DNA of 51,769 bases, taken from assembly GCA_026417535.1 (NCBI GenBank), contig JAOADB010000002.1, forward strand, positions 1 to 51,769. Direction: 5' to 3'. Of the stretch, positions 1-51,769 are shown one piece after another (positions within the stretch are counted from its first letter, which is position 1; each line of letters begins with the position of its first letter). Both the position numbers and the translations under genes were made by a program. This DNA comes from Caldilineales bacterium (lineage in GTDB: Bacteria > Chloroflexota > Anaerolineae > J102). The notes under the pieces are model-generated. The model saw nothing but the letters and a program-made list of their open reading frames with translations. It was not told the DNA's origin and made no database searches.

Positions 1-19
1 AGATGTGTATAAGAGACAG
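1..19. other. Tn5/Nextera mosaic-end adapter (AGATGTGTATAAGAGACAG), library artefact, not genomic
   Basis: Exact 19-nt match to the transposase mosaic-end read-through sequence at the very start of the contig. Confidence 0.9.
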
Positions 20-604
20 CAACGCGGCGGCACCGTAGACCGTGGCCGCGTAGGTGAAAAGGCTATAGCGATGCCGTTGGGAACGGCCGGCCACACTGTA
101 GAGGCCAAACGTGATGGCTGAACCCAGGGCCAATGCATCGCCGATGAGCATGCGCCGGTCGAACTGGGGTTGAAAACCGGCCAGGATGGCCACTCCGACC
201 ACGGCCAGGGCAATCCCCAGCCATTTGCGTCGGGCAATCGGTTCGCCCAGGAAGAGCGACGAGAACAGGGTGACGAAAATCGGCGCCGTGTAGACGATGG
301 CCAGCGAATGGGCAATCGTGGTAAAGCTCAGCGAGGCGATGTAAAAGAGGAAATGGAGGGCCGTAACCAGGCCGAAGAGGAGAAAACGGCCCCGCTCGGC
401 CCGTGGTATCGCCCAGCGTTCCCGGCGGATGAACATGACCGCGGCCACGCCGAGGGCGGCGATGAGCAAACGCCAGAAGGTGATTTCATAGCTGGTGATG
501 GTATCGGCCCAGCGCACGAAAACGGGGCTGGTCGAAAAGAAAAAGACGGCTACGGCCACGTACAACAAGCCGCGACGGGAATGCTCGGCCGGTGATGGAT
601 TCAT
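20..604 (-). CDS. EamA/DMT-family transporter, C-terminally truncated by the contig edge (not in the ORF track)
   Basis: My translation from ATG (revcomp of 602-604): MNPSPAEHSRRGLLYVAVAVFFFSTSPVFVRWADTITSYEITFWRLLIAALGVAAVMF...IAHSLAIVYTAPIFVTLFSSLFLGEPIARRKWLGIALAVVGVAIL. Typical EamA repeat; open to the window start. Confidence 0.8.
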
Positions 605-690
605 GGCGAAAAGCGATGGTTGCCGGGCAAAAGAAAGCCGTCGCCGAGGGAACCAGGGTACGGCGACGGCTCAACGCGGGTCGGGGACGG

Positions 691-828
691 TTACTGGATG
701 AAGGCCGAAGCCACCAGGGAAATAACCATCGCCAGGGCAACGAAAATGCCGATACCGTACCAGACCATGGTGCGCCAGTCGCGCTTCTTGGCGCGCGATT
801 TGGCCGATGATGAGGAGGGGCGGGCCAT
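691..828 (-). CDS. small single-pass membrane protein (45 aa), below the ORF-track cutoff
   Basis: ATG preceded by GAGG about 8 nt upstream. Product MARPSSSSAKSRAKKRDWRTMVWYGIGIFVALAMVISLVASAFIQ has a basic N-terminus plus one hydrophobic helix. Confidence 0.4.
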   Translation of the reverse strand: MARPSSSSAKSRAKKRDWRTMVWYGIGIFVALAMVISLVASAFIQ

Positions 829-912
829 AGGCAAAACCTCGTGTCAAAGACGGGTCAGAATGGCTTCATTATCGCCCGGAAAGGGCACGGAGTCAAAACC
901 GTCGCCGGCCGA

Positions 913-961
913 GATGGACGATGGACGATGGCGAGCCCCTTTCGTCCATCGTCTATCGTCC
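913..961. repeat. pentamer-palindrome repeat hairpin (GATGGACGATGGACGATGG...CGTCCATCGTCTATCGTCC) directly after the leuS stop
   Basis: Inverted repeat read directly; belongs to the GACGA/TCGTC repeat family seen across the window. Confidence 0.8.
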
Positions 962-964
962 CAA

Positions 965-3487
965 CTACTCGGTCACGATGTTGACCAGACGCTGCGGTAC
1001 GACGATGACCTTGCGCACGGCGCGGCCGTTCAGCCACTTCTGCACCTGCGGACTGGCCAGCGCCGCCGCTTGCACGGCCTGTTCATCGGCATCGGCCGCC
1101 ACGGTGATCCGGTCGCGCACCTTGCCGTTGACCTGGATGGGCAGCTCGATCATCTCCGCCTTCACCAGCTCCGGATCGGCCTGGGGCCACGCCTGGGTGT
1201 GGATGCTGTAGGGCTTGCCCAGTTGCGCCCACAGCTCCTCGGCGATGTGTGGGGTGGCCGGCGCCAGCAACAACAGCAGGGTGGTGATGGCCTCGTCCCA
1301 GGCGGCGGTACCGTAAACAGGCGTGTTTTTGGCCTGGGCCAGGGTGTTGCTGAAGGCCATCAGAGCCGCGAGCATCGTGTTGAACTTGAAATGCTCGTAG
1401 TCCTCGGTAACCTTGGCGATGGTGCGATGGGTGGCGCGGCGCAACTCGGTGATGGCCTGGGCGTCGGCCTCGCCGGTTGGAGTCTGTTCGGGCGGGTCGA
1501 GTACCAGCGACCACACCCGGTTCAGAAAGCGTCGCACGCCCTCGATGGCGCGCGGGTTCCAGGGGCCGCCTTCCTCCCACGGGCCGATGAACATCAGGAA
1601 GGCCCGCACGGTATCGGCCCCGTATTGGGCCACGTAATCGTCAGGATTGACCACGTTCCCGCGCGATTTCGACATTTTCTCGCCGTCTTCACCCAGGATC
1701 ATACCCTGGTTGAAGAGGCGCAACATGGGTTCATCGAAGTCCACCAGCCCGGCGTCCCGCATGGCCTTCGTGAAGAAACGGGTGTAGAGCAGGTGCATGG
1801 TGGCGTGCTCGATCCCGCCCGTGTACTGGTCCACCGGCAGCCAGATACGACCGATGGCCGGGTCCCAGGGTGTGTCGTCTGGGCTGAGGGGCTGCCCCTC
1901 CTTCCAGTAGGGCGACAGGTAAGCGTACTGATACCACGAGGAACACAGGAAGGTGTCCATCGTGTCGGTCTCGCGCTCGGCATCGCCGCCGCAGCGCGGG
2001 CATGTGACGTAACGGAAGCCCTCGTGGAATTTCAGGGGGCTTTCGCCCGTGGGCCGGAACTCGGCGTCTTCGGGCAGGAGGACGGGCAGGTCGGAATAGG
2101 GCACGGGCACGATGCCGCAATCGGGGCAGTAGATGATGGGGATGGGCGCGCCCCACATGCGCTGCCGGCTGATCAGCCAGTCGCGCAGGCGGTAGTTGAC
2201 CTTGCGTTCGCCGCGCGCGTGTTCCACCAGCCAATCGGCCGTGGCGTCGAAGCTAGCGGGCCAAGCCAAACCGTCGAAAGGCCCCGAATTGACCATGACG
2301 CCGCCTTCCTTGACCGTATAGGCCGCGGCCAGGTTGCGGGCGGCCTCATCGTCCCAGGCGCGTGGGTCGCCAACCCGATACACCTCCTCGGGCACGATGA
2401 CGATGGGCGTGGGCAGGCCGTACTTGCGAGCGAAGTCGAAGTCACGCTCGTCGTGGGCCGGCACACCCATGATGGCCCCGGTACCGTAGCTCATCAGCAC
2501 GTAATCGGCAATCCAGATGGGCACCGGCTGGCCGTTGACCGGGTTGATGGCGTAGGCGCCGGTGAACACGCCGCTCTTCTCGCCGGCCTCGGTCTGACGC
2601 ACCAGCTCGCTCTTGCGGGCGGCCTCGGCCACGTAGGCCTCGACGACCGCGCGCTGTTCCGGCGTGGTGATCTCGGCCACCAGGGGATGTTCCGGTGCCA
2701 GCACGGCAAAGCTCATGCCGAAGGTGGTGTCGGGCCGGGTGGTGAAAACGCGGAAGCTGAGGTCGGGCCGTCCCTGGATGGTCATGGCGAATTCGACGCC
2801 TTCGCTGCGACCGATCCAGTTCCGCTGCATGACCTTGACCCGCTCCGGCCATTCGATACGGTCCAGCCCTTCCAGCAGCTCATCGGCATAGCGGGTGATG
2901 CGGAACTTCCACTGTTCCAAGTTGCGGATCTCGACCGGGGTGCCGCAGCGCTCGCAGTGGCGGTCTTCGCCCCACACCTGTTCCCGGGCCAGGGAGGTGT
3001 TGCACTGCGGGCACCAATCCACCGGCGCCTTTTCCCGATAGGCCAGGCCCATATCGTAGAACTTACGGAAGAACCATTGGGTCCACTGGTAGTAGCCCGG
3101 CAAACAGGTGATGGCTTCATGCTCCCAGTCGAACATCGTGCCCATCTGTCTGAGCTGCCGGCGCATGCGGTTGATGTTGTCCATCGTCCAGCGATACGGG
3201 TGCACGCCGTGCTTGATGGCGGCGTTCTCCGCCGGCAGGCCAAAGGCATCGAAGCCGATGGGGAACCAGACGTTGTAGCCCTGCATCCGCTTGTAGCGGG
3301 CCGCGGCGTCTGAGGGCGCCATGGCATACCAGTGACCGGTGTGCAGGTCACCGCTGGGATAGGGAAGCATGGTCAGGAAGTACCATTTGGGCCTGTCCGA
3401 GGCGTCGTCGCGGCGGTACAGACCGGTTTCTTCCCAGATTTGTTGCCATTTCGGCTCGATGATGGCGGGGTTATAGCGTTCGGACAT
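965..3487 (-). CDS. leuS: leucyl-tRNA synthetase
   Basis: 840 aa. N-terminus MSERYNPAIIEPKWQQIWEE, HIGH-region PYPSGDLHTGH, KMSKS motif (KMSKSRGN), and CP1/Zn-type CPQC..CERC motifs. Confidence 0.97.
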   Translation of the reverse strand: MSERYNPAIIEPKWQQIWEETGLYRRDDASDRPKWYFLTMLPYPSGDLHTGHWYAMAPSDAAARYKRMQGYNVWFPIGFDAFGLPAENAAIKHGVHPYRWTMDNINRMRRQLRQMGTMFDWEHEAITCLPGYYQWTQWFFRKFYDMGLAYREKAPVDWCPQCNTSLAREQVWGEDRHCERCGTPVEIRNLEQWKFRITRYADELLEGLDRIEWPERVKVMQRNWIGRSEGVEFAMTIQGRPDLSFRVFTTRPDTTFGMSFAVLAPEHPLVAEITTPEQRAVVEAYVAEAARKSELVRQTEAGEKSGVFTGAYAINPVNGQPVPIWIADYVLMSYGTGAIMGVPAHDERDFDFARKYGLPTPIVIVPEEVYRVGDPRAWDDEAARNLAAAYTVKEGGVMVNSGPFDGLAWPASFDATADWLVEHARGERKVNYRLRDWLISRQRMWGAPIPIIYCPDCGIVPVPYSDLPVLLPEDAEFRPTGESPLKFHEGFRYVTCPRCGGDAERETDTMDTFLCSSWYQYAYLSPYWKEGQPLSPDDTPWDPAIGRIWLPVDQYTGGIEHATMHLLYTRFFTKAMRDAGLVDFDEPMLRLFNQGMILGEDGEKMSKSRGNVVNPDDYVAQYGADTVRAFLMFIGPWEEGGPWNPRAIEGVRRFLNRVWSLVLDPPEQTPTGEADAQAITELRRATHRTIAKVTEDYEHFKFNTMLAALMAFSNTLAQAKNTPVYGTAAWDEAITTLLLLLAPATPHIAEELWAQLGKPYSIHTQAWPQADPELVKAEMIELPIQVNGKVRDRITVAADADEQAVQAAALASPQVQKWLNGRAVRKVIVVPQRLVNIVTE

Positions 3488-3535
3488 GGTCGTTTCAGGA
3501 GATGAAGGTCATCACCGGAGATGAGAAAAGGGACG

Positions 3536-4480
3536 TTACGAGGCGAGCGGCCACTCGCCTTCTTCGTACACGTAGTCCAGCCAGCCGTGGGGGTCCATCT
3601 CGCCGGCCGTGATGGCGAAGAACCGTTCCTGGATGGCTTTGGTGATGGGGCCGCGAGTGCCGCTGCCCACCGGGATGCGGTCCACCGAGCGGATGGGGGT
3701 GATCTCGGCGGCAGTGCCGGTGAAGAACAACTCGTCGGCCAGATAGAGCATCTCGCGGGTCAGGTAGGCGTATTGCACTTCGTAGCCCAGGTCACGGGCC
3801 AGGGTGATGGCGCAATCGCGGGTGATGCCGGCCAGGATGGAGGCCGACAGGGGCGGGGTGTAGATGACGCCGTCGCGGATCAAAAACAGGTTCTCGCCCG
3901 ACCCCTCGGACACGTAGCCGTGGATGTCCAGGCTGATGCCCTCGGTGTAACCCAGGTCGTGGGCTTCCATGGCCACGTACTGGCTGTTGACGTACTGGCC
4001 GCCGATCTTGCCCAGAGGGGTGAGGGAACCGGGTGGCATCCGTCGCCACGAGCTGACCATGACATCCACCCCCTGTTCGATGGCCTCGGGCCCCAGATAA
4101 CGGCCCCAAGGCACGGTGCCGATGACGACCTCGACCGGACACTTGCGGCCGTCCACGCCCAGGGTCTCGTACCCCCGGAACACGATAGGCCGGATGTAGC
4201 AGGCATCCTGTTTGTTCGCCCGGATCGAGGCTTTGCAGGCGGCGATCAGCTCGTCCACGCTGTAGGAGAGGGGGATGCGCATGATTTTGCAGGAATCATG
4301 CAAACGCCGCATGTGTTCGCGGCCGCGGAAGATAGCCGGCCCCCGCGGGGTGCTGTAGGCGCGAATGCCTTCAAAGGCGCTGGAGCCGTAATGCAAAGCA
4401 TGGGTGAAGACATGGACTTTGGCCTCATCCCAGGGGATGAGCCGGCCGTTCATCCATATCCAATCGGCGCGCATGGGCAT
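3536..4480 (-). CDS. ilvE: branched-chain amino acid aminotransferase
   Basis: WMNGRLIPWDEAKVHVFTHALHYGSSAFEGIRAY and ...TAAEITPIRSVD are class IV aminotransferase signatures. Start moved to ATG 4480 (GAGG 9 nt upstream); the track start at 4516 is TTG. Confidence 0.92.
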   Translation of the reverse strand: MPMRADWIWMNGRLIPWDEAKVHVFTHALHYGSSAFEGIRAYSTPRGPAIFRGREHMRRLHDSCKIMRIPLSYSVDELIAACKASIRANKQDACYIRPIVFRGYETLGVDGRKCPVEVVIGTVPWGRYLGPEAIEQGVDVMVSSWRRMPPGSLTPLGKIGGQYVNSQYVAMEAHDLGYTEGISLDIHGYVSEGSGENLFLIRDGVIYTPPLSASILAGITRDCAITLARDLGYEVQYAYLTREMLYLADELFFTGTAAEITPIRSVDRIPVGSGTRGPITKAIQERFFAITAGEMDPHGWLDYVYEEGEWPLAS

Positions 4481-4642
4481 AGGAGATACCTCGCGATAGG
4501 GTGAAAAGCGGAGCAAAAACGGAAAGACGCGTCATTGCTATTGTAATGGGAACCACACGTAATGTTCCAATCGTGCTTTTCGTTTGGAACACCGTGCTCA
4601 AAAAGGCCAGTCGTTGGCCCGCCGTCGGCAGCCATCGCCAAC

Positions 4643-4744
4643 AAAAAATCCCTTCATCCACACAGGGACGAAGGGACGCTCCGCGGTACCACCCTGATTG
4701 TCGGAAACGGTGGGGGCGTGACCGGCACGCCCCCACGAAAACGA
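4643..4744 (-). promoter_or_regulatory. T-box leader, 3' module: Stem III, T-box antiterminator sequence, intrinsic terminator
   Basis: Minus-strand RNA contains GUGGGGGCGUG-CCGGU-CACGCCCCCAC (4736-4710), AAUCAGGGUGGUACCGCGG (4699-4681) and UCCCUUC-N14-GAAGGGA + U6 (4676-4643). The terminator 5' arm overlaps the antiterminator 3' arm. Confidence 0.85.
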
Positions 4745-4820
4745 TGGTGGAGCAGAAGGGACTCGAACCCATGACCCCCACAATGCCATTGTGGTGCTCT
4801 CCCAGCTGAGCTACTGCCCC
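4745..4820 (-). tRNA. tRNA-Ala (anticodon GGC), CCA encoded, embedded within the T-box leader
   Basis: GGGGCAG-TA-GCTC-AGCTGGGA-GAGC-A-CCACA-ATGGCAT-TGTGG-GGGTC-ATGGG-TTCGAGT-CCCTT-CTGCTCC-A-CCA. It has the G3:U70 Ala identity pair and one U50:U64 mismatch in the T stem. Confidence 0.88.
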
Positions 4821-5008
4821 ACGCTGTGGTTTCCGACCACTCGACGCTGTAACGGGCTGACCCGTCGCCGCCTACTGCCGGGGGTACCGGTTTCGTCGGC
4901 GCCGCTACCAGGCGAGTTCGTCCTCACGCAGACCCGTGGGCTGCATCACCGGGCTCACACCGTCCCCGGTTCGCTGGCGGGTTGGCCTACTACTCCTGGT
5001 CGTTGCGC
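4821..5008 (-). promoter_or_regulatory. T-box leader, 5' module: Stem I with specifier CUC (Leu), Stem II region, F-box
   Basis: Minus-strand RNA contains GCGC-AACGA-CCAGG-AGUAGUA..., the AG-bulge-like AGCGAA, and distal hairpin CCGGG-ACGGUGUGAG-CCCGG. It continues ...GACGAA-CUC-G-CCUGG-UAGC-GGCGC (CUC = + strand gag 4914-4916) and has F-box CCGUUA (4850-4855). Confidence 0.8.
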
Positions 5009-5046
5009 TTGGGTTCTCGGTTGTTCGCCCGGGGGAGCCAGGCCAG

Positions 5047-5119
5047 TGGAGCTGAGGGGACTCGAACCCCTGACTTCTACAGTGCGATTGTAGCGCTCTC
5101 CCAGCTGAGCTACAGCCCC
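5047..5119 (-). tRNA. tRNA-Ala (anticodon CGC), no encoded CCA
   Basis: GGGGCTG-TA-GCTC-AGCTGGGA-GAGC-G-CTACA-ATCGCAC-TGTAG-AAGTC-AGGGG-TTCGAGT-CCCCT-CAGCTCC-A. G3:U70 pair present and all stems are perfect. Confidence 0.95.
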
Positions 5120-5131
5120 GGAGTTACTTTT

Positions 5132-5160
5132 AGTCTATCCGGGTACAGAGGATTTGTCAA
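5132..5160 (-). promoter_or_regulatory. sigma-70-type promoter driving tRNA-Ala(CGC), the T-box and tRNA-Ala(GGC)
   Basis: Minus strand reads TTGACA-17 nt-TAGACT, with the -10 element 12 nt upstream of the tRNA 5' end. Confidence 0.65.
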
Positions 5161-5338
5161 GTCCGTCAACGGCAACGGCGCGGGGTAAGGCCGACCCGCC
5201 TTTGTTGGCCCGCAGTCGGCAGGCTTATAATCTGCCCTTGTTGCCCCCTCTGTGGGCTTTCCCGCAAACCGTGTCCCTCGCCAGATGCCACAGTCTCCGG
5301 CCGGGATACCCGCTTTCCCTTCTCATGGCCTCGCAACC

Positions 5339-6232
5339 ATGCCCATCGGCGAACTGGCGGCCCTGACCACGTCCCTGTGTTGGGCGTTCACCTCGACCTT
5401 TTTCACCCTGGCCGGTCGTCTGGTCGGTTCGGTGACCGTCAATCGCATCCGCTTGCTCTTAGCCGTCGTTTTTCTGCTCCTGGCCCATGCCCTGTTCCGT
5501 CTGCCCTTGCCCCTTCACGCCGAACGCGAACGCTGGTTCTGGCTGGGGCTTTCCGGTATCCTGGGGCTGGCCTTGGGCGATGCCTTTCTCTTTCAGGCCT
5601 TCCTCTGGATCGGGCCCCGGCTGGCCATGCTCTTGCTCAGCCTGGCCCCGGTGTTGGCCACCGTCATCGCCTGGGTCTTTTTGGATGAAAAGCTGGCGCT
5701 GCTCCAGCTCATCGGCATCGGCGTCACGCTGACAGGTGTGGCGGCGGTGGTGGCCGAGCGTACCGCCCCCGACGCCACGACCATCAGCGGCCGCCGGCTT
5801 TTGGGCCTGCTGAGCGGTCTGGCTGCTGCCCTCGGTCAGGCCCTGGGCCTGATCACGGCCAAGCGGGGCCTGGCCGGCGATTTTCCCGCCCTCTCCGGTA
5901 CCCTCATGCGTATGGTCGTGGCCGCCGCGGTGATGTGGGGGGCGGCCATCCTGTTGGGACAGGCTCGTGCGACCCTACGCCGGGTGCGCGAACGACCGCA
6001 GGCCCTACGCTACCTCCTGGGCGGTGCCTTTTTCGGCCCTTTTCTCGGCGTCACCCTCTCGCTGGTAGCCGTCCAGGCCACGGCCGTCGGCATTGCCAGC
6101 ACGCTGACGGCCCTGCCGCCGGTGTTCCTTTTGCCCATCGGCCGCCTGGTCTTCAAGGAACGGATCGGACCCCTCGCCATCATCGGCACCCTGGTGGCCG
6201 TAGCGGGCATTGCCTTGCTGGCCTTGGGCTGA
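5339..6232 (+). CDS. EamA/DMT-family transporter
   Basis: About ten hydrophobic segments. MPIGELAALTTSLCWAFTSTFFTLAGRLVG... and a second EamA repeat LLSGLAAALGQALGLITAKRGL.... Start moved to the third in-frame ATG, where the first TM helix begins. Confidence 0.8.
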   Translation: MPIGELAALTTSLCWAFTSTFFTLAGRLVGSVTVNRIRLLLAVVFLLLAHALFRLPLPLHAERERWFWLGLSGILGLALGDAFLFQAFLWIGPRLAMLLLSLAPVLATVIAWVFLDEKLALLQLIGIGVTLTGVAAVVAERTAPDATTISGRRLLGLLSGLAAALGQALGLITAKRGLAGDFPALSGTLMRMVVAAAVMWGAAILLGQARATLRRVRERPQALRYLLGGAFFGPFLGVTLSLVAVQATAVGIASTLTALPPVFLLPIGRLVFKERIGPLAIIGTLVAVAGIALLALG

Positions 6233-6307
6233 ATTGACGAAAGCCGGGACGACCCCTACACTCCCCATCGTCCATCGTCCATCATTCGTCCCTCTGCGGA
6301 GGTTCTC

Positions 6308-8335
6308 ATGCCTGCTCCCGCCCGTCTCTTTGCCATTCCGGAACCCGAAACGAATCGGGTTCGTTTCCGGCTCAGCTTTCCGGCACCCGATCCGGATACG
6401 CCCATCCGTTGCGCCGCTGCCGTACTGGAAACCGGCGACGGTCACACCCTGGACCTGGGCCTGCTCTGCGCGCCTACGGCCTTCACCTGGAGCCAGGACT
6501 ACGAGCGAGACCTGGTCGTCCACACCTACACCGATGGCCTAACTGAAACGCGCCTGGTCGCGGCGCGCTTGCGCTGGGACGACGCCACCATCGCCCCTCA
6601 GCCCGAAGGACTGAAAGCCCAGGAGACGCCAACACCTACGGCCATCCTTACCCTGGCGGAGACCGAGCCCCTCGTCCTGGCGGCCGAAGTCCAGGTAAGG
6701 GGGTTGGCGGCCGGTCAGGCTGTGCGGCTGGACGGCGGCGCCGGCCAAATCCATACGATGAGAGGCGCCGACGGCCCCGATCAGAAGGCCACCTGGATGT
6801 TGGGCTATCCCAAACCGGGCGAGTACGTGGTCTCGCTGGTCCTGCTCGACGAGGAAGGCTATCGGTTGACCGAGCTCGAACGGGCCGTCGTGACCGTGGC
6901 CGAACCCGTGGCAGCTCCGCTCATCCTGCAAGCAACCGCCGAAGAGGCCGTCGTGGGGCTCCCGGAAGTCGAAACGGCAGCCGAGCCCTGGCTTCCCTAT
7001 CGCTACTTCCGACCGGCCTGGGCCTGGGCGCGCACGTACACGGCGCCCGGCGGCAGCACGGTCAGCCGCAGCCTGGCCACGGGGACGTACCTGGCCGTGG
7101 ATGCCGAAACCCTGGTCGGCGGCCAGGTGTGGTATCGCACGTTGGGCCGGGATTGGATTCCGGCCTCTTCGGTGATTCTGGTCACGCCCTCGAACCTGCG
7201 CGGGGTTGAGCTGGCCGGCGGCACGCCACCGCCCCCACCGCCTCCGCCCTCGCCGCCTCCACGGCGGGGCGTGGTCACCGTGGATGTCCTCAACGTGCGA
7301 GCGCGGCCGGGCGTGGCGCCCGATAACCCGCCCATTGACCGTCTCACCCGTAACACCGAGGTCGGCATCTACGAAGAGACCCTGGTGGGCGGCGACCGCT
7401 GGTACCGCATCGGTGAGGCGCGCTGGGTCTTTGCCGCCTATGTCCGTATCCTTTCGGGTTCGCCGCCGCCTCCGCCGCCGGCGCCGCGACGGGGCGTGGT
7501 CGTGGCCGAGACGCTCAACGTGCGCGCCCGGCCGGGCGTTTCGCCGGACAATCCCCCGATCGACCGCCTGTTGCGCGGGACCGAGGTCATTCTCTACGAA
7601 GAGACTACGGTGGCCGGGGCCGTGTGGTATCGCATCGGCACGAATCGCTGGGTGCATGGCGATTGGATTCGGGTACTGGCTGCCGCCGCGGTGGCTGCGG
7701 CGGCCATCCCTGCCGCCACCGAACTGCCCGTGGGTTGGGTGGCGGCCCGCGCGGTCAACGTGCGCGCCCGCCCCGGCGCCACGGCCGATAACCCGGTCAT
7801 CGGCGAGGTCTATCGCAATCAGGCGTTGCCCATCCTGGAGACGCGCACCCTGGGCAGCGAAATCTGGTATCGGATCGGCGCCGACCGCTGGGTGTTCGGG
7901 CAGTGGATTCGGGTGGCCCGTTTCAAACCGCGGCCGGCCGCCATCGGTTCCAGCCAGCGATGGGTAGGCGTCAGCCTGCGCGATCAGACGGCTGTGGCCT
8001 ATGAGGGCGACCGGCCTGTGTATGCCGCCATGATTGCCTCCGGTCTTCCGAATACGCCCACGGTGCAGGGCATCTTTCGCACCTGGCTGCGGGTGGCCTC
8101 GGGCAAGATGTCGGGCGGCAGCCCCGGCTATGGCTACTACTACCTGGAAGGCGTCACCTGGACCTGCTATTTCTACGCCGGTTACGCGCTGCACACGGCC
8201 TACTGGCACGATGCCTTCGGCAACCCGCGCAGCCACGGTTGCGTCAACCTGAGTCCCTATGACGCCTGGTGGATTTTCCAGTGGAGCGCGCCCGGCGGCC
8301 CCAACAGCCCGATGGTCTACGTCTTCAGCAGCTGA
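6308..8335 (+). CDS. L,D-transpeptidase (YkuD domain) with repeated SH3b-like domains and polyproline linkers
   Basis: GGAGG sits before the ATG. There are four copies of a ...LNVRARPG...DNPPIDRL...WYRIG..RWV... module separated by PPPPPPPPSPPP/SPPPPPPAP linkers. The C-terminal catalytic motif is HTAYWHDAFGNPRSHGCVNL. Confidence 0.88.
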   Translation: MPAPARLFAIPEPETNRVRFRLSFPAPDPDTPIRCAAAVLETGDGHTLDLGLLCAPTAFTWSQDYERDLVVHTYTDGLTETRLVAARLRWDDATIAPQPEGLKAQETPTPTAILTLAETEPLVLAAEVQVRGLAAGQAVRLDGGAGQIHTMRGADGPDQKATWMLGYPKPGEYVVSLVLLDEEGYRLTELERAVVTVAEPVAAPLILQATAEEAVVGLPEVETAAEPWLPYRYFRPAWAWARTYTAPGGSTVSRSLATGTYLAVDAETLVGGQVWYRTLGRDWIPASSVILVTPSNLRGVELAGGTPPPPPPPPSPPPRRGVVTVDVLNVRARPGVAPDNPPIDRLTRNTEVGIYEETLVGGDRWYRIGEARWVFAAYVRILSGSPPPPPPAPRRGVVVAETLNVRARPGVSPDNPPIDRLLRGTEVILYEETTVAGAVWYRIGTNRWVHGDWIRVLAAAAVAAAAIPAATELPVGWVAARAVNVRARPGATADNPVIGEVYRNQALPILETRTLGSEIWYRIGADRWVFGQWIRVARFKPRPAAIGSSQRWVGVSLRDQTAVAYEGDRPVYAAMIASGLPNTPTVQGIFRTWLRVASGKMSGGSPGYGYYYLEGVTWTCYFYAGYALHTAYWHDAFGNPRSHGCVNLSPYDAWWIFQWSAPGGPNSPMVYVFSS

Positions 8336-8397
8336 ACGCAGGGAGAATGCTCCCGTCTTTGGTCCCGCCCTCGTTGCCCGGCCGCCCGTCGTCCACC

Positions 8398-8892
8398 ATG
8401 TCCATCCGCGCGCAGTTGTACGACGCCCTGCGGCGCAGTCGCCGGGCGCTCCTGGCGGCTGCCCACGACCTGCCCGAACCGCTTTGGTACGTTCCGGCGG
8501 CAGTCGGCCCCTGGTCGGTGGCCGAATGGTTTGCCATCCGCATCGAGGCCGAAAATCGCGCCCTGACCGTGGTGCACTCGCTGCACCACGGTCGTCCTTT
8601 CCTCTACGACCTGCCGGAGGCCGAGCTCGATGCCCACGCCGTGGCCCGCCGCCGGGGTTGGAGCCGGGACCACCTGTTGCGTGAGCTCTACCAGCAGCGG
8701 GAAGAGACGATGATCACCCTGGCCGCCCTGACCGACGAGGCTCTGGCACGGTCGTACACCGTGGGCGACCGCGTGCTGAGCCCCTTGGCTGTGCTCATGG
8801 CCGTGGTCGCGGCCGAGGATGAACTGGCCGCGCGGCTGCGCGCCTGGCACACGGCCCACCCTCCCGCCGGCTGTGAACCGGCGGGAGGGTAA
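8398..8892 (+). CDS. DinB-like (DinB_2/MDMPI-type) four-helix-bundle protein
   Basis: MSIRAQLYDALRRSRRALLAAAHDLPEPLW...WSVAEWFAIRIEAENRAL...H..H pattern. The start is uncertain (alternative ATG at 8347). Confidence 0.55.
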   Translation: MSIRAQLYDALRRSRRALLAAAHDLPEPLWYVPAAVGPWSVAEWFAIRIEAENRALTVVHSLHHGRPFLYDLPEAELDAHAVARRRGWSRDHLLRELYQQREETMITLAALTDEALARSYTVGDRVLSPLAVLMAVVAAEDELAARLRAWHTAHPPAGCEPAGG

Positions 8893-8978
8893 AACCCAGC
8901 CTTTCCGTTCCCACCCCGGCCTCAAAGCCGGAACGAAGGACGAACGACGGCCATCCCATCGTCCATCGTCCAATCCGG

Positions 8979-10799
8979 CTAAATCACCACCCGGCGGGCG
9001 ATATCATCCTGGGCGCGGGCGATGAAATCCTCCACCGTCATGGCACCCACACGCTCGCCGGAGCGCAGCCGCACGTTGACCGTGCCTGCCGCCATCTCCT
9101 GGGCGCCCAAGACGAGCATGTAGGGGATTTTTTGCAGCTGGGCATTGCGGATTTTGGCGTTCATGCGGTCGTCGCTGTCGTCCACAACCACCCGCAGCCC
9201 GGCCGCCTTCAGCCGCGCGGCCACCTGATGGGCGTACTCGTTCTGGTCGGAGGTGATAGGGATGACCTGGACCTGCACCGGCGTCAGCCAGACCGGGAAA
9301 ATGCCGCCGTAGTGTTCGATGAGCACGCCGAAGAAGCGCTCGATGCTGCCCAACAGGGCGCGGTGGATCATGTAGGGCCGATGCTGGGCGCCGTCTGGGC
9401 CGATATAGGTCAGATCGAAGCGTTCCGGCAGGTTGAAATCGAACTGGATGGTGCTGAGCTGCCAGGGGCGTTCCAGGGCATCGGTGACGTAGATGTCAAT
9501 TTTGGGGCCGTAGAAGGCGCCGTCGCCTTCGTGGATGTCATAGGGCAGGCCCGTGCGCTGAATCGCAGCCAACAGCGCGGCCTCGGCTGCGTCCCATTTC
9601 TCTTCCTCGCCCACACGCTTGGGCGGTCGCGTGCTCAGGTACATGGCGAACTGCTCGAAACCGAAATCGCGCAGCAGGCTCAGGCTGAAGGCCAGCACCT
9701 TGTCAATCTCGGCGGGCATCTGTTCGGGCGCACAGAAGAGGTGGGCATCGTCCTGGGTGAAGCCGCGCACCCGCGTCAGGCCGTGGAGCGTACCCGACCG
9801 CTCGAAACGATAGACCGTGCCCCACTCGGCCAGGCGCATGGGCAGGTCCCGGTACGAGCGCACATCGCTCTTGTAGATGTGCACGTGGAAGGGGCAGTTC
9901 ATGGGCTTCAGGTAGTACTGCTGCCCTTCGATTTCGATGGGCGCGTACATGCTCTCACGGTAGAAGGAGAGGTGCCCGCTCGTCTCCCATAGGACCGAAC
10001 GGCCGATGTGGGGGGTATAGACGAACTGGTAGCCGCCCTCGAGGTGCATCCTCTTGGAATGCTCCTCGATGAGATGCCGCATGAGCGCGCCCCTGGGATG
10101 CCAGAGGATGAGGCCGCCGCCGATCATCTCGTGGTTCGTGCTGAAGAGGTCTAGTTCCCTGCCCAACTTGCGATGGTCGCGCTGTTTGGCCTCTTCCAGC
10201 CGGCGCAGATAGGCTTCCAGCTCCTTGCGGTTCTTCCAGGCCGTGCCGTAGATGCGTTGGAGCATGGGCCGGCGCTCGTCCCCGCGCCAGTAGGCACCCG
10301 CCACCTGAAGGAGCTTGAAACCGTCGGCGGGAATCTGGCCGGTGTGCTCGACGTGCGGCCCGCGGCACAGGTCCTCGAAGGTGTCGTGACGATAGGTGGA
10401 GATTTCCACAGCGCCTTCGACCTTCTCGCCGTATTCATCCGTGCCGCCAGCGGCAAGCCCGTCAATCAGCTCCAGCTTGTAGGGCTGGTCGGCGAAGAGC
10501 GCGCGCGCCTCTTCCGCGCTGACCACCCGCTTGATGAAGGGATGGCGGCCGGCGATGATCTGGCGCATGCGTTTCTCGATGGCCTCTAGGTCCTCCGGCG
10601 TGAAAGTGCGCAGGTTGCCGTCGGCGTCGCGGCCCAGGTCGAAATCGTAGTAGAAGCCGTCTTTGATGGGCGGGCCGATGGCGATCTTGGCGTCGGGGAA
10701 ACGCTCCAGCACGGCCTGAGCCATCACGTGGGCGGCCGAGTGGCGGATTTTGTAGTACTCGTCGTATTGACCGTTACCGGACGAGGATGGCGATGACAT
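8979..10799 (-). CDS. thrS: threonyl-tRNA synthetase (lacks the N-terminal TGS domain)
   Basis: 606 aa. The editing-domain motif RHSAAHVMAQAV lies about 20 aa from the N-terminus. Class II core present (FRYE-like YRFERSG, GAFYGPKID) plus a C-terminal anticodon-binding domain. Confidence 0.96.
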   Translation of the reverse strand: MSSPSSSGNGQYDEYYKIRHSAAHVMAQAVLERFPDAKIAIGPPIKDGFYYDFDLGRDADGNLRTFTPEDLEAIEKRMRQIIAGRHPFIKRVVSAEEARALFADQPYKLELIDGLAAGGTDEYGEKVEGAVEISTYRHDTFEDLCRGPHVEHTGQIPADGFKLLQVAGAYWRGDERRPMLQRIYGTAWKNRKELEAYLRRLEEAKQRDHRKLGRELDLFSTNHEMIGGGLILWHPRGALMRHLIEEHSKRMHLEGGYQFVYTPHIGRSVLWETSGHLSFYRESMYAPIEIEGQQYYLKPMNCPFHVHIYKSDVRSYRDLPMRLAEWGTVYRFERSGTLHGLTRVRGFTQDDAHLFCAPEQMPAEIDKVLAFSLSLLRDFGFEQFAMYLSTRPPKRVGEEEKWDAAEAALLAAIQRTGLPYDIHEGDGAFYGPKIDIYVTDALERPWQLSTIQFDFNLPERFDLTYIGPDGAQHRPYMIHRALLGSIERFFGVLIEHYGGIFPVWLTPVQVQVIPITSDQNEYAHQVAARLKAAGLRVVVDDSDDRMNAKIRNAQLQKIPYMLVLGAQEMAAGTVNVRLRSGERVGAMTVEDFIARAQDDIARRVVI

Positions 10800-10816
10800 G
10801 GTAGATTGACCTGTTA

Positions 10817-11137
10817 TTAGGGGATTTGTGCAAGAAGCGCGGAAAGGATAGCAAAATCTAAGAGAACATCAAATGCTAGAGTCAAAAACAATACGATCAG
10901 CACAAAGCCAATAATTGCTCGAAAACATCCTGTTGTACCGGAAATGACGACATCAAAAGGAGATGGACCTTCCTTCAAACTTGGTGCTGTAGCAGTAAAC
11001 ATCTTACCGTAGTCTTTTCTTCCACTTACAAGTATGCGCCGACAATAGCCGGCTATGCCTAAAAAGATAAGAAACAAAATAAACCGTCCTGAGATCTGAA
11101 ACGTTTGAGCGCTGAACTGGCGAAGGGCCTCCTCCAT
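10817..11137 (-). CDS. hypothetical two-TM membrane protein (ORFan) in a low-GC segment
   Basis: ATG 11137 is preceded by GGAGGTGGGAG. Product MEEALRQFSAQTFQISGRFILFLIFLGIAGY...FRAIIGFVLIVLFLTLAF. The sequence is visibly AT-richer than its neighbours. The track start at 11227 is TTG. Confidence 0.5.
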   Translation of the reverse strand: MEEALRQFSAQTFQISGRFILFLIFLGIAGYCRRILVSGRKDYGKMFTATAPSLKEGPSPFDVVISGTTGCFRAIIGFVLIVLFLTLAFDVLLDFAILSALLAQIP

Positions 11138-11220
11138 AGGCTCCCACCTCCGTACCAAACGAAGTGAGCTGCCGGGCAACGGGACCGCGGTGTCAGGGTC
11201 GGCAGATGGGTGGGTGGAAT

Positions 11221-11248
11221 TTGACAATTAGAACAAATGTTCTATCAT
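11221..11248 (+). promoter_or_regulatory. promoter TTGACA-16-TATCAT with an embedded perfect palindrome TAGAACAAATGTTCTA (GAAC-N4-GTTC, LexA/Cheo-type SOS box)
   Basis: -35 at 11221-11226, palindrome at 11229-11244, -10 at 11243-11248; about 80 nt upstream of the GTG start at 11330. Confidence 0.6.
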
Positions 11249-11329
11249 ATTCAAGACGATAGACGATGGGGATCGTCCATCGTCTCCTCTCTACACCGAC
11301 CGTCGCGACATGAATCGGAGGATAAAACC

Positions 11330-11845
11330 GTGTTTCAGCAACCTGTACCACAACGCTCCGGGCCCGACGGCCTGTGGGCCTGGTTCGATACGCTTCTCGG
11401 TCTTGCCAACTGGGTGGATCGCCTGGAAGGGTGGATCATGAGCCTGCGCTATGGCGATTACGCCTCGGCGCGGCAGCGCGGCCTCCTGGCGCTGATGGGC
11501 GAGATGGGCAGCAGCCTCCTAGAAACGAACACCTACCATTTTGCCATGCGGCGTGATGGTCACTACTCGCTCAACGAGGTCGAGGCGCTCCTTAAGCGCT
11601 ATGGCATTCCCATCTTCGGACGCACCCACGATGCCCACTGCCTGTACTTTCATGTGAAGAAGCGGCAGGCCCGTTGGGCCGAGTACATCCTGCTAAGGGC
11701 CGGAGTCGAACTCGTCAATCCGGTCTTTGATCCGCGCAATCCGGGCTATGCAGCCCATCATACACCCGGTACGATGCCGACGCCGTGGAGCGAGGCCAAG
11801 ACGGACAACACCTCTTTCTGGCAACGTGTGTTTGGTGACTGGTAA
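11330..11845 (+). CDS. hypothetical protein (171 aa), no recognisable family
   Basis: GTG start with GGAGGA 7 nt upstream. The composition is non-repetitive and protein-like (..NTYHFAMRRDGHYSLNEVEALLKRYGIPIFGRTHDAHCLYFHVKKRQARWAEYILLRAGV..). Confidence 0.6.
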   Translation: MFQQPVPQRSGPDGLWAWFDTLLGLANWVDRLEGWIMSLRYGDYASARQRGLLALMGEMGSSLLETNTYHFAMRRDGHYSLNEVEALLKRYGIPIFGRTHDAHCLYFHVKKRQARWAEYILLRAGVELVNPVFDPRNPGYAAHHTPGTMPTPWSEAKTDNTSFWQRVFGDW

Positions 11846-12002
11846 TTGGCGATTCGTTATTTGTTGCTTATCTTGCGTTTTGGCTTACTAACAGAATGAA
11901 GAACGAAAAAGATTCGTCCTTCGTCTTTCGTCCTCCGTCATCGCAAACGGCCAAAATTCAAACCAAACGGCCAATTTACCAGTTACCAGTTACTTATTAC
12001 CC
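11841..12002. repeat. MITE-like element: heptamer terminal inverted repeats (GGTAATTGG... / ...TTACCAGTTACCAGTTACTTATTACCC) around an AT-rich core
   Basis: The ends match the element at 48215-48434. The left end overlaps the TAA stop of the 171-aa gene. The core contains a pentamer-repeat hairpin (11901-11940). Confidence 0.6.
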
Positions 12003-12024
12003 ATTTCTCAAGGTGCGGACATGC

Positions 12025-12284
12025 AAAAAAGCCCCGTCGTCCATGGGGACGCGGGGCCGCGTGGTTCCACCCCATTTGACCGCCCGGTACGGGCGATCCA
12101 CTCAGGAAGCCGCTAACGGGGCCAACCGGGTGAGGTTACTCGGCAGGACCTTTCCCCTCACCGCTCACGGGGGGTTTTCGCAGGGCTTCGGCGAGGGCGA
12201 CTTGCAGCCAACGGCCACCCCTCTCTGGCGCTTCGGCGCTCTGCTACTCGTCCCGGTCAACGCGTTCACAAACTCGATTGCCGA
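12025..12284 (-). promoter_or_regulatory. T-box riboswitch leader no. 2 (complete, terminator type) with no downstream CDS
   Basis: Minus-strand RNA has UUGACCGGG-ACGAGUAGCAG..., GCGAAAA-CCCCCC-GUGAGCGGUGA-GGGG, and ...GAGUAACCUCA-CCCGGUUG. It also has F-box CCGUUA, Stem III CGCCCG-UACC-GGGCG and T-box AAAUGGGGUGGAACCACGCGG (12077-12057). The terminator is GCCCCGCGUCCCC..GGACGACGGGGC + U6 (12057-12025). Confidence 0.85.
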
Positions 12285-12358
12285 TGGGCGGTACAAGACT
12301 CGAACTTGTGACCTCCACGATGTCAACGTGGCGCTCTAGCCATCTGAGCTAACCGCCC
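12285..12358 (-). tRNA. tRNA-Val (anticodon GAC), no encoded CCA
   Basis: GGGCGGT-TA-GCTC-AGATGGCTA-GAGC-G-CCACG-TTGACAT-CGTGG-AGGTC-ACAAG-TTCGAGT-CTTGT-ACCGCCC-A; all stems are perfect. Confidence 0.95.
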
Positions 12359-12369
12359 GAGCACAGGTC

Positions 12370-12399
12370 ATTATACGCCAGAGCGCGGTCGGATGCCAA
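12370..12399 (-). promoter_or_regulatory. sigma-70-type promoter driving tRNA-Val and T-box no. 2
   Basis: Minus strand reads TTGGCA-18 nt-TATAAT, with the -10 element 11 nt upstream of the tRNA 5' end. Confidence 0.65.
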
Positions 12400-12505
12400 A
12401 TCGGTCGGGGTGCGGTTCAACGTTTTTGCAGCGTTCTCGCGAGGGTTCACCCATCGCCTGACGCTTTCGCCGTCCCGTGGCGCCTACCCCGTTCCCCTTG
12501 CCTCG

Positions 12506-13936
12506 CTACGGCCTCAACCGATAGTAGAACACGGCCACGCGGGTAAAACTGGCGGCGTCCTCGCGGCGGCCGTGGCTCTCCAGCCAGCGGCGGATCCGCC
12601 CCTCGCGGTCATAAAAATCCGCCTCGCTCTCGATCAGCCACACGCCCTTGTAATCGGCCAGCATGGCTGCCAGCCGTTCGGGCACTTGGGCGGCATCCTC
12701 CGGCCGGTTGGCGTAGGGCGCCTCTAGCCAAGGATAGGGGCCGGGGTCGTAGTAGCGATAGGTGTGGCGGATGTAAGGCATGAGGAACAGGGTCACATCG
12801 CCGGGTTGCCGTCGCGGGGCCACGTAGGCCGCCGCCGCCCGAAAATCGGACTTGATGGGGACGTGCATCTGCTGCCAGCCCACCCCCAGCTGAAAAGCCA
12901 ACCAGCCGCCCAACAAGGCCAGGGCCAGCTCCCGCCGGCGTTCGCCCACCTTGACCACCCCCCAGGCCATGAGGAGCACCTGCGCCGGCAATGTCCAAAT
13001 GAGATAGCGGTCCGTGTACAGCGGCGTAACCAGGCAAATGAAGTACAGGCTCAGCAGCGGTACCAGCCACCATGCCGCCAACAGACGGCCGGCGTATGGA
13101 TGGAAGGGCCGGAGAAAAAGGCCTGCCAGCAGCAGAAACACGGCCGGCGCCAGCACCCACATGCCCGGCAACACGGGGATGCCGGCCAGCTGCGCCGCCC
13201 AGGTGACGAGAAGCATCCGTCCCAAGGGCACGAAAGCATGGCCCGTGGCGAAGTCGGGATCGGTCAGCAGCGTCCATTGCCAGCCGATCAGGGGCAGATA
13301 GGGCAACACGAGCACGGCCAGAGCCGCGCCGAAGGCTCGCCAGCGTCGTCGCCAACGAGGGACGAGGAGAACCCAGCTCACCTGCAAAGGAATGACCAAG
13401 GCCACCAGCACGTGAAGATAAAAGCCCAGGGAGGTCAACGCCAACCACACCGCCCAGCGCCACCACCCGCCCCGTTCCATGGCCCGGACAAAAGCCCACA
13501 ACACGGCCAGCACCGCGGTCACCACCAGGGCGTACATCTTGGCTTCCTGGCTGTACCACAGATGGTAGGGATTGAAGGCCAGCAACAGCGCCGCGATGAG
13601 CCCCATCCGCCGCGTATGGAGCCATGAACCCCACCGATAGACCAGGGGGATGGCCAGGACGCCCGCCAGCGCGCTGGGAAAGCGCAGGGCGAACTCACTA
13701 TGCCCGGCCAGGGCCAGCCAGGGACGCAGCACCAAGAAGAAAAGGGGCCCGTTTTCACCCGGTCGGGTGAACATGGCCAGCGCCTGCGCCAGCGGTCGTG
13801 TGGCAAAGCGCAGGCTATCGGTCTCATCGCGCCAGAGCGATTGCGCGTCCAGGCCGTAGAGACGCCAGGCCCAGGCGGCCAGCACCAGACCCAACAACAG
13901 CACAGACGCATGCCACGAGCGTCGGGCGACCATCAT
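12506..13936 (-). CDS. GT-C fold glycosyltransferase (PMT_2 / ArnT-like, GT39/GT83-type)
   Basis: 476 aa and polytopic. The first-loop acidic motif is SLWRDETDS. FLVLRPWLALAGHSEFALRFPSALAGVLAIPLVY is typical of dolichyl/undecaprenyl-phosphate-sugar transferases. Confidence 0.8.
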   Translation of the reverse strand: MMVARRSWHASVLLLGLVLAAWAWRLYGLDAQSLWRDETDSLRFATRPLAQALAMFTRPGENGPLFFLVLRPWLALAGHSEFALRFPSALAGVLAIPLVYRWGSWLHTRRMGLIAALLLAFNPYHLWYSQEAKMYALVVTAVLAVLWAFVRAMERGGWWRWAVWLALTSLGFYLHVLVALVIPLQVSWVLLVPRWRRRWRAFGAALAVLVLPYLPLIGWQWTLLTDPDFATGHAFVPLGRMLLVTWAAQLAGIPVLPGMWVLAPAVFLLLAGLFLRPFHPYAGRLLAAWWLVPLLSLYFICLVTPLYTDRYLIWTLPAQVLLMAWGVVKVGERRRELALALLGGWLAFQLGVGWQQMHVPIKSDFRAAAAYVAPRRQPGDVTLFLMPYIRHTYRYYDPGPYPWLEAPYANRPEDAAQVPERLAAMLADYKGVWLIESEADFYDREGRIRRWLESHGRREDAASFTRVAVFYYRLRP

Positions 13937-13943
13937 GACGCAC

Positions 13944-14648
13944 TCACGACCGAGGCCCGGTCAGGCGTTGGGCCCGCCGGTGCAGGTAGAAAAAGCCCAC
14001 AGCCAGGATGAAAAAGGTGATCACCCCGCAGCCCAGCAGGAAGTAGGCCGTGTAGAGCACAAAGGTATCAATCAGCCTGACCAGCGGGTCGGTCGTCTCG
14101 ACCGGGGCCATCGCTTCGGCCGTCACCGTCACCGCCGTGGTGGGCACGGTGACGGTGATGCCCTCGCCGGGCGTCGGCAGGGGCAAAGGCGCCGCGACCG
14201 TCGGCGAGAGGATGACCGGCGGCAGGCCCGGCAGCGGCGGCGACGGCGTGGCGAGGGGGGTGGGTGTTTCACCGGGCAGAGGCGTAGCGGTGGGGATGGG
14301 CGTCTCGCCCGGCAGAGGGGTGGCAGTTGGAAGGGGTGTTTCACCGGGCAGAGGCGTGGCAGTGGGGATGGGCGTCTCGCCCGGCAAGGGGGTGGCCGTC
14401 GGCAGCGGCGTGGCCGTAGGGATGGGGGTGGCCGTCGGGAACGGCGTCGCCGTGGGCGCAGGCGTCGCCGTGGGCACGGGGGTACTCGTGGGCACGGGCG
14501 TGGCCGTGGGGCTATCGGTCTGGAATGCCCGCGCGGCCAGGGGGCCGACGGCGTTAAGACCGACGATAACGGCCAGGGTGGCCAGCGCCAGCCCAAAGAG
14601 CGCTGCGTGGCGTCGGGCAAAGCACACGAGAGAAGAGAAGCGATACAT
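13944..14648 (-). CDS. membrane-anchored Thr/Pro-rich tandem-repeat protein
   Basis: N-terminal signal-anchor, then about 130 aa of TATP(V/L/I)P and PGETP(I/L)PTATPL repeats (DNA about 14240-14515), then a C-terminal TM helix plus basic tail. Its stop is 7 nt before the GT-C gene start. Confidence 0.65.
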   Translation of the reverse strand: MYRFSSLVCFARRHAALFGLALATLAVIVGLNAVGPLAARAFQTDSPTATPVPTSTPVPTATPAPTATPFPTATPIPTATPLPTATPLPGETPIPTATPLPGETPLPTATPLPGETPIPTATPLPGETPTPLATPSPPLPGLPPVILSPTVAAPLPLPTPGEGITVTVPTTAVTVTAEAMAPVETTDPLVRLIDTFVLYTAYFLLGCGVITFFILAVGFFYLHRRAQRLTGPRS

Positions 14649-14851
14649 AATGGGCCATTATAAACCCCTCCGAAAGCCTTTGCACAGGCAACGGTCTTGT
14701 TTTAGAGTAGCCGATGGACGATGGAAGTCGCCTTCCGTCGTTTGTCCTTCGTCTCGGCCTGGGGCCGATGGCGGAGACGAACGACGAAGGACGGACGACG
14801 AAAAAGCTCCCCCAAGCTCCCTCACGCTCCCCCAAACCCCCGAGTTCACCC

Positions 14852-17284
14852 ATGAGCATGACCCTGGCTCTCATCCTCAGCGCCCTTGTCATCCTCGGCG
14901 CTGGTTTCTTCCTCCTGGTCTGGTGGGCGCTGGTCTATCGGCCTCATCCCCGCATCGAGGGCCGGCTGCGGGTGCCGGGACTGCAGGCGCGGGTCGAGGT
15001 TTTGCGCGATCGCTGGGGAGTACCGCACATCTACGCGCAAAACGAAGCCGACCTTTGGTTCGCCCAAGGCTTTGTCCATGCCCAAGACCGCTTGTGGCAG
15101 ATGGAGCAGCTGCGCCGCCTGACCGCAGGACGGCTCAGCGAAGCCGTGGGGGAGGAAGGCCTGCCGCTTGACCGGTTGGCGCGGGTGATTGGTTTCCGGC
15201 GCACGGCGGCCGCTCAACTGGAGCGTCTGTCGCCCGAAACCCGGACCGTGCTCGAGCACTATGCCCGCGGGGTCAACGCCTTTCTCGCCCTGTACGGCCG
15301 CCGTCTTCCCCTCGAATTCACCCTGTTGGGCATCCGGCCGGAACCGTGGACGCCGGTGGATTCCCTCAGCATCGTGCTGCTGTTGGGCTGGGCCCTCAGC
15401 GGCAATTGGCAAGAGGAACTGACCCGGGTCAGCCTCTATACGCGGCTGGGGCCGGCGCGGGCCGCCGAGCTCATGCCCGACTACCCCCCCGGCAACCCGG
15501 TGATCCTCCCTGGCGAGGTTCAGGCCGGGCAAGCCGAACGTCTGTTGCAGGCCTATCGCGAGCTGCAGACCTACATCGGCCTGACCGCCCCCGGCCAGGG
15601 GAGCAACAACTGGGTTGTCAGCGGCGAACGCTCCATCACCGGCAAGCCCCTGCTGGCCAACGACCCCCATCTGGCCGTGACCATGCCCGGCCCGTGGCAT
15701 CTCATCCATCTCGAGGCCGCAGGCGAATCGCCGCTGCGGTTGATCGGTGCCGGGATGGCCGGCCTGCCGGGGGTGCTGTTGGGCCACAACGAGCACATCG
15801 CCTGGGGCGCCACCGCCGCTTTCCCCGATACGGCCGACCTTTACGTGGAAAAACGGCATCCGCAAGACCCCACGCGGTTCCTCTACGGCGATGGTTGGGA
15901 ACAGGCCCAAACCTGGGAGGAGGAAATTGCGGTGCGCGGGGCCACGCCCCGTCGCCAAACCGTCACCGTAACCCGGCATGGCCCTCTGATCACCGATTTT
16001 TTGGCCGAACACGAGCGGAATTTCCCGCCCCTAGCCCTGCGTTGGGTGGGCTACGACGAGCACAACAGCATCGAAGCCCTGCTGGCCCTGCAGCGCGCCC
16101 GCGACTGGGAGGCGTTCTGCCAGGCGGCTGGCCGGCATGTCACCCCGGCCCTGACCCTGGTCTATGCCGACCGCGAGGGCAACATCGGCCTGATCGTGGC
16201 CGGCCGCGTGCCCATTCGCAGCGCCGGACAGGGACTGGTGCCGGCGCCGGGCTACACCGGCACGCACGAATGGGTGGGCTACATCCCCGCCGACGCCATG
16301 CCCCAGCGCTTCAACCCACCGGAAGGCCAGCTCTTTTCGGCCAATAACCGTGTCGTGCCCGACGATTATCCCTACTGGTGGGGGATTGACCTCTATCCGG
16401 GCTATCGCGCCCGCCGCATTGCCGAGCTGCTGGCTGCCCGGCCACGGCATTCGACCCGCGACTTCCAAACCTACCAGACAGACACCTTCACCCATCTGGG
16501 CCGGACGATCGCGCCCTATTTCACCCTGATTGACCCGAAAGACCCTTGGGAGCGCCGGGCGCAACGGGCCTTGCTGGAATGGAACTACCGCATGGACACG
16601 GACAGCATGGCCGCCGTGGTGTTCGAGCTATGCCTGTACCACTTGCTCCAGCTGGTCTTTGCCGACAAGTTAGGCCCGGCCGCGGCCGACTTCATCGGCC
16701 TGCCGCGGCTGCGGCCGCTCCTCGGCGGCGCTTTTGGCCAACAGGCCGTCACCAAACTGGCGGAATGGCTGGAACGGGAGGAGTGTTGGTGGTTCGGCGA
16801 GGGTTCGACCGGTCGCCCCCGCACCCGCGAGGAGCTGCTCGCCCTGGCCCTCAAACGGGCCGTTGAGACGCTGAAACAGGAAATCGGCGACGACGCCCGG
16901 CGCTGGCATTGGGGGCGTCTCCATCAAATCCTCTGGCCCCATCCCCTCGGCGCATTTCGCCCCTTCCGGCAGCTGCTCAACCGCGGGCCTTTCCCCGTCT
17001 CTGGCAGCCACACCACCCTCAACGCCCAACTGTTTGACTACACCGTGCCGCTACGCACGGTCACGGTGGCGCCCCTTTACCGGATGGTGGTGGACGTAGC
17101 CCAATGGGATCGCTCGTTGTTCATCGCCGCGCCGGGGCAATCCGGTCTGCCTGGCCACCGCTTCTACGACAACCTGATACACCTCTGGCTGGAAGACGAG
17201 ATGATCCCCATGGCCTTCTCGCGCGCCAAAGTGGAAGAATCCGACCCGTTGTATCGGTTGGAATTGATATCCAGTAACCAGTAA
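14852..17284 (+). CDS. penicillin acylase family (S45 Ntn-hydrolase) protein, possibly an acyl-homoserine-lactone/beta-lactam acylase
   Basis: N-terminal TM helix; VLRDRWGVPHIYAQNEADLWFAQGFVHAQDRLWQME; nucleophile context GQGSNNWVVSG; LANDPHL. Start moved to ATG 14852 because the upstream part of the track ORF translates an intergenic repeat. Confidence 0.9.
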   Translation: MSMTLALILSALVILGAGFFLLVWWALVYRPHPRIEGRLRVPGLQARVEVLRDRWGVPHIYAQNEADLWFAQGFVHAQDRLWQMEQLRRLTAGRLSEAVGEEGLPLDRLARVIGFRRTAAAQLERLSPETRTVLEHYARGVNAFLALYGRRLPLEFTLLGIRPEPWTPVDSLSIVLLLGWALSGNWQEELTRVSLYTRLGPARAAELMPDYPPGNPVILPGEVQAGQAERLLQAYRELQTYIGLTAPGQGSNNWVVSGERSITGKPLLANDPHLAVTMPGPWHLIHLEAAGESPLRLIGAGMAGLPGVLLGHNEHIAWGATAAFPDTADLYVEKRHPQDPTRFLYGDGWEQAQTWEEEIAVRGATPRRQTVTVTRHGPLITDFLAEHERNFPPLALRWVGYDEHNSIEALLALQRARDWEAFCQAAGRHVTPALTLVYADREGNIGLIVAGRVPIRSAGQGLVPAPGYTGTHEWVGYIPADAMPQRFNPPEGQLFSANNRVVPDDYPYWWGIDLYPGYRARRIAELLAARPRHSTRDFQTYQTDTFTHLGRTIAPYFTLIDPKDPWERRAQRALLEWNYRMDTDSMAAVVFELCLYHLLQLVFADKLGPAAADFIGLPRLRPLLGGAFGQQAVTKLAEWLEREECWWFGEGSTGRPRTREELLALALKRAVETLKQEIGDDARRWHWGRLHQILWPHPLGAFRPFRQLLNRGPFPVSGSHTTLNAQLFDYTVPLRTVTVAPLYRMVVDVAQWDRSLFIAAPGQSGLPGHRFYDNLIHLWLEDEMIPMAFSRAKVEESDPLYRLELISSNQ

Positions 17285-17355
17285 CCAGTAACCAGTAACT
17301 AGTAACTAGTAACTAGTAACTGGATACTGGATATTGGATATTGGTTACTGGTTGC
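17271..17355. repeat. tandem heptamer array (CAGTAAC x3, TAGTAAC x3, TGGATAY x3, TGGTTAC...) forming an imperfect hairpin between convergent genes
   Basis: Read directly. The first units encode the last residues and stop codon of the acylase. Related to the GGTAACT repeats at 11975-12002 and 48215-48434. Confidence 0.85.
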
Positions 17356-17358
17356 GAA

Positions 17359-18453
17359 TCACTTTTTCGGCAAAACCAGCAACGGATCAATAAGATAGCC
17401 GTAATCACGTATCTCGAAGTGAAGATGGGGTCCGGTAGAATTACCGGTAGAACCGACAAGACCGATAATATCACCCTTTTTGACGATATCACCCGATTTG
17501 ACAAAATATTCGCGTAAATGGGCATACAAGGTGATGTAGTCAATACCGTGATCGATCACGATATGGTAACCGTAGCCGTTATCGCTCCACCCGGCCGTCA
17601 ACACCGTGCCCGTATCGGCCGCATAGACCGGCGTGCCCGGTTCGGCGGCGATATCGAGGGCCATGTGCTGCCCGTGGCGAAAGCCCTGGGTGATGGCCGT
17701 GGCGCCGTTGGCGATCGGCCAGATGAACTGACCGTCGCCATAACGCCAACCGTTGCCCGGCGTCCGCGGGAGGCGCGCCTCTTCCGGGTCGCGGTAGCGG
17801 CTGCGGGCGTCGGGGACGAGCAGGTACTGACCGGGCCGTAACGCCGATTCGTCCACAAACGGATTGGCGCTCAGCAGCGCCTCCGGTTCGACCCCGTACC
17901 AGGCGGCAATACGGGCCAGGGTCTCGCCGGGCCTGACGCGATGACACAGGTCGCCAAGGGCCGGAATGAGGAGCACCATGCCCTCGTCCAATTCGTTCAC
18001 CGGTTGGCCATCCTCCTGCCGAACGCACGACATGAGCCTCACATCACGGCCGAGAGCGATGGCCAATCGGTTCAGGGTGTCGCCGGGTTCGACCGTATAG
18101 AGAAAGCGACCCACCGGCGGCCCGACATGGGGCAAGGATGCTGCTTCGGAGGCCGGTGAGGGAATCACAGCCGTTTCGGCGCGACCGGCAGGAGGGGGAG
18201 ACAGGCGCAGCTGCGGCAGGAAAAGGCGGTAGGTCGGCGCCTTTGCGCTTTCGCTAGCTGACGCCGGCCGTGGCGTCGGTGTGGGCGTGGGCGATGGTAT
18301 CAGTATGGGTGTGGGCAATGGCGCCGGTGTGGGTGTGGGCGGCGCCTGGAACAGTCCCCCCGGAGGCGGCAACGGCCCCCCGGCCAAAGCCCGCGAGGGC
18401 ATCGCGAGCAACGCGCCGAGCAACATGAGGACAAGAGACAGCAAACGGGCCAT
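17359..18453 (-). CDS. M23-family metallopeptidase with two LysM domains
   Basis: Signal peptide MARLLSLVLMLLGALLAMPSRALA and a Pro-rich linker. LysM motifs YTVEPGDTLNRLA and HRVRPGETLARIAAWYGV. M23 motifs HMALDIAA...GYHIVIDHG...GSTGNSTGPHLHFEI. The track ORF is over-extended by 163 codons. Confidence 0.9.
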   Translation of the reverse strand: MARLLSLVLMLLGALLAMPSRALAGGPLPPPGGLFQAPPTPTPAPLPTPILIPSPTPTPTPRPASASESAKAPTYRLFLPQLRLSPPPAGRAETAVIPSPASEAASLPHVGPPVGRFLYTVEPGDTLNRLAIALGRDVRLMSCVRQEDGQPVNELDEGMVLLIPALGDLCHRVRPGETLARIAAWYGVEPEALLSANPFVDESALRPGQYLLVPDARSRYRDPEEARLPRTPGNGWRYGDGQFIWPIANGATAITQGFRHGQHMALDIAAEPGTPVYAADTGTVLTAGWSDNGYGYHIVIDHGIDYITLYAHLREYFVKSGDIVKKGDIIGLVGSTGNSTGPHLHFEIRDYGYLIDPLLVLPKK

Positions 18454-18624
18454 AGGCGCACCGGTTGGACAATCGGCCGATGTTTCTCTATCATAACCGC
18501 AACGACTTCCCCCACTCAATACCTCTTTCTGGCTATATTTGGGCGCTCTGCGGCGCTCACATCCCGGATGGGGTTTCCGCTTTCCCGCTCCTTCGTTTCT
18601 CGACTTCCTCGTTTCCACCCTCGC

Positions 18625-19365
18625 ATGGGCCTCGCCGATCTCCACATCCACTCCGTTCACAGCGACGGCACGGCCACGGTCGCCGCCATCCTCCATCATG
18701 CCTCCGAGTTCACCGACCTGGATGTCATCGCCGTTACCGACCACGACACCCTGACCGGCGCGCTGCAGGCCTGCGAGATGGCCCCGCGGTTTCGGGTCCA
18801 GGTCATCCCTGGCATGGAGATCACCACCCGCGAAGGGCATCTGCTGGCGCTGTTCCTGGAGACGCCGGTGCAGCCCTGGCAGTCGTTCGTCGAGACGGCG
18901 GAACAAGTGCGGCTGCGCGGAGGGCTGCCTTTTGCCGCCCACCCCACCTGCAGCCTGGGCAAAAGCATCGGCAAGGCCCGCCTGCGGCGGATTGCGCAGC
19001 GCTATCCCGGTCTACTGGCCGGGATCGAAGCCGAAAACGGCGCGCTGGCCACGCTCCAGGACAACGCCGCAGCCCAGGACCTGCGCTGGGAGCTGAACCT
19101 GCCCGCTCTGGGGAACTCCGACGCCCACTCGCTGACGCTGATCGGCTGTGCGGCCACGGTGTTTCCCGGACATACTGCGGCCGATCTCCGCCGCGCGCTG
19201 GAAGCCGGCGCAGTCGTCCCGCTGCCGGTGCGGCGGGGGGATGGGTACTTTCGCCACATGGCCTGGCGTTTCGCCTTGCGTCTCGGCATGGGGTTGGTGG
19301 AAGGATTCGAGGGACGCGAGGGGACAGATGGGCGCCCGCGGCGGATGTGGGTGCGTGCGATTTGA
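18625..19365 (+). CDS. PHP-domain metal-dependent phosphoesterase
   Basis: MGLADLHIHSVHSDGTATV...IAVTDHDT...GMEITTREGHLLALF...AAHP...NSDAH are PHP motifs. Confidence 0.8.
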   Translation: MGLADLHIHSVHSDGTATVAAILHHASEFTDLDVIAVTDHDTLTGALQACEMAPRFRVQVIPGMEITTREGHLLALFLETPVQPWQSFVETAEQVRLRGGLPFAAHPTCSLGKSIGKARLRRIAQRYPGLLAGIEAENGALATLQDNAAAQDLRWELNLPALGNSDAHSLTLIGCAATVFPGHTAADLRRALEAGAVVPLPVRRGDGYFRHMAWRFALRLGMGLVEGFEGREGTDGRPRRMWVRAI

Positions 19366-19629
19366 ACGTGTGGTAATGGGGGATGCAGAACGGAAGATGG
19401 CGTTTTCCGCCCTTTGTCTTTCGTTTTGAAACGAGGCTGCAAGCTCTGAGAAAGGACGAGCGTCGGAAGGATTCGAGATGGACAGTTCCATCTCGTGATA
19501 TACTTTGTGATATACTACGGCGCTATCCGCCACAGCGGCGAACACACCCACGGTCTCTTCCCAAGCGGGCCATGGCAGTCGCCTTGCACGCCTCGCACCC
19601 TTTCGTTCCGAACGTGTAGTGAACCAGGT

Positions 19630-20313
19630 ATGTCGGTACGCCATTTCGTCTCCGTCTTCGACATCATCGGGCCGATCATGGTCGGTCCTTCCAGCTCCCA
19701 TACCGCCGGCGCCGTGCGCCTGGGCCTGGTGGCGCGGGCCATCCTCGGCGAGCAGCCAGCCGAGGCCCTCATCGAGCTGCACGGCTCCTTCGCCCACACC
19801 GGCCGCGGGCACGGCACCGACCGGGCACTCGTGGCCGGGTTGTTGGGGATGAAGCCGGCCGACGACCGCATTCGCCACAGTCTGGAGTTGGCCGCTGCGG
19901 CTGGGATGCGGATTCGCTTTGCCGAAGCCGATTTAGGCCAGGATGCCCACCCGAACTCGGCACGCCTGACCCTTGGCGCCAACCAACGCCGGGTGACGGT
20001 CGAGGGCGCGTCCATCGGCGGCGGCATGATCCGGGTGACCCGGATCGAGGGCTACGATGTCCTCTTCACCGGCGAACACGACGCCCTGATCGTGGTGGCA
20101 GAGGATCGGCCCGGCACCATTCACACCGTCACCGGCTTGCTGCTGGCCCATCAGATCAACATCGCCTTTTCCCGCGTCGAACGCCGCCAACGTGGGGGCG
20201 AGGCCATCATGATTTTCGAGACCGACGACCCCATCCCGGCCCTGATTCCGGAAACCATCACCGATTTTTACTGGGTGCGCTGGGCGCGACACGTGCCCAA
20301 AGTCACCGACTGA
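19630..20313 (+). CDS. sdaAB: L-serine dehydratase, iron-sulfur dependent, beta subunit (with ACT-like domain)
   Basis: SVFDIIGPIMVGPSSSHTAGAVRLG... is the hallmark N-terminus. The C-terminal part is ACT-like (ALIVVAEDRPGTIHTVTGLL). Confidence 0.9.
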   Translation: MSVRHFVSVFDIIGPIMVGPSSSHTAGAVRLGLVARAILGEQPAEALIELHGSFAHTGRGHGTDRALVAGLLGMKPADDRIRHSLELAAAAGMRIRFAEADLGQDAHPNSARLTLGANQRRVTVEGASIGGGMIRVTRIEGYDVLFTGEHDALIVVAEDRPGTIHTVTGLLLAHQINIAFSRVERRQRGGEAIMIFETDDPIPALIPETITDFYWVRWARHVPKVTD

Positions 20314-20534
20314 TGCCGGGCTTTCATCAAGCCGATGTCCGTGATAGCTCGGAGCCTCCCTTTGATCGCGTAGCGAAGCCACCGAGGACGAAGGAAACGC
20401 GAGACGGGGAAAGCTCCGTCTTTCGTCCACTTGGGATGGAACCCCATCGAAACCTGAGCCATCATCGTCATCGGCCTGAGTAGTTACGAAGTAACGTCAT
20501 AAAACCGTCACGTTTCTTTTCAGGAGCGAGTACC

Positions 20535-21446
20535 GTGTTCGATTCCCTCGCCGAAATGGTAGCCCAGGCCGAAAACCGGGGCTTGCCCTTGCACGAAATC
20601 GTTCTGCAGGCCGAGATGGCCCACAGCGGCAAACCGCGTGCCCAGTTGCGGAGTCGGATGAAAGAACGTCTGGACGTGATGCGCCGGGCGGCCGACGAAG
20701 GCGTGAGTCGGCCCGTGATGTCGCTCAGCGGCATCAGTGGCGGCAATGCCTATCGTTTCTGGCAATGGCTGGCCGACCACGAACCCCTGACCGGTCCCAT
20801 TCTTAGCCGAGCCGTGGCGCGGGCCATGGCCGTCAATGAGGTCAATGCCGGCATGGGCTGTATCGTCGCCACGCCTACCGCCGGCTCGGCGGGCATCCTT
20901 CCGGCCGTTCTCCTCACCCTGCAGGAGGCGCGCGGCTTCGACGATGAAGCGCTGGTGGATGCCCTGTTCACGGCCGCCGGGATCGGCGTCGTCATCATTC
21001 GCCGCGCCAGCGTCTCCGGCGCGGCCGGAGGTTGTCAAGCCGAGACCGGCAGCGCGGCGGCCATGGCGGCTGCCGCGGCTACCGAGTTGCTCGGAGGCAC
21101 CCCGCGGCAAGCCGCCCAAGCCGTGGCCATCACCCTCAAAAACATGTTGGGACTGGTTTGCGATCCGGTGGCCGGCCTGGTCGAAGTGCCCTGCGTCAAG
21201 CGCAATGCCGCTGGCGCGGCCCAATGCTTCATTGCCGTGGATTTGGCCCTGGCCGGGGTGGAAAGTGTCATCCCGCCCGACGAGGTCATTGACGCCATGG
21301 CGAGCATCGGCCGCCACATGGACGAACGGTTCAAGGAAACGGCCCTGGGGGGTCTGGCCGCCACGCCGACGGGGCGCCGACTGGCCCAGATCGTGCTGAG
21401 CGCCAATCCCTTCACCGTTTCGGTGGGATCACAATCCACAGGATGA
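20535..21446 (+). CDS. sdaAA: L-serine dehydratase, iron-sulfur dependent, alpha subunit
   Basis: GTG start with AGGAG upstream; GCIVATPTAGSAGILPAVLL, SGAAGGCQAETGSAAAMAAA and VEVPCVKRNA motifs. Confidence 0.9.
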   Translation: MFDSLAEMVAQAENRGLPLHEIVLQAEMAHSGKPRAQLRSRMKERLDVMRRAADEGVSRPVMSLSGISGGNAYRFWQWLADHEPLTGPILSRAVARAMAVNEVNAGMGCIVATPTAGSAGILPAVLLTLQEARGFDDEALVDALFTAAGIGVVIIRRASVSGAAGGCQAETGSAAAMAAAAATELLGGTPRQAAQAVAITLKNMLGLVCDPVAGLVEVPCVKRNAAGAAQCFIAVDLALAGVESVIPPDEVIDAMASIGRHMDERFKETALGGLAATPTGRRLAQIVLSANPFTVSVGSQSTG

Positions 21447-21606
21447 GATAGGGTAGAAAACCGGGCAGGCCACCGGGCAACAACAGCAACAGGAAGAGGA
21501 GACGGAACCAAAAGGGATGGATGCCGAAGAAGTCGCCCAGGCCGCCGCAGACGCCGGCAATGATGCCGTTTTGGCGACGGAGTGCTTTGTAACCGGAAGG
21601 AGACAT
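21412..21606 (-). CDS. PspC-domain membrane protein
   Basis: LRRQNGIIAGVCGGLGDFFGIHPFWFRLLFLLLLLPGGLPGFLPYLILWIVIP. Its 3' end overlaps the sdaAA 3' end by 35 nt (convergent). Confidence 0.75.
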   Translation of the reverse strand: MSPSGYKALRRQNGIIAGVCGGLGDFFGIHPFWFRLLFLLLLLPGGLPGFLPYLILWIVIPPKR

Positions 21607-21662
21607 GGTCAGGATTTGGCGGAAAGGAGGCAATGGCAGTAACTACCCAGGCCGATGACGAT

Positions 21663-21745
21663 GAGCGCAAGATGGCATCTCGCTGCGTCTTTCGTCCGTC
21701 GTCCCGGCGAGCAGCCGCTGGCTGGAAGGGAAGACCCATCCGGAA
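21663..21745 (+). repeat. ~115-nt conserved intergenic element, copy A (diverged)
   Basis: GAGCGCAAGATGGCATCTCGCTGCGTCTTTCGTCCGTCGTCCCGGCGAGC..GGAAGGGAAGACCCATCCGGA aligns with copies at 31299, 34512 and 38385. Confidence 0.75.
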
Positions 21746-22092
21746 AGAAAGACAGCGGACCGAGTCGCTGTTGAATAGCATAACCCAAAATACGCACGGA
21801 CAACGCATCGGGTTTCGCCATCAAGCTCAAAATGCCGTGCCCCCTCTCGGACATGAGGCCATCCCCTTCCTCCCCTGCCCCTCCCCTCCCCCACCGGCAG
21901 GAGCGGGGAGGGGCAGGAGAGGGATGAAGGCCCTTGGTGGCGGCTTGGCCTCCCACACCGCTTCGGCGTTGCTCGTGCGCCCCGTTGTACGACAACCCGG
22001 AATTTCCGAACAATCCGGGGAAGACACGTTTTGGCAGACCGGTTACCCGTTGCGGGTTACCGAGGTGGACACAAAAGGCCGAAGCGGGGATA

Positions 22093-23307
22093 ATGGCCTG
22101 GCAAATAATGCATCGCCCTTTCCTCCGAGCTCATCCTGACGTTCTTGTGTCGTCCACACCTGCATCCCGTCCTCCCCTTCACATTGCCATGATGGGCACA
22201 CGTGGAGTGCCCGCCGCCTATTCGGGTTTTGAAACCTGCGTCGAGCAATTGGGCGCCCGCCTCGTCGCCCGTGGCCATCGGGTCACGGTCTACGCCCGCA
22301 GCCATCACGTCACCTACGACCGCCCCACCTATCGGGGGATGCGGTTGATCAAATTGCCCACCGTCCCCAACAAGTACCTGGACACCATCGTCCATACCAC
22401 CCTTTCCAGCCTGCACGGGCTGACTCAGGGCTACGATGTGGTGCTCTATTTCATTGCCGGCAACAGTCCGGTGGTTTGGATCCCCCGGCTGATGGGCCAA
22501 AAGACCATCCTCAATGTGGATGGATTGGACTGGAAACGGGACAAATGGCCGGGGCCGGCGCGGCGCTACATTCGCCTGGCGGAACGGCTGGCCGGTGTGT
22601 TCGCCAACGCCGTCGTCACCGATTCTCGCACCATCCAACGCTACTACTGCGAGGTATATCGCACGCCTTCGACTTTCATCGCCTATGGCGCCGAACTCCC
22701 CCGCCGTGAGCCGGGCGAGATCCTGCGCCGTTTCGGCCTGGAGCCGCGGCGCTATGTGCTCTTCGTCGGCCGTTTGGTGCCCGAAAACTGCGCCCATCAC
22801 CTGATCGAAGCCTGGGAAGGGCTGGAGACCGACATGAAGTGCGTCATCGTCGGCGATGCGCCCTATGCCGAGGACTACAAAGCCGCGCTGCGCCGCACCC
22901 AAGACCCGCGCATCGTCTTCACCGGCTACCTGTTCGGCGAGGGCTACTGGGAACTGGCCAGCAACGCCTACGCCTTTGTCCTCACCTCTGGGGTGGGTGG
23001 CACCCATCCTGCCCTGGTCGAGGCCATGGCCTTCGGCAACGCCATCATCGTCCACGCCACCCCCGAGAACCTGGAGACCCTCGGCGATGCCGGCCTCAGC
23101 TACGATGGCCGTCTGGGCGGCCAGGCTTTGCGGGGCGAGCTGGCCCGTTTGCTGGCCGATCCGGCCCTGGCCGAGGAGTTGCGGCGCAAAGCCGCAGCGC
23201 GAGCGGCCCGTCATTACACCTGGGATGCCGTCACCGACGCCTATGAGCAGCTGTTTTACGATGTCCTGGCCGGACGTCGGGTGGCATCGTTCGAGACCGA
23301 AGCCTGA
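22093..23307 (+). CDS. GT4-family glycosyltransferase (DUF1972-type N-terminus)
   Basis: IAMMGTRGVPAAYSGFETCVEQLGARLVARGHRVTVY...DGLDWKRDKWPG...E..G.HPALVEAMAFG. The start is uncertain (22093, 22108 or an internal codon). Confidence 0.8.
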   Translation: MAWQIMHRPFLRAHPDVLVSSTPASRPPLHIAMMGTRGVPAAYSGFETCVEQLGARLVARGHRVTVYARSHHVTYDRPTYRGMRLIKLPTVPNKYLDTIVHTTLSSLHGLTQGYDVVLYFIAGNSPVVWIPRLMGQKTILNVDGLDWKRDKWPGPARRYIRLAERLAGVFANAVVTDSRTIQRYYCEVYRTPSTFIAYGAELPRREPGEILRRFGLEPRRYVLFVGRLVPENCAHHLIEAWEGLETDMKCVIVGDAPYAEDYKAALRRTQDPRIVFTGYLFGEGYWELASNAYAFVLTSGVGGTHPALVEAMAFGNAIIVHATPENLETLGDAGLSYDGRLGGQALRGELARLLADPALAEELRRKAAARAARHYTWDAVTDAYEQLFYDVLAGRRVASFETEA

Positions 23308-23335
23308 ACTTCCCCCTATCCCCTGAGAGTGGCCC

Positions 23336-25873
<2,538 letters not shown>

Positions 25874-26094
25874 AACGTGTTGTCGGGCTGCAAACGTCGC
25901 GCAGGATGCCGTCTTACGCGACATCTTTCGTCTGCCTGCAGGTCAGAACTCCGAAATCGCTCGCAAGGTGGCAAGGTCCGGCTCCATGGCCGGACTCCGA
26001 GCGGGCTTTTTGTGCTTCCCTCCCCTTGTTTCTCCGTGATTCGGTTTCCCGGCATAGGCTCTCATGCTCGGTTGAATCTGTCGGGTATGACGCG

Positions 26095-26124
26095 TTGCGC
26101 AATGACGGGAGGTATGCGTATAAT
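26095..26124 (+). promoter_or_regulatory. candidate promoter TTGCGC-18-TATAAT upstream of the carboxyltransferase gene
   Basis: Read directly, about 85 nt upstream of ATG 26208. A hairpin GTCCGGC-TCCAT-GGCCGGAC (about 25976-25995) after glgP may terminate the upstream unit. Confidence 0.45.
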
Positions 26125-26207
26125 GCCACCCGCGCCATGTGTCATGCCCCTGCCCCGCTCGCTATCGGTTCTCGTCGTCCTGCGTTACTCTTTTGGAAAC
26201 GTCGCAT

Positions 26208-27758
<1,551 letters not shown>

Positions 27759-27794
27759 ACGCCGCGCTGTTCGCATTCTGTCGGAGGGCGCAGG

Positions 27795-28379
27795 TTGGAG
27801 CCCAGGAAGCTCAGTTTTCGGCTCACCCAGGAGGCCTACAGTCGGTATCCGGGCATCATCGGCTTGGGCACCCTGCTCGATGTGGTCATCCAGAGCGACC
27901 CTCTCCTCGCCGCGGCCTACGATGACCCGACCGGCTGGTACGTGCGACAGCCGGAATCCCACCCTCCAACCCTGACCGCCCTTGGTCTCGACCACTACGC
28001 CTTCAGCGGCGCCGTCCTCGATCGCCATGTCGAGCTGAACGACCTGCAGCTTGTGTACCAGGTGCTGCTCGATTGCGGCCTGCCCATCAGCCTGTGGCTC
28101 CACGACCCAGCAGCGCGACCTGGCGAGGGCTATCTGGGTGAGCACACCCCCGACCCTGGCGCCTGCCTGCAGGGTGTGGCCCATCTGCATCTGGGCTGGG
28201 GCGACGACGAAGCGGCGCCGCCCATGGCCCAAGTGCTCAACGCCGTCGTGGTCGGTATTGACCGTTTGATTTTGCGCAGTGGTCCCGGTTTTGGCACTTT
28301 TCGTTCAGAGAGCACATTATCCAACAAAATCTTCAACCCTGATCAAATCTATCTAACTTTGCGATTTTTCAATTACTAA
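27795..28379 (+). CDS. hypothetical protein inside the carboxylase cluster
   Basis: TTG start with GGAGGG 5 nt upstream. 194 aa with no recognisable motif. The last ~25 codons run into an AT-rich island, so the true C-terminus is uncertain. Confidence 0.45.
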   Translation: MEPRKLSFRLTQEAYSRYPGIIGLGTLLDVVIQSDPLLAAAYDDPTGWYVRQPESHPPTLTALGLDHYAFSGAVLDRHVELNDLQLVYQVLLDCGLPISLWLHDPAARPGEGYLGEHTPDPGACLQGVAHLHLGWGDDEAAPPMAQVLNAVVVGIDRLILRSGPGFGTFRSESTLSNKIFNPDQIYLTLRFFNY

Positions 28380-28578
28380 TACTCAGAAACTCTATTATCC
28401 ATTCGATCATTCAAATAAACTAATCAATCGCTAAGACGCAAAGTCACAAAAATCAACATAAAATATTAGAGGACAATCTATTATCTTTAATACCTTAGTA
28501 TTCTTAATGTCTTTGTAACTTTGTGATTATAAAAAGATCACAAAAAACGACCTTTGAAGTTGCATTTGGGTATAACAT

Positions 28579-30084
28579 ATGTTCAAAAAAGTTTTGATCG
28601 CCAATCGCGGTGAAATTGCAGTGCGCATCATCCGGGCCTGCCAAGAGCGCGGTATCAAGACCGTGGCGGTGTTTTCGGATGTGGACCGGACGGCGCTGCA
28701 TGTGCGCTATGCCGATGAAGCCTATCCCATCGGGCCGGCCCCGGCCCGCGATAGCTATCTCCGCATTGACAAGCTGATTGACGTGGCGCGGCGGGCCGGC
28801 GCCGACGCCGTCCATCCCGGCTACGGCTTCCTGGCCGAAAACGCCGAATTCGCTGCGGCCTGCCGGGACGCGGGGCTCATTTTCATCGGCCCGACGCCCG
28901 AGGCCATCGCCGCCATGGGTGACAAAGTCACGGCGCGGCAAACCGTGGCGCGGGCCGGAGTGCCGTTGGTGCCGGGCACCCCGCGCGATCTGCGCGATGA
29001 GGAGCTCCTGGCCGCGGCCGAGCAATTGGGATACCCGGTCTTGGTCAAGGCGAGCGCTGGCGGCGGCGGCAAGGGAATGCGGCTCGTGCGTCAGCCAGGG
29101 GAGTTGCTCTCGTCGTTGGCCGCCGCCCGTCGCGAGGCCCTGGCCGCGTTCGGCAACGACAGCGTGTATCTCGAGAAGGCCATCGAGGGCGCCCGCCATG
29201 TGGAAATCCAGGTTCTGGCCGACAGCCACGGGAACACGATCTACCTGGGCGAACGTGAATGTTCGATCCAACGCCGCCACCAAAAACTGGTGGAGGAAGC
29301 GCCTTCGGTGGCCGTGGACGCCGATCTGCGCGCCCGGATGGGGGCCGTAGCCGTGGCCGCAGCCGAAGCCGTCAACTACGTCTCGGCCGGGACTGTCGAG
29401 TTCCTGCTCGACAAGGAAGGCCGCTTTTACTTCCTGGAGATGAACACCCGCCTGCAGGTCGAGCATCCGGTAACGGAGATGGTGACCGGCATTGACATCG
29501 TCAAGGAGATGATCGCCATTGCCGATGGCCGTCGTCTGCGCTACAAACAGAGCGATATTCAGATCAAAGGCTGGGCCATCGAATGCCGCATTACAGCCGA
29601 AGACCCCGAGAACAACTTCATGCCTTCGTCCGGTAAGATTGTGGCCTTGCGCGAACCGACCGGGCCAGGCATTCGCGTGGAGTCGGGCCTCTACGAGGGC
29701 ATGGAGGTCTCTCTGTTCTACGACCCGATGATCGCCAAGGTCATCGCCTGGGGCGAAACACGCGCCGAAGCCATCCTGCGCATGCGCCGCGCCCTCAGTG
29801 AGTATCGGATTGCCGGGATCAAGACGTCCATCCCGTTCCACATCGGCCTGATGGACACCCCGCGTTTCCAGTGGGGCCAATTCGATACCCAATTCCTGAA
29901 CACCTACACGCCCCTGTCGGTGCCCGGAGCCGAAGAGGACGAGCGTTTGGCCGCCATCGTCGGCGCTTTGCTGGCGCACGAGCGCGGGCTGCGCGCCCTG
30001 GCCATCAGCCATGGTGCTGAGGCGGGCGGCGTCAGCTCCTGGCGACGGGCGGCCCTGTTGTCCGGCGTGCGTGCGCTGTTCTGA
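28579..30084 (+). CDS. accC: biotin carboxylase subunit of acetyl/propionyl-CoA carboxylase
   Basis: MFKKVLIANRGEIAVRIIRAC, GYGFLAENAEFA, KASAGGGGKGMR, EMNTRLQVEHPVTE. Confidence 0.96.
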   Translation: MFKKVLIANRGEIAVRIIRACQERGIKTVAVFSDVDRTALHVRYADEAYPIGPAPARDSYLRIDKLIDVARRAGADAVHPGYGFLAENAEFAAACRDAGLIFIGPTPEAIAAMGDKVTARQTVARAGVPLVPGTPRDLRDEELLAAAEQLGYPVLVKASAGGGGKGMRLVRQPGELLSSLAAARREALAAFGNDSVYLEKAIEGARHVEIQVLADSHGNTIYLGERECSIQRRHQKLVEEAPSVAVDADLRARMGAVAVAAAEAVNYVSAGTVEFLLDKEGRFYFLEMNTRLQVEHPVTEMVTGIDIVKEMIAIADGRRLRYKQSDIQIKGWAIECRITAEDPENNFMPSSGKIVALREPTGPGIRVESGLYEGMEVSLFYDPMIAKVIAWGETRAEAILRMRRALSEYRIAGIKTSIPFHIGLMDTPRFQWGQFDTQFLNTYTPLSVPGAEEDERLAAIVGALLAHERGLRALAISHGAEAGGVSSWRRAALLSGVRALF

Positions 30085-30274
30085 GCTGCGAAAGCTCACA
30101 AACGTCAAAAATACGATGATCACGCAATTACAACTTTCTTAATCACCAAGACACAAGAACACAAAGGTACATGAAATAACATAGAATGTCAAAAACTGAC
30201 TATATTTGATAATACTCTTAGTGTTTTAGTGTCTTTGTGGTTACAATTATCCATTTTCGAGTAAAACGATCATT

Positions 30275-30772
30275 ATGAAATACGTAGCACAAGTCGGCGA
30301 TAATTCCTACGAGATCGAAATTGACGATAACGGCGCCGTGCGTCTCGATGGCCAGTTGTTGCAGGCCAGCCTGTTGCAGGTAGGGCCGCTGGGGCTGTAC
30401 TCCCTCCTGATCGAGAACCGGTCGCGCGAGCTCGTCGTGGAAGAGACACCGCAGGGCTACCGCGTGACCCTGGGGAGCCGGACCTTCCATGTGCGCGTGG
30501 CCGACGAGCGCGAACTGCGTCTGGCCGGCAGCCGGACCGGGCCTGTGGCCTCAACGGGCGAAGTCCATCTCAAGGCGCCCATCCCCGGCATGGTCGTGCG
30601 GGTGCTCGTGCGCGGGGGCGAGGCGGTCACGCCCGGGCAGCCGTTGGTCATCCTGGAGGCCATGAAGATGGAAAACGAGCTGCGAGCGCCGCGGGCAGGA
30701 ACCGTCAGCGATGTCAAAGTGAAAGCGGGGGAACGGGTCGAACAGGGCGCCGTTTTACTGGTTTTGCACTAA
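30275..30772 (+). CDS. biotin carboxyl carrier protein (biotinyl/lipoyl domain)
   Basis: The C-terminal domain has the biotinylation motif LEAMKMENEL; 165 aa. Confidence 0.88.
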   Translation: MKYVAQVGDNSYEIEIDDNGAVRLDGQLLQASLLQVGPLGLYSLLIENRSRELVVEETPQGYRVTLGSRTFHVRVADERELRLAGSRTGPVASTGEVHLKAPIPGMVVRVLVRGGEAVTPGQPLVILEAMKMENELRAPRAGTVSDVKVKAGERVEQGAVLLVLH

Positions 30773-30893
30773 AACCGCTCGCAAGGTGAAAACATTCGGC
30801 TCGTGGCGATGGGGATGGCATTCGGCCTGAGCAGCTCTTTCCCCCAAAACCGTCTTTCCCCGCATTCATCTGTTCCTTTCCGGTAACGAAACG

Positions 30894-31289
30894 ATGAGCG
30901 AGTATTACGAAGCAGTAGGTCGCCGCAAAACGGCGACGGCGCGCGTCCGCCTGTATCCGGCCGCCGAGCGAACCGAGTTTATCGTCAACGACAAGCCCAT
31001 GCCCGAATTCTTCACCCGCCTGCTCGATCAGCACCTGATCATGGAGCCGCTGCGGGCCGTGGGCGCGGAGAATCGGTTCAACATCTCGGTCCTGGTTCAG
31101 GGCGGCGGCGTGAGCGGTCAGGCCGGCGCCGTGCGTCTGGGCCTGGCGCGTGCGCTGACGCTGGTGGACCCCAACCTGCGGCCGTTGCTGAAGCGCGCGG
31201 GTTTCCTGGTACGCGATGCCAGGGCCAAGGAACGCAAGAAGCCCGGTCTCAAGCGCGCCCGCAAGGCCCCGCAGTACACGAAGCGCTAA
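30894..31289 (+). CDS. rpsI: 30S ribosomal protein S9
   Basis: GRRKTATARVRL...GGGVSGQAGAVRLGLARAL...RDARAKERKKPGLKRARKAPQYTKR. Confidence 0.97.
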   Translation: MSEYYEAVGRRKTATARVRLYPAAERTEFIVNDKPMPEFFTRLLDQHLIMEPLRAVGAENRFNISVLVQGGGVSGQAGAVRLGLARALTLVDPNLRPLLKRAGFLVRDARAKERKKPGLKRARKAPQYTKR

Positions 31290-31298
31290 GGCTGCGCC

Positions 31299-31427
31299 GA
31301 CGAAGGACGGAGGGCGGAGGACGAAACAACTCCGTCTTCCGTCGTTCGTCCTTCGTCCTAGCGAGCGGCCAATGGCGGGAAGGGGAAACCCATTTCGGAG
31401 CGTGAGGCAGTGGGCTGAACAGTTACC
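31299..31427 (+). repeat. ~115-nt conserved intergenic element, copy B (5' pentamer-palindrome hairpin variant)
   Basis: GACGAAGGACGGAGGGCGGAGGACGAAAC..CCGTCTTCCGTCGTTCGTCCTTCGTCC-TAGCGAGCGGCCAATGGCGGGAAGGGGAAACCCATTTCGGAGCGTGAGGCAGTGGGCTGAACAGTTACC. Confidence 0.8.
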
Positions 31428-31475
31428 GCAAGACAAAGCGGTTGAGTCGTTGCGTCACACCGAAAGACCCCCTCG

Positions 31476-32000
31476 ATGAAACCGTTTGCCGGTGTGCTCA
31501 CCGTCAGCGATAGCGCCAGCCGCGGGGAAGGGGAGGACCGCAGCGGACCGCTCCTGGTCGAGCTGGTGCAATCGCTTTGGCCGGATCGTCCCTGTCTGCG
31601 GGCGGTGGTGCCTGATGAACGCGAGGCCATTGCCGCCCAATTGCGGGCCTGGGCCGACGAAGAGGACCTGGCCCTCATCCTGACCACGGGCGGTACCGGT
31701 TTGGCCCCGCGTGATGTGACGCCCGAGGCCACCCGCCAGGTGATGGACCGCGAGGCGCCCGGCATCGCCGAGGCCATCCGCGCCGCCGGCCTGGCCGTGA
31801 CTCCGCATGCCATGCTCTCGCGCGGGGTGGCCGGGATGCGGGGGCGCACGCTGATCGTCAACCTATCCGGCAGCCCCAAGGCCGTGCGCGAGCAATTCGC
31901 CGTCATTGCGCCCGTGTTGCCCCACGCCTTGGAGCTGCTCCGTCCCGAGGGCGAGGGCATTCGCTACGCCCGCGCCGGGGAGCATCGTCGCGAGGGCTAA
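31476..32000 (+). CDS. molybdenum cofactor biosynthesis protein (MogA/MoaB family)
   Basis: AGVLTVSDSASRGEGEDRSGP...LILTTGGTGLAPRDVTPEAT...GRTLIVNLSGSPKAV. Confidence 0.88.
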   Translation: MKPFAGVLTVSDSASRGEGEDRSGPLLVELVQSLWPDRPCLRAVVPDEREAIAAQLRAWADEEDLALILTTGGTGLAPRDVTPEATRQVMDREAPGIAEAIRAAGLAVTPHAMLSRGVAGMRGRTLIVNLSGSPKAVREQFAVIAPVLPHALELLRPEGEGIRYARAGEHRREG

Positions 32001-32722
32001 AGCCGTTCTGGCGCCCAAAAGACCACATCCATCCGCCGGGCAAAATGCAGGAGGGGAGGCGTTTCGGGCAGGGGGATGCCCAGCGCCAGGGTCATCGTGT
32101 TCGTGAGGATGTCGGCGGCGGCCGGTTGCAGGGGCCAGGGGGCATGGTCGTTTTCGGCCCGGTAGAGTCGGCCCCGGCGGTCGGTCGTGTAGAGGCAGTA
32201 GCGTTCGGTCAGCCAGTGATCGAGATGGCCCGGTTGGGTCCGGTACGGCTCGCCGATGGGCCGGTAGCGAGCCGCGAAGGCGGCAGCCGGCGCCCGCGGG
32301 TGGGTGCGCACGCTCGTGTAGTCGAAGCCATCGCCCGCGGCGGTCACGCGCATACGGGCCTGGAAATAGGGCAGATGATACCACAACCGGGCGGCCCACA
32401 CGACCGTGGTGCGGCCGGCATCCAGGCTGAAGAACCACACGCCGGGCTTGTGACCGTCGCTGACGTAGGTGCGCACGTTCAACTCGGGCAGATCGCCCAG
32501 GCCGAAGGGCAGGGGCAACCGAAAAGGCCGGGTGTGGCGCATGACGAAGGGGACAACGGCGATCCAGGCCGTGCCGTCGAACGTGTCAACGGTCAGACTC
32601 GCCGGGATACGCGGGCGCAGAAGCTCGACCGGTACCGGCCAATGCGCAAACAGCAGGTCGCACCATGTCTGCGACATGATCCAGGGCCGGTCGGGCGCGG
32701 GCCAGGGGCGATGGGTGGGCAT
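31997..32722 (-). CDS. DUF2071 (YqjF-like) family protein
   Basis: WCDLLFAHWPVPVELLRPRIPASLTVDTFDGTAWIAVVPFVMR...LPELNVRTYV. Start moved to ATG 32722; the upstream part of the track ORF translates repeats. Confidence 0.7.
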   Translation of the reverse strand: MPTHRPWPAPDRPWIMSQTWCDLLFAHWPVPVELLRPRIPASLTVDTFDGTAWIAVVPFVMRHTRPFRLPLPFGLGDLPELNVRTYVSDGHKPGVWFFSLDAGRTTVVWAARLWYHLPYFQARMRVTAAGDGFDYTSVRTHPRAPAAAFAARYRPIGEPYRTQPGHLDHWLTERYCLYTTDRRGRLYRAENDHAPWPLQPAAADILTNTMTLALGIPLPETPPLLHFARRMDVVFWAPERL

Positions 32723-32899
32723 GGGGACGATGGACGATGGTTGATAGAGGGTGGACGATAGAGGATAGGACGGTGCGTGGAGGGTTTTGTTCGTCTTCCG
32801 TCGCTCGTCCTTCGTCCTGCTTTTGGCCAGGCGTCGGGACGAGATGAAGCTCCTTTCAGCTCCTCCAAGCTCCTCAAGCTCCCCCAAACTCCCTCCTCA

Positions 32900-35592
<2,693 letters not shown>

Positions 35593-35890
35593 GATGGCGC
35601 TCCTGAACAGGTGAAACGGAACGGCAGATGTCGTCGTGCTTCCCGGAACGGGGCCGATGGACAAGACGAAAGACGAAGGACGAAAGACGGAGGGCCGTCG
35701 TCTGCCGCCGTTCGTCCTTCGTCTCGACCTGGGGCCGATGACGGGATGGAGAGACCGATGCGCTCTTGCGGAGTGTAACCAAACCCGGCCCGAACGGCAA
35801 TCCAGCAGCCTCACTGCGGCAAGGCATGACCGGCCGAAAAGCTCCCCCAGCTCCCTCCAACAGCTCCCCCAACTCCCCCCAACTCCCTTC

Positions 35891-36682
35891 TCACCTGACG
35901 GCATCGTTCGCTGCGGGCAGCGGCGGCAACGCCACAAAGTAGCGCCCGGCCAGGCTGGCCCAGGTGCCATCGGCCAGGATGGCGGCCAGGGCCTCGTTCA
36001 CGGCAGATGCCAGTTTCTCGGCCCGGCGCGGCATAAGGATGACATACGGGTCGGAGACGAGGGGTGGGTTGTGGATGACCAGGCCGGCCGGCAGGGTCAA
36101 GCCCGCGGTCACGGCATCCACGACGGCCGCAACGGCATCGCCTTCGGCCACGGCCATGAGGGCCTCGGCCGGCGTCTCACAGCGCAGCACCTGCAGGCTG
36201 TGCTCTCGTGCCCAGGCATCCCCCACACTGCCCCATTCGACGGCCACGGTCCCATGGCCCACCGTCTCCGGCGTCGGCCCGGCTTCGTCGGCCGTCACCC
36301 AGACCAGGCCGGCCTCGAAATAGGGCCGGCTAAAGCTCACATCGCGGGCCAGGCGAGGGTCCAGGGGGAAGGCCGAGATGACCATGTCGCTCTTGCCGGC
36401 GATGACGGCATCCGCCAACCCATCGAAAGCGATGGCTTGGAAATGCACGGTCACGTTCAACCGGCGGCCCAGTTCGTGCGCCAGGTCCACATCGAAACCC
36501 ACCGGTTGGCCGGCCTCGTCGAGGGTTTCAAAGGGCGGAAACGTCGGGTCGAGGGCTACCCGCAACGGTTCGCCCCTCTGCAACCGGGCCCAGACCGGGT
36601 CGCGCGGGGGCAAAAGCGGCCACAGCAGTGCCAGGAGCGCCAGCATCCCCACCACGAACAGGAGCGACCGAACCTTGCTCAT
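35891..36682 (-). CDS. ABC transporter substrate-binding protein, family 3 (amino-acid type)
   Basis: Signal-anchor MSKVRSLLFVVGMLALLALL, then LRVALDPTFPPFETLDEAGQPVGFDVDLAHELGRRLNV...AFDGLADAVIAGKSDMVISAF...SRPYF. Confidence 0.82.
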   Translation of the reverse strand: MSKVRSLLFVVGMLALLALLWPLLPPRDPVWARLQRGEPLRVALDPTFPPFETLDEAGQPVGFDVDLAHELGRRLNVTVHFQAIAFDGLADAVIAGKSDMVISAFPLDPRLARDVSFSRPYFEAGLVWVTADEAGPTPETVGHGTVAVEWGSVGDAWAREHSLQVLRCETPAEALMAVAEGDAVAAVVDAVTAGLTLPAGLVIHNPPLVSDPYVILMPRRAEKLASAVNEALAAILADGTWASLAGRYFVALPPLPAANDAVR

Positions 36683-37587
36683 GACGCCACGGTCGGGACG
36701 GCCTCCGCCCGAACAGAACCGGCTTCGTCCCAGGCCGCCATGACGGTCTCGCGCAACAGCACCGCGGCGAGATGACGGCGATAGGCCGCCGAGCTGCGAT
36801 GGGGACTGGAACGAAAATGGGCCTCGGCCAGCAAGGCGGTCAGGGCCTCGGCCAACGCGGTTTCCGTGGCCGCGCAGCCGCACAGGGCCTGCTCGGTGGC
36901 CGTCAGCCGCCGGGGAACCGGGCCGGTCGGACCCGCAGCGATGCGGATGGCCGTGATGACATCGCCCTGTCGTTCCAACCATACGGCCATGTTGAGGATG
37001 GCGATGGCCACACCTTGGGGACGCATGACCCGCCGAAACGCCGAAGCCTGACCCTCTCTGCGCAGAGGCAGATGGAAACCCACGATCAGCTCGCCTTGCG
37101 GGTCGAGGGCGCTGCGGCCAGGGCCGCGGTAGAGTTCGGCAACCGGTTGGCATCGGCGGCCCCGGCGGTCGGCGATCTCGGCCGTGGCATCGAGGGCGAT
37201 CAAGGCGATGGCGCCGTCGGCCGCGGGCAAGGCGTGGGCCACATTACCCCCCAGGGTTGCGACATTGCGCACCTGCGGCCCACCGATCAGGGCGCAGGCT
37301 TGGGCCAGCGCCTGAGCATGATGGACGACCAGGGGCGACGTTACGATCCGGCTTAGGGGCGCGGCCGCGCCGATGTAAAGGCCATCCGGGCGTAGCGCGA
37401 TGGCCGTCAGCTCGGGAATGCGGGTGATATCCACCAGCGTGTGCACGGGTGGATGTCGGCCTTGCTCGATGTCGAGCAACAGGTCGGTGCCGCCGGCGAT
37501 CACACGGGCCGGACCGGGTGCCCTGGCCAGGGCGTCCAGGGCATCGGCCACGGAATGGGCGATGTGATACACCTGCCAGCGCCCCAT
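36679..37587 (-). CDS. FAD-binding subunit of the xanthine dehydrogenase/CO dehydrogenase family (CoxM-like), no partner subunits nearby
   Basis: ARVIAGGTDLLLDIEQG...LVDITRIPEL...VRNVATLGGNVAHALPAADG (FAD_binding_5). AAGGTGG sits before ATG 37587. The stop overlaps the SBP start (ATGA). Confidence 0.8.
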   Translation of the reverse strand: MGRWQVYHIAHSVADALDALARAPGPARVIAGGTDLLLDIEQGRHPPVHTLVDITRIPELTAIALRPDGLYIGAAAPLSRIVTSPLVVHHAQALAQACALIGGPQVRNVATLGGNVAHALPAADGAIALIALDATAEIADRRGRRCQPVAELYRGPGRSALDPQGELIVGFHLPLRREGQASAFRRVMRPQGVAIAILNMAVWLERQGDVITAIRIAAGPTGPVPRRLTATEQALCGCAATETALAEALTALLAEAHFRSSPHRSSAAYRRHLAAVLLRETVMAAWDEAGSVRAEAVPTVAS

Positions 37588-37598
37588 CCCTACCACCT

Positions 37599-38345
37599 TC
37601 ACGCGTCCGGCGTGGCCTCATCGGGCGCCGTTTCGTCCCCGATGGGGGGCGTGATGGGATCGCCGCCGACTTCCGGCGCTCCCTCAACGGCCAGAAAATA
37701 GCCTTGCCCGCGCACGGTGCGGATGAACTGGGGATGCTCCGGATCGAGTTCGATGCATTCGCGCAGCCAGCGGATATGGACATCGAGGGTGCGGGTATCG
37801 CCCAAATAGGCCGTGTTCCAGATGGTCTGCATGAACTGGCGCCGGCTGATGACCTGACCGGGATGACGCACCAGGTAATCGAGGAGCTGGAACTGCTTGG
37901 GCGGCAACAGGCACACCCCGCGCGGCGACCGCACACAGCGGGTACGTCGGTCGAGGGTCAACGGCCCGATGGTGACGACGTAATCACGGCGCGAAAGCAG
38001 GAGTTTCTGCACCAGGTTGAGCAGACGCCGGGCGGTAAAGGGACGGGTTAGGTAGTCGTCATAGCCGCCGAGACCGGCGATACGGCTGTGGTCGTTGACG
38101 ATGAGGATGACGAAAGGTGCCGAGGCTTTGCGCGTGGCGGCATGGAGCAGGCGATGGAGGTTGATAGGGCTCGGCGTCGTGGCGTCAATGATGACCACAT
38201 CGCTTTCGAGATCGGCCAGGGCGCGCAATCCCGGTCGCAGGCCGGCTACTAACTTCAAACGATAACCCTGCGCCTCGATGGCGCGTAAAATCTCGTGGTC
38301 GCTTGCAACTTTGCCGATATAGAGGAGCTGTTCCTGTCCTGACAT
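37599..38345 (-). CDS. OmpR/PhoB-type winged-helix response regulator with an atypical receiver domain
   Basis: The C-terminal part LPPKQFQLLDYLVRHPGQVISRRQFMQTIWN...DVHIRWLRECIE...IRTVRGQGYF is Trans_reg_C. The receiver keeps D in VVIIDATTP. It lacks the N-terminal acidic pair (GKVASD), and the conserved Lys is Arg (YLTRPF). Confidence 0.85.
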   Translation of the reverse strand: MSGQEQLLYIGKVASDHEILRAIEAQGYRLKLVAGLRPGLRALADLESDVVIIDATTPSPINLHRLLHAATRKASAPFVILIVNDHSRIAGLGGYDDYLTRPFTARRLLNLVQKLLLSRRDYVVTIGPLTLDRRTRCVRSPRGVCLLPPKQFQLLDYLVRHPGQVISRRQFMQTIWNTAYLGDTRTLDVHIRWLRECIELDPEHPQFIRTVRGQGYFLAVEGAPEVGGDPITPPIGDETAPDEATPDA

Positions 38346-38384
38346 AGCCCAACGGCACCAAGGATGGGGAGGCGATGGAGAGAT

Positions 38385-38497
38385 GTAGCGCAAGATGCCA
38401 TCTTGCGCTACGTCTTTCGTCCGTCGTCCTGGCGAGCGGCCAATGGCGGGAAGGGAAGACCCATCCGGAACATAGGGCGGTGGCTGAGCAGTGACCC
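38385..38497 (+). repeat. ~115-nt conserved intergenic element, copy D (perfect 5' hairpin)
   Basis: GTAGCGCAAGATG-C-CATCTTGCGCTAC-GTCTTTCGTCCGTCGTCCTGGCGAGCGGCCAATGGCGGGAAGGGAAGACCCATCCGGAAC...GGTGGCTGAGCAGTGACCC. A partial related copy follows at about 38505-38590. Confidence 0.85.
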
Positions 38498-38861
38498 GAA
38501 CACGTTCTTTTTCGCCTATCGTCCGTCGTCCCGGCCTTTAGCCGATAGCGGAGACGGAAGACTCATTCGGGGTGAGAAGGCAGCCGATCGAAGAGAGACA
38601 CCGCGGCATTATACCCAGGGCATCGTGACAACCGCAACCCGGCACTCAACCGGGTATCGTGCAAGGTTTGGCGACGTCCTCTGATTGGGGTCCCCTCGGT
38701 CTGCCATCGCTCCGGCCCGGCGCCCGAACCATCGCGGAAGAGCGGCCGGGGTCGTTACACCTGCGAAGTAAACACGACCCCCTGTAAGCGTTTTGCGTTT
38801 TCTTGACACCCGCGCTATACTGAAACTCCAATCATCCGGAGGAGAAGGTCTTTTTTCCCAT

Positions 38862-40145
38862 ATGAACAACCCCCATACGTTTACCACCCTTTCATCCCAG
38901 GAGGTTTCCCCGACCCTGTTTACCGACTCCGCCTCAACCGCAACCGACGATGCCGACATGGACTCGATGGCGTCGCTGCTCGAGGCCAGCCCGGAGGAGT
39001 TTGACTACCGGGAGCTCGAGGCCGGCGACATCCTGGAGGGGGAAATCGTCGGCATCACCGCCAACGAAATCCTGGTGGACATCGGCTCGAAATCCGAAGG
39101 GGTTATCCCGGCTCGTGACTTGGACCGCGTCGATCCCGAAATCCGCAACAACCTCAAAGTCGGGGACAAGATTTTGGTCCACGTTGTGCGACCGGAAAAC
39201 CGCGAGGGCCATGCCTGGCTTTCCCTCTCGCGGGCCCTCCAGGAATACGACTGGCGTCGGGCCGAAGAGCTGCTCCACACCAAGGAGGTCTTCGAGGGCG
39301 TGGTCAGCGAGTACAACAAGGGTGGGGTGATCGTGTATCTGGGCAAGGCGCGCGGTTTCGTGCCGGCGTCGCAGTTGGTCAGCGACGAGGGGAAGAAGGA
39401 GGAGGACAGCGAGGACCGGTTCAAGGACCTGGTCGGCAAGAAATTGCAACTCAAGGTCATCGAACTCGATCGCAGCCGCAATCGTCTCATCCTCTCGGAG
39501 CGGCAGGCCATGCGCGACTGGCGGCATACCCAAAAGGCTCGCCTGCTCAGCGATCTTCAGGTCGGCGACGTTCGCGAAGGCGTGATCAGCAGCCTGGCCC
39601 CCTTCGGCGCCTTTGTGGACCTCGGCGGCGCCGACGGTCTCATCCACCTGTCGGAGCTGTCGTGGGGCCGTGTCCAGGACCCCAGCGAGGTGGTACACAT
39701 CGGCCAGAAGGTGCGAGTCAAGGTCATCAGCGTGGACCGGGATCGCCGTCGCATCGGTCTCAGCCTGCGTCAGCTAGCGCCGGAACCCTGGAGTGTCATC
39801 CACGAGCAATACGCCATCGGCCAGCTGGTGGATGCCGAGATCACTCGGCTAACCAATTTCGGCGCTTTTGCCCGTGTGGATGGCAAAATTGAAGGACTGA
39901 TCCACATCAGCGAGCTTTCCGATCAGCGCGTCAGCCATCCCCGTGAAGTCGTGCACGAGGGTCAGAAACTGCGCCTACGGGTGATCAAAATTGACCCTGT
40001 GAAACGACGCATGGGGTTGAGCCTCAAGCAGGCCGCCGAGGATCGCTACGCGGTAGTGGATTGGGCACCGGAAGACGATTTCGATGAAGAGGCTGCCCTG
40101 GCCGCGTCGGAAGACGAAGCAGGCCAGGAAGCCCAGGTGTCCTGA
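38862..40145 (+). CDS. rpsA: 30S ribosomal protein S1 (four S1 domains)
   Basis: Repeated S1 motifs: [84 protein letters not shown] and [31 protein letters not shown]. The start is uncertain. Confidence 0.9.
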
Positions 40146-40185
40146 CAACCGCCCCTCGGCCCCTCCCGCTTGCTCTGGAAGGTTC

Positions 40186-40223
40186 AAGGGCTGACCTGTC
40201 CAAAGGGTCAGCCCTTTGTGTTT
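40186..40223 (+). terminator. intrinsic terminator after rpsA
   Basis: AAGGGCTGACC-TGTCCAAA-GGGTCAGCCCTT followed by TGTGTTT. Confidence 0.75.
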
Positions 40224-40331
40224 ACAGACCGGATGAGTCGTTACTGGTCCGAAACGGCTTTCTGGTATAATGCGAGCTAGGAGCGACCATTCGCCCAATC
40301 ACCTTTTTTATCTTCCCGAGGAAGCGTACCT

Positions 40332-42842
<2,511 letters not shown>

Positions 42843-42862
42843 CCGCTTGTAGGATTCGACCG

Positions 42863-42905
42863 AAAACGCCGACCCGCCATCCGGAGGGCCGGCGTTTTCT
42901 TTGTG
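42863..42905 (+). terminator. intrinsic terminator after clpC
   Basis: AAAACGCCGACCC-GCCATCCGGA-GGGCCGGCGTTTT followed by CTTTGTG. Confidence 0.75.
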
Positions 42906-43058
42906 TTGTGGATGGCTGCGATAGGCTCTTTGGAACCCCGTCCTCTGACTGCTGCGGGACGAAAGACGAACGACGGAAGGGTGCTTTCGTCTTCGGTCGT
43001 TCGTCTTTTGTTCCGCCCTTGGGCCGATGGCAGAGGCCGTGGACGCATTCACCTCGTC

Positions 43059-43874
43059 ATGGCGATGATTTCCGTCGAGACCCGTTCGGCACTCATCGGT
43101 CTTCTCCTTGCGCTGCTCATCGGGTTGAGCGGATGCGCGACTGCGGGGCCGTCCCAGGAGGCGCTGACGGTGGCCGCCGCCGCCGACCTGACCTATGCCT
43201 TTACCGAGCTTGGCGCCCTCTTCGAGACCGAAACCGGCCAGCGGGTGGTGTTCCATTTTGGTTCAACCGGGCAGCTGGCCCAACAGATCGAACAGGGCGC
43301 GCCGATGGACCTGTTCGCCGCGGCCAACATCGTCTACATCGAGGAACTCGAACGGCTCGGGCTGATTCTGCCCGATACGAAGCAGCTCTACGCCCGTGGG
43401 CGTATCGTCCTATGGACACGGGCCGACAGCCCCCTGACCCTGAACGGCATCGAAGACCTGACCCGACCGGAGGTGCGGCGGATTGCCATTGCCAACCCCG
43501 ACCACGCGCCCTACGGCATCGCCGCACGCGAGGCCCTGCAAACGGCCGGCATTTGGGAGGTGGTGCAACCGAAGCTCATCCTGAGCGAAAACGTGCGCCA
43601 GGCCCTCCATTACGCCGAAAACGGGGATGTGGATGTCGCCATTGTGGCGCTGTCGCTAAGCGTACCGGCCGCGGCCGGCAACACCCAACCGGGGCGTTGG
43701 GTGCTTGTCCCCCAGGAGCTGTACACGCCGATTGACCAGGCCCTGGCGGTGGTCAAAGACACCCGCCATGAGCAGACGGCCCGCGCCTTTGCCCAATTCA
43801 TCAACGGCCCTACAGGACGGTCGGTCATGCGGCGTTATGGTTTCATTCTGCCGGGCGAAGAACCCCTCCAATGA
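43059..43874 (+). CDS. modA: molybdate ABC transporter substrate-binding lipoprotein
   Basis: Lipobox LIGLSGC; LTVAAAADLTYAFTELGALFE...FGSTGQLAQQIEQGAPMDLFAAAN; start moved past the repeat-derived extension. Confidence 0.9.
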   Translation: MAMISVETRSALIGLLLALLIGLSGCATAGPSQEALTVAAAADLTYAFTELGALFETETGQRVVFHFGSTGQLAQQIEQGAPMDLFAAANIVYIEELERLGLILPDTKQLYARGRIVLWTRADSPLTLNGIEDLTRPEVRRIAIANPDHAPYGIAAREALQTAGIWEVVQPKLILSENVRQALHYAENGDVDVAIVALSLSVPAAAGNTQPGRWVLVPQELYTPIDQALAVVKDTRHEQTARAFAQFINGPTGRSVMRRYGFILPGEEPLQ

Positions 43875-44539
43875 ACTGGCACGCGTTGCGTCTGTCCCTG
43901 CAGGTCACGGCGGTGGCGACCCTGCTCATGCTGGTGGTCGGATTGCCCCTGGCCCTTTTGCTGGCCCGGCGTCGTTTCCGCGGGGTGACGCTGGTGGAAA
44001 CCCTGATCAACCTGCCGCTCGTCCTGCCGCCGACCGTGGTGGGCTATTATCTGCTGCTGGTGTTGGGACGAAATGGGCCGCTGGTGCAGTGGTTCGGCTG
44101 GCAGTTGTTATTCACCTGGGGTGCGGCGGCCATCGCTTCGGCGGTAGTGGGGTTGCCGCTCCTGGTGACGGCGGCGCGGGCGGCCATTGCCGAGGTCAAT
44201 CCCAACCTGGAGCGGGCGGCAGCCACGCTGGGGCTGTCGGAATGGGCCATCCTTCGGCGGGTGACGTTGCCGCTGGCCCGTCGCGGGATCCTGGCCGGGC
44301 TGCTCCTGGCGGCCACGCGGGCCTTGGGCGAGTTCGGCGCCACGCTGATGGTGGCGGGTAATATTCCCGGCCGTACCCAAACCTTGCCCCTGGCCATCTA
44401 CGACGCTGTCCAAAACCGGGCCTACGATCAGGCCAACCGCATGGTGCTGCTGATGACGGCGTTGGCCTTTCTCAGCCTGTGGACCGTGCGTCGCTTTGAA
44501 CACCCCCGTCCCCGCGAGGAAAGGGAGTCCCGTGTCTGA
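43871..44539 (+). CDS. modB: molybdate ABC transporter permease
   Basis: Five TM helices plus an EAA-like loop (AIAEVNPNLERAAATLGLSEW); its ATGA overlaps the modA stop. Confidence 0.9.
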   Translation: MNWHALRLSLQVTAVATLLMLVVGLPLALLLARRRFRGVTLVETLINLPLVLPPTVVGYYLLLVLGRNGPLVQWFGWQLLFTWGAAAIASAVVGLPLLVTAARAAIAEVNPNLERAAATLGLSEWAILRRVTLPLARRGILAGLLLAATRALGEFGATLMVAGNIPGRTQTLPLAIYDAVQNRAYDQANRMVLLMTALAFLSLWTVRRFEHPRPREERESRV

Positions 44540-45623
44540 ACCGCGGCTGGAGGCCGATTTCGTCGTCGAGCGGCCCGGTTTTCGTCTGCAAGTGCGATTG
44601 CAGATGGGGACCGAGATCCTGGTGCTGTTTGGCCCTTCCGGTTCGGGCAAAACGACGACACTCCAGGCCCTGGCAGGATTGCTGACGCCCGTGCGCGGGC
44701 ATATCGTGCTCGACGGTGAGACCTTCTTCCGCCGCCACGAGGACGGCAAAACGGTCCACGTTCCGGCGCGTAAACGCCGCATCGGTTACGTCTTTCAGGA
44801 TTACGCCCTGTTTCCTCACCTGACCGCGGCCGAAAACATCGGTTTCGGCCTGCGCGGACCGGAAAAGGCCCCGCGTGTGCGCGAGCTGCTGGCGCGGATG
44901 CACCTGAGCCATCTCGCCAACCGGTATCCTCATCAGCTTTCCGGCGGGCAGCAGCAGCGGGTGGCCATCGCCCGCGCCCTGGCCGTCAACCCGCGCTTGC
45001 TTCTGTTAGACGAACCCTTTGCGGCCCTCGACATCGCCATACGCCAGCACCTGCAGCGCGACCTGGTGGCGTTGCATCAAGAGCTGGGCCTGCCCGTCAT
45101 CTACGTGACCCATCGGCTGGAGGATGCCTTCGCCGTGGGGCAGCGGTTGGCCGTCATGCACGAAGGCCGGCTCGAACAGGTCGGCCCCATCGCCGAAGTG
45201 TTCCATCGTCCGGCCAACGCCCATGTGGCCGCCATCATAGGCGTCCCCAACGTGTTCCGGGCGCGCGTGGTGCAGGCGCAGGCCGATGGGCTTCTCCTCG
45301 ATTGGGACGGTCTGCCCCTGCTGGCGCCGCCGCAGGCCCTGCCTCTCGGCGCCGAAGTGACGGCCTACATCCGGCCCGAAGACGTGAAAATTCTCTACCC
45401 CGACCGCCCCGTGGTGGAAGCCGTGCGGGACAATCAGGTGATGGCCCGGATCGTGGAGATCCGGCCCCATCCGGGCGGGCATTGGCTGCACGCCCGCCTG
45501 GACAACGGCCACGAGGTCGAGGTGCGCTATGGGCATCACACCTACACGGCGCTGTCGTTGCAACCGGGCGCTGTGGTGCGGCTCGTATTGCGCCGCGAGG
45601 CGTTGGTGGTGTTGGGGGCGTAG
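44532..45623 (+). CDS. modC: molybdate ABC transporter ATP-binding protein with a C-terminal TOBE-like domain
   Basis: GTG start with AGGGAG upstream; Walker A GPSGSGKTT, signature LSGGQQQRVAIARAL and Walker B LLLLDEPF. Confidence 0.9.
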   Translation: MSEPRLEADFVVERPGFRLQVRLQMGTEILVLFGPSGSGKTTTLQALAGLLTPVRGHIVLDGETFFRRHEDGKTVHVPARKRRIGYVFQDYALFPHLTAAENIGFGLRGPEKAPRVRELLARMHLSHLANRYPHQLSGGQQQRVAIARALAVNPRLLLLDEPFAALDIAIRQHLQRDLVALHQELGLPVIYVTHRLEDAFAVGQRLAVMHEGRLEQVGPIAEVFHRPANAHVAAIIGVPNVFRARVVQAQADGLLLDWDGLPLLAPPQALPLGAEVTAYIRPEDVKILYPDRPVVEAVRDNQVMARIVEIRPHPGGHWLHARLDNGHEVEVRYGHHTYTALSLQPGAVVRLVLRREALVVLGA

Positions 45624-45711
45624 CCACGTCCTTTGTCCGTCGTCCCATCAAGCGACCTGTGACAGGGCCCTGGCCGGCAAGTCCAGGAAAGGGCTGGGCC
45701 GTTCCTTCGTA

Positions 45712-46302
45712 TCACCGCGAAACGAACCGATTCCCCGCCAGGTAAAACCGCCAGGGCGCGGCCAGCGCGGCCTCGTCCCCACGCACGCCTACTCGCGGCC
45801 CCGAACGGATGGGTTCGGTCGGCGGCGACCCCATCTCCAGCCAAAGCACTTCGCCCAGGGTCAAATCGTGGCCGTCGAGCCGACGGTCAATGGCCAGGGC
45901 CTGACAGAGCTTGCCGGGTCCGTTGGTCAGCTCGGTCACGGCCGTCCGGCGACGCCGCGCCTGCATGACCGGGATGCCTTCCAGCGGCTCGATGGCCCGG
46001 ATCAGCACGGCCTGGCCGTCGCCGATGACGCCGGTCACCACGTTCAGGCAGAAGTGGTTGCCGTAGATGAAATAGACATAGGCATGTCCGGGCGGGCCGA
46101 ACATGGCCCGGTTGCGCGGGGTCGGGCCGCGATAGGCGTGGGAGGCCGCGTCCTCGGTGCCGAGATAGGCCTCGGTCTCGACAATCCGTCCGGCCAGTCG
46201 GTGGCCTGCCAGTCGCCGCACGAGCAGACATCCCAACAGGGTCGGCGCGACCTCCAAGGCCGACCGGGCGTAGAACGCCTGCGGCAGCACCGCGCCCGTC
46301 AT
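45712..46302 (-). CDS. DNA-3-methyladenine glycosylase (Mpg/AAG family)
   Basis: LPQAFYARSALEVAPTLLGCLLV...GRIVETEAYLGTEDAASHAYRGPTPRNRAMFGPPGHAYVYFIYGNHFCLNVV. Confidence 0.9.
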   Translation of the reverse strand: MTGAVLPQAFYARSALEVAPTLLGCLLVRRLAGHRLAGRIVETEAYLGTEDAASHAYRGPTPRNRAMFGPPGHAYVYFIYGNHFCLNVVTGVIGDGQAVLIRAIEPLEGIPVMQARRRRTAVTELTNGPGKLCQALAIDRRLDGHDLTLGEVLWLEMGSPPTEPIRSGPRVGVRGDEAALAAPWRFYLAGNRFVSR

Positions 46303-46586
46303 CGCCCGCCTCCGACCGGGATGAGGATGTGCACCAGGTCGCCATCGGCCAGCGTCCGGGTGGCCGCTTCGGCCGCGTCCACGGCCTGCCGGTTGAGGTA
46401 CAGCCGATATGGAAAGGGATGGCCCAGGTCCTCGCCTCGATACCGGCGGGCAAAATCGGGGTAGGTCGCGTCGAGATGGGCCACCACATCGGCCAGGGTA
46501 GCCCCGGCCGGAAGGGTCAAATCGAGCCGGGTGTGGCCCAAGGCCCGCCGCAGCGGTTCGCCCACGCGCACGGTCACGCGAATCAT
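46299..46586 (-). CDS. MoaD/ThiS-family beta-grasp (ubiquitin-like) protein
   Basis: 95 aa with C-terminal ...DGDLVHILIPVGGGR (a Gly-Gly-containing tail); its stop overlaps the mpg start (ATGA). Confidence 0.6.
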   Translation of the reverse strand: MIRVTVRVGEPLRRALGHTRLDLTLPAGATLADVVAHLDATYPDFARRYRGEDLGHPFPYRLYLNRQAVDAAEAATRTLADGDLVHILIPVGGGR

Positions 46587-46590
46587 CCCT

Positions 46591-47334
46591 TTACCTTTGG
46601 GTGCTTAGCATGGCCAAGGCCCTGGCCGCCGCCCGATCCAGCGCCTTGCGCACGAGATGGGCTGTCACCGGGACGGCAAAGGCGGCCGAGAGGGGACCGG
46701 GGCCGAGCATCTCCTGGGTTTGGGCCTGGACGGCTTGGGCCGCCTGGGCAATGGCGGCCACCGTCACGGCCTGACCGCGCAGCACCGTCTCGGCCAACGC
46801 CGTGGCGACGATCGAACCGTAGCGGGGCAGCAGGGCCAGGCCGACGGCCCGGACGAGACGGTGCTCCCGGTCGAGCCGGATGGACGCCGCCACGGCCTGC
46901 AAGGTGGTGGCTGCCCCGCGCACGGCAGGCGCAGGGACAAAGGCGCTGCCGCAAGCGTCGCCGTGAAGCGGCAAACGCACCGCCACGGCTGTGCGCAGGT
47001 GCTCGAAACCGGTGTCCATCAGCTCGGCCAACGGCGTCCAACGTCGCTCGGCCGTAGGCAAAAACAGCTCGGCCTGCAATGCGGCCAAGGCCAGGGCGAG
47101 AGGCCCACTGCTCATGAGGCTTTCGGCCAGACGCGCACGCAACCCCATTTCGTCGTACCGACAGACCTCGACCAAACAGGTGGCCCACTCGCGAACGAGA
47201 CCACTGTGGGCGACATCGGCCGGCGCGGTTTCCAAACCGATGATCAGATAACCGCCGACCCGGTAAATGCCGTGGGCGCCGTGAGGGGCCGTTGCCCACG
47301 GCGCCACCTGGTGCCGGACATCCGCAACCATCAT
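46591..47334 (-). CDS. hypothetical protein (247 aa, Ala/Leu-rich, no recognised motif)
   Basis: Its start overlaps the stop of the upstream DUF2085 gene by 4 nt, and its stop is 4 nt from the MoaD-like start. Coding is inferred from this operon context. Confidence 0.5.
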   Translation of the reverse strand: MMVADVRHQVAPWATAPHGAHGIYRVGGYLIIGLETAPADVAHSGLVREWATCLVEVCRYDEMGLRARLAESLMSSGPLALALAALQAELFLPTAERRWTPLAELMDTGFEHLRTAVAVRLPLHGDACGSAFVPAPAVRGAATTLQAVAASIRLDREHRLVRAVGLALLPRYGSIVATALAETVLRGQAVTVAAIAQAAQAVQAQTQEMLGPGPLSAAFAVPVTAHLVRKALDRAAARALAMLSTQR

Positions 47335-48131
47335 AACGTCACGTCCTCTGCCTGGGGATGAGAGAGGATGGCGTGGCGGGGAAGCCTACAATGCCTGTCG
47401 AGATAGGGGAAGGCCAAGCCGATGACGCCCCAGGCCGCCAACAGGCCGGTCAGGAGCCGGGCCAGGCTGTTGAACGAACCCCACCGGTCACCGGCATAGA
47501 ACGCAGCCGGCAGGGCATGACCGGTCAGCGCCGCCAGCCAGGCGTTGGTCTCGCGAAAGCCCTCGCGCAGCCCGCCCAGGTCGCTGAGCATGTGGCTGCC
47601 GCCGTCCACGGCCAGCGGCAGCATGAGCAGTACGGCCGTGCCCAAACCGTGGCCGCGCCAACGGGGGCGAAGCAGCACGTAGAGCAAGCCGAACAGGAAC
47701 CAGCCGCCGTAGAAGCTGACCATACGGTCGCTCCAGGCCAGTTTCCAGCCCATGTCGGGATTACCGATGAACGCGCGCATCAGCAAGGGCGGCACCGGCG
47801 CCGTCGTACCCCGCCAGGCCAGCAGGATTTCCTCGCGCGTGTAGCTGAACTCGGGTCCGAACAGGAACCAGGAACGCTGCGGGAGCTGATGGCAAAAGAG
47901 CAGATAGAGGGTGTAGATGGCGTGGGCAGGTCCCTCCCAACCGCAATGCATCAGCACCGGCGCCAGCCAAGGCAACAGGTTCCATAGCCCCAGCACGATC
48001 AGCACCGTAGGCAGAGGATGGGCCACGACCCACCGACTGCCGCGGCGCCATAGGCGAGCCGATACGGCAACGACAACGGAAAGCAACCGAAACGCGCGCA
48101 TACGGTGAAAATGGCAGCCCCCAGTCCGCAC
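47331..48131 (-). CDS. DUF2085-family membrane protein
   Basis: LLFCHQLPQRSWFLFG matches the DUF2085 CHQ.PeRSF signature; multiple TM helices; the start is uncertain (48131 or 48101). Confidence 0.7.
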   Translation of the reverse strand: MRTGGCHFHRMRAFRLLSVVVAVSARLWRRGSRWVVAHPLPTVLIVLGLWNLLPWLAPVLMHCGWEGPAHAIYTLYLLFCHQLPQRSWFLFGPEFSYTREEILLAWRGTTAPVPPLLMRAFIGNPDMGWKLAWSDRMVSFYGGWFLFGLLYVLLRPRWRGHGLGTAVLLMLPLAVDGGSHMLSDLGGLREGFRETNAWLAALTGHALPAAFYAGDRWGSFNSLARLLTGLLAAWGVIGLAFPYLDRHCRLPRHAILSHPQAEDVTL

Positions 48132-48214
48132 CGATCATCCGCGCACGGCCGCAACACTCGCATTATAACCGACCGACGAGGTGAGGCGATCCGCCATGTG
48201 ACCAGGGAGAGGAT

Positions 48215-48434
48215 GGTAATTGGTAACTGGTAACTTTGAATCGCTTTTCGTCATTTAGCTGTTGTTATCATTTTGTCATATTTTGGTTTTATTCTCAATT
48301 GTGACGAATTAAAAAGGAATATGCACACAAATTATCTTGTCTATGAAAATTTACATGAATTATATCATTTATTCGAATAAAATCAAATAACGCAATAGAA
48401 TTACCAGTTACCAGTTACCAGTTACCCATTACCC
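48215..48434. repeat. MITE-like element: heptamer terminal inverted repeats flanking a ~160-bp very AT-rich core
   Basis: Left end is GGTAATTGGTAACTGGTAAC. Right end is GAATTACCAGTTACCAGTTACCAGTTACCCATTACCC, its reverse complement in heptamer register. No ORF inside. Confidence 0.65.
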
Positions 48435-48438
48435 GTCC

Positions 48439-51411
48439 TCACCGCGTGACGGCCACGACCAGCAGCGTCAGCACGGCCAAGTCGGGCAAAAACAACGAGT
48501 TGTCAATCAGGCCGTGGGCCAGCCCGGCCACCAGGCCGGCGTACAGGCCCAGGTAGAGGACGCGTTCCGGGTCAGCCCATCGGCGTAACAGCGCCCACCC
48601 GCGCGGGAGCGCCAGCGCCAGCATCCACAAACCCGGCACGGCGCCGAACAGTCCCACGCGGGTCAGCAAGTCCAGGAACAGGTTGTGGGGATGGCTCAGG
48701 TTGAGCTCTTGCCAGGCCGTCGGCAACACGTAACGACTGCGATAGGCGTAGAGGAAATTGTCCGGCCCCACACCCAGCCAGGGATGGTCGAGGAACATCC
48801 GCCAGGCGCTTTGCCAGAGCTGCAACCGCCAAAAGGTCGTGCCCGACTCCCAATCGAACAGGCCGACCAGCCGCGGGGTGGTGATAAAGGGTAGGATGGC
48901 CAGCGCAGCGACCCCGACCAGGGCCAACACGGGCCGACGCAGCCGCTTCTCAGCCAGGGCCAGGACGAGCAGACCGGCCGGCAGGCTGAACAGGAGCAAC
49001 CCGCGCGAGAAGGTGAGAAAGGCGGCGGCGCCGACGACAGGCAGGGCGACGGCATAGGCCCAACGCCGACGACCGCTGCCGGTAAACCCGACGGCCACCA
49101 GCAACGGCAACACCCGCCCCAAGAAGAGGGCCAGGTTGTTGGGCGAACCGTAAACCGCCTTCAGCCGCGGTACGCCCTCGATGGACTCCACCTGCCCGGT
49201 CGCCAACCCATACAGCCCTACAGCCGCCACCAGCACGGCGCCCAGGACCAGCCCATCGGCCAGCAGACCCAGGGGGAGCGGCCGTTCGCGCCGCGCGCGC
49301 GTGAGCAGCGCGTAGAACAGGGCCGGGGTCAAAAAGACCGTGCGAAAATCGTACCACGCGGCCCCTGCCTCGTCCGCGGCCAGGGTGGCAAACAGCCCCA
49401 CGAACACGAGTAGGAATACGGGGAGATCGGGAGACAACGGGGTCAGACCGGCCGCTTGGGGCTTCGTCCGCTGCGCCCAACGGCCCAGAAGGTGGCGTGT
49501 CAGCCCCAACCCGGCCCCCAACCAGATGACCAGCTCGTGCAGGGGCAACCCGACGGGGCCGAGGGGCCGGGGCCGCACGTAGAAGGGTAACGTCACCAGC
49601 GCCAGCATGGGCGCCAGCCAGGGACGCCAGGCCAGCAGCAGGACCAACGGAGGCAGCGCCGCCAATCCCCACCATCGCCCCGGCGCCACCGCCAACCAGG
49701 CCACCAAACCCAGCCCGGCCGCGACTGCCCACCCCTCCGGAAGGGGACGGGCCATGAGCGCGTCCCAGGCGGCGGTCAGGCGACGGGCCAGACCGCGACC
49801 GGCCTCGCCGCGGGCCATGTCCCACCAGCGCCATCCCGTCCAGGCCAGAGCCAGGACCAGCACGGCCGCAGCCGGCCAGGGCGACCACGGCGCCGGCCGG
49901 GGTTCGTGGTCCACAAGGATGCCCCGCAAGAGCCACTGTCCCCAGCCGGCCGAGGCTTCCAGCCGCAGCTGATGGCGACCCGGCGGCAGGTCGCGGGCCA
50001 GGGGCACCACGGCCACCCGGTTGGCGGGGTCATACAGGGCGATATAGGCGTCGCCGTTTTCGTCGCGGGGCAAGAGCGCCGCGGGTTTCTCGTCAATCCA
50101 GGCTTTGAGGGTGGCCCAGTACGGCCCCCGCTGAATTTCCACGGCTATGGCCCGACCCTCGAAGGCATAGGTCAGGACCGAGTTGGGTTGATCGGGGTCG
50201 GCGGCTTGAGGGCTGAAGCGCCAATCGCCCTGCACGACGGCTGCAGCAGGATTGTCGGCCGGATGGCGACCGCTGCCCAGCACGAGGGGCGGCGAGACCA
50301 GCCTGCGCAGATGCCGGCCGGCCGGGGTCGGTTCACCGGTCGGTCGGCGGAGGGCGAAGCCCCGGCGGCGCGGGTCGCGGGCCGGGGTGAGGGTGTACTC
50401 GACCCAGGCCAGCGGCCCTGCCCAAGGCCACGTCATGCGCGCTAGGTCGAGGGCCTGGGCCTGATAGGTCGGCAACAGCGCCGGGTCCACCTGCCCCCAG
50501 GGCGAATCGGTCTCGCCCTCGGCCGGACTCCACCACCCCCAGGCCGTGATCCAGACCGGTTTGGTCGCGTCGCCGTAGCGGGCCATCAGGTCGTGGATGA
50601 GTTCCGGTCGGCGGAAGTTGAGTCGGTCCGGCGCTGGCGGGTCGAGGGGCGAACGGTCGAAACCGTAGCCGGCCGCGGCCACCAGGTCGAAATACGGCGC
50701 CGCGCCGAGTTGGTAGAGTCGTTCCAGGAACCACAGGTCCGAGCGGTTGAGGGGCTCGTCCGCAGTTGTGGGCGCCAGCGCCGCCAGCATGATGTGCGCC
50801 TCCGGGTCGCCGCGACGGATGCTGTTAGCGGCCTCGCGCAGGAGGTTGAAATAGCTTTGGGGCGAGATCCAGGCCCGCCCCCAATGGGGTGCGATGTTCG
50901 GTTCGTCCCAAATCTGGTAGATATCCACCAGGTTGTTGTAGCCCGCAGCTACGGCCTCGGCAAACCGACCGAAGTCGCGGACGTCGTGAGGCGGCGCCAA
51001 AGGGTTATCGGCATCCTCTGGCTTCACCGCCCAGGCGGGGGCGCCGTCCAGCAACAGCACGACCCGCAGGTCGTGGCGCCGGCAGGCTTCCAACGCAGCC
51101 TGCAGCACCTCCCAGCGGTAGAGGCCCCGCTCCGGTTCAAGCTCGTTCCAGGGTACCCGCAACCGCACCCAACGGAAGCCATCCTCGGCCATCCAGGCCA
51201 GGATGTCGGTGGCCTGTTGCGGGGTCAATCCCGCCAGGTCGAGATTGGCCATCAGCTCCCCGTGCCCGGCCGCGACCGGCACCGGCCACGGCCGCGCCGC
51301 CGACCGCCAGACCAGACCCGCATCCAGGGCCAGCGCGATCAGGAGGAGGACGAGAAGGGCGCTGAAGAGGAGGAAACGGCGCATGGGGGCGTTGTTTAGG
51401 GAACCTGTCAC
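48439..51411 (-). CDS. large polytopic membrane protein: N-terminal glycoside-hydrolase-like (TIM-barrel) domain fused to a C-terminal O-antigen ligase (Wzy_C) domain
   Basis: N-terminal FRWVRLRVPWNELEPERGLYRW...VVLLLDGAPAWA...IWDEPNI. More than 12 TM segments. C-terminal TFSRGLLLF...WRLQLWQSAWRMFLDHPWLGVGPDNF...SHPHNLFLDLL. Confidence 0.75.
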   Translation of the reverse strand: MTGSLNNAPMRRFLLFSALLVLLLIALALDAGLVWRSAARPWPVPVAAGHGELMANLDLAGLTPQQATDILAWMAEDGFRWVRLRVPWNELEPERGLYRWEVLQAALEACRRHDLRVVLLLDGAPAWAVKPEDADNPLAPPHDVRDFGRFAEAVAAGYNNLVDIYQIWDEPNIAPHWGRAWISPQSYFNLLREAANSIRRGDPEAHIMLAALAPTTADEPLNRSDLWFLERLYQLGAAPYFDLVAAAGYGFDRSPLDPPAPDRLNFRRPELIHDLMARYGDATKPVWITAWGWWSPAEGETDSPWGQVDPALLPTYQAQALDLARMTWPWAGPLAWVEYTLTPARDPRRRGFALRRPTGEPTPAGRHLRRLVSPPLVLGSGRHPADNPAAAVVQGDWRFSPQAADPDQPNSVLTYAFEGRAIAVEIQRGPYWATLKAWIDEKPAALLPRDENGDAYIALYDPANRVAVVPLARDLPPGRHQLRLEASAGWGQWLLRGILVDHEPRPAPWSPWPAAAVLVLALAWTGWRWWDMARGEAGRGLARRLTAAWDALMARPLPEGWAVAAGLGLVAWLAVAPGRWWGLAALPPLVLLLAWRPWLAPMLALVTLPFYVRPRPLGPVGLPLHELVIWLGAGLGLTRHLLGRWAQRTKPQAAGLTPLSPDLPVFLLVFVGLFATLAADEAGAAWYDFRTVFLTPALFYALLTRARRERPLPLGLLADGLVLGAVLVAAVGLYGLATGQVESIEGVPRLKAVYGSPNNLALFLGRVLPLLVAVGFTGSGRRRWAYAVALPVVGAAAFLTFSRGLLLFSLPAGLLVLALAEKRLRRPVLALVGVAALAILPFITTPRLVGLFDWESGTTFWRLQLWQSAWRMFLDHPWLGVGPDNFLYAYRSRYVLPTAWQELNLSHPHNLFLDLLTRVGLFGAVPGLWMLALALPRGWALLRRWADPERVLYLGLYAGLVAGLAHGLIDNSLFLPDLAVLTLLVVAVTR

Positions 51412-51512
51412 GATTCAGGCGGCTGTTCCCCATATCGAGAAGTCAGAGAGCTGGGGAAGGAGCTCGAGGAGCTGGAGGGAGCTTGGAGGAGTTTCGTCCA
51501 TCGTCCCAAGCG

Positions 51513-51769
51513 CTACAGGAGCTCTTTGATCCGCTGCGCCACCTGCCGGGTCATGCCGGGCACGGCAGCGATCTCCTCGACGGTGGCGTTGCGGATGGCG
51601 TCAATGCTGCCGAAATGCTTGAGCAGCGCCGTTCGGCGTTTCATGCCTACGCCGGGGATTTCCTCGAGCCGGGAGCGGGTCATGCCCTTCTCGCGCAGGG
51701 TGCGCTGATAGCTCAAGGCAAAACGGTGGGCCTCGTCGCGGATTCGCTGCACCAGGTACATCTCGGGGC
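51513..51769 (-). CDS. uvrC: excinuclease ABC subunit C, C-terminal fragment (N-terminus beyond the window)
   Basis: RDEAHRFALSYQR...LEEIPGVGMKRRTALLKHFGSIDAIRNATVEEIAAVPGM is the (HhH)2 end of UvrC; the ORF is open to the window edge. Confidence 0.88.
   Translation of the reverse strand, partial: PEMYLVQRIRDEAHRFALSYQRTLREKGMTRSRLEEIPGVGMKRRTALLKHFGSIDAIRNATVEEIAAVPGMTRQVAQRIKELL

Follow-up and report, generated by a model that had tools for sequence, protein, structure and literature searches.

The DNA analysed here, referred to as the window, is a stretch of 51,769 nt from a Caldilineales bacterium (contig JAOADB010000002.1). On its minus strand, a single unit comprises, in order, a promoter, tRNA-Ala(CGC), a leucine-specific T-box leader enclosing a second alanine tRNA gene, tRNA-Ala(GGC), a terminator, ilvE and leuS. 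The promoter (5160–5132) is of the sigma-70 type, TTGACA-17-TAGACT; according to a promoter scan it is the sole promoter-like site between positions 4400 and 5400, and a counterpart occurs at the same position in the compared loci L007–L012. The first gene of the unit, tRNA-Ala(CGC) (5119–5046), was identified with ARAGORN and the Rfam tRNA model, has no encoded CCA, and ends 33 nt before the T-box (5012–4661). Downstream, ilvE (4480–3536) encodes a branched-chain amino acid transaminase of 314 residues (NCBIfam NF005146, 425.7 bits against a cut-off of 279; TIGR01122, 401.6 bits), and leuS (3487–965) encodes a leucine–tRNA ligase of 840 residues (TIGR00396, 972 bits). Annotation of IlvE as a D-alanine aminotransferase, which would have linked it to tRNA-Ala, was rejected: the protein scores well over the cut-off of the BCAT equivalog and, in a profile search, far under those of the D-amino-acid transaminase models. 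A second T-box in the window, with threonine specificity, begins 15 nt after a tRNA-Val gene and is served by the same promoter as that gene.

An earlier note on this DNA had proposed that an intact tRNA-Ala(GGC) gene lies inside a leucine T-box leader upstream of ilvE-leuS, and both elements were recovered with significance by ARAGORN, the Rfam tRNA model and the Rfam T-box model, RF00230. The identity of the T-box was judged by the Rfam gathering threshold, Stem I, the discriminator, the T-box sequence and the match between specifier and downstream genes. RF00230 aligned over its full length (model positions 1–219) to 5012–4661, spanning the tRNA, with 55.6 bits and an E-value of 2e-11 in the 641-nt stretch searched. 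The match is thus significant but does not meet the gathering score of 93 bits. All nested T-boxes examined fall below this threshold (44–70 bits); un-nested T-boxes of related Chloroflexota (L036, L038 and L054) score equally low, at 44–68 bits, so the low score is not attributable to the insertion alone.

The other features judged were found. The 5′ domain (5012–4838; model positions 1 to ~170) contains Stem I, Stem II, the Stem IIA/B–F-box region and the RRRNG motif. Within it, Stem I (model positions 1–103 aligned) includes a K-turn region, a specifier loop of the form AGUA ... GAA-codon-purine, an AG bulge and a distal loop. The alignment places the specifier codon CUC (Leu) at 4916–4914, in the context GAA-CUC-G (4919–4913), in agreement with the leucine-related genes ilvE and leuS downstream; inspection of the sequence places the F-box, CCGUUA, at 4855–4850. 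The discriminator reads GAGUG-GUCGGAAAC...GUUUCCGAC-AA, in which GAGUG (4842–4838) is the RRRNG motif as defined in the literature (PMC7778990, PMC11404447). The T-box sequence and antiterminator (4699–4661; model positions 183–219) begin with AAUCAGGGUGGUACCGCGG at 4699–4681 and carry the UGGN bulge, here UGGU (4691–4688), identified by alignment and inspection. The intrinsic terminator (4677–4642) consists of a 12-bp stem (4677–4648) followed by U6, the 5′ arm of the stem sharing sequence with the antiterminator's 3′ strand. The specifier, F-box and bulge had been read at these positions in the earlier note, which also described a terminator with U6; the first three were verified in the sequence and the fourth by a terminator scan.

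The position of the tRNA within the T-box differs from that first proposed. The tRNA had been assigned to the linker between the two T-box halves and a hairpin at 4736–4710 had been taken for Stem III. According to the RF00230 alignment, Stem III is instead a 9-bp helix formed by 4837–4829 (GUCGGAAAC) and 4708–4700 (GUUUCCGAC), and the tRNA occupies its apical loop. The helix is preceded by the canonical RRRNG motif and followed by the conserved AA (4699–4698), which together with Stem III have been described as the T-box discriminator motifs (PMC7778990, PMC11404447). Its loop of 120 nt, represented by a 124-nt insertion in the alignment, holds the tRNA-Ala(GGC) gene and, 3′ of it, the hairpin at 4736–4710, an extra GC-rich element of sequence GUGGGGGCGUG-CCGGU-CACGCCCCCAC. 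In a second phylum (L024) the model likewise aligned over its full length across the tRNA, the Stem III loop taking up an insertion of 87 nt, and the T-boxes of L012 and L050 aligned over their full length as well. Across the nested loci, the loop ranges from 82 to ~220 nt and sometimes contains further hairpins. The Stem III assignment is supported by covariation: among 26 distinct sequences, 94% of cells were paired, versus 25–41% when the partner columns were slid; both sides had changed in six of eight pairs, and the covariation score was 0.68 versus 0.19 in shuffles. In L008–L012 the extra hairpin is kept as a hairpin although its sequence differs. A terminator function for this hairpin was considered and rejected, as it has no proper U-tract and was not called by the terminator scan.

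The nesting is conserved across phyla, as comparison of orthologous ilvE-leuS leaders, proposed in the earlier note, established. The 601-nt leader is collinear and 97–99% identical in five independent assemblies; the locus is therefore not an assembly chimera, a concern that the earlier note had also raised. Leaders nested in the same way, with a CUC specifier and followed by ilvE-leuS, were identified in another 32 species-level genomes and in 41 contigs from metagenomes, which brings the total to over 70 contigs in several bacterial phyla. The genomes belong to Chloroflexota (Caldilineales), Ca. Sysuimicrobiota, MAGs labelled Armatimonadota, and ANGP1, and all sources of nested loci are metagenome-assembled. 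Of the other 32 nested genome loci, 30 carry GAACUC upstream of the tRNA; L051 has GAACCUC, and L030 has lost Stem I and Stem II, retaining the promoter, the tRNA and the 3′ half of the T-box. Wherever a nested genome locus reaches far enough downstream, ilvE is followed by a leuS match (L059 stops within ilvE). The metagenomic origin of the sources and the scores under the Rfam threshold could be taken to mean that the arrangement is a chimera, or a dead T-box split by insertion of a tRNA. The five collinear assemblies, the architecture common to so many genomes and contigs, the covariation of Stem III, and the conservation of the T-box sequence, specifier and terminator make this extremely improbable.

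The nested tRNA-Ala(GGC) (4820–4745) is 76 nt long, with G3:U70, A73 and an encoded CCA. It was accepted by ARAGORN and by the Rfam tRNA model (RF00005), which gave 59.3 bits where the gathering score is 29. The G3:U70 pair and A73, which are AlaRS identity elements, do not vary among the 33 nested copies, which represent 16 distinct sequences; the anticodon GGC, U33, G18G19 and the T-loop are likewise invariant in these 16 sequences. By contrast, pairs 4:69 and 6:67, the anticodon stem and the T stem show compensatory changes. Because AlaRS does not read the anticodon, the invariance of GGC indicates selection through decoding. GCC accounts for 120 of the 164 Ala codons (73%), and 6.8% of all codons, in ilvE, leuS and thrS combined. 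Five nested tRNA sequence types were encountered 42 times in metagenomes, 41 times nested and once beside the 5′ half of a T-box, and no free-standing copy was found among these occurrences.

The location of the cloverleaf in a non-coding leader would also be compatible with a tRNA-like structural or processing module, such as an RNase P entry site or scaffold (cf. mascRNA on MALAT1), having no translational role. The window copy has a U50:U64 mismatch in its T stem, which the earlier note had flagged and which accompanies the Rfam tRNA match; this too would suit such a module, but the 50:64 pair is restored in L011 and L012. The invariant decoding and identity elements, the covarying stems, the dominance of GCC among Ala codons and the lack of free-standing copies of the nested types in the metagenomes argue against it, as do the un-nested orthologues in L016, L036 and L038, which have the same anticodon arm and are tRNA genes of the usual kind. 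We therefore regard a purely structural module as very unlikely. As G3:U70, A73 and GGC are kept while the stems covary, the nested gene is, judged by its sequence, a working tRNA; a charged mature product and its use in translation are inferred, and its single-copy status is unproven.

The proximity of the two RNAs raises the question of whether the nested tRNA acts in cis, its ACCA end pairing with the UGGU bulge or its elbow docking on Stem I, such that the switch reports on tRNA-Ala or its processing. The ACCA end lies 20–140 nt upstream of UGGU, and the variable last base of the UGGN motif, U, fits A73 of tRNA-Ala. It fits that of tRNA-Leu alike, and the specifier is CUC throughout. The earlier note had remarked that the triplet following CUC in the window is GCC, the cognate codon for anticodon GGC, while allowing for coincidence. 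Among relatives this triplet is GCC, GUC or AUC, with GUC or AUC in most. The window triplet is thus a coincidence, its role as a second, cognate specifier was rejected, and the anticodon GGC is left without a partner. Moreover, the nested tRNAs of L009 and L010 end in ACC-U rather than ACCA, the ACCA end lies at the far end of a Stem III of 7–11 bp, distant from the bulge, and 3′-extended ends are rejected by the T-box pocket. Together, these data leave scarcely any room for action in cis.

Exactly one strong promoter was present in each of the 31 loci in which a promoter was found. In the non-Chloroflexota loci it agrees with the consensus at 11 of 12 positions; in the window and other Caldilineales, where it reads TTGACA-17-TAGACT or TAAACT, it does so at 10 of 12. 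In every case it precedes Stem I or tRNA-Ala(CGC), and none of the 31 loci has an internal promoter separating Stem I from the tRNA, or the tRNA from the T-box. An independent promoter between the tRNA and Stem III, which would have made the two halves unrelated transcripts and refuted the proposal, was found neither in the window nor in relatives.

What has been observed is the anatomy of the leader, its conservation and covariation, the presence of only one promoter, and a tRNA sequence with the marks of a functional molecule. We consider it probable that these reflect one transcription unit in which the Stem III loop of a leucine T-box houses the gene for a high-demand tRNA, the switch being an ordinary one and the tRNA being excised later; riboswitch activity and the order of folding, decision and processing are inferred. 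The T-box would operate co-transcriptionally. Stem I would read tRNA-Leu through CUC, the discriminator (RRRNG-Stem III-AA and the UGGU bulge) would check its charging, and the terminator would then form or not. The nested tRNA is expected to fold by itself and to bring its 5′ and 3′ ends together, and so would sit on Stem III as a closed insertion at its tip; in this helix, according to the literature, only the base and the flanking purines are relevant to function. RNase P and 3′ processing would excise the tRNA after the switch decision.

Because the tRNA lies upstream of the terminator, each initiation would yield one pre-tRNA-Ala(GGC), whether the transcript is terminated or read through. 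The T-box terminator would thus set a conditional end to a strong transcription unit of the tRNA type, and expression of ilvE-leuS would be the product of tRNA-promoter activity and leucine-dependent read-through. Among the possibilities raised previously, completion of sensing during transcription and use of terminated leaders as a constitutive source of tRNA are mutually compatible and best supported; coupling of tRNA processing to switching is possible but unproven. Counting against this main reading are the lack of expression or processing data and the scores below the Rfam threshold. The wide retention of the nesting is left unexplained by a purely neutral passenger.

A view in which excision is simply late and harmless may be too simple, because only 0–4 nt separate the 5′ strand of Stem III from tRNA position +1 in most non-Chloroflexota loci and because a paired 5′ leader hinders RNase P, as in a synthetic riboswitch in which a sequestered leader blocks the enzyme (PMC7897497). 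Processing could then be part of the control, with Stem III also supplying the leader and trailer of the pre-tRNA at its 5′ and 3′ ends. Access of RNase P to tRNA-Ala could be gated by folding of the T-box. Another possibility is that the read-through mRNA is remodelled by RNase P cleavage, which would remove the Stem I domain and alter the stability of ilvE-leuS, in which case a structured tRNA or antiterminator could be left at the 5′ end; cleavage of the leader reportedly raises thrS expression in B. subtilis. The window and other Caldilineales have 6–10 unpaired nt in the 5′ leader of the tRNA, however, and gating would be unneeded there. Stem III is also not among the switching helices, and no data on RNA ends or half-lives are available.

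The encoded CCA bears on the same question. CCA is said to be an RNase Z anti-determinant, and an encoded CC(A) would shield the leader from this enzyme until the decision is made. As pointed out in the earlier note, tRNA-Ala(GGC) is the only one of the three window tRNAs to encode CCA, and the contrast extends to the Chloroflexota compared: C74C75 is present in 7/7 nested loci and full CCA in 5/7, versus 2/15 and 0/15, respectively, for non-nested tRNAs. Beyond this phylum the oddity does not hold, because a homologous free-standing tRNA type in metagenomes encodes CCA in all but one of ~30 contigs. Encoded CCA as a general hallmark of nesting was accordingly rejected. Overall, processing as part of the control remains a tentative idea that we consider unlikely. 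The same doubt attaches to the broader proposition that the nesting is functional. In that proposition, Stem III is at once a riboswitch helix and the helix that joins leader to trailer in the pre-tRNA; riboswitch folding and tRNA-Ala maturation would thereby be coupled through RNase P access and RNase Z protection, and excision would break the riboswitch in two, resetting or stabilising the ilvE-leuS message.

In the other Chloroflexota loci L036 and L038, the order is tRNA(CGC)-tRNA(GGC)-T-box-ilvE, with both tRNAs outside the T-box. Ancestral and convergent nesting were weighed by the pairwise identity of T-box domains, in which the 3′ domain, like the tRNA, groups by phylum and not by nesting state; the 5′ domain was uninformative and extraction from L054 was unreliable. 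On the basis of these comparisons, this one loop may have gained or lost its nested tRNA on more than one occasion. If so, a selective advantage could be argued.

Riboswitches are viewed as self-contained cis-acting folds. Here, a separate and essential-looking tRNA gene for the commonest Ala codon lies within one, and production of the mature tRNA must physically cut the sensor from the expression platform. The leaders thereby offer a natural system in which to study the timing of a co-transcriptional decision relative to RNA processing, the tolerance of the T-box discriminator to insertions, and the gating of tRNA maturation by a natural riboswitch helix. In these little-studied phyla, operons for aminoacyl-tRNA synthetases (leuS, probably thrS) appear to be driven by tRNA promoters and gated by T-boxes, a design that would tie the supply of synthetase to that of tRNA. 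Because the leaders fall under the Rfam gathering score, standard annotation reports a lone tRNA and misses the riboswitch.

In line with the earlier note, the full-text literature searched yielded no account of a T-box that contains a tRNA gene. The nested leaders share with canonical transcriptional T-boxes (RF00230; B. subtilis tyrS, glyQS and ilv-leu) the elements of Stem I, Stem II, the Stem IIA/B–F-box region, RRRNG-Stem III-AA, the AANNNGGGUGGUACCGCG T-box sequence and the mutually exclusive antiterminator and terminator; in both, the downstream synthetase and amino-acid biosynthesis genes fit the specifier, here Leu. They differ in having a whole tRNA gene in a Stem III loop of 82 to ~220 nt, versus 4–10 nt in described T-boxes (PMC11404447). 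They further differ in scoring under the gathering threshold, and in occurring in Chloroflexota, Ca. Sysuimicrobiota and Armatimonadota rather than Bacillota. In the E. coli thrU-tyrU-glyT-thrT-tufB operon, tRNA genes are co-transcribed upstream of an mRNA. As in this operon, the tRNA-Val/Thr T-box unit of the window, L036 and L038, a strong tRNA promoter is common to the protein operon and the tRNA is freed by processing. In all of those, however, the tRNAs lie outside the regulatory RNA, whereas the nested tRNA interrupts the regulatory structure, so its excision severs sensor domain from expression platform. A riboswitch helix that forms the pre-tRNA 5′ leader, and through which access of RNase P can be regulated, is likewise present in a synthetic RNase P riboswitch (Ender et al. 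2021, PMC7897497). This engineered system responds to a small molecule and its output is tRNA maturation, whereas the nested leader is natural, senses another tRNA and has transcription termination as its known output, coupling to processing being unproven. The nested leader also has in common with the two-codon NT-box of C. acetobutylicum, reportedly a tandem or dual-specificity T-box, that a T-box is tied to two different tRNAs. Both tRNAs of the NT-box are ligands in trans, whereas in the nested leader tRNA-Ala is encoded within the T-box itself and does not match the specifier.

The ilvE-leuS leader of the window lies on the minus strand, where the only promoter-like site within 4400-5400 is TTGACA-17-TAGACT (5160-5132). 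This is followed by a tRNA-Ala(CGC) gene (5119-5046; ARAGORN and Rfam) and, starting 33 nt past its end, a T-box leader (5012-4661) that aligned to the full Rfam model RF00230 (positions 1-219; 55.6 bits, E = 2e-11 in 641 nt searched). The alignment delineated Stem I with its AGUA, AG bulge and GGUG distal loop, the specifier GAA-CUC-G (CUC, 4916-4914), Stem II, the F-box CCGUUA (4855-4850), the T-box sequence AAUCAGGGUGGUACCGCGG (4699-4681) and the antiterminator. A terminator scan identified a 12-bp stem followed by U6 (4677-4642). According to both ARAGORN and Rfam, the leader contains an intact 76-nt tRNA-Ala(GGC) gene (4820-4745), across which the T-box model aligned. The leader is followed by ilvE, identified as a branched-chain aminotransferase equivalog (425.7 bits vs a cut-off of 279), and leuS, also on the minus strand (972 bits). 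These data agree with the coordinates and nearly all details of an earlier note, including an intact tRNA gene surrounded by a T-box.

The position of the tRNA differed from that described in the earlier note, in which the tRNA occupied a linker between two T-box halves and the hairpin at 4736-4710 was Stem III. Instead, the RF00230 covariance model placed a 124-nt insertion within the Stem III loop. The true Stem III is formed by GUCGGAAAC (4837-4829) and GUUUCCGAC (4708-4700), enclosing both the tRNA and the GC-rich hairpin. Flanked by GAGUG and AA, it matches the discriminator signature 5'-RRRNG-Stem III-AA-3' given in PMC7778990 and PMC11404447; in the latter, only the helix termini of Stem III are stated to contribute to function. 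MFE folding of 4695-4850 yielded the same three-part structure (z-score -3.7). Covariance model and folding agree on this loop, so the tRNA is not part of a linker between two halves but is inserted at the apex of Stem III.

The 11-bp hairpin directly 3' of the tRNA lacks a proper U-tract, and an equivalent of different sequence (GAGGCCGGUCG...CGACCGGCCUC) is kept in related Caldilineales (L008-L012; L-numbers denote comparison loci from other genomes or metagenome contigs). The ANGP1 and soil group carries one or two more long hairpins after the tRNA within the loop (L045, L046, L049, L050; metagenome L075, L077, L089, L100, L111, L113, L122), and 59-138 nt separate CCA from the T-box sequence. 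The first extra hairpin begins UGCACCACUCG, repeating an ACCA-like motif straight after the tRNA CCA; L029, L032 and L059 likewise contain CCACCA-ACCA.

The window IlvE protein is encoded on contigs of five independent assemblies, three of them Logan run assemblies and two NCBI MAGs. All five leaders align collinearly to 4600-5200 at 97-99% identity, with the tRNA at the same place in each, ruling out the chimeric assembly that had been considered. We then compared orthologous leaders by scanning one genome per species for IlvE relatives. Among the 53 loci obtained, 32 had a tRNA-Ala(GGC) between the T-box 5' region and a UGGNACCRCG T-box sequence, followed by ilvE and, wherever the locus reaches far enough, leuS. 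The 32 loci come from Caldilineales and other Chloroflexota (L007-L012), Ca. Sysuimicrobiota (Fervidifonticultor, Calidihabitans), MAGs labelled Armatimonadota, including Ca. Nitrosymbiomonas, and 'ANGP1' and unclassified soil MAGs. The GAACUC specifier is present in 30 of the 32; L051 has GAACCUC and L030 lacks the 5' domain. The Rfam T-box alignment spanned the tRNA and covered the complete model in L012 (69.6 bits), L024 (67.2) and L050 (50.4), and in L024 the tRNA was again placed in the Stem III loop (87-nt insertion). A metagenome scan with a tRNA core pattern yielded 72 contigs, in 41 of which the tRNA was likewise followed by the nested T-box sequence; ilvE, with leuS where the contig reaches, followed in all but one short contig.

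Stem III covariation was evaluated in 26 distinct sequences with the helix anchored at its conserved base. In total, 94% of the cells were paired vs 25-41% with slid partners, both sides had changed in 6 of 8 pairs, and the covariation score was 0.68 vs 0.19 ± 0.03 in shuffles. A caveat is that the 5' strand was chosen as the most complementary stretch within 90 nt; in every locus except two, this choice agreed with the RRRNG motif, an independent marker.

The 33 nested copies comprised 16 distinct sequences, in which the anticodon GGC, U33, G3:U70, A73, G18G19 and the T-loop were invariant. Compensatory changes occurred at pairs 4:69 and 6:67, in the T stem and in the anticodon stem (CCACA/UGUGG, CCCGC/GCGGG or CCUCU/AGAGG). 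AlaRS does not read the anticodon, so the invariant GGC points to selection through decoding. We conclude that the nested gene encodes a working tRNA, its use in translation being inferred from sequence. By the codon counts of ilvE, leuS and thrS, it is a high-demand tRNA: GCC accounts for 120 of 164 Ala codons and 6.8% of all codons. Five nested tRNA sequence types occurred 42 times in metagenomes, 41 times nested and once (L094) beside a T-box 5' half; none of the 42 was in any other context. A sixth type was free-standing every time. These metagenome contexts, which are no whole-genome census, fit the nested gene being the only tRNA-Ala(GGC) copy. L094 is a 1537-nt contig with a T-box 5' half (specifier CUC, GAGAG-GAUAGCGC) and a tRNA of the nested type, but beyond CCA it bears no relation to a T-box 3' half, reflecting either a rearranged locus or misassembly.

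Each of 31 loci contained exactly one strong sigma-70-type promoter. Agreement with the consensus was 11 of 12 positions outside the Chloroflexota, where TTGACG-18-TATAAT is the usual form, and 10 of 12 positions in the window and Caldilineales. In every case the promoter preceded Stem I or tRNA-Ala(CGC). None lay inside the leader in these 31 loci, where an independent promoter would have refuted the arrangement; it follows that transcription of the nested tRNA starts at the riboswitch promoter. As the tRNA precedes the terminator, the only terminator-like site after the two tRNA genes in the window, it is made with or without T-box read-through. L030 (3753-3960) is a natural deletion lacking Stem I and Stem II: the -10 element of its TTGACG-18-TATAAT promoter ends 22 nt before tRNA-Ala(GGC), and the tRNA, a Stem III remnant, the T-box 3' half with its T-box sequence and a terminator-like hairpin remain upstream of ilvE-leuS.

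The second T-box of the window, a Thr T-box with specifier ACC (12269-12042, minus strand; 106 bits), starts 15 nt past the end of tRNA-Val(GAC) (12358-12285, minus), with which it shares its only promoter, TTGGCA-18-TATAAT (12399-12370, minus). Both T-boxes thus appear to be driven by tRNA-gene promoters. Between the terminator of the Thr T-box and thrS (10799-8979) lies a gap of ~1.2 kb (10800-12040); such spacing between T-box and gene is unusual and may represent an insertion. Within the gap are ORFs of 202 aa on the opposite strand (11237-11845) and of 136 aa on the minus strand (10817-11227; no NCBIfam match), as well as a terminator-like hairpin (11922-11898).

The anatomy and conservation demonstrated here best support a canonical co-transcriptional Leu T-box with a tRNA gene at the Stem III apex; the order of events and switch activity are inferred. 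The tRNA would fold autonomously and close the Stem III loop, the decision would fall when polymerase reaches the antiterminator and terminator, and tRNA maturation would come later, on terminated and read-through transcripts alike. Expression of ilvE-leuS would then rely on a promoter of the tRNA type, with Leu-tRNA charging as the gate; LeuRS would thereby scale with the synthesis of tRNA, with feedback added. Sensing of the tRNA-Ala in cis is disfavoured: the specifier is CUC throughout, the triplet after it varies (GCC, GUC, AUC), and L009 and L010 end ACC-U. Alternatively, tRNA processing may be coupled to regulation, an alternative that remains open. In most non-Chloroflexota loci, tRNA +1 follows the Stem III 5' strand after just 0-4 nt, and in an engineered system RNase P is blocked when the 5' leader is paired (PMC7897497). 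The encoded CCA, remarked upon as an oddity, is associated with nesting within the Chloroflexota, where nested copies carry C74C75 in 7/7 loci and CCA in 5/7, vs CC in 2/15 and CCA in 0/15 non-nested tRNAs, adjacent tRNA-Ala(CGC) included; protection from RNase Z would fit. However, the association is not general, as the free-standing metagenome type also encodes CCA.

The D and anticodon arms of the window nested tRNA are common to un-nested Chloroflexota tRNA-Ala(GGC), such as that of L016, and unlike the Sysuimicrobiota type. Similarly, the T-box 3' domain shares 73-76% identity with un-nested Chloroflexota T-boxes and only 54-61% with nested non-Chloroflexota ones. The elements therefore cluster by phylum, not nesting state. 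By this comparison, nesting state changed at least once without replacement of parts; whether nesting is ancestral or convergent is unresolved. In the Chloroflexota loci L036 and L038, and in part L054, tRNA(CGC) and tRNA(GGC) sit immediately before an uninterrupted T-box-ilvE, so that tRNA genes again lead into a T-box as at the Thr locus of the window. Two Anaerolineae MAGs (L014, L016) have tRNA-Ala(GGC) ~190 nt upstream of ilvE, L016 also tRNA-Ala(CGC), and no T-box detectable at E <= 0.01; the linkage thus persists without the riboswitch. In L008, a related Chloroflexota MAG, a tmRNA gene (153-569; tag AKNTGNAFNFGFARSNALAIAA) lies ~2.8 kb upstream of the tRNA/T-box locus.

Overall, the locus is a T-box by every structural criterion tested except the Rfam gathering score, and the insert is a tRNA-Ala. 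All the nested leaders scored, and their un-nested T-box-ilvE relatives, fell below the gathering threshold, so standard pipelines would annotate the tRNA alone. The earlier note knew of no leader containing a tRNA gene, and a full-text literature search found no description of one inside a T-box. What is new is the architecture, a tRNA gene, predicted to be functional, within a riboswitch fold: whereas described T-boxes have Stem III loops of 4-10 nt (PMC11404447), that of the window T-box holds a whole tRNA in a 124-nt insertion.

Follow-up and report, generated by a model that had tools for sequence, protein, structure and literature searches.

The window, i.e. the whole stretch of 51,769 nucleotides of Caldilineales DNA that was analysed, carries on its minus strand a tRNA-Val(GAC) gene (12285..12358, found by ARAGORN and Rfam with 67.8 bits; CCA is not encoded), which lies 15 nt upstream of a T-box leader (12042..12269) with an intrinsic terminator (12025..12057). 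Further downstream, the same strand encodes a small membrane protein of 106 aa with two TM segments (10817..11137) and, starting 18 nt after the end of that gene, ThrS (thrS, 8979..10799), a threonyl-tRNA synthetase of 606 aa with tRNA_SAD, tRNA-synt_2b and HGTP_anticodon domains, for which an exact-protein look-up returned no recorded match. Between the T-box and the membrane-protein gene lies gene X on the plus strand (11330..11845), convergent with the T-box and divergent from the membrane-protein gene; its product, of 171 aa, belongs to the long form of an uncharacterised protein family. The 1.2 kb block that separates the T-box from thrS has a GC content of 41-55%, as opposed to ~65% around it.

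An earlier description, made from the letters of the DNA and hereafter called the sequence-only reading, had pointed to a complete T-box abutting tRNA-Val(GAC), to the lack of a gene right after it and to a convergent plus-strand gene with an SOS-type box. All of this was recovered: the tRNA (12358..12285) is directly upstream, the 180 nt after the terminator hold no credible small ORF, and the gene at 11330-11845 is preceded by a GAAC-N4-GTTC sequence, with the thrS start at 10799. What had been called a repeat element is merely two short heptamer arrays (11913-11939 and 11976-11993) in the low-GC spacer (11846..12024) that reaches from the T-box terminator to the stop codon of gene X. The spacer also holds a second hairpin (11922..11898, -13.1 kcal/mol, weak U-tail), 100 nt past the T-box terminator and on the same strand. 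Elsewhere in the window, a minus-strand stretch of 74-76% GC with strong GC skew (13944-14648) encodes a 234-aa protein consisting mostly of (T/I)P(x)PTATP-type Pro/Thr repeats with hydrophobic segments at the termini, and two tRNA-Ala genes (GGC and CGC; 4745-4820 and 5046-5119, minus strand) lie ~230 nt apart.

The T-box leader and its specifier codon

The leader (12269..12042, minus strand) matches Rfam family RF00230 over the full length of the model (positions 1-219) with 106 bits and an E-value of 1.8e-22, the gathering threshold being 93 bits, which confirms that a T-box leader had rightly been called on this strand. The leaders of relatives with the same split arrangement, in which T-box and thrS are parted, score 72-105 bits. 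No further RNA families were found in 10700-12450 by an Rfam E-value scan. In the covariance-model alignment, Stem I comprises a K-turn (GCGUUGAC ... GUGAGC), a specifier loop (AGUA ... GAA-N-codon-N) with GAGUAG (12249-12244) as its 5' side, an AG bulge (CAGAGAG, 12227-12221) and a distal loop (12212-12201), all of which align to RF00230. These are followed by Stem II (12162-12129) with its S-turn GAGUAA (12141-12136), the IIA/B pseudoknot element (12128-12114) with the F-box CCGUUA inside, Stem III with its flanks (GAGUG-Stem III-AA, 12103-12076; in T-boxes Stem III is flanked by RRRxG ... AA, PMC7583486) and the T-box sequence AAAUGGGGUGGAACCACGCGG (12077-12057) of the antiterminator. The terminator is an 11-bp hairpin with a 1-nt bulge (12057-12031, -23.5 kcal/mol, z -3.7) and a run of six U (12030-12025), and it uses the 3' strand of the antiterminator, so that the two structures compete. 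F-box, Stem III, T-box sequence, terminator and U6 were thus all present as first described. Two details were not: the supposed AG-bulge-like GCGAAAA is really the specifier loop, and Stem I appeared some 50 nt longer than usual because it had been merged with Stem II.

The structure is well supported by comparison of 13 aligned leaders. In the Rfam-derived antiterminator state 93% of cells are paired and 23 pairs have changed on both sides, a level of covariation reached in 0 of 500 shuffles, and slid controls are only 40-49% paired. The helices of Stem I (helices 1-5) covary, Stem II has six covarying pairs, and the terminator helix is 95% paired with compensatory changes. The 7-nt T-box bulge UGGAACC (12063..12069, by RF00230 alignment) is invariant in all 13; its UGGA would pair with the tRNA 3' end UCCA, and it predicts U73 as discriminator base of the cognate tRNA. 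Neither the window nor any related locus fetched contains a tRNA-Thr gene in which this base could be checked. By every sequence and structure criterion tested the element is a member of RF00230, and these features predict a T-box riboswitch of the canonical, transcriptional kind with specificity for tRNA-Thr.

The specificity follows from the codon in the specifier loop. The specifier occupies positions 2-4 counted from the 3' end of the bulge (TBDB rule, PMC7778990), and in GAAAACCC (12179-12172) these positions read ACC (Thr, 12175-12173). ACC is the specifier of 60% of Thr T-boxes (PMC7778990) and agrees with the amino acid of the downstream thrS. The specifier loop aligns with the pattern GAA-A-ACC-N in the window and every split relative, and 52 of 55 related T-box leaders upstream of thrS have the block [G/C]AA-N-ACC-N-helix-GAG. 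A run of six C could in principle let the specifier frame slip, but relatives with GAAAACCACC fix it as ACC followed by A. A conserved residue 3' of the specifier codon has been described (PMC7583486); in the window this base is C instead of the usual purine, which is A in many relatives. The specifier had previously been sought in GAGUAACCUCA (12141-12131), which is the Stem II S-turn together with the Stem II 3' strand, and had been read there as CUC (Leu, 12134-12132), a placement that the alignment overturns. An overlapping ACC (12136-12134) had been noted as fitting thrS; this triplet, too, is in the 3' strand of Stem II.

Just upstream of the tRNA gene is a promoter-like site, TTGGCA-18-TATAAT (12370..12399, minus strand, 11 of 12 matches), which is the presumed promoter of the tRNA-Val/T-box transcript. 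It is the sole sigma70-like site on the thrS strand in 10500-12800, with none between 12370 and thrS, in a simple and insensitive promoter scan. Since the 15-nt gap between tRNA and T-box contains no terminator or promoter signals and this is the only promoter on the strand, tRNA-Val and leader are probably co-transcribed, with the leader as the 3' trailer of the tRNA. One related locus is organised otherwise: between tRNA-Val and T-box (1411-1480), L011 has a TTGACA-17-TATAAT promoter as well as a terminator (hairpin and T-run), making tRNA and leader separate transcription units.

The thrS locus in relatives and the age of the split

A search with the ThrS of the window yielded 80 Chloroflexota loci from Caldilineales and Anaerolineae (numbered with the prefix L), the closest relative being L001 with 96% ThrS identity. 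In L002, L006, L010-L014, L016 and ~45 further loci, thrS is preceded at 50-260 nt by a T-box motif, and in ~25 related loci tRNA-Val(GAC) abuts Stem I of the T-box, ending 200-290 nt before the motif. Contiguous tRNA/T-box/thrS units were confirmed by Rfam, e.g. in L006 (tRNA 5639-5712, T-box 5727-5967, thrS 6001), L012 and L016. The tRNA-Val(GAC)/T-box/thrS unit is widespread in Anaerolineae and Caldilineae, and the arrangement is therefore ancestral. In L025/L026 a T-box-like motif occurs 1343 nt before thrS; it was rejected as unrelated, as it is inside a coding region beside aro genes. The flank of the L016 locus contains a SAM riboswitch (RF00162, 88.7 bits, 12291-12407, minus strand).

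tRNA-Val(GAC) is found directly 5' of a Thr T-box in ~25 Anaerolineae and Caldilineae lineages with ThrS identities down to ~48-60% (L001-L006, L011, L013, L014, L018, L023, L029, L035, L036, L038, L040, L044, L050, L052, L057, L077, L079, L084, L088, L089). A non-cognate tRNA gene and a T-box leader have here been kept together over great evolutionary depth, and no reason for the pairing of Val with Thr is evident. Extra DNA separates tRNA-Val from the T-box in L019, L033 and L056 (1.1-1.3 kb) and in L042 and L070 (0.5-0.6 kb), and thus the tRNA-Val/T-box/thrS junctions seem to be prone to insertion. In L077, a co-oriented gene for a 263-aa TPR-like protein (5158-5949) lies between the T-box (motif 5021) and thrS (5989), which makes this a further lineage whose spacer upstream of thrS has gained a gene. 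In the searchable literature, coverage of which is incomplete, we came across no description of a thrS T-box from Chloroflexota, of a tRNA-Val/T-box fusion, of the X/membrane-protein cassette or its nesting, or of a second promoter past the T-box terminator such as relatives have.

In the window and in at least ten related lineages the unit is split by an autonomous two-gene cassette, consisting of X and the membrane-protein gene, between T-box and thrS (L001, L003, L004, L005, L007, L008, L088, L089, L090 and L084/L085). The T-box of the window is thus the ancestral leader of thrS, with its gene now 1.2 kb downstream, and it only looks orphaned because an old cassette sits in between. This had been one of the options offered by the sequence-only reading, and it is supported both by the Thr specifier ACC and by synteny, since relatives that lack the block at 10.8-12.0 kb have tRNA-Val and T-box 50-260 nt upstream of thrS. 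The word orphan is misleading, as the split has been kept in at least ten lineages, the T-box is under purifying selection (see below), and in the 1.6 kb before thrS the scan of the thrS strand gave no sigma70-like promoter other than that of tRNA-Val.

The split state is patchily distributed on the ThrS tree: the window and L001 are split and their sister L002 is not, and the split loci L003-L005, L007 and L008 have unsplit ones as neighbours. Within the main group, the identity of X tracks that of ThrS in nine lineages, for example with 86% for X and 95% for ThrS between L090 and L007, 82% and 91% between L089 and L005, 77% and 86% between L003 and L004, and 60-68% and 96% between the window and L001. 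This argues for an old insertion that was largely inherited vertically and then lost several times. The X of L008 is an outlier with 33-43% identity, which suggests replacement or separate acquisition.

Separation from thrS has not eroded the T-box. Split T-boxes are as intact as unsplit ones (antiterminator state, 40-45 of 43-47 pairs; terminator, 10-11 of 11 pairs). The window and L001 are both split, and their T-box leaders are 89.5% identical, as compared with 66% at four-fold degenerate sites of thrS, which is near saturation; purifying selection has therefore acted on the T-box during its separation from thrS. By blastn, neither the membrane-protein genes nor the spacers of the two loci can be aligned. 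Comparison of 10817-11845 in the window with 4933-5987 in L001 gives 42% identity for the membrane proteins, and both membrane-protein genes are AT-rich; judging from such comparisons, the cassette is evolving far faster than its flanks. Nucleotide similarity between the two loci stops just upstream of the tRNA-Val promoter (12404 in the window, 4460 in L001), and the PMT_2 glycosyltransferase gene of the window (12506-13936) has no counterpart at that place in L001.

The cassette between T-box and thrS

Gene X has 50 database homologues, and neither its product nor the 106-aa membrane protein has a family match in Pfam, NCBIfam, PHROGs or PADLOC. An AlphaFold2 model of the X protein (pLDDT 78.8) has a beta-alpha-beta-beta-alpha-beta core, and its matches in the PDB were ACT/ferredoxin-like, none of them significant (the best with E 0.098 and TM ~0.3). 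Wherever it was examined, X is divergently paired with a gene for a protein of 104-135 aa without a Pfam match. The membrane-protein gene of the window had been regarded as a low-GC ORFan; it is no ORFan, as homologues occupy the same position in all cassettes, i.e. in at least nine related loci.

X is preceded by a promoter-like site TTGACA-16-TATCAT (11221..11248, plus strand), and between its two hexamers lies the palindrome GAACAAATGTTC (11231-11242) of the LexA/Cheo type GAAC-N4-GTTC, which serves as LexA operator in bacteria of the B. subtilis type (PMC4234289). X is thus putatively controlled by LexA (SOS), with ATAGAACATTTGTTCTAT as the putative LexA target sequence. The motif occurs twice in the window against 0.68 expected, which alone is not significant. 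Its position is, however, conserved in ten cassette copies; every copy examined has it between the two divergent genes, and it is the sole conserved block of that intergenic region. A weak promoter towards the membrane-protein gene may overlap the LexA box. The other match in the window, GAACGCTGGTTC (5528-5539), lies ~400 nt from the two tRNA-Ala genes.

An alignment of X proteins distinguishes a long form, with ~24 extra residues after an RYGDY motif, from a short form. Every long-form copy examined sits between T-box and thrS, in lineages down to 48% ThrS identity; all short-form copies (L081, L082 and L086) are in unrelated genomic contexts. The unlinked cassettes have a convergent promoter-like site 100-200 nt past X (L081 4541-4569, L082 4695-4723, L086 4577-4605), which points across X, in antisense, in the direction of the membrane-protein gene. 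Transcribing X in antisense over a long distance thus seems to be a property of the module itself, and the cassette may always include an antisense transcription unit. In seven split relatives there is a conserved promoter-like sequence, TTGAC-17/18-TGG-yAyrAT (P2), just past the T-box terminator on the thrS strand (L001 4905-4933, L003 4732-4760, L004 4779-4807, L005 4756-4784, L088, L089 and L090). Its hexamers are fixed and its spacer is variable, and it aims into the 3' end of X and onward to thrS. P2 is absent from the window, which has short heptamer and 11-nt duplications at its position. The locus L084, from a distant member of the Anaerolineae, has an ORF of 221 aa after the T-box and on the same strand (4468-5133, minus strand of the locus); it overlaps the stop codon of the convergent X by 4 nt, lies ahead of the membrane-protein gene and thrS, and has no family in Pfam, NCBIfam, PHROGs or PADLOC.

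Proposed control of thrS across the cassette

We infer that read-through gated by Thr-tRNA reaches thrS, a reading to which we give somewhat more than even credence. Transcription would begin at the promoter at 12399..12370, the leader being made as 3' trailer of tRNA-Val(GAC). With charged tRNA-Thr, it would stop at the U6 terminator (12025); uncharged tRNA-Thr, bound to the ACC specifier and the UGGA bulge, would let the antiterminator form. Polymerase would then pass 12025 and make ~0.9 kb of untranslated RNA antisense to X, which would be silent while LexA is bound, and transcription would run on into the membrane-protein gene and thrS, giving more ThrRS. This is supported by the promoter scan of the window, which gave no further sigma70-like site on the thrS strand, by the short distance between the membrane-protein gene and thrS, by the promoters that read antisense through X in the unlinked cassettes as well and, indirectly, by the purifying selection on the T-box in the split state. 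Counting against read-through are the ~890 nt of untranslated antisense RNA that would have to be crossed, a likely Rho substrate, and the weaker hairpin in the spacer (11922..11898). The presence of P2 in most split relatives counts against T-box control of thrS, as P2 could feed thrS there without the T-box. Also to be weighed on this side are the possible weak promoter at the LexA box and the low sensitivity of the promoter scan.

An alternative is that the T-box no longer controls thrS, which would be served by cassette promoters (P2 or one in the divergent region), and has been kept for antisense transcription over X, so that the charging of tRNA-Thr would be linked to how the SOS-box gene is expressed or to collisions with that gene. 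X is convergent with the T-box and directly in the read-through path, P2 is conserved downstream of the T-box in seven relatives, cassettes unlinked to thrS also have the antisense promoter, and long-form X is always linked to the T-box/thrS locus, all of which would suit such a role. P2 would, however, already give constitutive antisense transcription in the relatives, so that a Thr-gated addition seems redundant, and the window has neither P2 nor another promoter found on the thrS strand. Moreover, nothing explains why an SOS gene should answer to threonine, ACC being simply inherited from the thrS leader. We therefore regard this alternative as unlikely, and the other option of the sequence-only reading, a stand-alone terminator gating antisense transcription over the SOS-box gene, is, as its sole function, less parsimonious than read-through to thrS.

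That the T-box is a relic, serving only as the terminator of tRNA-Val since the insertion and with sensor domains that have yet to decay, is very improbable. The terminator is strong and the nearest same-strand gene downstream is 0.9 kb away, as a relic would have it; but the whole leader has stayed nearly 90% identical between the window and L001 where neutral sites are close to saturation, and Stem I, ACC, Stem II, F-box, Stem III and UGGA are kept with compensatory changes in at least nine split lineages. A bare terminator would need none of these sensor elements, and the conservation indicates that the T-box is more than a relic or a plain terminator of the tRNA gene. A stand-alone leucine (CUC) T-box without a cognate gene, to which the CUC triplet followed by A at 12134-12131 might have pointed, has practically no chance, being refuted by the covariance-model alignment, which puts this triplet in the Stem II 3' strand, where it is not kept in relatives, and by the ACC in the Stem I specifier loop of the same 52 of 55 leaders.

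The T-box, read as a leader of thrS, would be a functional counterpart of the Bacillus subtilis thrS and thrZ leaders, which it resembles in domain order, K-turn, AGUA/GAA specifier loop, ACC specifier, F-box, UGGN bulge, competing terminator and antiterminator, and thrS as target. It differs from them in being the 3' trailer of tRNA-Val without a promoter start of its own, in lying 1.2 kb from thrS with a convergent gene and a second, co-oriented gene between, and in having C instead of a purine 3' of the specifier. In the thrU-tyrU-glyT-thrT-tufB operon of E. coli, tRNA genes and a protein gene are expressed from one promoter, and tRNA processing makes the 5' end of the mRNA. The window would likewise have a tRNA and a protein-coding part on a single promoter, but with a riboswitch between them, and its tRNA (Val) is not the one that is sensed (Thr).

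LexA-regulated SOS genes of Gram-positive bacteria include that for YneA, a small membrane protein that inhibits division. The cassette resembles such genes in having a perfect GAAC-N4-GTTC inside the promoter of X, in a divergent region beside a gene for a small membrane protein. It differs in that its two products have no detectable homology to any named SOS protein, that LexA control of X is putative, and that the cassette is nested in what is predicted to be a riboswitch-controlled operon. In excludon-type arrangements, a long transcript runs antisense through an oppositely oriented gene and on into downstream genes; the proposed transcript would similarly cross X into the membrane-protein gene and thrS, and would differ in having a T-box as its upstream gate. 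The T-box itself is of a known kind, and its genomic arrangement is uncommon but conserved. As predicted here, the context is unusual in having a non-cognate tRNA gene as the 5' part of the transcript, a conserved convergent SOS-box cassette nested between riboswitch and target, and, in relatives, a second promoter after the terminator.

Whether the nesting is itself a device is a separate matter, and that the LexA-box gene between the Thr T-box and thrS makes a functional two-input switch, as opposed to a tolerated insertion, is a speculative and distinctly doubtful proposal. It would fit the strict linkage of long-form X to T-box and thrS down to 48% ThrS identity, and the core fold of the X model, which is ACT-like by a structural match that is not significant. 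If it were true, transcription of X after SOS derepression would collide with read-through from the T-box (and P2) and throttle expression of ThrRS and the membrane protein, and threonine limitation would silence X by antisense transcription.

Pipelines that assign the nearest downstream ORF as the target of a T-box would mis-assign or drop the T-box of the window. The locus indicates that a riboswitch can be under selection even though 1.2-1.4 kb and a convergent gene with a damage box part it from its target. If the favoured read-through is true, these Chloroflexota would have a natural case of long-range T-box control, exerted via antisense transcription of a gene of another regulon.
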